Part shown: positions 1 through 4,984 of the stretch, piece by piece
How the letters are laid out: the number at the start of each line of letters is the position of its first letter
Position numbering within the stretch: the first letter of the stretch is position 1
Notes under the pieces: generated by a model
The model's input: the letters and a program-made list of their open reading frames with translations, nothing else
Databases searched by the model: none
What the model was told of the DNA's origin: nothing
Program-made: the position numbers and the translations under genes
Virus record (IMG/VR): IMGVR_UViG_2619619126_000013
Origin: a virus
Taxonomy: Duplodnaviria; Heunggongvirae; Uroviricota; Caudoviricetes
DNA: 4,984 bases
Direction: 5' to 3' (one strand)

Positions 1-13
1 TTTCATCCTACCC

Positions 14-38
14 AATAAAACGGGGCGCTCGGCCCCTT
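14..38 (-). terminator. Rho-independent terminator ending the tail-fibre operon
   Basis: Directly after the TAA stop (43-45) the minus strand reads GGGGC-CGAGC-GCCCC (5-bp all-GC stem, + coordinates 22-26 pairing with 32-36) followed by GTTTTATTGGG. The stem is short, hence moderate confidence. Confidence 0.5.
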
Positions 39-42
39 AATA

Positions 43-1083
43 TTATTTAGACGCAAGCGCCGCCTCAATTACAGATAATCTTTGTCTTAATTCTGCGTTT
101 TCTTCTTCCAGTGCTGTTATTCTGTCGTCTGACTCTCTGGCTACCTGAACAAGCAAGCCAGTAACACCAGAATAATCTACTGTGTAATAACGTTCACCTT
201 CTTCACCTTCCGATCCGCTCGCACCGTCCTGATATTTCATTGCGGAACCTACAACTTCTGGGATTGCTTCCAGAGCTTCCTGTGCAATGACACCAGCATA
301 GGGCATACCGTTTTCTTTAAGCGTGTATGTATAGCCGTTCATTTTACGGATGCGGTCGGTTGCATTATCGATCACCTGAATGTTGTCTTTCAGATCCCGG
401 TCGGAATGCTGGTTAAATGCGGTGGCATGACATGCACCATTAACGCTTAACATATAGGTGTTATCGGTATTTTTCTGCGCATAGAACATATAAGCGCCAC
501 CATCAACACCGACTTCATAAACAACAGGACGGCTGGAATTTCCCCATAATAACGTCGACACACCAGAATACGCCGTACCTTGCGTGTTTAGTGTCATGGT
601 CGACCCGTGATTAGCATATTTGATCTGCAATGAGTCTGTATTATCAAACTTAATAAGCGCGTTACTTCCCCGCACACCATACGACATGAGACAGTTCCCC
701 ATCTTAAGGTAACCATCACTGCCTGGAAAAATTAAAGTTCCTCCGTAAAGATCACTAAAGTCCCAAAAGATACCTTTTGTCCCGTTATGTGTGACGATCC
801 TCGTCATTGTATCTTTAGTACCATCAATATTTTTTCTGGTATATATGTCACTATAAGCGTTTTCCGTTTCACCAGTCTTATTTGACAAATGCAGCTTACC
901 GCTGAATATAGTTCCAGTTGTTGGCAATGTTTTTTGATCATAGATTACATTGCAATAACCATTCCATGTTGTTTTATTGTCTACATAAGATTTTGTTGCG
1001 TAGCTTCCTTGATCGTTTTTTAATTTGCTAACGTCGGATTTTAGCGTTTTGATGTCATCAGGAATTACTGTCGATGTAGCCAT
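43..1083 (-). CDS. Tail fibre / tailspike-like protein with C-terminal intramolecular chaperone (peptidase S74-type, autoproteolytic) domain
   Basis: The 346-aa ORF has a strong ribosome-binding site (GAGGAAGAAAA then ATG). Its C-terminal roughly 120 aa carry the hallmark of the self-cleaving chaperone domain found on endosialidase-type tailspikes and the T5 L-shaped fibre: HSDRDLKDNI ... GYTYTLKENG ... GVIAQEALEAIPEVV ... YYTVDYSGVTGLL, then a coiled-coil tail (ITALEEENAELRQRLSVIEAALASK). The N-terminal roughly 225 aa are Gly/Thr/Asn/Tyr-rich, as expected for a beta-rich fibre tip. Sample blocks 841-900 and 961-1020 are 22/60 and 19/60 G+C. Confidence 0.85.
   Translation of the reverse strand: MATSTVIPDDIKTLKSDVSKLKNDQGSYATKSYVDNKTTWNGYCNVIYDQKTLPTTGTIFSGKLHLSNKTGETENAYSDIYTRKNIDGTKDTMTRIVTHNGTKGIFWDFSDLYGGTLIFPGSDGYLKMGNCLMSYGVRGSNALIKFDNTDSLQIKYANHGSTMTLNTQGTAYSGVSTLLWGNSSRPVVYEVGVDGGAYMFYAQKNTDNTYMLSVNGACHATAFNQHSDRDLKDNIQVIDNATDRIRKMNGYTYTLKENGMPYAGVIAQEALEAIPEVVGSAMKYQDGASGSEGEEGERYYTVDYSGVTGLLVQVARESDDRITALEEENAELRQRLSVIEAALASK
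46..405 (-). other. Intramolecular chaperone / autoproteolysis domain of the 346-aa fibre protein (predicted cleavage at Ser227)
   Basis: The Ser codon of the SDRDLKDNI motif maps to + coordinates 403-405 (gga, reverse complement TCC), checked codon by codon down to K232 at 388-390. The domain runs to the C-terminus. Cleavage is inferred from family knowledge, not observed. Confidence 0.7.
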
Positions 1084-1092
1084 TTTTCTTCC

Positions 1093-1374
1093 TCACATCC
1101 AGCCACGAAGTTGATGCTCAACAGCAACCACGTATTCATCGAATAATGACGATATTTGCGAATCATTAATGATGCGCACGTTTACAAAATATCCGTCTTC
1201 CTTAACACATACCGGTTCGCCATCTTCAGTCAGTTCTCCGGTTTCTTTGTACACGTTACCTATCACGTCGATAAGAATATCATCCTGCATCGACTCGTCA
1301 TCATAATAGCCAATACTCTCCATAAAGGCCGAAAAGTCGGCCCTGTCTTCAAATTTGAGTGTTAAATCTTTCAT
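1093..1374 (-). CDS. Hypothetical small, highly acidic protein (93 aa), translationally coupled to stf; candidate fibre assembly or accessory factor, function unknown
   Basis: Its ATG overlaps the stf stop (TAATG at 1372-1376). A GGGGGAG Shine-Dalgarno lies about 8 nt upstream. By hand count it has about 22 Asp+Glu against about 6 Lys+Arg in 93 residues. Its stop TGA (1093-1095) overlaps the GAGGAAG ribosome-binding site of the next gene. I recognise no family; it is too short and too acidic to be a lambda-type Tfa. Confidence 0.7.
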   Translation of the reverse strand: MKDLTLKFEDRADFSAFMESIGYYDDESMQDDILIDVIGNVYKETGELTEDGEPVCVKEDGYFVNVRIINDSQISSLFDEYVVAVEHQLRGWM

Positions 1375-3587
1375 TAGATTGACTCCCCCACCTGAGCATC
1401 AGTCAATGCCTTGTGCCATATTCTGAAATTCCTGACATGACCAAATAAATGACGTAACCCGGCTGTAGTCTGGCCTCCAATACGGATAATTGCGGTGTTC
1501 TGAATACAGGACCATGTGGTTTTTGTTTCGCTGGATATATGCCCGTTACTTACTGAGCACGTAGACTGCTCTGACTTTACACGCATCCCCATAACCATTT
1601 TTTCAAGCGATGCGTTTTCGTTTACCCGTCTGTTAGCTCCTCCAATATCGCAATAAGGAAATCCGTCGTAATCTGTTGAACGACCGAAGCCAAGAATAAT
1701 AGCCGCTCCGGTTTGATGACCGCCGGTATCAAAAACACGTGGCGCTGCATTTGGCGTTTTATACCAGTTCTTATGTACCTCACAAAGAACCGTAAAAGGA
1801 AGATTATAAAGATTATTCTTAATTGGAACTGTAACTATATCGCTTGCGCGGGTCGCCGCCGTCGCTCCTGATATAATAAAAGATGATACACAAGGCCCAT
1901 CTTCTACTTGTGGGGTGGCCAGATAAATATAGTCACCAGATACGGTTGCCCCGCTCTGCTTAGGAGAATACTGTATCTGAGAGCCTATTTTTAACTCCCC
2001 ATCAATTGCCTGAATTGTTGCCTCTGCAAAAATCCATCCGGTAGCTTCGTCCTTTCTGACTCTCGCTGTAATCCTTGAGGCAGCACCGCCTGTCATATTA
2101 ATTTCAAGCGTTTGTGTATCAATATACGCATCACCAAGAAAAGTTGTTGCGCTACCGTCATATTTATCAAACCGGATACGCAACCTTACCTGCAGTTCTG
2201 TTTTAAAACGACATGAGGTTGTCACGTGTTTATTATCGCCTGAGACATCAACTGACTTTGTTGCAGCAATTGATGCCATATTAATGGCTGAGGTTTGCCC
2301 AATCAGAGAATCGTTGCAGACAAACTTTCCATAGGTAAAACCAAAATTATCCGTCCCTGTTTCGGGCACATCCATATTTGACGATCGCCCCCAACTGGCA
2401 GGGCTTTCCGAATTGAGCATGTAGTTTGTTCTTTGCCCCTCAATAAGCAGGCCATCACGTTCAAATCGTGGCTCGTCAATGGCAGCCTCTGTCAGCACAC
2501 CAGATTTGTTAATATAGGTTGCTTTCGATGCACGTTTAAACTTAACAATCTTGTCGCCAGGCATCGTTATTTCATCGTCACCAATAACAATTTTTTTATA
2601 TGACGGCGAAAAGCCCGTAATCATATCCAGCGAATCGTTAAATGGTATCCACACATCAGGCAGCGGCTGTAAGACATATTTATACGGCTCCGCAGCCTGG
2701 CTTGCGTACTCTCTGGCTGCATCTTCGCTTGCTTTAGCTGCCGTCTGGCTTGCTGCCGATGCTTTCGCTGAGTTCGCAGCCGCTGTTTCGCTCACCTTTG
2801 CGTTGGTTTCACTGGTTTTTGCTGCTTTTTGACTGTTAGCTGATGCAGTGGCAGAAGCAGCCGCCGCGCTTGCAGAACTGGCTGCGGCACTCTCGCTTTG
2901 AGCCGCTGCATCCTGACTGCTTTTCGCCGCAGTTTCACTGGCTTTGGCATTCGTTTCGCTGGTCTTCGCTGCCGTCTGGCTGGACTTTGCGTTAGTTTCA
3001 CTCGTCTTCGCAGCTTTCTGGCTGTTAGCCGCAGCAGTTGCTGATCCAGCTGCTGAAGTCGCAGAACCGGCTGCCGCGCTCTCGCTTTGGGCTGCTGCAA
3101 CCTGGCTGTTTTTTGCCGCAGTTTCACTGGCTTTAGCATTCGTTTCGCTGGTTTTCGCCGCGTTCTTCGATGATGCCGCTGCAGTTTCGGATTTCTTTGC
3201 CGCCGCTGCGCTCTGAGAGGCGGCTTCAGCGTTGCGTGCCGCTTCTTCCACCATTTCCTCAAAACGACGCAATGCCTCCGGCATGACATCATCTTCCGTC
3301 ATGGCACCGAGAAAATCATTCAGCGTACCTGGTCTGGAACCTTCATAGACGGTAATGGTCCCGGCATGTGAAGGCGGAAAACCTTCAACCAGCAGGGTGA
3401 CGCTGTACTGGCCATACTCAACATCCATGCTGTAACGCCCGGCTTCATCCGGATTTTCAGAGGCCACCGTGTTCACCAGTACCGTGGTGCTGTTACGCTT
3501 TGCCTTCAGTTGAATAGTGCAGTTCTGTATTGGTTTTCCCGCACCATCTTTCAGCACACCTGAGATTTTTACTGCTGCCATATCCAC
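1374..3587 (-). CDS. stf: Side tail fibre protein (Stf-like): conserved N-terminal tail-attachment domain, Ala/Ser-rich heptad shaft, and a divergent C-terminal receptor-binding region ending in a LamG/ConA-like lectin domain
   Basis: The 737-aa ORF opens with MDMAAVKISGVLKDGAGKPIQNCTIQLKAKRNSTT, which matches the N-terminus of lambda Stf as I recall it (MAVKISGVLKDG...). Residues about 113-299 are an uninterrupted Ala/Ser/Thr heptad array. The C-terminal roughly 140 aa carry LamG-like signatures (PFTVLCEVHKNW ... RVFDTGG ... IIRIGGQ ... LFGHVRNFRIWHKALTDAQV). The track start at 3587 is GTG; the ATG at 3579-3581 with GGAG 6 nt upstream is the more likely true start. The stop TAA overlaps the next ORF's start (TAATG). 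Confidence 0.88.
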   Translation of the reverse strand: MDMAAVKISGVLKDGAGKPIQNCTIQLKAKRNSTTVLVNTVASENPDEAGRYSMDVEYGQYSVTLLVEGFPPSHAGTITVYEGSRPGTLNDFLGAMTEDDVMPEALRRFEEMVEEAARNAEAASQSAAAAKKSETAAASSKNAAKTSETNAKASETAAKNSQVAAAQSESAAAGSATSAAGSATAAANSQKAAKTSETNAKSSQTAAKTSETNAKASETAAKSSQDAAAQSESAAASSASAAAASATASANSQKAAKTSETNAKVSETAAANSAKASAASQTAAKASEDAAREYASQAAEPYKYVLQPLPDVWIPFNDSLDMITGFSPSYKKIVIGDDEITMPGDKIVKFKRASKATYINKSGVLTEAAIDEPRFERDGLLIEGQRTNYMLNSESPASWGRSSNMDVPETGTDNFGFTYGKFVCNDSLIGQTSAINMASIAATKSVDVSGDNKHVTTSCRFKTELQVRLRIRFDKYDGSATTFLGDAYIDTQTLEINMTGGAASRITARVRKDEATGWIFAEATIQAIDGELKIGSQIQYSPKQSGATVSGDYIYLATPQVEDGPCVSSFIISGATAATRASDIVTVPIKNNLYNLPFTVLCEVHKNWYKTPNAAPRVFDTGGHQTGAAIILGFGRSTDYDGFPYCDIGGANRRVNENASLEKMVMGMRVKSEQSTCSVSNGHISSETKTTWSCIQNTAIIRIGGQTTAGLRHLFGHVRNFRIWHKALTDAQVGESI
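2691..3251 (-). repeat. In-frame heptad-encoding repeat array (21-nt period) within stf, containing a 189-bp higher-order tandem duplication
   Basis: The protein reads as about 27 consecutive 7-residue units without stutter (for example TSETNAK / ASETAAK / NSQVAAA / QSESAAA). At DNA level there are near-identical direct copies offset by 189 nt: tttgcgttggtttca at 2797-2811 against tttgcgttagtttca at 2986-3000, and cgcagtttcactggctttggcattcgtttcgctgg at about 2928-2962 against the same motif at about 3117-3151. At protein level NSQKAAKTSETNAK occurs at residues 188-201 and 251-264. Confidence 0.85.
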
Positions 3588-3592
3588 TCCAC

Positions 3593-3619
3593 AAAAAAGC
3601 CCGCCTGAACCGGCGGGCT
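3593..3619 (-). terminator. Rho-independent terminator downstream of lom
   Basis: On the minus strand this reads AGCCCGCC-GGTTCA-GGCGGGCT (8-bp stem, + coordinates 3598-3605 pairing with 3612-3619) followed by TTTTTT (+ 3593-3598). It lies between the lom stop (3646) and the stf start. Confidence 0.7.
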
Positions 3620-3645
3620 GTCATAACACTGTGTTACCTGGCTAA

Positions 3646-4245
3646 TCAGAATTTATAACCGACACCCACGATGAAACCGTCAGTGCGCCAGTCACCACTG
3701 CCGGAGCCTTCATAAGCAATATCAATGGCCACGGATTCGGTCGGGTTAAACTGCACGCCAGCTCCCCACGCCAGAGACGTGTTGCTGTGGCGACCGTCAT
3801 CACTTCCGGTCAGCACATCGTGCGTTTTCCCCTTATTGTCAGTTACGCGGAGATAATCCCCGGAAAAAGTCGACACACGGCTGTAAGCCATACCCGCCAT
3901 CGCATACGCGCTGAACCATTCATTCACGCGCACAGACGGCCCCACCATCACGCTGAACCAGCGGTTACGCACGGAATCTTCATGCCAGCGGGTATTGCTG
4001 TAACGGGTAAGCTGGCGATTCTTGTCTCCTGCATAGCTGAATGACGTCACCAGCCCCAGTGTGTCCGTAAACTCATAACGGTATTTCACGTTAATCCCGT
4101 TAAGATCATCGCTGCCGGGAACGTTCGTCGAGGCATGAAGATACCCCGCGCTCAGCGTGGACTGATGTTCAGATGCCCATGCAGGCGCACCGGATACGGA
4201 CAGACAGATGGCTGCGGACAAAATGGCTGCACAAACTTTACGCAT
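3646..4245 (-). CDS. lom: Lom outer membrane protein (Ail/Lom/OmpX/PagC family 8-stranded beta-barrel), a lysogenic-conversion moron
   Basis: The 199-aa product has an N-terminal signal peptide ([24 protein letters not shown], then SEHQ), alternating beta-strand character and a C-terminal aromatic end (GVGYKF) typical of outer-membrane barrels. It is near-identical, by recollection, to lambda Lom. A GAGAGG Shine-Dalgarno lies 6 nt upstream of the ATG, and the gene sits immediately downstream of J. Confidence 0.92.
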
Positions 4246-4266
4246 AATTACCTCTCGCTTTTCTGC

Positions 4267-4294
4267 AATAAAAAAGGCGCCATTTCTGGCGCCC
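4267..4294 (-). terminator. Rho-independent terminator downstream of J (tJ-like)
   Basis: On the minus strand this reads GGCGCC-AGAAAT-GGCGCC (6-bp all-GC stem, 6-nt loop, + coordinates 4276-4293) followed immediately by TTTTTTATT (+ 4267-4275). It lies about 20 nt after the J stop and about 20 nt before the lom start. Confidence 0.6.
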
Positions 4295-4312
4295 GTATAT
4301 GGGTTATAAAAT

Positions 4313-4984
4313 TCAGCTGATACTGATGCCTGCGGTGGCTTTCTTCATCACCACAACCAGCAAATCGCTGATACTTGCTGTGGGATACCAGTCATTTACC
4401 AGCCATGCTGACACCGAAAACTCCAGCGTCATGTGACCGTGACCGGCAGGCATATCAATAACGCCACTGTAAATCAGCGTATTATCCAGCGCGGTACGGT
4501 TATAAATTTCAGCACCGTTTTTCCGCACTATCAGACGGCATGAGGAGTAAATATCAGTATGCTCTCTCTCATGTTTAGCGCCGCTGAATGCCACCGCCGG
4601 AATAACAATCTGCCGGTCAAACGGCTGATCGTCATAAACCCTGACGGTAATGGTCCCTGATGGCCACCGCTCCGGTGCACGGGAGTCCCGGGGGAAAGCT
4701 TTGCCCACTGTTTTAACGAGATCGCCTTCAATCTGGTTGGCGGACAGTTTTCCCAGAACCCGACAGTTTTCGTTAATCGTGACGTTGTTGAGCGTCCCGG
4801 AGTTCGCATTCACGTTACCGCTGATATCGGCATTTTTCGCCGTCAGCCGCCCGTCCGGTGTCAGGGAAAATGCCGGAGGATTACCGCCGCTGGTAATGGT
4901 GGGGGCCGTCAGGCGCTTCAGGAACACGTCGTTCATGAATATCTGGTTGCCCTGCGCCACAAACATCGGCGTTTCATTCCCGTT
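4313..4984 (-). CDS. J: Host specificity / central tail fibre protein J, C-terminal part only (5' end of the gene lies beyond the window)
   Basis: The frame stays open from 4966 to the window edge (codons upstream of the listed Met read N-G-N-E-T-P with no stop), so the gene is truncated by the window. The stop is TGA at 4313-4315. It sits directly upstream of lom with a hairpin terminator between, as in the lambda J-lom arrangement. The sample block 4801-4860 is 35/60 G+C by hand count. The family call rests on synteny and my recollection of gpJ, not on a search. Confidence 0.85.

Follow-up and report, generated by a model that had tools for sequence, protein, structure and literature searches.

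A three-gene fibre cassette shared with virulent siphoviruses stands in the distal stf position of a lambda-like Escherichia coli prophage

Judged by homology, the window (the whole 4,984-nucleotide stretch of DNA analysed here) comes from a lambda-like prophage of E. coli, of which it forms the J-lom-stf end. The initial gene calls, comprising the C-terminus of J, lom, a 737-residue stf, a 93-residue ORF (orf93) and a 346-residue ORF (orf346), were upheld, and all genes and features described below lie on the minus strand. The 3' part of J (4313-4984), encoding the C-terminal receptor-binding domain of the central tail fibre or tip attachment protein, matches Pfam Ig_GpJ_C (E = 1.9e-38) and Phage_Tail_Tip, presents 91% nucleotide identity to lambda J over 4984-4763 and has a G+C content of 53.3% with a GC3 of 0.62. 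The backbone gene lom (3646-4245; G+C 54.7%, GC3 0.60) encodes an Ail/Lom outer-membrane beta-barrel moron (Pfam Ail_Lom, E = 2.7e-120). Both J and lom are followed by terminator-like hairpins (4294-4275 and 3619-3598, respectively), and a terminator-like GC hairpin, GGGGCCGAGCGCCCC then GTTTTATTGG, which is a consensus match only, lies after the orf346 stop codon (22-36).

The 5' end of stf (3186-3587) encodes a lambda-type N-terminal anchor domain (Stf residues 1-134; Pfam phage_tail_N, PF08400, E = 6.5e-67 over residues 5-134, with a score over the curated cut-off), whose probable true start is the ATG at 3581. This region is 84% identical to lambda DNA over 3773-3229, the only part of the window besides 4984-4763 with a lambda DNA match; in protein sequence, lambda orf-401 shares 60% identity with Stf residues 5-299. 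The shaft (residues 135-305; 2673-3185) consists of Ala/Ser/Thr/Lys/Glu-rich repeats ending in ...AAEPYKYV. It contains a 189-nucleotide tandem duplication (2779-3156; TRF period 189, 1.9 copies, 82% match) with a sub-periodicity of 21 nucleotides, the spacings of repeat family D2 being multiples of 21. Residues 101-300 of Stf include 73 Ala and 36 Ser, and length differences between relatives fall in the shaft. Alignment to lambda thus confirmed the view of the first-pass annotation that a lambda-like N-terminus and shaft carry a non-lambda distal Stf.

The main junction is at the L306 codon (2670-2672), where the module motif LQPLPDVWIPFND begins; homology to Nonagvirus ESCO3 and Seuratvirus VogelGryff begins at nucleotide 2669 and the change point in base composition is at 2684. 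A breakpoint had been proposed near nucleotide 2690, after EPYKYV near residue 299. It does lie inside stf, but the module boundary at L306 is about 20 nucleotides away, and EPYKYV occupies residues 300-305 counting from the GTG start. The stf reading frame is unbroken across the junction. The motif start [LI]QPLPDVW is common to fibres with lambdoid, Queuovirinae, Drexlerviridae, T5-like and P2-like N-termini, and LQPLPDVWIPFND sits after five other, unrelated, N-terminal fibre scaffolds.

Downstream of the junction, the non-lambda 3' part of stf (residues 306-737; 1377-2672; G+C 44%) forms a module, termed the hub. Its nucleotide identity is 96% to ESCO3, 82% to VogelGryff, 81% to Warwickvirus tunus and 100% to the lambdoid phage Tritos, and tblastn found it in 219 phage records of lambdoid, Drexlerviridae, Dhillonvirus, Queuovirinae, T5-like and Vequintavirus phages. 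Residues 381-581 (1845-2447) match the gene transfer agent (GTA) head-spike-fibre family, a carbohydrate-binding-module-like beta-sandwich (NCBIfam NF048003, E = 2.9e-13; 50.7 bits, cut-off 36). An AF2 model of the hub reached pLDDT 77-94 only in this beta-sandwich (model residues 100-270, approximately Stf 395-565), and no confident AF2 model was obtained for the junction-proximal N-terminal part of the hub, its C-terminal part or orf93. Foldseek searches with the modelled beta-sandwich retrieved structures of the Pa193/E217 baseplate and tail-fibre complex, at E = 1e-4 and 8e-4, as well as CBM4/CBM16. At the hub C-terminus (residues 681-733; 1389-1547), a possible concanavalin-A-like lectin strand motif (...RNFRIWHKALTDAQV) is hinted at by Pfam Laminin_G_3 (E = 0.0015; 19.1 bits, under the 27.6 cut-off).

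The small acidic protein encoded by orf93 (1093-1374), whose ATG overlaps the stf stop codon, matches phrog_1361, of unknown function (E = 2.5e-46), and profile searches gave no match in Pfam or NCBIfam. Homologues lie directly 3' of the hub gene in all nine sampled loci, which cover five groups (lambdoid, Queuovirinae, Drexlerviridae, T5-like and Vequintavirus). Only 51 cluster representatives occur in 1.84 billion proteins; full-length matches are stand-alone proteins of ~85-150 residues, while two long proteins match over short repeated stretches only. By these homologies, the hub and orf93 move as a pair on at least six fibre scaffolds, namely lambdoid, Queuovirinae, Drexlerviridae, T5-like, P2-like and Vequintavirus.

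Three regions are distinguished in orf346. Residues 1-32 (988-1083) comprise a conserved peptide, MATSTVIPDDIKTLKSDVSKLKND..., which is a candidate docking segment on account of its conservation, its DNA being 100% identical to Tritos and 97% to ESCO3. The pattern M.T.TVIP.DIT.LK opens the third gene in lambdoid, Queuovirinae, Drexlerviridae and T5-like loci, and the remainder of the protein diverges. The central region (residues 33-181; 541-987), a putative receptor-binding domain marked by a drop in identity, holds the G+C minimum of the window; it is 40-77% identical to Tritos and ESCO3, in contrast to flanks of ~100% and 97%, respectively, and its closest match is in Nonagvirus JenP1 (93.6%). 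At least four alleles of this centre occur behind the same hub and orf93 among 80 viral contigs. Residues 227-346 (46-405) form a C-terminal intramolecular chaperone domain (Peptidase_S74; PF13884 over residues 227-278, E = 6.3e-14, 52.4 bits, cut-off 22) that is predicted to cleave itself off at S227 (codon 403-405). ESCO3, VogelGryff, tunus and a T5-like contig likewise carry the S227-DRDL-K232 motif in their third genes, and PHROG profiles align orf346 with C-terminal parts of tail-fibre proteins. Taken on these sequence features, orf346 would be the gene of a receptor-binding fibre, exchangeable separately from the hub and orf93. The first-pass annotation had described the distal Stf, the 93-residue ORF and the 346-residue ORF as one receptor-recognition module; within it, the distal Stf is probably not the sole recognition element, and the variable binder would be the 346-residue protein.

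The G+C content is 42.9% over 43-2690 and 53.9% over 2691-4984. The six hand-counted 60-nucleotide blocks on which a drop inside stf had been proposed were all exact on recount (35, 36, 25, 23, 22 and 19), and sliding G+C and the change point locate the drop there. The best single change point by maximum likelihood is nucleotide 2684, with a log-likelihood ratio (LLR) of 30.5, where 200 shuffles averaged 2.6 and did not exceed 9.2, and the 300-nucleotide profile passes from 0.43-0.47 to 0.54-0.57 across 2500-2700. GC3 is 0.388 in 871 cassette codons versus 0.557 in 727 backbone codons (z = 6.75) and, inside stf only, shows a modest contrast of 0.384 (distal) versus 0.485 (proximal; z = 2.73), so that synonymous sites genuinely share in the drop. 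The step near 2690 is partly sharpened by the Ala/Ser-rich shaft, where a second-position GC of 0.69 is an amino-acid effect. A second minimum, of 35%, lies at 700-1100 in the N-terminal part of orf346.

By DNA homology the backbone is lambda-like and the cassette virulent siphovirus-like, in agreement with the separate origin first suggested for the two sides. The suggestion of a lower-GC phage as the type of source is also supported, the genomes around the cassette in ESCO3, tunus and VogelGryff having a G+C content of 42-44%, equal to that of the cassette, against 52% for lambda distal stf and 49% for tfa. The ESCO3 match spans 2669-107 with the same order of distal fibre, 93-residue and ~350-residue genes at 89-96% nucleotide identity; VogelGryff matches over 2669-1351 and tunus over 2711-1012. 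Sliding identity in 60-nucleotide windows revealed a patchwork, at odds with the acquisition of the three genes together as one block. Seuratvirus is the best match over 2671-2402 (98-100%), Warwickvirus matches as well over 2461-2072 (97-100%), ESCO3 matches over 2521-1000 (97-100%), and no match was found over 985-540 in Seuratvirus, Warwickvirus or ESCO3. Exact runs of 179, 152 and 87 nucleotides occur among the matches.

As many as 196 complete E. coli genomes carry the entire window in collinear form, as do the isolated phages Tritos, 2G7b, PhiR63_1 and HannyBb. Collinear homologues had been named as a sign against horizontal exchange. This was too strict a reading, since these are copies of the same recombinant: Tritos and E. 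coli 300444 share a 100% identical cassette, yet their J C-terminal segments have diverged (87% and 91% identity, respectively) and lom is 90% identical in 300444 and absent from Tritos. Conversely, PhiR55_1 presents 97% identity in J and 99% in the stf N-terminal domain but carries another hub allele at 66%. On the right, the replaced segment ends beyond the window, at a point seen in relatives only. In the sister prophage of E. coli 300444, a 39-codon 3' remnant of a lambda-type tfa, 90% identical to lambda, lies downstream of the cassette, and a lambda-type stf-tfa was therefore present first.

We consider it very likely that the original distal stf and tfa were replaced by a three-gene receptor-recognition cassette circulating among many coliphage lineages, through nested recombination that yielded a two-part fibre. 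Homologous recombination would have occurred at short conserved linkers, namely LQPLPDVWIPFND at the hub start, the beginning of the third gene (~32 codons) and the chaperone domain, when virulent siphoviruses of ~43% G+C (Queuovirinae and Drexlerviridae types) met lambdoid prophages in co-infected cells. Such recombination, repeated and recent, would account for a nested patchwork instead of a single insertion. As the cassette is very common in E. coli prophages, virulent phages could instead have been the recipients of segments from prophages. A cassette native to lambdoid prophages and taken by virulent phages, or else a free two-way pool in which low G+C is a property of the pool and not of a donor genome, is an unlikely account overall, although several observations favour it. 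Besides the 196 genomes bearing the window, orf93 variants are each found on 380-700 contigs. Diverged hub alleles reside on lambdoid backbones (PhiR55_1, 66%; Lambda_2E9, 45%) and hub G+C partly follows the phage genome in which it resides (39.9% in T5-like IrisVonRoten, 47.3% in Vequintavirus ime), so that long residence in several lineages is indicated. Against this, the cassette G+C of 43% equals the siphovirus ambient value and is 11 points under the lambdoid backbone, the tfa remnant places lambda-type stf-tfa earlier, and most hub-bearing lineages are virulent.

That the G+C step is a by-product of protein composition, an Ala/Ser shaft beside a globular domain with no horizontal replacement, is highly improbable. 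The second-position GC of the shaft and a shaft GC3 (0.46) only moderately over that of the hub (0.38-0.39) would fit it, but GC3 in J and lom is far over the cassette value of 0.39, lambda distal stf and tfa hold 49-52% G+C, and the match of the two sides to different phage families refutes it. An assembly chimera or source artefact, in favour of which nothing was found, is refuted by the intact frame and by collinearity in complete genomes and isolated phages, and its probability is negligible.

The window shares with the lambda stf-tfa locus (Ur-lambda) the site behind J and lom, the PF08400 domain and the Ala-rich shaft type. It differs in a distal Stf that is not similar to orf-314 and in the absence of tfa, in whose place, together with distal stf, stand the hub, orf93 and a self-chaperoning second fibre. 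The lateral fibre loci of Queuovirinae and Drexlerviridae (ESCO3, JenP1, VogelGryff/Bas25 and tunus), virulent phages with genomes unrelated to the window, display the same three-gene order (a fibre with the hub, a ~92-residue ORF and a third gene with the S-x4-K chaperone motif) at 77-96% nucleotide identity overall and 97-100% in stretches. The fibre N-termini of the Queuovirinae match the window at no more than protein level, and that of tunus does not match it at all. For the VogelGryff third gene, the BASEL annotation goes no further than "putative lateral tail fiber chaperone" (PMC8594841). In IrisVonRoten, Gp22 was described as a proximal fibre whose C-terminal domain is galectin-like and bears Gp24, a T-shaped receptor-binding protein with a chaperone, the two being joined in an AlphaFold-Multimer model (PMC11990801). 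Identity between the hub and the C-terminal part of Gp22 is 63%, Gp23 is a homologue of orf93, and Gp24 opens with MVTKTVIPTDITKLK, the same motif as in orf346, and ends with the chaperone domain. Gp24 comprises 574 residues against 346 in orf346, and the scaffold in the window is lambda-type, in a temperate phage; no dual (Gp12-like plus T5-like) receptor-binding arrangement came to light in the general domain and homology analysis. The branched LtfA/LtfB fibres of DT57C (PMC10713586) are, by description, a related idea to a hub-borne second fibre. The Rhodobacter GTA head fibre binds capsular polysaccharide (PMC7296036). Its protein Rcc01080 is homologous to Stf residues ~350-596 (PDB 6tb9, E = 1e-7), with NF048003 over its cut-off, but sits at the capsid vertices as a single chain and does not belong to a trimeric tail fibre; there is no solved Rcc01080 fold to compare because 6tb9 resolves residues 2-10 only (PMC7296036). 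The intramolecular chaperones of endosialidase and T5 pb1 share PF13884 and the S-x4-K motif (S227, K232) at the domain start, although the predicted mature part of orf346, of 226 residues, is very short by the standards of tailspikes or T5 pb1.

From homology and conservation we infer docking of orf346, glycan binding and self-cleavage as follows. The lambda-type N-terminal domain would hold the trimeric fibre at the tail tip and the Ala-rich repeats would form its shaft. Residues 306-737 of Stf would constitute a lectin-like hub whose CBM-like beta-sandwich, related to the capsule-binding GTA fibre, may bind glycans. The 346-residue protein would be a short second fibre, folded by its own C-terminal chaperone and cut at S227, which may dock its N-terminal peptide on the hub and display the variable receptor-binding region, while orf93, in the genomic place of Tfa, may be a hub-linked assembly factor or adaptor. 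Recently emerged mosaicism across phage lifestyles or families was found in tail fibres and tail spikes only (PMC10684548). Module swapping and fibres built in this way have both been described before, and the present locus is a clean but ordinary host-range module swap, in which the distal Stf is probably a lectin-like hub for docking of the variable 346-residue binder. The likely targets would be surface glycans (O-antigen or LPS core), serving as a first, reversible receptor before J binds the terminal receptor.

The C-terminus of J, lom and stf follow one another in that order on the minus strand, an arrangement shared with lambda, PhiR55_1 and E. coli 300444. Of these genes, J (3' end, 4313-4984) carries Ig_GpJ_C (E=1.9e-38), lom (3646-4245) carries Ail_Lom (E=2.7e-120), and stf (1374-3587, 737 aa) carries at aa 5-134 the prophage tail fibre N-terminal domain (phage_tail_N, PF08400; E=6.5e-67, 224 bits against a cut-off of 26.6). 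On the same strand lie orf93 (1093-1374, 93 aa), the start of which overlaps the stf stop, and orf346 (43-1083, 346 aa), aa 227-278 of which match the Peptidase_S74 intramolecular chaperone domain (PF13884; 52.4 bits against a cut-off of 22). The ORF listing places the stf start at GTG 3587 (MDMAAVK...); ATG 3581 gives MAAVKISG..., in agreement with the starts of homologues, and the real Stf is probably 735 aa long with its start at this ATG. Plus-strand ORFs of 69, 52, 56 and 93 aa within the lower-GC part of the window were rejected as genes, being antisense to well-supported genes and, in one case, lying in an Ala-repeat region.

Terminator-like hairpins are located 3' of J, lom and orf346. 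The gap between lom and stf holds a strong one (3598-3619, minus strand; 8-bp stem with 7 GC pairs, T-run). The late transcript of lambda is under Q-type antitermination; given the hairpin ahead of stf, transcription of stf and the genes downstream presumably depends on such antitermination as well. A promoter scan of the window gave an uninformative yield of 5 sites against 6.9 expected, and Rfam identified no RNA families in it. In phage Tritos (locus L001, 4884-4945) lom is missing between J and stf, and stf with the genes that follow it is 98-100% identical to the window; lom appears to act as an independent moron. Just past the left edge of the window, relatives encode a 97-residue predicted membrane protein of 53% GC (E. 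coli 300444 locus L089, 11153-11585, a range that includes a tfa remnant; L001, 8691-8984; the further relative L088, 9719-10012), which could be another moron, for example a superinfection-exclusion gene.

The first-pass annotation had read a fall in GC inside stf as the edge of a horizontally swapped host-range cassette. All six of its hand-counted 60-nt G+C blocks were exact on recount, and the drop is real, with 42.9% GC at 43-2690 against 53.9% at 2691-4984. The sliding 300-nt profile steps between 2500 and 2700 and reaches a second minimum, of 35%, at 700-1100. The single maximum-likelihood change point falls at nt 2684 with an LLR of 30.5 (200 shuffles: mean 2.6, maximum 9.2), a compositional discontinuity that exceeds chance. 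Synonymous positions show the drop as well: the three reading frames of the cassette have a GC3 of 0.388, against 0.557 for J, lom and the proximal part of stf (z = 6.75), and within stf itself the values are 0.384 distally and 0.485 proximally (z = 2.73). The shaft on the proximal side of the junction is built of Ala/Ser-rich repeats with a second-position GC of 0.69, so the step looks sharper than it is; a pure effect of amino-acid composition was considered and rejected.

Separate searches of the two parts, as had been proposed, placed their closest relatives in different phage lineages. By megablast, the high-GC part matches only lambdoid and Stx phages, and the low-GC part matches a few lambdoid phages (Tritos, PhiR63_1, HannyBb, 2G7b) together with virulent siphoviruses of other families. 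In pairwise BLASTN, lambda aligns with 4984-4763 and 3773-3229 (91% and 84% identity) and has no match below nt 3229, while Nonagvirus ESCO3 aligns with 2669-107 (89%), Seuratvirus VogelGryff with 2669-1351 (81%) and Warwickvirus tunus with 2711-1012 (77.5%). At the protein level, lambda orf-401 aligns with residues 5-299 of Stf only (BLASTP). Neither lambda orf-314 nor lambda Tfa aligns anywhere in the window; Stf shows no BLASTP similarity to orf-314, a lambda-like distal receptor-binding part being absent, and no tfa is found in the window, orf93 and orf346 having no similarity to lambda Tfa. The window shares with lambda Stf the PF08400 anchor and the position after J and lom, but has neither an orf-314-like distal part nor a downstream tfa.

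The first residue of the module is L306 (nt 2672), which opens the motif LQPLPDVWIPFND and lies within about 20 nt of the breakpoint earlier placed near nt 2690. A [LI]QPLPDVW motif begins the hub, the distal part of Stf (aa 306-737), in every locus examined but that of Vequintavirus ime, in which none was detected. The N-terminal scaffold ahead of the motif ends in ...AAEPYKYV in lambdoid phages, in ...EAAAN.xP[DE] in Queuovirinae and T5-like phages, and in ...LEDARKI in a P2-type myovirus fibre with Phage_fiber_2 repeats. By tblastn, the hub occurs in 219 phage records, comprising lambdoid phages, Drexlerviridae, Dhillonvirus, Queuovirinae, T5-like Demerecviridae and Vequintavirus. Sequence of the coliphage hub or tail-fibre type, 45-80% identical to the window's own hub, also turned up in records named 'Campylobacter phage C13/C11/C14/A116/C2' (MG065692, MG065652, MG065653, MG065676, MG065655) and 'Listeria phage LM ...' (OR849447, OR848352, OR847733); the lengths of these records fit T5-like, rV5-like or fragmentary contigs, and they are probably mislabelled or contaminated entries.

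Among lambdoid relatives, the histories of the backbone and of the cassette are discordant. Tritos has a hub 100% identical to that of the window, a J C-terminal segment of 87% identity and no lom. E. coli 300444, a sister prophage, is 100% identical in stf and the cassette, in an exact run of 3158 nt, but only 91% in J and 90% in lom. PhiR55_1 is close in J (97%) and in the Stf N-terminal domain (99%), but its hub is another allele (66%) and its orf93 homologue reaches only 33% identity. In E. coli 300444 the cassette is followed by the 97-residue membrane protein and then by a 39-codon 3' remnant of tfa with 90% nucleotide identity to lambda; this remnant of the replaced genes at the far end is known from the relative and lies outside the window. 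In GC the cassette (43%) equals its genomic surroundings in ESCO3 (44%), tunus (44%) and VogelGryff (42%), against 52% for lambda distal stf and 49% for lambda tfa. On these comparisons, distal stf and the genes downstream appear to be a horizontally replaced module, as the original reading of the GC drop had it, and that reading was well made. In 196 complete E. coli genomes the window is collinear from end to end, which rules out a chimeric or artefactual assembly and does not contradict an earlier recombination.

The shaft contains at 2779-3156 (minus strand) a 189-nt (63-residue) tandem duplication, 80-82% identical, with 21/42-nt sub-repeats. Differences in Stf length among relatives (737 against 785-791 aa) and many megablast hit ends (nt 2796 and 3158-3161) map to these repeats, which suggests that the shaft changes length by repeat slippage or unequal recombination.

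The distal fibre domain, orf93 and orf346 had been proposed to have been acquired together. Sliding 60-nt identity and the third-gene alleles speak against one block, and retain the hub with orf93 as one unit and the centre of orf346 as another. By sliding identity, the best match is VogelGryff at 2671-2402 (98-100%), tunus at 2461-2072 (97-100%) and ESCO3 at 2521-1000 and 407-137 (97-100%), with exact shared runs of 179 nt for ESCO3, 152 nt for VogelGryff, 143 nt for Nonagvirus JenP1 and 87 nt for tunus. At 985-540, encoding orf346 aa 33-181, identity to Tritos and ESCO3 is only 40-77%, with Tritos 100% identical to the window elsewhere in this comparison. The variable region of orf346 (541-987) is 93.6% identical to JenP1, coincides with the lowest GC of the window and represents a distinct allele relative to otherwise identical prophages. 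At least four third-gene alleles follow a near-identical orf93 among 80 IMG/VR loci, and all start MATSTVIP.DI..LK.

Within the hub, Stf aa 381-581 score 50.7 bits (cut-off 36) with NCBIfam NF048003, the GTA head spike fibre domain, and the hub matches the RcGTA head fibre Rcc01080 (PDB 6tb9; E=1e-7), which mediates attachment to capsular polysaccharide (PMC7296036). The AlphaFold2 model of Stf 296-737 has a mean pLDDT of 50 and is confident only for the central β-sandwich, the NF048003 region, and not for the 97 junction-proximal and the last 170 residues. The best Foldseek matches of the β-sandwich in the PDB are baseplate and tail-fibre complexes of the Pseudomonas phages Pa193/E217 and CBM4/CBM16, with weak scores (E=1e-4 to 1e-3; low TM from length normalisation) that inform on the central domain only. 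From the RcGTA homology and the CBM-like β-sandwich of the model, we infer that the hub may bind polysaccharide. The extreme C-terminus of Stf, modelled without confidence, gives a sub-threshold match to the last 53 profile positions of Laminin_G_3, a concanavalin-A-like lectin family (PF13385; 19.1 bits against 27.6). Among the matches listed, two large homology searches returned only near-identical E. coli proteins, and the alignments are shallow. The hub is 96% identical to ESCO3 at the nucleotide level and 63% identical at the protein level to the C-terminal part of Gp22 of the T5-like IrisVonRoten. Gp22 has been described as a proximal fibre from which a galectin-like domain protrudes and to which Gp24, a receptor-binding protein that bears a chaperone, is attached (PMC11990801).

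The product of orf93 matches phrog_1361 (E=2.5e-46), a family of ~92-residue ORFs directly after the hub gene. Homologues, including IrisVonRoten Gp23, occupy that position in nine diverse loci and follow the hub gene in every annotated locus examined for orf93, and those among the matches listed are all named 'hypothetical protein'. In Vequintavirus ime (locus L092, 824-5263) a 1479-residue myovirus fibre ending in the hub is followed by a 110-residue orf93 homologue (5263-5595) and a terminator-like hairpin. No third gene with the TVIP-type N-terminus of orf346 follows it there; orf93 therefore goes with the hub and not with the third gene. Pfam and NCBIfam identified no domains in orf93, and its AlphaFold2 model (24 close homologues; mean pLDDT 49) is of too low confidence for a fold search. 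Full-length matches in an exhaustive search of 1.84 billion representatives are stand-alone proteins (51 clusters) with no informative fusion among them, two long hits matching short repeated stretches only.

The orf346 protein starts with MATSTVIPDDIKTLK, a TVIP.DIT.LK-type N-terminus, and IrisVonRoten Gp24 with MVTKTVIPTDITKLK; the combination of a TVIP-type N-terminus and a C-terminal chaperone recurs in the third genes of ESCO3, JenP1, tunus, VogelGryff, PhiR55_1, IrisVonRoten and a T5-like contig. Pfam detected nothing in aa 1-227, even at E up to 10. The S74 domain of orf346 opens with S227-D-R-D-L-K232. We take the Ser and Lys five residues apart to be the catalytic dyad and self-cleavage site, as in endosialidase (endoNF) and T5 pb1, and self-cleavage would leave a mature product of ~226 residues. 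Docking of orf346 on the hub is suggested by the conserved N-terminal peptide and by the published AF-Multimer model of a homologue (PMC11990801).

Together, the domain identities outline a fibre in which a lambda-type anchor and shaft would bear a lectin-like hub, orf93 would assist or join the hub, and a short orf346 fibre would dock through its conserved N-terminus and display a variable receptor-binding region; docking, glycan binding and cleavage are the conjectural elements of this scheme. As a tentative extension, which we hold possible rather than probable, orf93 could be a dedicated hub partner from a new small family of assembly or adaptor proteins in place of Tfa-type chaperones, folding the lectin-like hub or bridging it to the TVIP-motif N-terminus of interchangeable fibres; hub, orf93 and docking peptide might then form a universal plug-and-socket by which temperate lambdoid phages could exchange receptor binders with virulent coliphages in near-real time.

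The cassette most likely arose when prophages and virulent phages infecting the same host recombined by homology within the conserved linkers; for the Rad52-type recombinases of lambdoid phages, relaxed homology is known to suffice for recombining stf regions (PMC3945230). Traffic in both directions between prophages and virulent phages would fit a cassette that is very common in prophages and a hub whose GC partly follows each resident genome. Given a real replacement, import from the virulent pool of ~43% GC is nevertheless the direction we consider rather probable, because the cassette matches that pool in GC and because of the tfa scar.

Modular exchange of tail fibres and this fibre architecture have already been described, and the locus, well-resolved here, adds detail and not a new concept. 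It shares a hub-ending fibre, a phrog_1361 ORF and a third gene with TVIP motif and chaperone with the two-part fibres of IrisVonRoten (Gp22/23/24) and the lateral tail fibre loci of Queuovirinae and Drexlerviridae. In Drexlerviridae, Dhillonvirus and Queuovirinae, the lateral fibre loci were reported to diverge immediately beyond the extreme 5' end of their first gene (BASEL-1, PMC8594841), and branched two-protein fibres are present in DT57C (PMC10713586). Smug et al. found recent cross-lifestyle mosaicism in tail fibres and spikes only (PMC10684548), and a survey of phage-prophage recombination reports nothing on this locus (PMC11069274). With 96-100% identical segments common to both lifestyles, the present locus contradicts the statement of a 2014 survey that E. 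coli phages hold no recent temperate-virulent mosaics (PMC3945230), a statement already softened by later work.

The junction is mapped to one codon, and the conserved linkers mark where receptor-binding parts can be swapped, which is of use where lambda-based delivery particles are to be given new host ranges. For the phages themselves, the locus would determine the E. coli surface glycans that a widespread lambdoid prophage binds first, and the almost identical segments found also in Nonagvirus, Seuratvirus and Warwickvirus, groups on which the BASEL and phage-therapy literature draws, show that prophages and virulent phages still exchange genes at fibre loci today and did not do so only in the distant past.

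Follow-up and report, generated by a model that had tools for sequence, protein, structure and literature searches.

How is a short fiber protein held on a virion when it ends in a predicted self-cleaving chaperone and has no obvious domain for anchoring itself to the tail? This question is raised by the gene at positions 43–1083 of the stretch of DNA analyzed here (4,984 nucleotides, referred to as the window). The window covers the distal end of the block of tail genes in a lambdoid E. coli prophage, with every gene on the minus strand: the C-terminus of J (4313–4966, Ig_GpJ_C), Lom (3646–4245), an Stf-like fiber of 737 aa (1374–3587, with a phage_tail_N domain at residues 5–134), an acidic ORF of 93 aa (1093–1374), and the 346-aa ORF in question (43–1083, with its stop codon at 43–45), which we propose to encode a distal subunit of the side tail fiber. 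The entire window is found in 196 complete E. coli genomes at 94–97% identity, where Stf is annotated as “prophage tail fiber N-terminal domain-containing protein”, the 93-aa ORF as “hypothetical protein”, and the 346-aa ORF as “tail fiber domain-containing protein”.

The 346-aa ORF is intact, starts with ATG, and is covered end to end by PHROG 4563, “tail fiber protein” (E = 7e-209), its family having thousands of database members. A strong Shine–Dalgarno sequence, GAGGAAG (1088–1094, minus strand, read from the sequence), overlaps the TGA of the 93-aa ORF, and the stop codon of Stf overlaps the ATG of the 93-aa ORF (TAATG), such that the Stf, 93-aa, and 346-aa genes look translationally chained. 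We note that the 93-aa and 346-aa ORFs share one reading frame. Directly past the 346-aa stop codon lies an intrinsic-terminator-like hairpin, GGGGCCGAGCGCCCC, followed by GTTTTATT (22–36, minus strand), one of four terminator-like sites found in positions 1–1500 where 0.8 would be expected. The dN/dS of the gene against four orthologues is 0.10–0.26, showing it to be under purifying selection. In the virulent Nonagvirus JenP2, gp25 occupies the same position, is 348 aa long, and shares ~40% identity with the 346-aa protein (values of ~40% and ~41%). PhiR11_1 carries a gene that is 89% identical.

At the C-terminus, residues 227–346 (46–405, minus strand) form a predicted intramolecular chaperone of the Peptidase_S74 family, ending in a long helix. 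Pfam PF13884 matches residues 227–278 with E = 6.3e-14 and 52.4 bits against a cutoff of 22, the family profile matches the chaperone-bearing C-terminus of phage S16 gp37 (6f45, E = 1.3e-7), and AF2 places a helix at residues 304–345 (pLDDT 82–89). S227, D228, D230, L231, and K232 do not vary among 27 aligned homologues, the most distant of which is 36% identical, and the S-x4-K spacing of Ser227 (codon 403–405, minus strand) and Lys232 (codon 388–390, minus strand) is present at the start of the domain. A previous sequence-only reading of this DNA had recognized a C-terminal chaperone motif set and predicted cleavage at about Ser227; the Pfam match and the invariant Ser/Lys pair bear out the former and support the latter as a prediction. 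In endoNF and T5 pb1, the scissile bond precedes the nucleophilic Ser, and by analogy with these proteins the mature chain would consist of residues 1–226. The 346-aa protein is thus, as far as its sequence tells, an S74 chaperone-bearing fiber protein that is predicted to self-cleave. It is similar to K1F endosialidase, T5 pb1, and S16 gp37 in its S74 match, Ser-x4-Lys pair, and C-terminal helix, as well as in the placement of S74 at the extreme C-terminus behind a β-rich trimeric region, and differs from them in that its predicted mature part is much shorter (226 aa) and begins with a 15-residue tag instead of a docking domain of its own.

The AF2 monomer of the full-length protein is poor (pLDDT 58, pTM 0.30, from a 27-sequence alignment), and was used for local secondary structure only. 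A short coiled-coil stalk is predicted at residues 9–30 (994–1059, minus strand), with I11, L14, V18, and L21 in a heptad pattern and AF2 helices at residues 9–16 and 18–24; in the alignment, relatives insert variable numbers of coiled-coil repeats here. It is followed by a β-rich domain that appears exchangeable and falls into two allele classes (residues 31–110; 754–993, minus strand; AF2 strands with pLDDT 74–81), and then by a β-rich shaft and tip that run up to the predicted cleavage site (residues 111–226; 406–753, minus strand), with AF2 strands at residues 151–214. Positions 160–236 of the family profile match the T4 gp34 fiber shaft (4uxe/5nxf, E ~1e-7 (9e-8)), and T4 gp34 is also the best match of a Foldseek search of the PDB with the low-confidence 346-aa model (E = 0.017). 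Across 26 unique orthologues, residues 31–110 are the least conserved segment, and residues 1–30 and 227–346 are the most conserved; divergence in 31–110 is saturated beside identical flanks, which points to recombinational exchange and thus to a mosaic gene. In addition, PHROG families of fibers of 1200–1570 aa share just the C-terminal half, residues 87–341, with the 346-aa protein, suggesting that the tip and chaperone together are a mobile module that is used in single-chain fibers too. The 93-aa protein was also used to retrieve 80 viral loci, in which its gene is followed by either of two alleles, one of the 346-aa type and one of 227–241 aa (mostly 234 aa) that shares only residues 1–31 with the 346-aa type; the 234-aa allele has an S74 domain of its own, at residues 116–172.

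The first 15 residues, MATSTVIPDDIKTLK (1039–1083, minus strand), form a conserved N-terminal tag, putatively an adaptor, with the consensus M-x-T-x-T-x-I-P-x-D-I-x-x-L-K. In the alignment of full-length relatives it reads M-[AV]-T-x-T-[VI]-I-P-x-D-I-x-x-L-K, with a short coiled coil after it, and T5, I7, P8, D10, I11, L14, and K15 are invariant across nine diverse tagged N-termini. Otherwise unrelated fiber proteins of 98 to 580 aa begin with this tag, and its bearers are found in lambdoid prophages, Queuovirinae, Drexlerviridae, Dhillonvirus, and T5-like phages. As the product of the third gene, tagged proteins are encoded by Nonagvirus JenP2 (348 aa), Seuratvirus VogelGryff (388 aa), Drexlerviridae tunus (245 aa), Dhillonvirus KarlBarth (98 aa, without the chaperone), and the T5-like phages SIA3lw (580 aa) and IrisVonRoten (Gp24, 574 aa, tag MVTKTVIPTDITKLK). 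The earlier claim that the protein has no room for an anchor holds only in part: no Pfam domain was found in residues 1–226, but the ~15-residue tag and the short coiled coil are conserved while the body behind them is swapped. Homology of the tag to the anchor of DT57C LtfB and phiEco32 gp15 was considered and rejected, the best E value against phiEco32 gp14/gp15 being 2.6.

If the tag is an adaptor, its partner should be sought among the neighbors. Stf has at residues 1–300 (2688–3587, minus strand) a tail-docking domain (phage_tail_N, Pfam PF08400, E = 6.5e-67) and an Ala-rich repeat shaft, in the region of which a 189-nt tandem repeat lies at 2796–3158. Residues 301–737 (1377–2687, minus strand) make up a predicted lectin-like C-terminal domain with a conserved neck (306–380), a variable body (~390–700), and a C-terminus that is again conserved. 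Residues 350–597 are homologous to the RcGTA head spike fiber Rcc01080 (6tb9, phmmer E = 1e-7), at the very C-terminus there is a Laminin_G_3 match that stays below threshold (E = 0.0015–0.006), and the Pfam search found no S74 match in Stf. The homology to Rcc01080 belongs to Stf and not to the 346-aa protein, and Rcc01080 differs in being a capsid spike, from another particle context. In 68 unique Stf orthologues, conservation is seen over the first 380 residues and the final 37, and variation over residues ~390–700, which is the pattern that one would associate with a diversifying binding domain. The C-terminal domain (~430 residues) is present in 230 phage records, from lambdoid, Drexlerviridae, Dhillonvirus, Queuovirinae, T5-like, and rV5-like phages. 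Residues 306–358, the best-conserved patch of Stf, are 100% identical to JenP2 gp23 at the amino acid level and 85% identical at the nucleotide level, with all changes synonymous; this patch was considered as a docking site and rejected as specific evidence, as it is equally conserved in phage 21-type phages without the small fiber.

The 93-aa protein belongs to PHROG 1361, where its function is listed as unknown. AF2 gives an α/β sandwich (pLDDT 85, pTM 0.73), for which structure searches found no informative structural neighbor. A homologue of ~92 aa is present in 198 phage records and follows the gene for the Stf C-terminal domain in every locus examined, lying directly downstream of it in eight lineages, including phages without the small fiber; identity to the homologues of IrisVonRoten, VogelGryff, phage 21, and JenP2 is 39–54%. 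The relatives listed by a single-sequence search are all at least 84% identical, and it was a profile query that reached the diverse members. The family is small, amounting to 328 of 5.8 billion clusters at 90% identity, and is confined to Escherichia in a scan of species-representative genomes (four loci, all Escherichia-type). We regard the protein as a candidate assembly factor or a candidate socket for the distal fiber.

The three-gene order is kept in JenP2, tunus, KarlBarth, SIA3lw, IrisVonRoten, and VogelGryff, and the tagged ORF lies at most 40 nt from the end of the upstream 93-aa-family gene in 77/77 further viral loci found by the tag pattern, a count that is not an independent test since these loci are close relatives of the window. 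The pair formed by the C-terminal-domain and ~92-aa genes is also found without a tagged fiber, in phage 21, Lambda_2G7a-type phages, a second Escherichia ruysiae prophage, and an rV5-like phage (in the last of these, a search of 49 kb of the structural region gave no tag). The tagged small fiber, on the other hand, was never seen without this pair immediately upstream in the loci examined. As the pair is independent of the small fiber and the small fiber does not occur without the pair, the 346-aa protein would be an optional, exchangeable distal subunit. Furthermore, the large fibers of phages with a tagged cassette share their C-terminal domain alone, with N-termini that are T5 pb1-like in some and lambda Stf-like in others; since the tails differ and only this domain is shared, the partner of the tag should be the C-terminal domain and/or the 93-aa protein. 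Judging from this co-occurrence, the tag most likely docks on one or both of them. The proposal, made originally from the shortness of the mature protein, that it must ride on a structure encoded by its neighbors (Stf or the 93-aa protein) is in agreement with these data, as the gene always follows that pair, and does so in lineages with differing tails.

It is also in agreement with the literature, as a homologous cassette has been modeled with a distal fiber on a proximal one. In the BASEL-2 study (PMC11990801), Gp24 of IrisVonRoten (Bas32) is modeled as a T-shaped distal fiber with an intramolecular chaperone that attaches to the proximal fiber Gp22 (AlphaFold-Multimer model), and the C-terminus of Gp22 bears a protruding “galectin-like” domain that is proposed as an extra receptor-binding domain; neither the tag nor the small protein Gp23 is discussed there. 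Gp22 is 52% identical to Stf residues 114–737, the lectin-like C-terminal domain included, Gp23 is 39% identical to the 93-aa protein and lies between the two fiber genes, and Gp24 has the tag at its start and an intramolecular chaperone at its end. The two systems differ in that Gp24 is 574 aa long with two receptor-binding domains (Gp12-like and T5-like), whereas the protein here is 346 aa long with an unrelated body (BLASTP at E ≤ 1e-3 gives no alignment between them, and only the tag matches), and in that the proximal fiber has a T5 pb1-type N-terminus there and a lambda Stf-type one here. Judged by gene order and homology, the cassette in the window is the same three-gene cassette as that of IrisVonRoten Gp22–Gp24. 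In SIA3lw, mass spectrometry of purified virions detected both the large fiber (ORF42) and the tagged S74 protein (ORF44), in data that do not distinguish processing, while the 91-aa protein was absent from the virion bands, where small proteins may have been missed (PMC12752171). More generally, the lateral fibers of small siphoviruses can comprise two or more proteins (BASEL-1, PMC8594841).

The arrangement is further comparable to the LtfA/LtfB fibers of DT57C and DT571/2 and to phiEco32 gp14/gp15, in which a second fiber protein likewise rides on a first (PMC4728585, PMC10713586). LtfA/LtfB of DT57C is a genetically proven branched lateral fiber, with an anchor homologous to phiEco32 gp15 (PMC4728585), and LtfB-type proteins resemble the 346-aa protein in combining a short N-terminal anchor (~45 aa) with a C-terminal S74 chaperone and in adding a second specificity. 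Their anchor is, however, not homologous to the tag described here, the C-terminus of LtfA is an intramolecular chaperone and that of Stf a lectin-like domain, and ltfA and ltfB have no 92-aa gene between them. Taken together, this is a common and partly described coliphage arrangement and no new kind of system; the new detail would be the tag rule and the obligate 92-aa partner, for which we found no statement in the cited literature.

Considering all of these observations, we favor, at a probability of roughly 0.7, the reading that the 346-aa protein serves a three-gene side (lateral) tail-fiber cassette as its optional distal subunit and docks on the Stf C-terminal domain and/or the 93-aa protein. 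In the corresponding mechanism, all steps of which we infer save for the detection of a homologue in SIA3lw virions, three 346-aa chains would trimerize, nucleated by the C-terminal S74 intramolecular chaperone, and Ser227/Lys232 would then cut between His226 and Ser227, freeing the chaperone. The resulting mature trimer of 226-residue chains would be composed of the 15-residue tag, the short coiled coil, the exchangeable β domain, and the gp34-like shaft and tip, and its N-terminal tag would plug it onto the distal end of Stf, that is, onto the C-terminal domain and/or the 93-aa protein. Each side fiber would thus carry two binding modules, the lectin-like domain and the 346-aa tip, besides the central J fiber, and the earlier count of three predicted receptor-binding modules (J, the Stf C-terminal domain, and the 346-aa protein) appears reasonable. 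Several observations were counted against this reading: the poor monomer model (pLDDT 58), the conservation of Stf 306–358 in phages without the small fiber, the lack of an informative structural neighbor for the 93-aa protein together with the absence of the 91-aa protein from the SIA3lw proteomics, and the “chaperone” naming in the phage 9g paper (PMC4276943), PeterMerian, and VogelGryff.

One alternative placement is that the 346-aa fiber docks directly on the tail tip or baseplate (in the region of J, K, or L) and forms a second side fiber of its own, independent of Stf and the 93-aa protein. The attachment to Stf is deduced from co-occurrence, and as some siphophage tail-tip proteins are distantly related, a common docking site is conceivable; against this, phages with different fiber-attachment structures (T5-like, lambda-like, T1-like, Dhillonvirus, and 9g-like) have the tag in common, the C-terminal-domain and 93-aa genes always lie immediately upstream of the tagged gene in the loci examined, and, in an analogous T5-like case, no density was reported for an independently attached second fiber (PMC10713586), such that we consider tail-tip docking unlikely. 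A different role, that of a trans-acting assembly chaperone for Stf that is not a stable component of the virion, is suggested by the name of the Pfam family (“Chaperone of endosialidase”) and by the short alleles (234–245 aa), which leave only ~115 mature residues. S74 domains, however, act in cis on the upstream polypeptide, as in endoNF and T5 pb1, which counts against such a role. So does the fact that phage 21, Lambda_2G7a-type, and rV5-like phages make the Stf C-terminal domain without a small-fiber gene, that the SIA3lw homologue is detected in virions, and that the mature part has T4 gp34 shaft homology and an exchangeable domain whose mosaic make-up is typical for receptor-binding proteins. 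The same role is implied by the wording of the phage 9g paper, which speaks of a side fiber “with the cognate chaperone” (PMC4276943), and by the GenBank entries of the BASEL phages PeterMerian and VogelGryff, where the third gene is a “putative lateral tail fiber chaperone”; we consider this label a misreading of the Pfam name, and the trans-acting role itself very unlikely.

The truncated copies present in databases (254 aa, 207 aa, and IS-interrupted) would fit an ORF that is decaying, or that is carried as unexpressed cargo, and that contributes nothing to the virion. Yet the frame is uninterrupted, the gene has a ribosome-binding site and a terminator of its own, its dN/dS is 0.10–0.26, the catalytic residues are conserved, and the same separate-gene arrangement is found in virulent phages, all of which render this reading extremely improbable. 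For the same reasons (an intact gene with its own translation signals, purifying selection, and a separate gene across phage families), the suggestion that it is the remnant of a split fiber gene is rejected. The remaining alternative is a variant of the favored reading, with a virion adaptor in place of an assembly factor: the structural socket that stays on the fiber tip and captures the tag would be the 93-aa protein and not the Stf C-terminal domain. In every lineage, the 93-aa gene lies exactly between the two fiber genes, with translational coupling on either side, the predicted small α/β sandwich is confident, and IrisVonRoten Gp23 is annotated as a “tail fiber protein”. The family is, however, equally present and conserved in phages without a tagged fiber (phage 21, rV5-like), suggesting that its main function goes with the C-terminal domain, and the SIA3lw virion bands do not include it, though small proteins might have escaped detection; we consider this variant less likely than not.

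Going one step further, the tag and the ~92-aa protein could constitute an undescribed universal plug-and-socket, with the 92-aa protein as a virion adaptor, in at least six coliphage lineages, both temperate and virulent. This is a speculative extension that we regard as somewhat doubtful, but if it is true, any tagged distal fiber (98 to 580 aa) would clip onto a lectin-tipped proximal fiber. In the favored reading, in which the 346-aa protein is a distal subunit, its gene would be one allele of an exchangeable distal-fiber slot in a recurrent side-fiber cassette, one that recurs in E. coli prophages and in several virulent coliphage families used for therapy and biocontrol. The tag and its linkage to the gene pair would then provide a simple annotation rule for genes now labeled “hypothetical”, “chaperone”, or “tail fiber domain”, and would predict which phages have two glycan- or receptor-binding modules per side fiber. 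The tag also suggests itself as a compact handle with which to swap distal fibers among unrelated phages.

Finally, the locus can be compared to Stf/Tfa of lambda, with which it shares the slot (J-lom-stf) and the N-terminal docking domain of Stf (PF08400). The Stf tip is lectin-like here and not gp37-like, and the 93-aa protein and the chaperone-bearing small fiber stand in place of Tfa. Neither the ORF list nor the Pfam scan revealed a Tfa-like ORF in the window, and one relative has just a Tfa pseudogene fragment, further downstream.

Residues 306–358 of Stf, the 737-aa fibre protein of the cassette (1374–3587, minus strand), form a stretch of 53 residues (window 2514–2672) that shows 100% amino acid identity to gp23 of the Nonagvirus JenP2, while the corresponding DNA is only 85% identical, with approximately 20 synonymous and no non-synonymous changes. 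Outside this stretch, the identity between the two proteins is approximately 40%. Residues 306–358 are an extremely constrained neck, where the coiled coil meets the globular domain, and this region carries a deletion in an rV5-like fibre. Stf residues 350–597 (window 1797–2540) show sequence homology (E = 1e-7) to Rcc01080 (PDB 6tb9), the head spike fibre of the Rhodobacter gene transfer agent, and weak matches to the C-terminal module were also obtained in RcapMu and in cyanophages.

The Ala-rich SETNAK/SQxAA shaft of Stf is encoded by a tandem repeat of 189 nt (window 2796–3158, 1.9 copies, 82% matches). As Stf comprises 737 aa here, compared to 790–803 aa in most relatives, this shaft-repeat region is apparently variable in length among them. 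Long ORFs in other frames, such as 2792–3292 on the minus strand and 2551–2832 on the plus strand, were rejected as artefacts of the 189-nt repeat.

The 93-aa protein in the second slot (window 1093–1374) belongs to a small family that is nearly limited to phages of Escherichia and Salmonella and to Escherichia prophages; the homologue of rV5-like phages comprises 110 aa and carries an insertion. Its AF2 model is confident (pLDDT 85), and a search for structural neighbours of this model gave none that were informative.

The third slot, occupied here by the 346-aa protein (43–1083, minus strand), holds a 234-aa allele in loci retrieved for comparison (L033:6292–6996, L171:1873–2577 and L172:3792–4496, each in its own coordinates), which has residues 1–31 alone in common with the 346-aa protein. 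This allele possesses its own S74 chaperone domain at residues 116–172, such that the predicted mature chain is only ~115 residues long, and would be coiled coil for the most part. We note that the L171 contig (JAGZNZ010000051.1, 2.8 kb), which carries the present Escherichia prophage cassette at 91% identity, is binned as a “Collinsella sp.” MAG and is very likely misbinned. In phage 21-type prophages, the third slot is empty. In the Dhillonvirus KarlBarth (gp30 and gp31, L085:5065–5944), the protein bearing the conserved N-terminal tag is only 98 aa long; the next gene overlaps it and encodes a 196-aa “tail fiber protein” that lacks an S74 domain. The pair may represent a distal fibre of a different type that has been split or frameshifted.

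Regardless of the third-slot allele, the cassette is always followed by a conserved protein of ~97 aa with two transmembrane helices (MDITPFLHALCAV...), which lies just past window position 1 (for example, L001:7707–8000, L033:7007–7300 and L091:4292–4585). This protein has no match in Pfam, and could be the product of an exclusion or lysogenic-conversion gene. Finally, the fibre cassette of phage 21 and of relatives of this prophage lies immediately next to sitABCD, the iron/manganese transporter genes, which are on the opposite strand (L001:3906–7355 and L091:4677–8126).

Follow-up and report, generated by a model that had tools for sequence, protein, structure and literature searches.

A prophage side tail fibre with a lambda-type collar and shaft ends in a LamG/concanavalin-A-like domain

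Host recognition begins with a reversible step, which is set by the side tail fibres. The textbook example, and the one on which engineering is usually based, is the Stf fibre of lambda, whose gp37-like needle binds OmpC. In Ur-lambda, StfN forms a dodecameric collar on the tail (PMC12617516). For lateral fibres of Drexlerviridae and Queuovirinae, O-antigen glycans have been proposed as primary receptors that are not essential (PMC8594841). Branched lateral fibres have been documented (PMC4728585); DT57C and phiEco32 are examples of phages with branched fibres. For Rcc01080, the head-spike fibre of the Rhodobacter capsulatus gene transfer agent (RcGTA), binding to capsular polysaccharide was demonstrated experimentally (PMC10218006), while residues 2-10 alone were resolved in the structures of this protein (PMC7296036). 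The Dit protein gp17 of Shigella phage Sf11 possesses a C-terminal appendage, which is absent from the model and whose function was stated to be unknown (PMC12724387). Our literature searches did not retrieve a paper describing a LamG-type side or lateral fibre module in coliphages.

We analyzed a stretch of viral DNA of 4,984 nucleotides (IMG/VR record IMGVR_UViG_2619619126_000013) from a lambda-like E. coli prophage; the whole stretch is called the window in the following. All genes described here are located on the minus strand. The 3′ end of the central tail fibre gene J (4313..4984) runs off the window; it was recognized by Pfam PF12421 Ig_GpJ_C (E 1.7e-38), and its identity is also backed by the annotation of the 95%-identical phage 2G7b. 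It is followed by lom (3646..4245; PF06316 Ail_Lom, E 2.7e-120) and stf (1374..3587), which corresponds to the J-lom-stf order of lambda. The longest stf reading frame encodes 737 amino acids, begins with GTG and belongs to PHROG 1419 ('tail protein', E 0). Since lambda Stf starts with MAVKISG, the ATG at codon 3 (position 3581) is the likelier start codon. Downstream of stf lie a gene for an acidic protein of 93 aa (1093..1374) and the gene of a second short fibre of 346 aa (43..1083; PHROG 4563, tail fiber).

The proximal half of the prophage Stf closely resembles its lambda counterpart. Residues 5-134 (3186..3575) constitute an N-terminal collar/attachment domain of the lambda Stf type (PF08400 phage_tail_N, E 6.5e-67), to which a repetitive Ala/Ser-rich shaft is joined (aa 135-305; 2673..3185) that aligns to the proximal coiled-coil region of lambda Stf. 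Within residues 115-300, Ala and Ser account for 39% and 19% of the sequence, respectively, and we presume by analogy that the shaft is a trimeric coiled coil as in lambda. Over residues 5-290, identity to lambda orf-401 amounts to 58%. Taken together with the PF08400 match and the gene order, this identity indicates that the N-terminal half of Stf is of the lambda type and that the tip alone is not. A first-pass annotation, made from the sequence, had already suggested that the last part of the fibre (window 1374-1820, i.e., residues 590-737 and the stop codon) is a LamG/ConA-like lectin domain rather than a lambda-type tip. The negative part of this suggestion was borne out. By BLASTP no similarity to the lambda distal half, orf-314, was detected (best E 5.8 over eight residues), which leaves Stf residues 302-737 without a counterpart there. 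A Pfam scan of Stf disclosed neither Phage_fiber_2 nor Collar domains, no gp37-like fibre was among the matches of the fold searches, and a Tfa-type (Caudo_TAP) gene is absent directly downstream, where the 93-aa reading frame without any Pfam or NCBIfam match resides.

The motifs on which the LamG assignment had been founded were all found on the minus strand within Stf residues 597-733 (window 1389-1799): PFTVLCEVHKNW at aa 597-608 (1764-1799), RVFDTGG at aa 617-623, AIILGF at aa 629-634, IIRIGGQ at aa 700-706 and FGHVRNFRIWHKALTDAQV at aa 715-733 (1389-1445). The result of the Pfam check was mixed. When whole Stf was scanned (E<=1), only phage_tail_N and a weak CarboxypepD_reg match were obtained and LamG was missing. 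The C-terminal fragment alone did match PF13385 Laminin_G_3, but with 19.3 bits (E 1.4e-3) it stayed below the gathering score of 27.6, and the aligned part (aa 681-733 on positions 98-150 of 151) comprised no more than the final third of the profile. As the signal in Stf itself was sub-threshold, homologues were used to test the fold. A first search yielded relatives of at least 76% identity alone; diverse homologues were obtained by a search of 50% representatives and by a profile query built on distant members. Among 48 diverged homologues of Stf aa 540-737, PF13385 was matched (E<=0.01) in 41, the best E value being 9.5e-13. Several homologues carry a precomputed PF13385 assignment; for one, the NCBI name is 'LamG-like jellyroll fold domain-containing protein'.

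Family profile A1, compared with PDB sequences, matched the LamG-like domain 4qvs_A (E 6e-9, profile positions 44-194), the CBM40 module 4c1w_A (E 8.5e-7) and also pentraxins and BoNT Hcn. The Stf domain (aa 583-737; 1377..1841), delimited by profiles, structure models with fold searches and conservation, has the curved two-sheet beta-sandwich (jelly-roll) of the PF13385 clan. Its close structural neighbours include proven sugar binders, namely CBM40 with sialyllactose and the tetanus and botulinum Hc fragments with gangliosides. The carbohydrate-binding modules CBM40 and AbnA D4 are among the nearest neighbours both by sequence and by structure. One might object that the motifs resemble the family by chance and that the tip is in truth a trimeric fibre tip of the lambda/T4 gp37 type or of another kind, all the more as Stf alone remains under the Pfam threshold and only its last 53 residues align. 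Given the strong, independent profile and fold matches, the lacking similarity to the lambda tip and the missing Tfa gene, we consider this virtually inconceivable. Neither an absence of LamG/ConA matches nor a confident match to another fold was encountered. Thus, we concluded that the far end of Stf is a concanavalin-A/LamG-type beta-sandwich and not a lambda-type needle; homologues scoring above the Pfam threshold and the matches of the family profile to solved LamG-like, CBM40 and pentraxin sequences support the fold which had been claimed.

In one respect the picture of a lectin-fold tip had to be modified, because the domain is not free-standing. It closes a conserved module of approximately 430 residues (aa 306-737), of which it is the last of two domains. 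The preceding beta domain (aa 350-582; 1842..2540) is a homologue of the GTA head-spike fibre: residues 381-581 matched NCBIfam NF048003 GTA_spike_fiber with 50.7 bits (cut-off 36; E 2.9e-13) over positions 1-181 of 182. Among PDB sequences, profile A5 retrieved RcGTA Rcc01080 (E 1.2e-28; E 1e-7 with a single-sequence query), Sf11 gp17 (E 6.5e-17) as well as E217 gp45 and Pa193 gp46 (E 1e-10). Three routes to a solved fold of the middle domain were abandoned. For Rcc01080, just residues 2-10 have been modelled, so that the match provides homology and function instead of a structure. In Sf11 gp17 the modelled part comprises residues 3-165 and the homologous part residues 185-402. A Foldseek search of the PDB with the two-domain model was dominated by LamG matches and by long, poor superpositions; over about 350 columns Pa193 gp46 was the best match, with a poor overall superposition (TM 0.32-0.36). 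Further hints to the fold of the middle domain (CBM_4_9, CBM35, cenC) were all weak.

A conservation map was drawn for both domains. In the LamG domain the first and last strands (aa 597-621 and 702-731) are conserved, while the centre (aa 622-701) is hypervariable and contains many indels. The other half of the module is variable, too. There, the frame of the middle domain (aa 352-391 and 556-585) is conserved around a hypervariable interior (aa 392-555). Variability in aa 392-555 and 622-701 combined with conserved frame strands is what one would expect if a specificity surface were located there.

The junction between shaft and module is sharp. The start of the module (aa 306-349; 2541..2672) consists of conserved columns with the QPLPDVWIPFNDSLD motif and short beta strands. 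In a comparison of Stf with the fibre of the virulent Nonagvirus ESCO3, identity was approximately 25-30% before Q306 and about 96% from Q306 on, which places the mosaic breakpoint exactly at the start of the module. The block composed of the module, the 93-aa gene and the second fibre is approximately 92-96% identical to the block of ESCO3, where the 346-aa fibre gene has been co-transferred with the module. The cassette has thereby been exchanged between phages of different lifestyles, a lambdoid phage that is temperate and a Nonagvirus that is virulent. In other phage family members the distal module exhibits identities of 41-96%, and the small gene then follows. Of 5426 complete E. coli genomes, 1772 (about a third) contained DNA that matches the module together with its partner gene. 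The fibre type is real, very common and widespread, and some of its homologues are already labelled LamG-like in databases. For the module in family members, neither a receptor nor a structure was found in the searchable literature.

The 93-aa gene is translationally coupled to stf, its start codon overlapping the stf stop codon by one base (TAATG). Its product has a pI of 4.05 and belongs to PHROG 1361 (E 2.5e-46), annotated there as 'unknown function'; relatives in Pfam, NCBIfam or the PDB were not detected. In 181 phage records, which comprise lambdoid, Drexlerviridae, Queuovirinae, T5-like and rV5-like phages, this gene is located directly 3′ of the fibre gene. Both its synteny and its translational coupling extend across these five phage groups. 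From synteny alone, we propose that the protein is a cognate assembly factor or an accessory subunit in the place of Tfa.

The second fibre terminates in a Peptidase_S74 intramolecular chaperone domain (PF13884, E 6.3e-14, aa 227-278) and may be a branch fibre. It has no evident tail-attachment domain, and a fibre with the S74 chaperone follows in this prophage, in 2G7b, ESCO3 and VogelGryff, while a T5-like phage carries a 586-aa fibre in the same position. These observations, and the precedent of the branched lateral fibres mentioned above, would be compatible with a module that serves mainly as a branch point, whose conserved surfaces or 93-aa protein dock the 346-aa fibre as the true receptor binder. 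However, phage 21 and SLUR29 possess the module and the 93-aa gene but lack a second fibre at the equivalent loci, so that the module works without one. Its interior is hypervariable like a specificity determinant, and homologous domains are found at places without a docked fibre, namely heads, Dit proteins and baseplates. A role mainly as a branch point is for these reasons distinctly improbable, even though branching and receptor binding by the module are not mutually exclusive.

LamG, pentraxin and Hcn domains bind proteins and lipids besides sugars, and the fold therefore leaves the class of the receptor unfixed. A carbohydrate receptor is nevertheless the most likely reading. Alternatively, a LamG-like head of unchanged fold could bind an outer-membrane protein instead of a glycan, since laminin G/LNS and toxin Hc domains have protein partners. 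We regard this as unlikely: the homologue of the upstream domain binds capsule polysaccharide (PMC10218006), CBM40 and AbnA D4 are found among the nearest neighbours in sequence and structure, and glycans are the presumed targets of lateral fibres in the related siphophages (PMC8594841). Phages possessing the Stf-type module were isolated on K-12 or DH5a, hosts which lack O-antigen. Hence, either the fibre is dispensable there or its target is present in K-12 (LPS core, ECA or a protein). It is very improbable that the ConA-like domain is an enzyme, i.e., a GH16-type glycanase or a polysaccharide lyase degrading a surface glycan. The catalytic acidic motif of GH16-like enzymes (ExDxxE type) was not found in the domain and enzymes ranked low in the fold search; the enzymatic reading was dropped on these grounds.

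The reading which best joins these data, to which we assign a probability of roughly 70%, is that of a mosaic Stf with a lambda-type collar and shaft, a lectin-like two-domain glycan-binding module and a cognate 93-aa factor. Residues 1 to approximately 305 mount the fibre on the tail by collar and shaft, presumably in the trimeric form of Ur-lambda. The shaft is joined at Q306 to a portable all-beta module consisting of the GTA-spike-like domain and the terminal LamG jelly roll, which takes the place of the lambda hinge, the gp37-like intertwined needle and the Tfa chaperone. Each of the three chains would then end in a globular two-domain lectin-like head of its own. Surface polysaccharide, be it O-antigen, LPS core, capsule or ECA, may be bound by the hypervariable segments, which form the interior in the middle domain and the central loops in the LamG domain. 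Such binding, weak per site but multivalent, could provide a fast and reversible first adsorption before J meets its outer-membrane receptor. The acidic 93-aa protein would act as the folding or assembly factor of the module or as a small accessory subunit, and a change of host range would come about through exchange of the cassette as a unit (module, 93-aa gene and, where present, second fibre).

A wider interpretation is possible but doubtful. According to it, the module and its coupled 93-aa protein represent a distinct class of fibre ending that does not depend on Tfa. Its trimeric shaft would bear three separate lectin heads of two domains each, and these heads would be the adhesion module which is attached singly to capsid vertices, Dit rings and baseplates of other virions. 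For the 93-aa protein, this reading implies a role as a dedicated assembly factor of a new kind or as an adaptor which also recruits the optional branch fibre, and the three genes would form a plug-in host-range cassette moving between temperate and virulent phage families.

The result is a testable domain assignment and does not overturn current understanding. It describes the other common solution of E. coli prophages, in which the lambda collar and shaft are combined with a globular two-domain lectin-like head and a dedicated small partner gene. Phage 21, a classical phage, has the module, too, as do Drexlerviridae, Queuovirinae and T5-like phages in therapeutic use. For the engineering of fibres, the clean breakpoint at QPLPDVW is a natural place to splice. 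If glycan binding holds true, prophage host range and serotype tropism could be predicted from the hypervariable segments aa 392-555 and 622-701.

Phage 21, Drexlerviridae (PeterMerian/Bas05, SLUR29), Queuovirinae (VogelGryff/Bas25, ESCO3) and some T5-like and rV5-like phages harbor true members of this family among their side or lateral tail fibres. The members differ in their N-terminal attachment regions, which suit the respective tail, and in the third cassette gene, which is variable or absent. Like Stf residues ~350-582, Rcc01080 contains the invariant frame PRFE...GLLxEGxxTN and QxE...SSxIxT...TRAxD. However, it consists of one chain, is anchored on the head through a Leu-Gly repeat and stops approximately 45 residues past TRAxD, so that a LamG domain is missing. 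The baseplate wedge proteins Pa193 gp46 and E217 gp45 of Pseudomonas phages and the Dit protein Sf11 gp17 with its C-terminal appendage are proteins of solved virions with a homologue of the middle domain; they are positioned in the baseplate or Dit, whereas Stf carries it at the distal end of a fibre. Solved examples of the PF13385/ConA-like superfamily are the LamG-like domain of the S-layer-domain protein 4qvs, AbnA domain 4 (5hon) and the CBM40 modules, which bind sialic acid (4c1w, 6er4). Compared with such LamG/ConA-like proteins, the Stf domain is just 8-18% identical and is fused behind another beta domain at the end of a phage fibre.

With the Stf/Tfa system of lambda (Ur-lambda) the prophage shares the J-lom-stf locus, the collar domain, the Ala/Ser-rich proximal shaft and, presumably, the role in speeding reversible adsorption. 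The hinge, the gp37-like intertwined needle, the OmpC-type receptor-binding domain and Tfa of lambda are all absent here. Their place is occupied by the globular module with its lectin fold and by the 93-aa gene, which is unrelated.

The genes of interest in the window all lie on the minus strand and follow the order of lambda. The 3' end of J, the central tail fibre gene (4313 to the end of the window), is followed by lom (3646-4245), the side tail fibre gene stf (1374-3587; 737 aa), an ORF of 93 aa (approximately 1093-1374) and a gene (43-1083) whose 346-aa fibre product carries a Peptidase_S74 intramolecular-chaperone domain. The nearest phage record was the lambda-like Escherichia phage 2G7b, which showed 95% identity over 95% of the window and an identical gene order. 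DNA matching the distal module of Stf together with the 93-aa ORF was detected in 1772 of 5426 complete E. coli genomes, 403 of them with a query coverage of 80% or more and some with 100% identity. The longest stf ORF has a GTG start (3575-3587) and reads MDMAAVKISG..., lambda Stf beginning with MAVKISG; the true start is probably the ATG at codon 3 (3581), which yields a product of 735 aa. Residue numbers used here refer to the longest ORF. The repetitive Ala/Ser-rich shaft (2673-3292; 39% Ala, 19% Ser) gives rise to several long ORFs in other frames and on the opposite strand (e.g., a 166-aa Arg/Lys-rich ORF at 2792-3292), which are spurious and not genes.

The N-terminal half of Stf is lambda-type. 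Residues 5-290 share 58% identity with lambda orf-401, the N-terminal Stf part forming the collar and the proximal, Ala/Ser-rich coiled coil (PMC12617516). No similarity was detectable between Stf residues 302-737 and lambda orf-314, the distal gp37-like part, nor did the gene following stf match the fibre assembly chaperone Tfa in Pfam or NCBIfam. Both results agree with the first-pass annotation, in which the tip had been described as apparently not lambda-type and instead similar to LamG/ConA-like domains.

This domain assignment was based on residues 590-737, which together with the stop codon occupy 1374-1820 on the minus strand. All of the quoted motifs were found in the translation, namely PFTVLCEVHKNW (aa 597-608), RVFDTGG (617-623), AIILGF (629-634), IIRIGGQ (700-706) and FGHVRNFRIWHKALTDAQV (715-733). 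A Pfam scan of the entire Stf gave no LamG-like match, while the isolated C-terminal fragment matched Laminin_G_3 (PF13385) below the gathering score (19.3 versus 27.6 bits; E 1.4e-3), and only with residues 681-733 against the last third of the profile, the region of the terminal motif. Taken by itself, the Stf sequence is only suggestive of a LamG fold. When 1.84 billion representatives at 50% identity were searched exhaustively with residues 507-737, 232 clusters were obtained at E<=1e-3, most of which align to query positions of approximately 40-227 (Stf aa 546-733), usually at the C-terminus of the matched protein. In an alignment of 48 diverged domain sequences, 20-85% identical to Stf, 41 matched PF13385 at E<=0.01 (best E 9.5e-13), in contrast to the sub-threshold score of Stf itself. 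Matches to other families were confined to Pentaxin and the sialidase N-terminal lectin domain, both of the same superfamily. Compared with all PDB sequences, the profile of this alignment matched the LamG-like S-layer-domain protein 4qvs_A from the DxVxxP strand through the end (E 6e-9), the CBM40 of pneumococcal NanA (8.5e-7) and furthermore pentraxins, the GPR126 pentraxin domain, botulinum Hcn domains and AbnA domain 4. LFGHIRNLRIWHKALTDAQLKEL was aligned with LHGMIDDFRIFDRALSADEIKTL in the comparison to 4qvs, affirming the proposed correspondence to the LamG family ending.

An AlphaFold2 model of residues 302-737, calculated from an alignment of 44 sequences (26-88% identity) drawn from two homologue searches, was all beta with a mean pLDDT of 87.9 and a pTM of 0.86. 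Significant matches to the LamG/ConA-like fold were thus obtained without a confident match to a different one; among the structure-based matches there was no gp37-like or other fibre-tip fold. We regard the LamG fold of the tip as very well founded, and a chance resemblance or a lambda-type tip as having a negligible probability. An enzymatic function of the ConA-like domain is very improbable, since Stf lacks an ExDxxE motif and enzymes ranked low in the fold searches.

The LamG domain is the last portion of a larger conserved unit, as the whole of residues ~306-737 is common to most homologues. This distal module consists of a beta domain followed by the LamG jelly roll. Its conserved frame comprises residues 312-321, 352-391, 556-585, 612-621 and 702-731, and hypervariable, indel-rich blocks lie in the middle domain (392-555) and in the centre of the LamG domain (622-701). 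A few long metagenome proteins of 1433-1724 aa (P0177, P0215, P0222 and P0234) contain two tandem copies of the middle domain and LamG module. Another homologue (P0235) stems from a Bugula neritina-associated bacterium of the Flavobacteriaceae, indicating that the module extends well beyond enterobacterial phages.

For the middle domain (1842-2540; aa 350-582), CBM_4_9, CBM35 and cenC gave only weak hints as to the fold. The NCBIfam GTA_spike_fiber domain scored above its cut-off on residues 381-581, and a profile of residues 345-582 from 21 homologues matched the Rhodobacter capsulatus GTA head-spike fibre Rcc01080 (E 1.2e-28), the appendage at the C-terminus of gp17, the distal tail protein of Shigella phage Sf11 (PDB 9occ_C, aa 185-402; E 6.5e-17), and baseplate wedge proteins of the Pseudomonas phages E217 and Pa193 (E 1e-10). 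The homologous regions are unresolved in the GTA and Sf11 structures; the large gp17 appendage was left unmodelled by its authors, who called its function unknown. The homology thus places one adhesion-like domain at four different virion positions. Fluorescently tagged GTA head-spike fibre bound far better to cells with a capsule than to cells lacking one (PMC10218006), and the spikes have been described as mediators of capsule attachment (PMC7296036). The BASEL papers proposed, in general terms only, that lateral fibres of such kind bind O-antigen glycans. We somewhat favor a glycan receptor for the Stf tip; that the receptor is a protein seems rather unlikely.

Stf and the fibre of the virulent Nonagvirus ESCO3 share only ~25-30% identity through residue 304, but ~96% from Q306 (QPLPDVW...) to the end. 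At the DNA level the identity is 92% and extends across the 93-aa ORF and the greater part of the 346-aa fibre gene (~115-2669). The sharp breakpoint and this continued identity indicate that the three genes are exchanged as a single cassette between temperate and virulent phages, the module junction being a recombination hotspot. The ATG of the 93-aa ORF overlaps the stf stop codon by one base (TAATG). Its product is acidic (pI 4.05) and has no relative in Pfam, NCBIfam or the PDB. In 181 phage records of five groups, a homologue lies directly behind the fibre gene; the groups are the lambdoid phages including phage 21, Drexlerviridae (e.g., SLUR29), Queuovirinae (e.g., VogelGryff), T5-like phages (e.g., phA11) and rV5-like phages. 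Hence, the small gene is conserved as a partner of this fibre type, and its product may replace Tfa. The third cassette gene is variable. Its product is a short fibre of the S74 type here and a fibre of 586 aa in phA11, but not a fibre in phage 21 or SLUR29. The 346-aa fibre gene begins 9 bases past the 93-aa ORF. An obvious tail-attachment domain is absent from its product, suggesting a branched fibre. That the module serves as the branch point for this second fibre would be compatible with our main reading, though we consider it improbable.

Stf combines a lambda-type half with the two-domain module. According to our main reading, the fibres would be trimers that are mounted, like those of Ur-lambda, via the collar domain. 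Each chain would end in its own globular two-domain head, given that on the GTA head the homologous module is functional as one chain. Its hypervariable surfaces would bind a polysaccharide on the cell surface at low affinity but high avidity, which may speed reversible adsorption before J reaches its receptor, and the 93-aa protein would stand in for Tfa, acting in folding or assembly or as an accessory subunit. We assign this reading as a whole a probability of roughly 0.7. A more far-reaching version, a Tfa-free ending with independent heads and a dedicated 93-aa factor that moves as a plug-in cassette, is tentative and less likely to hold. In the literature on coliphages we found no paper on the module, its receptor or the small partner gene. 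The LamG assignment is correct and useful for a very common fibre type, not for a new kind. Lambda Stf possesses the same type of collar and shaft as the protein described here, whereas its gp37-like distal part and Tfa are absent from the window.

What the first reader, a model, noticed from the sequence alone, without database searches (positions are those of the whole stretch)
1093..1374. Unrecognised 93-aa hyper-acidic protein in the position where Tfa is expected
In lambda and most lambdoid prophages stf is followed by tfa (about 190 aa). Here the stf stop overlaps the start of a 93-aa ORF (TAATG), implying coupled, stoichiometrically linked expression. The product has roughly 22 acidic against 6 basic residues with clusters such as YYDDESMQDDILID and TGELTEDGEPV. 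Two hypotheses fit: (a) a new small chaperone or adaptor for the LamG-tipped fibre or for the downstream protein; (b) a hitch-hiking moron such as a DNA-mimic-like anti-restriction protein (Ocr/ArdA-style acidity). The sequence cannot discriminate; position and coupling favour (a).
Basis: inference. Interest (0 to 1): 0.6.

Follow-up and report, generated by a model that had tools for sequence, protein, structure and literature searches.

The report
Small partner protein of a phage tail-fibre tip
This 93-residue acidic protein is a real, conserved gene that always sits directly behind one type of sugar-binding phage tail-fibre tip, in very different phages, so it is most likely an undescribed helper or subunit of that tip rather than a DNA-mimic anti-restriction protein.

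Summary
A 93-aa ORF (1093-1374, minus strand) starts in the stf stop codon (TAATG). It has 22 acidic and 7 basic residues (pI 4.05).

It belongs to PHROG 1361 (function unknown) and has no Pfam, NCBIfam, PADLOC or PDB sequence match. The family is narrow but under purifying selection (dN/dS 0.2-0.3).

The key result is comparative. In 143 of 144 loci the family member starts at the stop codon of a fibre gene ending in the same ~424-aa module ("StfC": CBM-like sandwich plus Laminin_G_3-like end); one locus had no recoverable upstream ORF. Loci came from lambdoid, T1-like, T5-like and rV5-like phages. All 11 full-length StfC-like fibres found in other species, down to 25% identity in Leclercia and Aeromonas, are followed by a family member.

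The downstream gene varies: a second fibre, a baseplate gene, a membrane protein, or nothing. About 50 phage-21-type prophages keep the ORF without any distal fibre.

In one betaproteobacterial prophage the domain is fused to DUF4376, the conserved domain of proven tail-fibre chaperones.

Best reading: a new, non-homologous Tfa-like accessory protein for this fibre tip. A DNA-mimic role is unlikely. Chaperone versus retained subunit is unresolved. Interest is moderate.

The parts
1093..1374 (-). orf93: 93-aa acidic protein, PHROG 1361 member. Predicted fold is beta-alpha-alpha-beta-beta-alpha, followed by a conserved C-terminal P-x-R-x-W tail that the model leaves disordered.
1372..1376 (-). 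TAATG overlap of the stf stop codon and the orf93 start codon (translational coupling). Family members elsewhere use TAATG or ATGA.
1383..1389 (-). Shine-Dalgarno-like GGGGGAG inside the last codons of stf, 8 nt before the orf93 ATG.
   Evidence: sequence read directly
1374..3587 (-). stf side tail fibre gene (737-aa ORF from GTG; the likely true start is the ATG at 3581). It has a lambda-type N-terminus (Pfam phage_tail_N, aa 5-134), an Ala/Ser-rich repeat shaft, then the StfC module.
1377..2648 (-). StfC module (Stf aa 314-737), the unit that always precedes the small ORF. It has a conserved first ~80 aa, a variable middle and conserved last strands.
1896..2417 (-). Central beta-sandwich of StfC (Stf aa ~391-564), the only part modelled with confidence. 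It resembles carbohydrate-binding modules and phage baseplate proteins, and overlaps the NCBIfam GTA_spike_fiber hit (aa 381-581).
1377..1895 (-). C-terminal ~170 aa of StfC. There is a Laminin_G_3-like signal at aa 681-733 (nt 1389-1547). The segment at its start is homologous to the RcGTA head spike fibre (PDB 6tb9). It was not modelled as a monomer.
1088..1094 (-). GAGGAAG ribosome-binding site of the 346-aa gene, overlapping the orf93 stop codon TGA (1093-1095).
43..1083 (-). 346-aa distal (second) fibre protein. It has the N-terminal motif MATSTVIPDDIKTLK (nt 1039-1083) shared with distal fibres of T1-like and T5-like phages, and a C-terminal Peptidase_S74 intramolecular chaperone domain (aa 227-278, nt 250-405).
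22..36 (-). Intrinsic terminator that ends the stf-orf93-346 transcription unit.

Best explanation
orf93 is a dedicated accessory protein of the StfC-type tail-fibre tip: a functional analogue of Tfa from a new, non-homologous family. It is translated by coupling at the end of stf, so it is made together with the fibre, late in infection. It most likely binds the conserved framework of the C-terminal module (the first ~80 residues and the last strands), not the variable receptor-binding surfaces. It would help that CBM-like plus LamG-like tip fold or trimerise, and may stay bound afterwards. Shown here: the gene is real and under purifying selection; the coupling is conserved; the association with the module is strict in both directions; the association is independent of the downstream gene; one natural fusion to DUF4376 exists. 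Inferred: physical binding, the binding site, the chaperone activity, and whether the protein ends up in the virion.
For: (1) Forward association. In 143 of 144 fetched loci with a family member, the upstream gene ends in StfC (34-100% identity); the remaining locus yielded no upstream ORF. The small ORF starts in or next to its stop codon (TAATG or ATGA). These loci cover lambdoid prophages, T1-like, T5-like and rV5-like phages. (2) Reverse association. All 11 full-length StfC-like fibres found in species-representative genomes are followed by a family member: E. ruysiae, Silvania, Leclercia, Buttiauxella, Atlantibacter and Aeromonas, at 25-76% identity (E 1e-10 to 1e-41 with a broadened profile). 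Phage counts agree roughly: 230 records with the module against 181 with the ORF by tblastn, plus the SelmaRatti-type ORFs that tblastn missed. (3) The downstream gene is not conserved. It can be a 346-aa or ~234-aa distal fibre, a 557-586-aa T5-type fibre, a 97-aa membrane protein, a Mu-like baseplate gene, or nothing. About 50 phage-21-type loci lack any distal fibre yet keep the ORF with dN/dS 0.31. (4) One transcription unit, with no internal promoter or terminator. (5) Fusion clue. In locus L158 the gene after a StfC-like fibre encodes the orf93-type domain (aa 1-78, E 2.8e-6) fused to Pfam DUF4376 (E 4.9e-24). Searched alone, that N-domain hits only family members among all phage genomes. 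DUF4376 is the conserved C-terminal domain of experimentally required tail-fibre chaperones, whose N-terminal domain binds the fibre tip (PMC7289586, PMC10579305, PMC7882524). Other DUF4376 proteins carry other N-domains and sit next to other fibre types. (6) An invariant C-terminal R90/W92 tail is disordered in the monomer model, as expected for a partner-binding peptide. (7) AF2 did not fold the conserved N segment or the LamG-like end of StfC as a monomer. This is compatible with a need for partners, but a shallow alignment explains it equally well.
Confidence: 0.6

Rival explanations
1. It is a structural adaptor. The small protein stays on the StfC tip and forms the docking site for the N-terminus of a second (distal) fibre, producing a branched or two-segment fibre.
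For: In lambdoid, T1-like and T5-like phages the next gene, 9-10 nt downstream, is a fibre. All these fibres share the N-terminal motif M-x-T-x-T-x-I-P-x-D-I-x-x-L-K despite very different bodies. The window-type ORF is always followed by such a fibre. The BASEL authors model the homologous distal fibre Gp24 as attached to the proximal fibre Gp22 and annotate the small Gp23 as 'tail fiber protein' without comment. The ORF is conserved while the receptor-binding parts vary, as expected for a connector.
Against: About 50 phage-21-type prophages have no distal fibre yet keep the ORF, under purifying selection in that group (dN/dS 0.31). rV5-like phages and Buttiauxella, Atlantibacter and Aeromonas prophages also keep the ORF without a motif-bearing distal fibre. 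The DUF4376 fusion points to a chaperone-type protein. The two roles are not mutually exclusive.
Confidence: 0.2
2. It is a transient cap or mask. The acidic protein binds the glycan-binding tip inside the producing cell and on fresh virions, preventing premature binding to host polysaccharide or debris, and is released later.
For: Chaperones that persist as 'caps' on fibre tips are described for DUF4376-type chaperones of Alteromonas phages (PMC10579305). The partner module resembles carbohydrate-binding modules and Laminin_G_3. Most subfamilies are strongly acidic, net -8 to -18, like many bacterial surface glycans.
Against: This is pure analogy, with nothing in the sequence specific to it. 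The ORF does not track the variable, presumably glycan-binding, parts of the tip. Acidity is weak in the SelmaRatti and Aeromonas subfamilies.
Confidence: 0.1
3. It is a hitch-hiking moron, such as a DNA-mimic anti-restriction protein (Ocr/ArdA style) or another anti-defence factor unrelated to the fibre.
For: Very acidic composition (22 acidic, 7 basic, pI 4.05). Small size. No known family.
Confidence: 0.03

Closest known systems
Tail fibre assembly proteins of the Tfa type (lambda Tfa, Mu U/TfaMu, P2 G; Pfam Caudo_TAP or DUF4376 C-terminal domain)
   Same: It is encoded immediately downstream of the fibre gene it would serve, in the same late operon. The expected role is to bind the C-terminal part of the fibre. 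One natural protein (L158) joins the orf93-type domain to DUF4376, exactly where these chaperones have their fibre-binding N-domain.
   Different: There is no sequence similarity to Caudo_TAP or DUF4376 in the window's protein. It is half the size (93 against ~190 aa) and has one domain only. It does not co-vary with the variable tip.
Alteromonas phage V22 gp27 and A5 gp9 tail fibre chaperones (DUF4376; 'transient chaperone caps')
   Same: They are intermolecular chaperones encoded right after the fibre gene, required for a functional receptor-binding protein, and shared with the fibre as a module between unrelated phage families (PMC7289586, PMC10579305). The StfC + orf93 pair is likewise shared between sipho- and myoviruses.
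   Different: V22 gp27 is matched only through the DUF4376 part of the L158 protein. No homology to orf93 itself was detected, and the fibres are of a different type.
Peptidase_S74 intramolecular chaperone domains (K1F endosialidase, T5 pb1)
   Same: Another way of providing a fibre-tip chaperone. It is present in the same operon, in the 346-aa distal fibre, which shows that this second fibre needs no separate helper.
   Different: It is a covalently attached, self-cleaving domain and is unrelated in sequence to orf93.
Connector proteins of multi-segment or branched fibres (T4 gp35/gp36 hinge; DT57C LtfA-LtfB branching)
   Same: A small protein encoded between a proximal and a distal fibre gene. 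Two-gene lateral fibres occur in T5-like phages (PMC4728585, PMC11990801).
   Different: In DT57C both fibres carry S74 domains, and no small gene between ltfA and ltfB is mentioned in the passages retrieved. orf93 is also kept where no distal fibre exists. The T4 comparison is from memory and was not tested.
Ocr / ArdA DNA mimics
   Same: Small size and strongly negative charge.
   Different: No sequence or fold similarity. The gene has late, fibre-coupled expression, and the charge is not conserved across the family.

Membership tests
PHROG 1361 (phage protein family of unknown function) | Full-length match to the family profile | tested here: met
   E 2.5e-46, residues 1-93 on profile positions 1-92 of 92
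Lambda-type Tfa / Caudo_TAP tail fibre assembly protein | Sequence match to the Pfam or NCBIfam family model | tested here: not met
   No Pfam or NCBIfam family at E up to 1 for the window's protein, and none relevant for 14 diverse members
Lambda-type Tfa / Caudo_TAP tail fibre assembly protein | Encoded directly downstream of the fibre gene in the late operon | tested here: met
   TAATG overlap with stf; no promoter or terminator in between
Lambda-type Tfa / Caudo_TAP tail fibre assembly protein | Required for fibre assembly and binds the fibre C-terminus | not testable with these tools
DUF4376-type tail fibre chaperones (Mu U-like, V22 gp27) | C-terminal DUF4376 domain | tested here: not met
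   Absent from the window's protein and from 13 of 14 members. Present only in L158 (E 4.9e-24, aa 90-195)
DUF4376-type tail fibre chaperones (Mu U-like, V22 gp27) | N-terminal domain specific for the adjacent fibre type | tested here: inconclusive
   The orf93-type domain occupies that position in L158, next to a StfC-like fibre. Other DUF4376 proteins have other N-domains next to other fibres. Only one fusion was found.
Ocr / ArdA DNA-mimic anti-restriction proteins | Sequence or fold similarity to Ocr or ArdA | tested here: not met
Ocr / ArdA DNA-mimic anti-restriction proteins | Conserved array of negative charge | tested here: not met
   Net charge ranges from -3 to -18 across members, and the acid clusters lie in non-conserved loops
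Ocr / ArdA DNA-mimic anti-restriction proteins | Early or independent expression | tested here: not met
   Coupled to a late structural gene, with no promoter-like site above chance. Expression timing is inferred from gene organisation.
Phage moron | Own promoter and terminator, and patchy presence independent of neighbouring genes | tested here: not met
   No signals of its own, and strict co-occurrence with StfC. By contrast, lom in the same window is bracketed by terminators.

The most novel reading that the evidence does not exclude
The small protein is a retained virion subunit that caps the conserved framework of the StfC tip and acts as a universal 'socket'. Distal fibres with the shared N-terminal motif (MxTxTxIPxDIxxLK) plug into it. 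That would let siphoviruses and myoviruses of four groups exchange second receptor-binding fibres as cassettes. Where no distal fibre is present, it would remain as a removable acidic cap on the glycan-binding tip.
Probability: 0.15. Interest if true: 0.7.

Novelty: new variant of a known kind. Interest (0 to 1): 0.5.

Why it matters
[quoted passage not shown] Such chimeras work only if the tip's helper protein is moved with it. The StfC tip is very common: the window-type ORF alone is in about 18% of complete E. coli genomes, and the module occurs in T1-, T5- and rV5-like phages used in therapy collections. Yet its obligatory neighbour is annotated 'hypothetical protein' everywhere. Recognising StfC + small ORF as one functional unit would give a practical rule for engineering and annotation. 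It would add a fourth, structurally unrelated solution to fibre-tip maturation, besides Caudo_TAP/DUF4376 Tfa proteins, gp38/gp57A-type chaperones and S74 intramolecular chaperones. It would also offer a small, tractable protein for testing how LamG/CBM-type fibre tips are assembled or joined to second fibres.

Tried and rejected
1. Co-folding StfC with orf93. A block alignment was mis-aligned by MAFFT. No interface prediction could therefore be made.

2. AFDB fold search for orf93: the library was not available.

3. Charge complementarity. The conserved StfC segments are not notably basic (net -2 and +2), so a simple electrostatic pairing argument was dropped.

4. Extension of the pairing to cyanophages and Rhodobacter. 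S-CAM4 and RcapMu have StfC-like regions, but the neighbouring small ORFs are not family members. Alphaproteobacterial loci also lack the ORF.

5. Looking for more orf93-DUF4376 fusions. Salmonella STM4199 and six viral or metagenomic relatives of the L158 protein have unrelated N-domains. Only one fusion was found.

6. Segment-wise correlation between ORF divergence and StfC divergence. Correlation was moderate everywhere (Spearman 0.48-0.69) and highest for the last 10 codons next to the ORF. That fits linkage and does not locate a binding site.

7. Literature. The two BASEL papers, the DT57C genetics and cryo-EM papers, the BF23 paper, the rV5 proteomics paper, two Eligo Stf-engineering papers, and searches for small acidic fibre proteins gave no characterisation of this protein and no virion proteomics for it.

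Full report
**What is in the window.** All genes run on the minus strand. [quoted passage not shown]
- The C-terminal part of J is at 4313-4966.
- lom is at 3646-4245, bracketed by two terminators.
- stf is at 1374-3587.
- The 93-aa ORF is at 1093-1374.
- A 346-aa fibre protein with a Peptidase_S74 intramolecular chaperone domain is at 43-1083.
- An intrinsic terminator is at 36-22.

The same DNA occurs at 100% identity in many E. coli chromosomes, where the ORF is annotated 'hypothetical protein'.

**Check of the observation.** The ORF, its length and the TAATG overlap with the stf stop are as described.
- Composition is 22 acidic and 7 basic residues, pI 4.05.
- A Shine-Dalgarno-like GGGGGAG lies 8 nt upstream, inside stf.
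- The ORF's own stop overlaps the ribosome-binding site of the 346-aa gene, which starts 9 nt later.
- No promoter-like site above chance and no terminator separates the three genes.
- The ORF is a full-length member of PHROG 1361, function unknown (E 2.5e-46).
- It has no match in Pfam, NCBIfam, PADLOC or PDB sequences.
- It is present in 988 of 5426 complete E. coli genomes.
- It evolves under purifying selection, with dN/dS 0.21 among 38 distinct alleles.

It is a real gene.

**Size and spread of the family.** An exhaustive HMMER search of 1.84 billion cluster representatives found only 51 clusters at 50% identity, many of them fragments. A profile search found 342 clusters at 90% identity. 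Among phage genomes, tblastn finds the ORF in 181 records. These are lambdoid phages (including phage 21), T1-like Drexlerviridae and Dhillonvirus, T5-like Demerecviridae, and rV5-like Vequintavirinae. A further T5-like subfamily (SelmaRatti type, 88 aa) was missed by tblastn but is a clear member by profile (E 7e-15).

**The decisive comparative result.** In every annotated example the ORF starts at the stop codon of a fibre gene, whatever follows it. I collected 144 loci containing a family member. In 143 of them the upstream gene ends in the same ~424-aa module (Stf aa 314-737, here called StfC) at 34-100% identity to the window, with start-stop overlaps of TAATG or ATGA. In the remaining locus no upstream ORF was recovered.

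The reverse test used a StfC alignment to scan one genome per bacterial species. All 11 loci with a full-length StfC-like match have a family member starting at -1 or -4 relative to the fibre stop; one starts at +36. These loci come from E. ruysiae, Silvania, Leclercia, Buttiauxella, Atlantibacter, Aeromonas and one mis-binned contig. StfC identity goes down to 25%. With a broadened profile the ORFs score E 1e-10 to 1e-41. Aeromonas phages carry the pair too. Only remote alphaproteobacterial relatives, which share just the PRFE..GLLIEGQRTN region (GTA-type spike fibres), lack the ORF.

**The downstream gene is not part of the conserved unit.** After the small ORF come different genes in different groups:
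- a 346-aa or ~234-aa distal fibre in window-type prophages;
- a 225-aa protein in KarlJaspers;
- 557-586-aa fibres in T5-like phages;
- a 97-aa two-TM membrane protein in phage 21 and about 50 related prophage loci;
- an unrelated 196-aa protein after a 98-nt gap in rV5-like phages;
- other fibre-like proteins in Silvania and Leclercia;
- a Mu-type baseplate gene in Buttiauxella and Atlantibacter;
- nothing obvious in Aeromonas.

The phage-21-type alleles, which have no distal fibre, still show dN/dS 0.31. So the ORF's partner is the upstream fibre module, not the 346-aa protein. Even so, the distal fibres of lambdoid, T1-like and T5-like phages share an N-terminal motif, M-x-T-x-T-x-I-P-x-D-I-x-x-L-K. 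This keeps an additional adaptor role open.

**What the partner module is.**
- NCBIfam places a GTA_spike_fiber domain at Stf aa 381-581.
- An AlphaFold2 model of StfC is confident only for aa ~391-564. This is a beta-sandwich resembling carbohydrate-binding modules (CBM4/6/16) and baseplate proteins of Pseudomonas phages Pa193 and E217.
- The segment that follows is homologous to the solved RcGTA head spike fibre (6tb9, E 3e-10).
- The last ~170 aa give Laminin_G_3 hits in 10 of 14 diverse homologues (best E 1.7e-6). The window's own hit is E 0.0018, below threshold.
- The BASEL authors independently describe a 'galectin-like' C-terminal domain on the homologous proximal fibre Gp22 of phage IrisVonRoten, to which the distal fibre Gp24 attaches. 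They do not discuss the small Gp23 (PMC11990801).

Within StfC, the first ~80 residues and the last ~30 are conserved and the middle is highly variable. Among locus pairs whose small ORFs are at least 94% identical, the variable parts fall to 23-26% identity while the conserved framework stays at 62-90%. If the small protein binds StfC, it binds the framework, not the receptor-binding surface.

**The protein itself.** AlphaFold2 with 27 homologues gives a compact fold (mean pLDDT 82): strand 2-8, helices 11-20 and 27-32, a long hairpin 33-48/54-68, and helix 75-81. The C-terminal tail is low-confidence.
- Family-wide conserved positions are the hydrophobic core, the G-Y-x-V-N-x-R motif on the last strand, and an almost invariant P-x-R-x-W tail at the extreme C-terminus. 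That pattern is typical of a partner-binding peptide (inference).
- Most subfamilies are acidic (net -8 to -18). The SelmaRatti type (-3 to -6) and the Aeromonas type (-5 to -6) are not. The acid clusters lie in non-conserved loops.

**An independent functional clue.** In a Noviherbaspirillum MAG prophage (L158), the gene directly after a StfC-like, LamG-ended fibre encodes a 204-aa protein.
- Its first 78 residues match the family (E 2.8e-6). Searched alone against all phage genomes, this domain hits only family members in T5-like coliphages, including the AZ21 ORF that orf93 also hits.
- Residues 90-195 are Pfam DUF4376 (E 4.9e-24).
- DUF4376 is the conserved C-terminal domain of tail-fibre chaperones shown experimentally to be required for receptor-binding function in Alteromonas phage V22 and in a Campylobacter prophage H-fibre. 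The literature describes these Tfa-like proteins as a variable N-terminal fibre-binding domain plus a conserved C-terminal multimerisation domain (PMC7289586, PMC10579305, PMC7882524).
- Relatives of the L158 protein and Salmonella STM4199 have the same DUF4376 but unrelated N-domains, and they sit next to other fibre types.

This fits orf93 being a stand-alone version of a fibre-binding chaperone domain specific for StfC. It is one fusion only, so the support is moderate.

**Interpretation.** The best-supported reading (confidence about 0.6) is a dedicated accessory protein of the StfC fibre tip. It would be a functional analogue of Tfa from a new family, made by translational coupling with the fibre. 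Whether it acts only during assembly or stays on the fibre cannot be decided here.
- An adaptor role for the distal fibre gets about 0.2. It is favoured by the shared distal-fibre N-terminal motif and the ORF's conservation. It is disfavoured as the sole role by the many loci without a distal fibre.
- A masking 'cap' gets about 0.1.
- The DNA-mimic or moron idea gets about 0.03. It is contradicted by the operon structure, the strict two-way association with a structural module, the lack of any similarity to Ocr or ArdA, and the non-conserved charge.

**Novelty and interest.** No paper in the searchable library characterises this protein. Databases call it hypothetical, or 'tail fiber protein' without evidence. 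A helper gene behind a fibre gene is an expected kind of thing. What is new here:
- the family itself;
- its lack of homology to known fibre chaperones;
- its pairing with a conserved framework rather than the variable tip;
- its spread with the module across sipho- and myoviruses.

I rate it a new variant of a known kind, with moderate interest (0.5). It has practical value for fibre engineering and annotation. The decisive experiments are simple: co-expression, deletion in BASEL phages, virion mass spectrometry and a multimer prediction.

Noticed in passing
L001:11707-12000 (just beyond window position 1); also L005:5292-5585: A conserved 97-aa protein is the constant last gene of this fibre cassette in lambdoid prophages and phage 21; the phage 21 record annotates it with a signal sequence and two transmembrane segments. 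It lies after the terminator that ends the fibre operon, so it looks moron-like. Its function is unknown, and superinfection exclusion or surface modification would be worth testing.
   Followed up: partly
L001:11568-11687: A 3' remnant of a tail fibre assembly (tfa) gene lies downstream of the cassette in the host chromosome. It is probably a scar of the recombination that replaced an ancestral stf tip + tfa with StfC + small ORF + distal fibre.
   Followed up: no
window 43-1083 (N-terminus at 1039-1083); L002, L003, L088: Distal fibre proteins of lambdoid (346 and ~234 aa), T1-like (225 aa, annotated 'putative lateral tail fiber chaperone' in KarlJaspers) and T5-like (574-586 aa) phages share the N-terminal motif M-x-T-x-T-x-I-P-x-D-I-x-x-L-K. 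This is probably a common docking peptide.
   Followed up: partly
window 3598-3619 and 4275-4294: lom is bracketed by two strong intrinsic terminators on its own strand, the classic moron arrangement. This contrasts with the small ORF, which has no signals of its own.
   Followed up: no
window ~2690-3180 (Stf aa ~135-300): The Ala/Ser-rich shaft of Stf consists of KTSETNAKxSETAAK-like repeats whose copy number differs between strains. The window's stf is 168 nt shorter than that of strain 13TMH22, although the two are identical over window 1-1500.
   Followed up: no
window 3579-3587: The mechanical ORF for stf starts at GTG 3587. By comparison with lambda Stf (from memory), the likely true start is the ATG two codons inside, at 3581 (MAAVKISG...).
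   Followed up: no
window 1377-1895 and 2418-2648: AlphaFold2 left the conserved first ~80 residues and the LamG-like last ~170 residues of StfC unfolded (pLDDT below 40) as a monomer, while the central sandwich was confident. The cause could be the shallow alignment or a real need for trimer or partner contacts.
   Followed up: partly
phage collection records MG065692 (Campylobacter phage C13), MG065666 (A12a), MG065653 (C14), OR848352 / OR847733 (Listeria phage LM 4-x): Records labelled as Campylobacter or Listeria phages carry coliphage-like (rV5-like or T5-like) fibre cassettes nearly identical to E. coli phages. They are probably mislabelled or contaminated entries.
   Followed up: no
L150 (JAGZNZ010000051.1, 'Collinsella sp.' MAG): A 2.8-kb contig binned as Collinsella carries an E. 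coli-type StfC fragment, small ORF and 234-aa distal fibre. This is almost certainly binning contamination.
   Followed up: no
L001:7906-11355 and L005:5677-9126: The sitABCD iron/manganese transporter genes lie directly next to the fibre cassette both in the host chromosome and inside the deposited phage 21 genome. This suggests sitABCD is carried as prophage cargo at this end.
   Followed up: no
L158:5006-5452 and L166:4525-4980: A ~150-aa protein with a shared YSHCEL motif follows the DUF4376 chaperone gene in both a betaproteobacterial and a Salmonella prophage. It has no Pfam hit and may be another conserved accessory gene of fibre modules.
   Followed up: no
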